From: Candidatus Baldrarchaeum yapensis
GTDB taxonomy: Archaea; Asgardarchaeota; Baldrarchaeia; Baldrarchaeales; Baldrarchaeaceae
Assembly: GCA_016840465.1 (NCBI GenBank)
Contig: JAEOSH010000072.1
Coordinates: forward strand, 1-9,236
DNA length: 9,236 bases
Direction of reading: 5' to 3'
The notes beneath the pieces are model-generated. The model ran no database searches. It saw only the letters and a program-made list of their open reading frames with translations, and had not been told where the DNA came from. The position numbers were made by a program, and so were the translations under genes. Position 1 is the first letter of the stretch; the number at the start of each line of letters is the position of its first letter. Shown here piece after piece: positions 1 through 9,236 of this stretch.

Positions 1-527
1 GTAATATGCTGTGTACCGGCTGAGATAGTTCCAGGACTCATCGACGAATGTAGGGAGAGAGGGGTTAAGCTCCTGCATCTCTACACAGCTAGAATGAGGG
101 AAACAGGTAGGGATAATAAGGCTAGGCTGGAGCATGAGGTGGTGGAAAGGGCCAGAAGGAAGGGCATCAGGGTGTTGGGGCCCAACTGCATGTGAATTTA
201 TAACCCATCCGCCGGCATTTCATTCAATTACGGCTTTCCCCGGGAAACGGGGACTGTCGATGGCATATTTCAGAGTGGAGGCCTAGCCACCGAGTCTATC
301 AGGCTATGTTCCGTTAGGGGGTCTCAGGTTCAGCATGGTCGTAAGCTACGGAAATGCCGCCGACATAGGCGGGTCAGACCTCCTGCTCTACATGTCAGAG
401 GATCCTAGGACAAGGATTATCGCCATGTACATTGAGGGGGTTAGGACGGCAGGAGGTTTAGGGACGCCTAAAGTATGCGGCTTCGAGAAAGCCCGTAGTC
501 GTCCTTAAGGGAGGTAAGGGGTTGTCC
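1..527 (+). pseudogene. Disrupted NDP-forming acyl-CoA synthetase alpha-type / CoA-binding protein (begins before the window, truncated at the 3' end)
   Basis: Frame 1 reads VICCVPAEIVPGLIDECRERGVK...GIRVLGPNCM*IYNP...IFQSGGLA, with TGA at 193-195 where the GPNCMG motif needs Gly. After a +1 shift in the G run at 317-321 it reads RGLRFSMVVSYGNAADI...EDPRTRIIAMYIEGVR. After a -1 shift at ~444 it reads DGRRFRDA, and after a -1 shift at ~467 LKYAASRKPVVVLKGGKGLSG. These are characteristic ACD/SucD-fold motifs. The expected SHT(G/A) phospho-His segment is absent. Confidence 0.85.
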
Positions 528-1247
528 GGAATAGGACGCGTGACGGCGATCAGATTCGCCGAGGCGGGTGCCGACCTCTACTTGGTGGACATAAATTTGG
601 AAGGCCTTAAAGCCGTGGAGGGAGAACTCCAAAAGTTCGGCGTCAACGTGAAAACGTTTAAAGCAGATCTGTCCAAGAAGGAAGAAATAGATGCGCTCTG
701 GGAAAACATGGAGGACAGGCTGCCAGATATACTCGTCAACAATGCGGCAATATACCCCTTCAAGGAATTCCTTGACGTGGACCGGGCATTTTTGGAAAAG
801 ATAATGAACATCAACCTGCAGTCCGTCTTCTGGATGTGCCAGCACCTGATAAGAAGATGTATAGCCTCGGGAAGGAAGTGCGTCATCATAAACGTAGGAT
901 CAATAGAGGCGGTCATGCCCTTCGCCGAAAACCTAGTGCACTACTCAATCACAAAGGCGGGTGTTATTGCACTCACGAGGTCGCTCGCGCGGGAATTCGG
1001 TAAATACGGTATCAGAGTCAACGCCGTAATTCCTGGCGGAATTGTAACCCCTGGCGTGCAAAAAGTCGCCAAAGAATTGGGCGAAAAGGCGTTAACGGCG
1101 GGACAGGAATACCTGAAAAGAGTGCCGCTGAGAAGAATGGGAGATCCGGACGAGGTCGCGCGCGTAATCCTATTCCTCGCAAGTGATATGTCAAGCTACA
1201 TAACCGGCGCCGCCGTACCGGTCGACGGAGGCTTCCTTTCGGCTTAA
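522..1247 (+). CDS. Classical short-chain dehydrogenase/reductase (FabG-like), missing its own N-terminal beta-1 strand and probably a pseudogene or fusion remnant
   Basis: Motifs are SGIGR (half of TGxxxGxG), LVDIN (acidic residue, NAD-type), LVNNAA, NVGSIEA (catalytic Ser), YSITK (YxxxK, 942-956), PGGIVTPG and VDGGFLS. The TTG at 522 falls inside the glycine-rich motif, so it is unlikely to be a real start. Upstream in-frame codons (462-521) encode ACD sequence. Confidence 0.85.
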   Translation: MSGIGRVTAIRFAEAGADLYLVDINLEGLKAVEGELQKFGVNVKTFKADLSKKEEIDALWENMEDRLPDILVNNAAIYPFKEFLDVDRAFLEKIMNINLQSVFWMCQHLIRRCIASGRKCVIINVGSIEAVMPFAENLVHYSITKAGVIALTRSLAREFGKYGIRVNAVIPGGIVTPGVQKVAKELGEKALTAGQEYLKRVPLRRMGDPDEVARVILFLASDMSSYITGAAVPVDGGFLSA

Positions 1248-1269
1248 CACACCTCAAGTCGTATCATCA

Positions 1270-1285
1270 CTTTTTCTCAACTTTC
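1270..1285 (+). terminator. Possible archaeal T-rich terminator after the SDR
   Basis: CTTTTTCTCAACTTTC pyrimidine tract ~22 nt after the stop codon. Confidence 0.35.
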
Positions 1286-1341
1286 ACAAACCTGCACTCT
1301 GCAATTCGGACATCAAAACGGAAACACGGACGTATGATCCA

Positions 1342-1351
1342 TTTTTATATG
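1342..1351 (+). promoter_or_regulatory. Putative TATA box for the regulator gene
   Basis: TTTTTATATG, 27 nt before GTG 1378 and 45 nt before ATG 1396. Confidence 0.5.
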
Positions 1352-1395
1352 TGAAATCCCCGTATTACGAGTAGAAGGTGGAAGAAGGGCGAAAA

Positions 1396-2967
1396 ATGGG
1401 CAGCAGCGATATCTTTAAACTCGTAGAGGAAGTTTCGAGATTTCTGGAGATAGAAATCCCGCCATCGAAGATCAGAATTGAGGAAATCCCGGAGAATGGC
1501 GACTTTCTCGCAACACTGGAGCACATCTTCAGAAAATATGTACTGCCGCCGATACTTCCGGAACCCGTCGAGCGGGAGATCGTATACTTCTTTCTGTACA
1601 AATTTCTCGAATGGCGTGGCGACAAGGACCTCTCTAGGAGAATAATCGGCGAGTGGAAGTCCAGCATACAGGAGCTCTACGGGAAACTCGATAGACCCCT
1701 CGAAGAATTCGGCGAACACAAGGTCATCATGACGGTGAACGGACACGTCTACATCCCCTTCATGGACTTCATGTTCTACGACAGGGTCCTAGAAGGCCGC
1801 TACCTTCACATCCTACTGCAAGAGATCAGAAACATGCGCGGCCTTGTGAGCAGAAGAATTTCAATAGACGACTTCGGCGACCTCAACATAAGCATCCTCA
1901 GTGATCACCCATACGTGTTCGACCACCGCGACATAAAAATACTCGAATGCCTCGCGCAAAACCCCGAACTCAGCGACACCAAACTCGCAAGGATGCTCGG
2001 CGTCAGCCTGAGCACCGTCAACCGTCGCCTCAAAGAAATGGAGAGAAACCTCGTATACAAAACCGCGGGATTCATAAACTTCGAGAAGCTGGGGCTCCGG
2101 CAAATACTGGTCTTCGTACCGCACCAGGTACACACATTCCCCGAGTCACCCCTCTCCTACTATCTCAGGACGGTGCATAGGATCTTTGGAGAGAACGAAG
2201 GCGCGCTAATAAGCCTGATCGTCCCAAAGGACCACATGCTCGATGCGGTCATGCTCCTGAGGAGAGAGTACGGGAACATAGACGCATACCTCGTCACCGA
2301 GGTTGGCTACTCAATATCCTTCCGCTTCTACGACGTGGACTCGAGAAAATGGAATATAAACTTCCGCGCCCTCTCCCTCTTCATCAGAGGGCTCATCGAA
2401 GAGCCCACCTACGCGGATATCATACGCCCTCCCACCTACCGCATCCTCAAGGGCAACTCCTCGGAACCCCAGATGCGCCTGACCCGCACGGACCTCCGCA
2501 TCCTCCAAATATTCTCAGAAAACTTCAACACCCCCCTCAGACATATAGCGAAGATGTTAGGTACGTACCACCAGTACATTATGCGGCGAAAGGAGGAGTT
2601 CCTCAAAAACAGAATTATAACCCCGTACATATCTCTCCTGCCCGCAAGAGCGGGAATACCGGAGGTCGCGATAATCGTGGTCGACGATCACAGCGAGGAA
2701 ACGATAAAAGCCCTCGAAACGGGACTGATGGAACTACCGAAGGTTTGGATATACAAGGTGAAAAGCCTGACCCGCCTCCCTACCGACCTCCAGAGAATAT
2801 TCTGGCTGGAACTCCCAAAGGGCTCTATGATAGAAATGAGCAAGTACCTATGTCGCGTCCTCGATAGATACATAGAGTACAGAATATACTTCAAAGTCGG
2901 TTACACGGGATCTCGCCTCCTGCTCGCCGATGCGTGGAACGAAGAAAGCCAGAGCTGGATCTGGTAG
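1396..2967 (+). CDS. Large transcriptional regulator with two tandem Lrp/AsnC-type winged-HTH units and an unknown N-terminal region (alternative start GTG 1378)
   Basis: HTH1 is DHRDIKILECLAQNPELSDTKLARMLGVSLSTVNRRLKEME...INFEKLGL (~1921-2100). HTH2 is LTRTDLRILQIFSENFNTPLRHIAKMLGTYHQYIMRRKEEF...PARAGI (~2479-2658). Each is followed by an alpha/beta-patterned segment. Confidence 0.75.
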   Translation: MGSSDIFKLVEEVSRFLEIEIPPSKIRIEEIPENGDFLATLEHIFRKYVLPPILPEPVEREIVYFFLYKFLEWRGDKDLSRRIIGEWKSSIQELYGKLDRPLEEFGEHKVIMTVNGHVYIPFMDFMFYDRVLEGRYLHILLQEIRNMRGLVSRRISIDDFGDLNISILSDHPYVFDHRDIKILECLAQNPELSDTKLARMLGVSLSTVNRRLKEMERNLVYKTAGFINFEKLGLRQILVFVPHQVHTFPESPLSYYLRTVHRIFGENEGALISLIVPKDHMLDAVMLLRREYGNIDAYLVTEVGYSISFRFYDVDSRKWNINFRALSLFIRGLIEEPTYADIIRPPTYRILKGNSSEPQMRLTRTDLRILQIFSENFNTPLRHIAKMLGTYHQYIMRRKEEFLKNRIITPYISLLPARAGIPEVAIIVVDDHSEETIKALETGLMELPKVWIYKVKSLTRLPTDLQRIFWLELPKGSMIEMSKYLCRVLDRYIEYRIYFKVGYTGSRLLLADAWNEESQSWIW

Positions 2968-3173
2968 CTGTACCAATCTCCCATCATTGGGCAAAAATTT
3001 GAAAATTTGGCACAACCGCTCCCCCAAACCCACCTACCAAACCCCACGAAAACGCAAGTGCGGAAAAGGATACCCAAATCACGAAGCCCAACGTGAAAAA
3101 TATCAATTTCTCCGGTAGAAAATTTTGCTATCGCCAAACCGCCGCCTCAACCTTTCATGAGAGACAACCGCCT

Positions 3174-3188
3174 GAAAAGATATATAAG
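3174..3188 (+). promoter_or_regulatory. BRE + TATA promoter for the membrane-protein operon
   Basis: GAAAAGA-TATATAAG, ending 33 nt before ATG 3222. Confidence 0.7.
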
Positions 3189-3221
3189 GTGTGAGAGGGC
3201 GCTATGCCCTGAGGGACGCGT

Positions 3222-3428
3222 ATGGACTCCTTATCGATACTCAGGGGAATATCTGAAAAATTGGCATCCATACTGAAGGAGTTGCTCATAATAGCAAATT
3301 TAGTCGGCATCATAACTATCCTCGTAGGCGCAATATTCTGGTTCACCGGCTTGGAAATACGGTGGGGAAAGAGGATGTTCATCGGCGGGATCGCCTTGGT
3401 GATGCTCGTAGGATACCTCGCATCGTGA
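3222..3428 (+). CDS. Small 2-TM membrane protein (68 aa), possibly VirB2/TrbC/CedA1-like pilin
   Basis: Amphipathic N-terminal helix, hydrophobic helix LLIIANLVGIITILVGAIFWFTG, basic loop EIRWGKR, then a second hydrophobic helix MFIGGIALVMLVGYLAS. It lies directly behind a clear promoter. The CDS is well supported; the pilin call is inference. Confidence 0.7.
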   Translation: MDSLSILRGISEKLASILKELLIIANLVGIITILVGAIFWFTGLEIRWGKRMFIGGIALVMLVGYLAS

Positions 3429-3437
3429 GGTGATGCT

Positions 3438-4769
3438 ATGGAGGCAGACCCATACCGCGCTCTGGTCTCCGTCCTCGACGAGCTGGGCTTCCGCAGAAAG
3501 ATACTCCCCAGCAAGAACATGATACTCGCGCATAGGGCCGACGAGAACGGCACATGCATAGTTCTCATATCGGATAAACGAGACCTCCACAAAAAGGAAA
3601 TTAAGAGAACAGTAATGGAAGCCCTGCAAAGCGGCATATTCGGAAACAGAGAAATGCCACCGCCCCAAAGATCGCAATCCTTCCAAATATCGCTTCCAAT
3701 ACAGGTTCTAACCCTTAACCTCTCCCGCCTCGCTTCGGATCAAAGCATCACGTCAAAAGTGAGGAAAGCATTCCAACAAGCCGATGCTCCAACACCCACC
3801 CTTGAGAAAGCGCTCGGAAGGAGCCACGACCTCATAACCATAGCAACCCTATGCTGTGCCATCATCCTCGCAGTGGTGAAAAACGCAGTCCCCCTCCCAT
3901 TGCAGGTGCTGATACCCATTGCCATAACCCTCTACGCACCGCTGGCAGTCTACATGCTACATAGCTTCAACTCGAAGATCGAGGAAGTGCTTGATAGGAT
4001 AATTGTAGTCCAAGATGTAAATGAGATTCCACTCGACGAGGAGCGTACATCATATGGTTCCCTCACCGCAGTTCGGCTGGCAATCCCAGAAGGAAATCCT
4101 CTCATCGCGCGTCTCATATGTCACGCGGCGAAACTTTTCATAGGTGGACACGCCATCGCGGCAGTCGAGAGGGCAAAGGCCGCCATAAGAATCGCAATGG
4201 AAAATGCCGGAGGTAAGGGTCAGAGAATTTTGGAACTCGCAAACGAATTACTACTGTTTGAACCAAAAATGCCGCCTTACATCAGAGAATGTCAGGAGTT
4301 CCTATTGAGGGCGATCTCGTTACTAAAAGCATTAAACGTAATAGATCAGAAGACGGCAGAAATTCCGCTAACGATGCTCTCCCTGACCGGAGTCGACAAC
4401 GGTAGCGGCATAAACAATGTGGAAAGCCCAATCGACCTCATTAACGACGCCGAGAGACTGGCAAGAGAGGGAAACACGGAAAAAGCAACCGATCTTTTGA
4501 AAAGAGCAATAGAGCGTAGAATATCGGAAATCGCAAGCATATCCCCGGAAAAGATACATGACCTCCTAGGCAGAACGAAAAACACCGAACTTCACCCGAT
4601 AAAGGTACTTTCAACCGTATACGAAGCATGTGCAAACGGCCTCAACGAGAAGTACTTGATCCCAGTGATAGACGCAACGAGACAGGCCCTTCTCGAGCTT
4701 GAAAGAATCCCCGAGGACGAAATACGAAAGGTTCTCATGACAAATCGGGAGACGGGAGCGTCCTCATGA
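3438..4769 (+). CDS. Hypothetical membrane-anchored protein (443 aa): soluble N-domain, 2 TM helices, helical C-domain
   Basis: Long ORF with a GAGGTGA RBS at 3427-3433. Two hydrophobic segments at ~3831-3959. No family recognised. Confidence 0.8.
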   Translation: MEADPYRALVSVLDELGFRRKILPSKNMILAHRADENGTCIVLISDKRDLHKKEIKRTVMEALQSGIFGNREMPPPQRSQSFQISLPIQVLTLNLSRLASDQSITSKVRKAFQQADAPTPTLEKALGRSHDLITIATLCCAIILAVVKNAVPLPLQVLIPIAITLYAPLAVYMLHSFNSKIEEVLDRIIVVQDVNEIPLDEERTSYGSLTAVRLAIPEGNPLIARLICHAAKLFIGGHAIAAVERAKAAIRIAMENAGGKGQRILELANELLLFEPKMPPYIRECQEFLLRAISLLKALNVIDQKTAEIPLTMLSLTGVDNGSGINNVESPIDLINDAERLAREGNTEKATDLLKRAIERRISEIASISPEKIHDLLGRTKNTELHPIKVLSTVYEACANGLNEKYLIPVIDATRQALLELERIPEDEIRKVLMTNRETGASS

Positions 4770-5242
4770 CACCGCTCGCTCATAGCCTGATATCGGCAAT
4801 ATACATGGCCACGCTCATAACGCCATTTGCACTGGCGGCACAACTCGTCATAAGGGTCAGATCGAGAAGATGGCGCCAATTCAGGAGTTTCCTTCTGGTG
4901 TTATCCGCGCCAGCCTTATGGCTCAACGCGAAAATCCGCCGTTACGTCGAGAGAGCGGAGCCATCCGGGATTGTCAAGAATGTTGCGCTCGCATTCTTAC
5001 CCTTCATGATAATGTTCTCAATAGCAACGGCAATCCTCGCATTTTATGAAGTGCTTGGATTTTTGACGGTAATATTGGCGTTTCCATTCCTCATGTGGGC
5101 CCTCCCGAGCACCCCACCCCTCCGGAGGGCCCTCGAGTCCATGAGGGCATCAAGAGATGGACCTCTCACACTTGCCCTCGGAATCGCAACATTAATATTG
5201 GTGATAGCCGCAGTTTTGCGGGTGCTGGCCCTAATATCATAA
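4766..5242 (+). CDS. Hypothetical polytopic membrane protein (158 aa, ~4 TM)
   Basis: ATGA start/stop overlap with the upstream gene at 4766-4769. Hydrophobic helices are separated by Arg-rich loops (RVRSRRWRQFR, RRALESMRASR). Confidence 0.75.
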   Translation: MTPLAHSLISAIYMATLITPFALAAQLVIRVRSRRWRQFRSFLLVLSAPALWLNAKIRRYVERAEPSGIVKNVALAFLPFMIMFSIATAILAFYEVLGFLTVILAFPFLMWALPSTPPLRRALESMRASRDGPLTLALGIATLILVIAAVLRVLALIS

Positions 5243-5325
5243 ATCCTGGGCAATTTTCCTCGTCGATCACCGATGGCATGCTTAATTGCCGAATGGGGAA
5301 TATGGGTCGACCTTCGGGTGCCATC

Positions 5326-5348
5326 AATAATTACCGATAGTAATTATT
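5326..5348. promoter_or_regulatory. Perfect inverted repeat, candidate operator for the hom-ask-asd operon
   Basis: AATAATTAC-CGATA-GTAATTATT (9-bp arms, 5-nt spacer), 18 nt upstream of the BRE/TATA. Confidence 0.6.
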
Positions 5349-5366
5349 CACGCAGACAAAGATATC

Positions 5367-5381
5367 GAAAAGAATATATCA
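5367..5381 (+). promoter_or_regulatory. BRE + TATA-like promoter for hom-ask-asd
   Basis: GAAAAGAATATATCA, ~48 nt before ATG 5429. It resembles the element at 3174. Confidence 0.5.
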
Positions 5382-5428
5382 CGAACCCCGTGCAAGATTA
5401 CCCACGATCATCAGGACGTGATGGAAAA

Positions 5429-6427
5429 ATGATCCAGAGGAAACTTGTGGTATCCGGATTCGGAACAGTGGGAAGGGCATTTGTCAGGTTAGTCTTGGAA
5501 AGGAACCTCCTCAGCAGGCTGAGTATTGTCGCAATCGTGGACTCGAGGGGGGCCGCCATCAAAAAGAATGGATTCTCGGCGTCCGAACTGTTAAATGCCC
5601 TGTCCATGCCGCGCAGCCACGTCTCGAAACTGCAAAAATGGGGAGTCCCATCCATCGACACCAGGGGAGTGCTTGAAGAGGTGGACGCCAACGTCCTTGT
5701 GGAGCTGACTCCCAGCAATTACACCGACGGGGAACCGGGTCTCTCAAATGTAAGGGTGGCAATGGACAGAGGAATGGACATAGTTCTCGCAAACAAGTCG
5801 CCACTTGCACTGGAGGGCCTAGAACTCATGAGAAGGGCGGAGAGGAAGGGGATCAGAATACTTTACAGGGCGACTGTCATGGGCGGAACCCCCCTCATCC
5901 CCCTAATCTCGTCGATAAAGAACAGCATAAGGTCGATACACGGAATCCTCAATGCAACAACGAATTACATACTCACGCGCATGTGCGAAGATAAGATCCC
6001 GTTCAGCGAGGCGCTGAGAAGAGCACAGGAGGAGGGAATCGCAGAGGCGGATCCCACTCTCGACATCGACGGGTATGACCCCGCCGCAAAACTTGCAATC
6101 CTAGCATGCACCCTCGGCTACGACCTCCGAATTCACGACATCGAGAGGGAAAGTCTAAGATCCCTAGACTTAGAAGAAGTACTGCGGTCGCTTCAGGAAA
6201 GTAGCGTACCAAAATACGTTGCAAGGCTCGAAATATCCGATTCCAAACCGCGCGCTTCCGTTAGGGTCGAGTATATTGGACCCACCGACCCGTTAATCGC
6301 AATCAGGGGGATGTATAACGGCGTCCATATCAGAACCCTCGAAAACGAAATTTTCCTGATGGGAATGGGCGCAGGCGGTCGTGTAACTGCCGAGGCGGTC
6401 CTCGAGGACGTTCTATCGCTGGGGTGA
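5429..6427 (+). CDS. hom: Homoserine dehydrogenase (332 aa, no ACT domain)
   Basis: Motifs GFGTVG, VLVELTP, ANKSPLA, ATVMGGTPLI, GILNATTNYIL, AEADPTLDIDGYDPAAKLAIL and GAGGRVTA. The start is placed at ATG 5429 (MIQRKLVVSG) because the 5273-5428 extension covers the promoter and looks non-coding. Confidence 0.95.
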   Translation: MIQRKLVVSGFGTVGRAFVRLVLERNLLSRLSIVAIVDSRGAAIKKNGFSASELLNALSMPRSHVSKLQKWGVPSIDTRGVLEEVDANVLVELTPSNYTDGEPGLSNVRVAMDRGMDIVLANKSPLALEGLELMRRAERKGIRILYRATVMGGTPLIPLISSIKNSIRSIHGILNATTNYILTRMCEDKIPFSEALRRAQEEGIAEADPTLDIDGYDPAAKLAILACTLGYDLRIHDIERESLRSLDLEEVLRSLQESSVPKYVARLEISDSKPRASVRVEYIGPTDPLIAIRGMYNGVHIRTLENEIFLMGMGAGGRVTAEAVLEDVLSLG

Positions 6428-6431
6428 GAGA

Positions 6432-7526
6432 ATGGTTGTCGTTGCGAAGATCGGCGGATCCCTACTCACGTCCGCGCATGACTACATGAAGGTCGTGGAG
6501 AAGATAAAGGAACTCGCTCGGGAAGATGACGTCATCGTAGTGGTTTCCGCAATGAAGGGCGTCACCTCCAAACTAATTGAAACCCTATCATCTGAAAACC
6601 CCGAGAGGGAACTACGTGAGATATTCGCGAAGCACATCTCCATTTTGGAGGCAGTGTCTCCATCGCCGGAGAAGGGAATAAGAGAGATGAGCAAGCTCCT
6701 CGATGAGGCCCTGAACGGAATCAGGCGGTTCAAGGCGGGAATGATCGACGGAAAGGACATAGTGCTCTCCATGGGGGAAAGACTCTCGATAATAATACTG
6801 AGGGAGGCCCTCAGGCGGGAAAACATCAGGGGAGTATCACTGGAGGGGGGAATCGCCGGGATAATCACGGATGAAGAGTTCGGAAACGCGAAACCGATAA
6901 TGGATGAGTGCATGCGGACAATACCATCAGTACTGCTACCAATCCTCGGCGAGGAAACGGTGCCCGTGGTCGCAGGATTCACGGGAGTGACTAGAGACGG
7001 GAGGATAACAACCCTCGGAAGGGGAGGGTCGGATCTCACCGCATCCCTGATAGCATCCGTGCTGAGGGTCCGCCTACTCCTTCTATACACAGACGTGCCG
7101 GGAATCATGACAGGGGATCCCAGCACCGTAAACCACGCCAGAACGATACCCGCAGTTGGCTTAGAAGAGGCAGACGCCATGGCAAGACTGAGAGTCAAGA
7201 AGTTCCACCCACTGACGTTCATGCCGATCATGAGACTGAAGCCCCGGCGCATGGGCATCTTCATAGGAACCCTCGACGGCAGGGGAACAAGGGTCGTCAG
7301 AAGGCGGGTCCCCCCACCGATAAAAGTGGTATCTCCAAGAGGCGGGGAAATTGTGGTCATCGGTCACGATCCCTCCTTTCTCCTCGACATCGTAAAGCCC
7401 GAGTGGAAAGTGTCCGTGGTCGCGACAGAGGAGCCCTACGCAATCGTCCGCCCGGAAAACGCAACTAGGAAGATGGAGGTCCTCGACGCAATCCACAGCG
7501 CAATCCTAAAAATGATCGGAGGGTGA
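6432..7526 (+). CDS. lysC: Aspartate kinase (364 aa, short C-terminal tail)
   Basis: Motifs VVAKIGGS, VVVVSAMKGVT, SMGERLS, PVVAGFTG, TTLGRGGSDLTA and YTDVPGIMTGDP. It lies between hom and asd. Confidence 0.93.
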   Translation: MVVVAKIGGSLLTSAHDYMKVVEKIKELAREDDVIVVVSAMKGVTSKLIETLSSENPERELREIFAKHISILEAVSPSPEKGIREMSKLLDEALNGIRRFKAGMIDGKDIVLSMGERLSIIILREALRRENIRGVSLEGGIAGIITDEEFGNAKPIMDECMRTIPSVLLPILGEETVPVVAGFTGVTRDGRITTLGRGGSDLTASLIASVLRVRLLLLYTDVPGIMTGDPSTVNHARTIPAVGLEEADAMARLRVKKFHPLTFMPIMRLKPRRMGIFIGTLDGRGTRVVRRRVPPPIKVVSPRGGEIVVIGHDPSFLLDIVKPEWKVSVVATEEPYAIVRPENATRKMEVLDAIHSAILKMIGG

Positions 7527-7530
7527 CCCG

Positions 7531-8595
7531 ATGGTTGAGAGAATCCCGGTCGCGGTAATGGGTGCCACAGGACTCGTGGGTCAGAGGTTCATACAGCTCC
7601 TCCACAGGCACCCGTGGTTCGAACTGGTATCAATAACTGCATCCGAGAGGAGGATCGGACAGAAGTACGGGGAAACCGTTCGGTGGATGTGGTCCGAAGA
7701 ACCTCCAGAGGAGGTCCAGGAAATGAAACTCTCGCCAACGAACTACGAGGGAGTCAGGGATGCAGAAATAGTCTTCTCCGCCCTGCCATCATCCGTAGCG
7801 AGAGAACTGGAACCGGAACTCGCAAAAAGGGGAAAAATAATCGTGTCGAACGCAAGCCCCTTTAGGATGGATGATGATGTCCCCCTCATAAACCCCGAAA
7901 TAAACCCCGACCACCTAAAACTCATCCCGATCCAGCGAGAGAAAAGAAACTGGAAGGGCTTCATCGCCAAAAACCCCAACTGCACCACCGCAATCCTGAC
8001 ACTCTCCCTGAAACCCCTCCTCGATAACTTCGGAATATCAAACGTCAGGGTCGCAACGATGCAGGCCGTCAGCGGCGCCGGATACGAGGGCGTCGTCTCA
8101 ATGGACATAATCGACAACATCATCCCCTTCATAAAAGAGGAGGAGGAAAAGGTGCACCGCGAAACCAAAAAGATCCTCGGAACCCTCACCAGCAACCGCG
8201 TGGAACCCCTGAACATAGGAGTCTCTGCATCCTGCCACAGGGTCCCCGTCCTCGAAGGACACCTCGAAGCAGTTTTCGTGGAACTCAAAGAAAAACCGGA
8301 AGACGTAAATGGGGTCGTAAAAGCTTTGTCCAACTTCAAGGGGAAGCCCCAAGAACTAAAACTCCCAACCGCTCCCGAAAAACCAATAGTCGTCCGAAGC
8401 GAACCTGACAGACCCCAACCCCGATTCGATAGAATGACTGGCGGCGGAATGAGCGTGGTCGTCGGAAGAATCAGGTGGAGCGAAATAGACCAAAACGAGA
8501 TAAAGTACATGGTCCTCGGAAGCAACACAATAAGGGGAGCCGCCGGAACCGCCGTGCTGATAGCAGAACTGCTAAGGGCGGAAAACATGATCTAA
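7531..8595 (+). CDS. asd: Aspartate-semialdehyde dehydrogenase (archaeal/eukaryotic type)
   Basis: Motifs MGATGLVGQRF, VSNAS, NPNCTT (catalytic Cys), QAVSGAG, CHRVPVLEGH and NTIRGAAG. The operon context with ask and hom favours ASD over the homologous malonyl-CoA reductase. Confidence 0.95.
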   Translation: MVERIPVAVMGATGLVGQRFIQLLHRHPWFELVSITASERRIGQKYGETVRWMWSEEPPEEVQEMKLSPTNYEGVRDAEIVFSALPSSVARELEPELAKRGKIIVSNASPFRMDDDVPLINPEINPDHLKLIPIQREKRNWKGFIAKNPNCTTAILTLSLKPLLDNFGISNVRVATMQAVSGAGYEGVVSMDIIDNIIPFIKEEEEKVHRETKKILGTLTSNRVEPLNIGVSASCHRVPVLEGHLEAVFVELKEKPEDVNGVVKALSNFKGKPQELKLPTAPEKPIVVRSEPDRPQPRFDRMTGGGMSVVVGRIRWSEIDQNEIKYMVLGSNTIRGAAGTAVLIAELLRAENMI

Positions 8596-8733
8596 ACCCA
8601 CATGGTGTAAGATAAAACTGGATCATCACCGACCAGTAAGTGTCATGACAACAAACCGCTACATACCCCAACAATTCGCCAAATCGAAAACAACCTCTCA
8701 GAAAAACTCACATGCGCTGCACATCATGCTAAG

Positions 8734-8741
8734 TTATAAAA
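8734..8741 (+). promoter_or_regulatory. Putative TATA box
   Basis: TTATAAAA upstream of the small ORF at 8789 and the retropepsin-like gene. Confidence 0.45.
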
Positions 8742-8788
8742 GATTAAGGGACAAAAATAGAGTAGATCTCGGAACATGGTGAACCTCT

Positions 8789-8929
8789 GTGACAAAGATC
8801 ATCCTGAAGCCGAGAAAAAGACTGGGTAGAATGCGCAGAGGCCCTAAACTTGGCAAAATAGTCCCAATAAAAGGTGCAGAAGATGCCGGTAAGAGTAAAA
8901 GTGAAACTGAAAAGCCCGAAAAGCAATAG
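8789..8929 (+). CDS. Possible small basic protein (46 aa)
   Basis: GTG start 6 nt after GGTGA (8778-8782). Sequence is MTKIILKPRKRLGRMRRGPKLGKIVPIKGAEDAGKSKSETEKPEKQ. It overlaps the next gene by 47 nt. Confidence 0.3.
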   Translation: MTKIILKPRKRLGRMRRGPKLGKIVPIKGAEDAGKSKSETEKPEKQ

Positions 8930-9060
8930 GACAATAACGGCACCAGCCCTCCTCAACACAGGCTTTACTACAGATGAACTGGATATCCACGTACCGAAAA
9001 ACGTAGCCGAAGACCTCGGACTGTGGCCTCCGCCAGAAAAATGCCTTGCGGAACTGTTAC
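8883..9060 (+). pseudogene. Archaeal retropepsin-like (clan AA aspartic protease-fold) gene, 5' part, interrupted; breakpoint approximate
   Basis: Manual translation gives MPVRVKVKLKSPKSNRTITAPALLNTGFTTDELDIHVPKNVAEDLGLWPPPEK. ALLNTGF matches the AL-x-D-T-G-F pattern with Asn in place of Asp. GGTG RBS at 8873-8876. The frame stays open to the window end, which is why the ORF track missed it. Confidence 0.7.
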
Positions 9061-9071
9061 GGGATAGTAAG

Positions 9072-9079
9072 CTTAAATA
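9072..9079 (+). promoter_or_regulatory. TATA-like box inside the element's left part
   Basis: (AAG)CTTAAATA, with an ATG at 9106, 27 nt after its end, a typical leaderless-start distance. Confidence 0.5.
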
Positions 9080-9121
9080 CGCATTTGGATATTTTGCTCA
9101 TTTTGATGAAAACTCCTCCAA

Positions 9122-9169
9122 GACCCGCCCCGTCCGTCGGGCCACGATGGTGGCCTATCGGGGCAGGTC
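9122..9169 (+). other. GC-rich stem-loop in the tnpB 3' remnant (possible omegaRNA/reRNA scaffold segment)
   Basis: GACC-c-GCCCCG pairs with CGGGGC-a-GGTC, enclosing the inner stem GGCCAC-GATG-GTGGCC. Confidence 0.55.
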
Positions 9170-9236
9170 GATGAAGTGTAAAAAATGCGGATCGGTATTG
9201 GATAGGGATGTCGTGGCCGTTCTGAACCTTCGGATG

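Follow-up and report, generated by a model that had tools for sequence, protein, structure and literature searches.

The 9,236-nt stretch of DNA analysed here, which we call the window and which is the entire contig C48, stops inside a gene-less miniature transposon of the IS607 type, after the first two thirds of a copy of about 293 nt (9043-9236). This mini-element was derived from an intact, tnpB-bearing parent by one internal deletion, is found with the same junction at several insertion sites, and has kept both transposon ends, a TATA box and the covarying RNA structure of the tnpB 3' end. We read it as a mobile IS607 offshoot that probably makes a promoter-driven guide RNA (omegaRNA) for use in trans by the TnpB of its siblings. 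The features of the window are as follows.

5273-6427: homoserine dehydrogenase.
6432-7526: amino-acid kinase family protein.
7531-8595: aspartate-semialdehyde dehydrogenase.
8883-9042, plus strand: 5' part (53 codons) of an uncharacterised host gene of about 137 aa, split by the element (from homologs and the metagenome contig L068).
9043-9112, plus strand: left end (LE) of an IS607-type element, a genomic repeat, with promoter and start codon inside.
9043-9045, plus strand: GCC, probably target-derived, found at every left junction, the same behind 13 different left flanks.
9072-9079, plus strand: TATA box CTTAAATA; an A/T box is kept here in all LE copies, other genera included.
9106-9108, plus strand: ATG of the HTH (tnpA-remnant) ORF; as judged from full-length siblings, nothing but ATG AAA A is left of it.
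9109-9113, plus strand: deletion junction AAAA/C; LE-side homology extends to 9112, tnpB-side homology starts by 9113.
9113-9236, plus strand: tnpB 3'-end relic in the frame of 9108 (PF07282), with about 32 further codons beyond the contig end.
9122-9169, plus strand: hairpin in the zinc-finger codons (-32.9 kcal/mol, z = -3.7), with compensatory changes across the TnpB subfamily.
9170-9218, plus strand: dispensable spacer, a coding remnant between hairpin and scaffold core, defined by sibling deletions.
9219-9236, plus strand: first 18 nt of an omegaRNA-like scaffold core of about 116 nt (covariance model R1).

The original prediction had named a TATA box at 9072-9079, an ATG at 9106, the 3' end of tnpB in another frame and a strong hairpin, and all four are where it placed them. 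The TATA box would be the element's own promoter, as its position and conservation suggest; the ATG lies 34 nt past the first base of the box, and a start site some 26 nt past the TATA centre would fall near 9101-9102, giving a leader of a few nucleotides. In full-length siblings the sequence goes on from this ATG as ATGAAAATGGAG.. to encode an HTH_17/MerR protein of 61-66 aa. In the window, the +3 frame from 9108/9113 instead carries 43 codons of the TnpB C-terminus, stop-free to the contig end, with the translation ..NSSKTRPVRRATMVAYRGRSMKCKKCGSVLDRDVVAVLNLRM (including ..KCKKCG..DRDVVAVLNL..). Pfam PF07282 (Cas12f1-like TNB) matches window positions 9108-9230 at 27.7 bits, above the cut-off, and intact TnpBs of 388-391 aa can be aligned with the relic codon by codon. 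Its zinc finger is damaged, the first two cysteines both having become Arg where sibling copies have TGT or TGC, and the second CxxC and the DRD motif are intact; in Logan, 9135 is C>T. Both the 70 nt of 9043-9112 and the downstream part recur elsewhere in the genome, each separately, which argues against a chance resemblance; LE copies were found in contigs C52, C88, C49 and C68, in other genera and in the intact element of metagenome contig L063. The mini-elements measure 238-293 nt, their sole ATG frame amounts to 22 aa, and they have no protein-coding capacity.

The family to which the element belongs was decided by its relatives and its ends. The family is IS607 and not IS200/IS605: no Y1 (IS200/IS605) TnpA was found in the genome, and four of the five serine-recombinase matches adjoin tnpB genes, so that the local TnpB elements are of the IS607 type. 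In the LE copies of C52, C88, C49 and C68, the ATG opens an ORF of 60-70 aa, a MerR/HTH_17 domain with homology to the N-terminal part of TnpA in the IS607 elements C96b and C55; this ATG is therefore not the start of tnpB. Neither the mini-element nor its parent has a recombinase catalytic domain, and the parent keeps only the MerR-type HTH of the TnpA N-terminus. All 13 left junctions have an unrelated flank followed by GCCTTG(C/T)G.., which puts the beginning of the left end at 9043/9046 and not at 9061, behind the TTAC of 9057-9060. All right ends read ..GAACC CC directly before the flank, and the right end recurs in C52, C80, C72, C16, C96b and C6, always stopping at ..GAACCC(C). The insertion is precise, with GCC on the left and ..CC on the right, and the element has neither terminal inverted repeats nor a target-site duplication. 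In IS607 recombination, strand exchange takes place at a core dinucleotide common to both junctions, no target duplication arises and inverted repeats are not needed (10.1101/2023.11.20.567912); by this mechanism, CC is probably the crossover dinucleotide and (N)GCC part of the target or TAM. The tip of the left end (TGCC-TGCG-RR-AC-W-GTTA) is common to the mini family and the autonomous C96b element, and the last 58 nt of the right end are 90% identical to those of C96b, although the two TnpBs are only 43% identical. The common tips fit mobilisation of the mini-element by a resident TnpA in trans. The 386-aa TnpB of C96b (G000 C96:32093-33055, minus strand; G000 is the window genome) has ..INRQLNASINL.. 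where the present subfamily has ..LDRDVVAVLNL.., and may lack the last RuvC aspartate; a 242-aa LAGLIDADG-like ORF lies between it and the right end.

The insertion at the window locus could be followed past the end of the contig. Metagenome contig L068 is the same locus, being 99.8% identical to C48:4190-9236, and contains the complete 293-nt element at 4853-5145, with the remainder of the split gene directly after the right end. When the element is removed and one GCC kept, a single ORF results that is collinear with, and equal in length to, the ortholog in G001, a genome of the same order; homologs of this gene are 135-157 aa long and occur in relatives and as paralogs. The right flank of the window copy is thus GATCTTGAGATCC.. 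(the rest of the split gene), and the empty site at this locus would read ..AATGCC on the left, then GATCTTGAG... Contig C27 ends in the same 144 nt as the window and was considered as its continuation; this was rejected, because the rest of the split gene is absent from C27, where the right flank is TATCTCCGCAC.., and present on L068. The copy on C48 and that on C27 are therefore not the same one. A Pfam search with the split gene gave sub-threshold hints only (e.g., Asp_protease_2, E = 0.025), a faint resemblance of the family to retropepsin-type aspartyl proteases. Two of its paralogs (G000 C6:4739-5152 and C55:17173-17583) lie 1-4 kb from other IS607 right ends or elements (C6:5950-6056 and C55:21253-23776, respectively). 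The host genes further upstream (window 5273-8595) are ordinary amino-acid biosynthesis genes. At 9036-9041, the assembled genome has AAAAA, one A more than the AAAA of L068 and of the Logan contigs from four runs; the probable cause is a homopolymer error or a difference between strains. The extra A alone brings the upstream gene fragment into frame with the tnpB relic, and the resulting chimeric frame of 152 aa, open from 8874 through the element, was treated as accidental.

The element has moved. Its junction 22-mer (9103-9124) was found in seven copies on six JGI metagenome contigs, twice on one of them. When C27 is added, L068 is counted as the window's own locus, and the end of L063 and the matching L066 are counted as one, the same junction stands between seven distinct pairs of flanks, i.e., at no fewer than seven sites. 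An identical junction at seven insertion sites identifies a mobile family of gene-less mini-transposons, and not a single relic left in place. In the k=31 Logan unitigs of four runs, 9043-9248 is covered without mismatch across the junction, and two left flanks converge at 9043 on one unbranched unitig spanning 9043-9248. Both contigs of the assembled genome end inside the element because several near-identical copies exist. On its far side, the L066 copy is flanked by sequence that is a 98.8% match to the beginning of G000 contig C68, and L065 matches C27 at 99.4%; these copies therefore belong to the species-level population of the window genome. Among 185,579 species genomes, a scan that may leave out the window's own genome, the junction had no exact match. 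Contig C36 was tried as the empty-site allele of the L064 copy and set aside as not clean, the two sequences being divergent over about 1 kb behind the insertion point.

An intact parent-like element with the same ends was found in the same metagenome, on L063 (Ga0190367_1005354). It is 1392 nt long and encodes a 61-aa HTH ORF and, at L063:2104-3270 on the minus strand, a 388-aa TnpB with the Pfam TNB and OrfB_IS605 domains, which matches solved TnpB structures (e.g., 8bf8 and 8h1j) and in which the D..E..D motifs look intact by eye. The same contig runs into another mini-element, the one matching L066. The mini-element equals the L063 element minus 1100 nt: the parent reads ..GATGAAAA/TGGAG on one side of the deleted stretch and ..CCAGAAA/CTCCTCC on the other, and their product at the mini junction is ..GATGAAAACTCCTCC.. 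(ATGAAAA/CTCC), the slash marking the breakpoint. The original prediction, in which a deletion had joined the start of tnpB to its 3' end, is thus borne out as to the deletion and its right-hand partner, the left-hand partner being the HTH ORF. The microhomology proposed, AAC, is likewise to be replaced by AAA(A) at 9109-9112; the overlap measures 3 nt (AAA), and could reach 5 nt had the parent carried the AAAAAC seen in some relatives. That the nuclease was removed and the promoter box and RNA scaffold were kept, and that a related intact TnpB exists in the same metagenome, agree with what had been proposed. Overhangs of full-length elements in Logan diverge behind 9112 as TGGAGAAGTTGATGAAAG.., exactly the L063 sequence, at a depth of about 170-200 versus about 30 for the window flank, so full-length elements must be abundant in the same samples. 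In the assembled genome itself, no demonstrably intact TnpB of this subfamily was found, the candidate on C88 being open but cut by the contig end and that on C52 having four stops. An uninterrupted arrangement of LE, TATA box, 65-aa HTH ORF, 391-aa TnpB and right end is present in the same-order genome (G001:C42), and eight or more further genomes of the phylum contain the TnpB subfamily, the first ORF of these relatives being an HTH domain alone (46-66 aa), without a recombinase domain. This HTH-only ORF upstream of tnpB stays open in L063 and in seven other genomes (G001, G003, G004, G111, G113, G114 and G115), examples being L008:45-242, L063:3245-3427 (minus strand) and L003:1543-1764, with further instances in L018, L022, L024, L046, L047, L019, L020, L049 and L050; as a conserved partner of TnpB it may have a role of its own, e.g., as a regulator or an end-binding factor.

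What remains of tnpB in the mini-element was found to be structured at the RNA level. A covariance model, R1, was built from five right ends of G000 (113 positions, 36 pairs), and matched at full length in 28 of 28 locus copies, directly after or overlapping the tnpB stop and each time ending exactly at ..GAACCCC. Across the genome it matched eight places, always ending at a transposon boundary. In the R1 alignment, which was itself fitted to the model, 90.7% of cells pair, as against 68% in shuffles and at most 55% with the partners slid, and double (compensatory) changes occur in 27 of the 36 pairs; none of 500 shuffles reached the observed values. Independently of the model, 14 of 20 copies have a stem of 9-16 bp immediately before GAACC on its 5' side (95th percentile of shuffles, 7 bp), and the sequence of this terminal stem differs widely between copies. 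The zinc-finger hairpin covaries in an ordinary MAFFT alignment of 16 tnpB 3' ends, the compensatory changes altering amino acids: pair 30:59 is UA in seven sequences, CG in five and GC in one, and pair 42:52 is CG in nine, AU in three and UA in two. Since IS607 moves as double-stranded DNA (10.1101/2023.11.20.567912), the conserved stems argue for an RNA and not a DNA structure, and they are best read as the scaffold of a TnpB guide RNA. The scaffold core of the window locus lies beyond the window, at L068:5032-5145, and that of the C27 copy at L002:1403-1515; the right end and the strongly covarying scaffold anticipated downstream are present in both. A cmscan of L001-L006 (the window end, the C27 mini copy and four sibling loci or right ends) against Rfam, including RAGATH-18 and the IS605-orfB motifs, gave no match at E <= 1. 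A minimum-free-energy fold of the whole element was set aside as a model, since the flank pairs with the interior, and a long-range 'GGGGTT / GAACCCC' covariation in the first MAFFT alignment was not counted, being an alignment shift.

The mini copies are about 93-99% alike outside indels, and the pattern of their differences bears on whether the retained RNA matters. The first alternative to be weighed is that the mini-element is RNA-inert, a relic that hitch-hikes on TnpA, whose extra sequence has been kept merely through youth and whose transcript, if any, has no role. With copies so similar, conservation says little, and that of the core among young elements could reflect lack of time. Coding has plainly not been kept, the first two cysteines being Arg/Arg, Arg/Cys, Ser/Cys or Cys/Cys by copy; one such change, T>C at 9126 in the codon of the first zinc-finger Cys, costs the hairpin one pair and looks like neutral decay. 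Moreover, the dead, shortened relics C72, C16 and C80 keep the core too, and the RNA-model scores of dead relics (C80 and C52) fall little short of that of the intact element. Against the inert reading, about 226 nt have been kept on the right, far beyond the expected need of a serine-recombinase site, and the family-wide covariation shows that, in the parent, the part retained functions as an RNA. Also against it, three independent internal deletions in siblings (26, 27 and 53 nt) all fall within the 51-nt unstructured spacer and spare hairpin, core and promoter; no spacer column is present in every copy, LE, hairpin and core show only 1-2 gap columns, and just 2 of the 70 LE columns vary. 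Counted roughly by hand, the probability that three random deletions in 292 nt would all fall so is about 4 in 10,000; the copies were collected through the junction 22-mer, to which deletions touching it are invisible, and the cluster could also be a mutational hot spot. Core substitutions among the copies are mostly unpaired, G:U/G:C switches or compensated, the exception being the loop-proximal part of the terminal stem, which is different in intact L063 as well. With seven loci sharing one junction and the later deletions confined to the spacer, the segment was retained among siblings and not randomly decayed, as had been foreseen, and we regard the inert reading as rather unlikely. The mini-element beside L063 has the L063 version of the terminal stem (GGAGGT..ACCTCC; L066:280-392 vs L063:2099-2211), unlike the other minis, and L067a carries a zinc-finger hairpin of the C52/L063 type behind the identical junction; together these suggest gene conversion between mini- and full-length elements.

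The reading that we favour, a mobile IS607 offshoot whose RNA is used in trans, would work as follows. The parent consisted of a left end, promoter, small HTH ORF, tnpB and right end, and a single loss of about 1.1 kb, bounded by short A-runs, joined codon 2 of the HTH ORF to the last 75 or so codons of tnpB. Both ends having been retained, a serine-recombinase TnpA encoded elsewhere could therefore still move the product. The retained TATA promoter now lies about 10 nt ahead of the structured RNA, which comprises the zinc-finger hairpin and then a four-helix core of about 113-116 nt abutting the transposon boundary. Transcription from this promoter would yield a TnpB guide RNA, the guide of which would most likely be the DNA just past the right end, so that the target at the window locus would be the uninterrupted host gene. 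Loaded in trans with this RNA, the TnpB of a full-length sibling would cut the vacated site after excision, and recombination at the cut would restore the mini-element. Searches for second genomic targets of the guides of all seven copies returned chance matches only (2-3 mismatches in 16 nt), as expected of guides that home to their own site. The same result has been counted in favour of a second alternative, by which the RNA is made and acts otherwise, as a decoy that titrates TnpB off full-length elements or as an sotRNA-like regulator: with guides of this kind TnpB cannot be sent to new targets, both scaffold and promoter have been retained, and the first description of the sotRNAs at haloarchaeal tnpB 3' ends was as functional non-coding RNAs (PMC4615843). 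No specific evidence points to such an action, however, and under the homing model a guide should match nothing but its own vacated site; the alternative is accordingly improbable. An assembly artefact, i.e., a chimeric contig end joining one LE to the tnpB 3' end of another element, might be suspected from a junction that lies within a repeat at 124-130 nt from the contig end and from a 144-nt overlap with C27 that resembles a graph artefact, but it can virtually be dismissed, as the same junction recurs in the interior of long contigs from three further metagenome assemblies, one contig having it twice, and, with zero mismatches, in the Logan unitigs of four runs, and near-identical copies account for the contig break. 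A more specific version of the favoured reading is that the mini-elements are hyperparasites, which would use the sibling TnpB in trans for homing and retention, with an omegaRNA made of hairpin and core and a spacer that can be lost; the selected modules would then be the 5' hairpin inside the zinc-finger codons and the core of 113-116 nt. This version is put forward tentatively, as possible and short of probable.

Among known systems, the closest are the gene-less PATE-like IS200/IS605 elements, which encode omegaRNAs for use in trans by the TnpB of other elements (Meers et al., PMC10055086); a PATE with IStron ends has also been described (10.1101/2023.11.20.567912). Like the present mini-element, PATEs have no ORF, keep both ends and the guide-RNA scaffold, are multicopy and depend on TnpA and TnpB from elsewhere. 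The mini-element differs in its parent, an IS607 with a serine recombinase, a double-stranded intermediate and no end hairpins for a Y1 transposase, and further in its archaeal host, in having kept its own TATA-box promoter, and in its origin by one microhomology deletion that is traceable to an intact parent. The IS607 tnpA-tnpB-omegaRNA elements of the CboIStron type (10.1101/2023.11.20.567912) share with the mini family a TnpB with a right-end omegaRNA, the lack of inverted repeats and target duplication, and a dinucleotide at both boundaries (here apparently CC), and precise excision would restore the host gene in both; in contrast, the mini-element is gene-less, its full-length parent has the HTH part of TnpA only, and there is no group I intron. 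The sotRNAs of Halobacterium IS1341-type tnpB (PMC4615843) are likewise archaeal sense RNAs over the tnpB 3' end, but they belong to intact tnpB genes and have measured transcripts, whereas in the mini-element the gene is deleted and the RNA is a predicted one. The RAGATH-18-derived reRNAs of IS607 TnpB (PMC11061315) are similar in being encoded downstream of tnpB, and differ in structure from the present scaffold, consistent with the lack of an Rfam match.

Within the same genome there is a separate family of gene-less IS607 mini-elements, 271 nt long, with some 15 copies that are 86-95% alike (G000 C27:9182-9452, C28:4599-4869, C11:3375-3647 and about 12 more), one of them lying on C27 at a distance of 1.6 kb from the present element's copy there. 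The source of this family is the right end of the IS607 element C96a (related sequence, C96:27912-28027). The two families resemble each other in their ends, promoter box, TnpB scaffold, size class and genome; they have no sequence match, and the present one has the extra 5' hairpin and spacer, and thus represents a second, independently arisen family. Other relics of its subfamily were also noticed, namely a solo 110-nt scaffold core (G000 C72:13034-13144), cores with part of the zinc finger (G000 C16:3029-3141 and C80:5733-5951) and a left end joined to fragments without the right tip (G000 C68:11872-12035). The contig end at G000 C16:3406-3424 reads AGATGTGTATAAGAGACAG on the minus strand and resembles a leftover Nextera/Tn5 adapter.

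Gene-less guide-RNA elements are already known as a kind, and no new principle is added here. What the present family offers is a clean and traceable origin for a guide-RNA-only element, in which one microhomology deletion produced a 293-nt cassette of promoter and putative guide RNA that then spread. It also extends to IS607 and to Asgard archaea an arrangement in which TnpA, TnpB and guide RNA come from different elements, the supply in trans being what the common ends and the scaffold lead us to infer. Through their natural deletions, the sibling copies in effect scan the guide-RNA region, and this could be of use in trimming archaeal TnpB guides for engineering. If the hyperparasite reading is true, the mini-element would be a compact, naturally minimised design of an archaeal guide RNA, and would open a first view of guide-RNA 'cheaters' among Asgard archaea.
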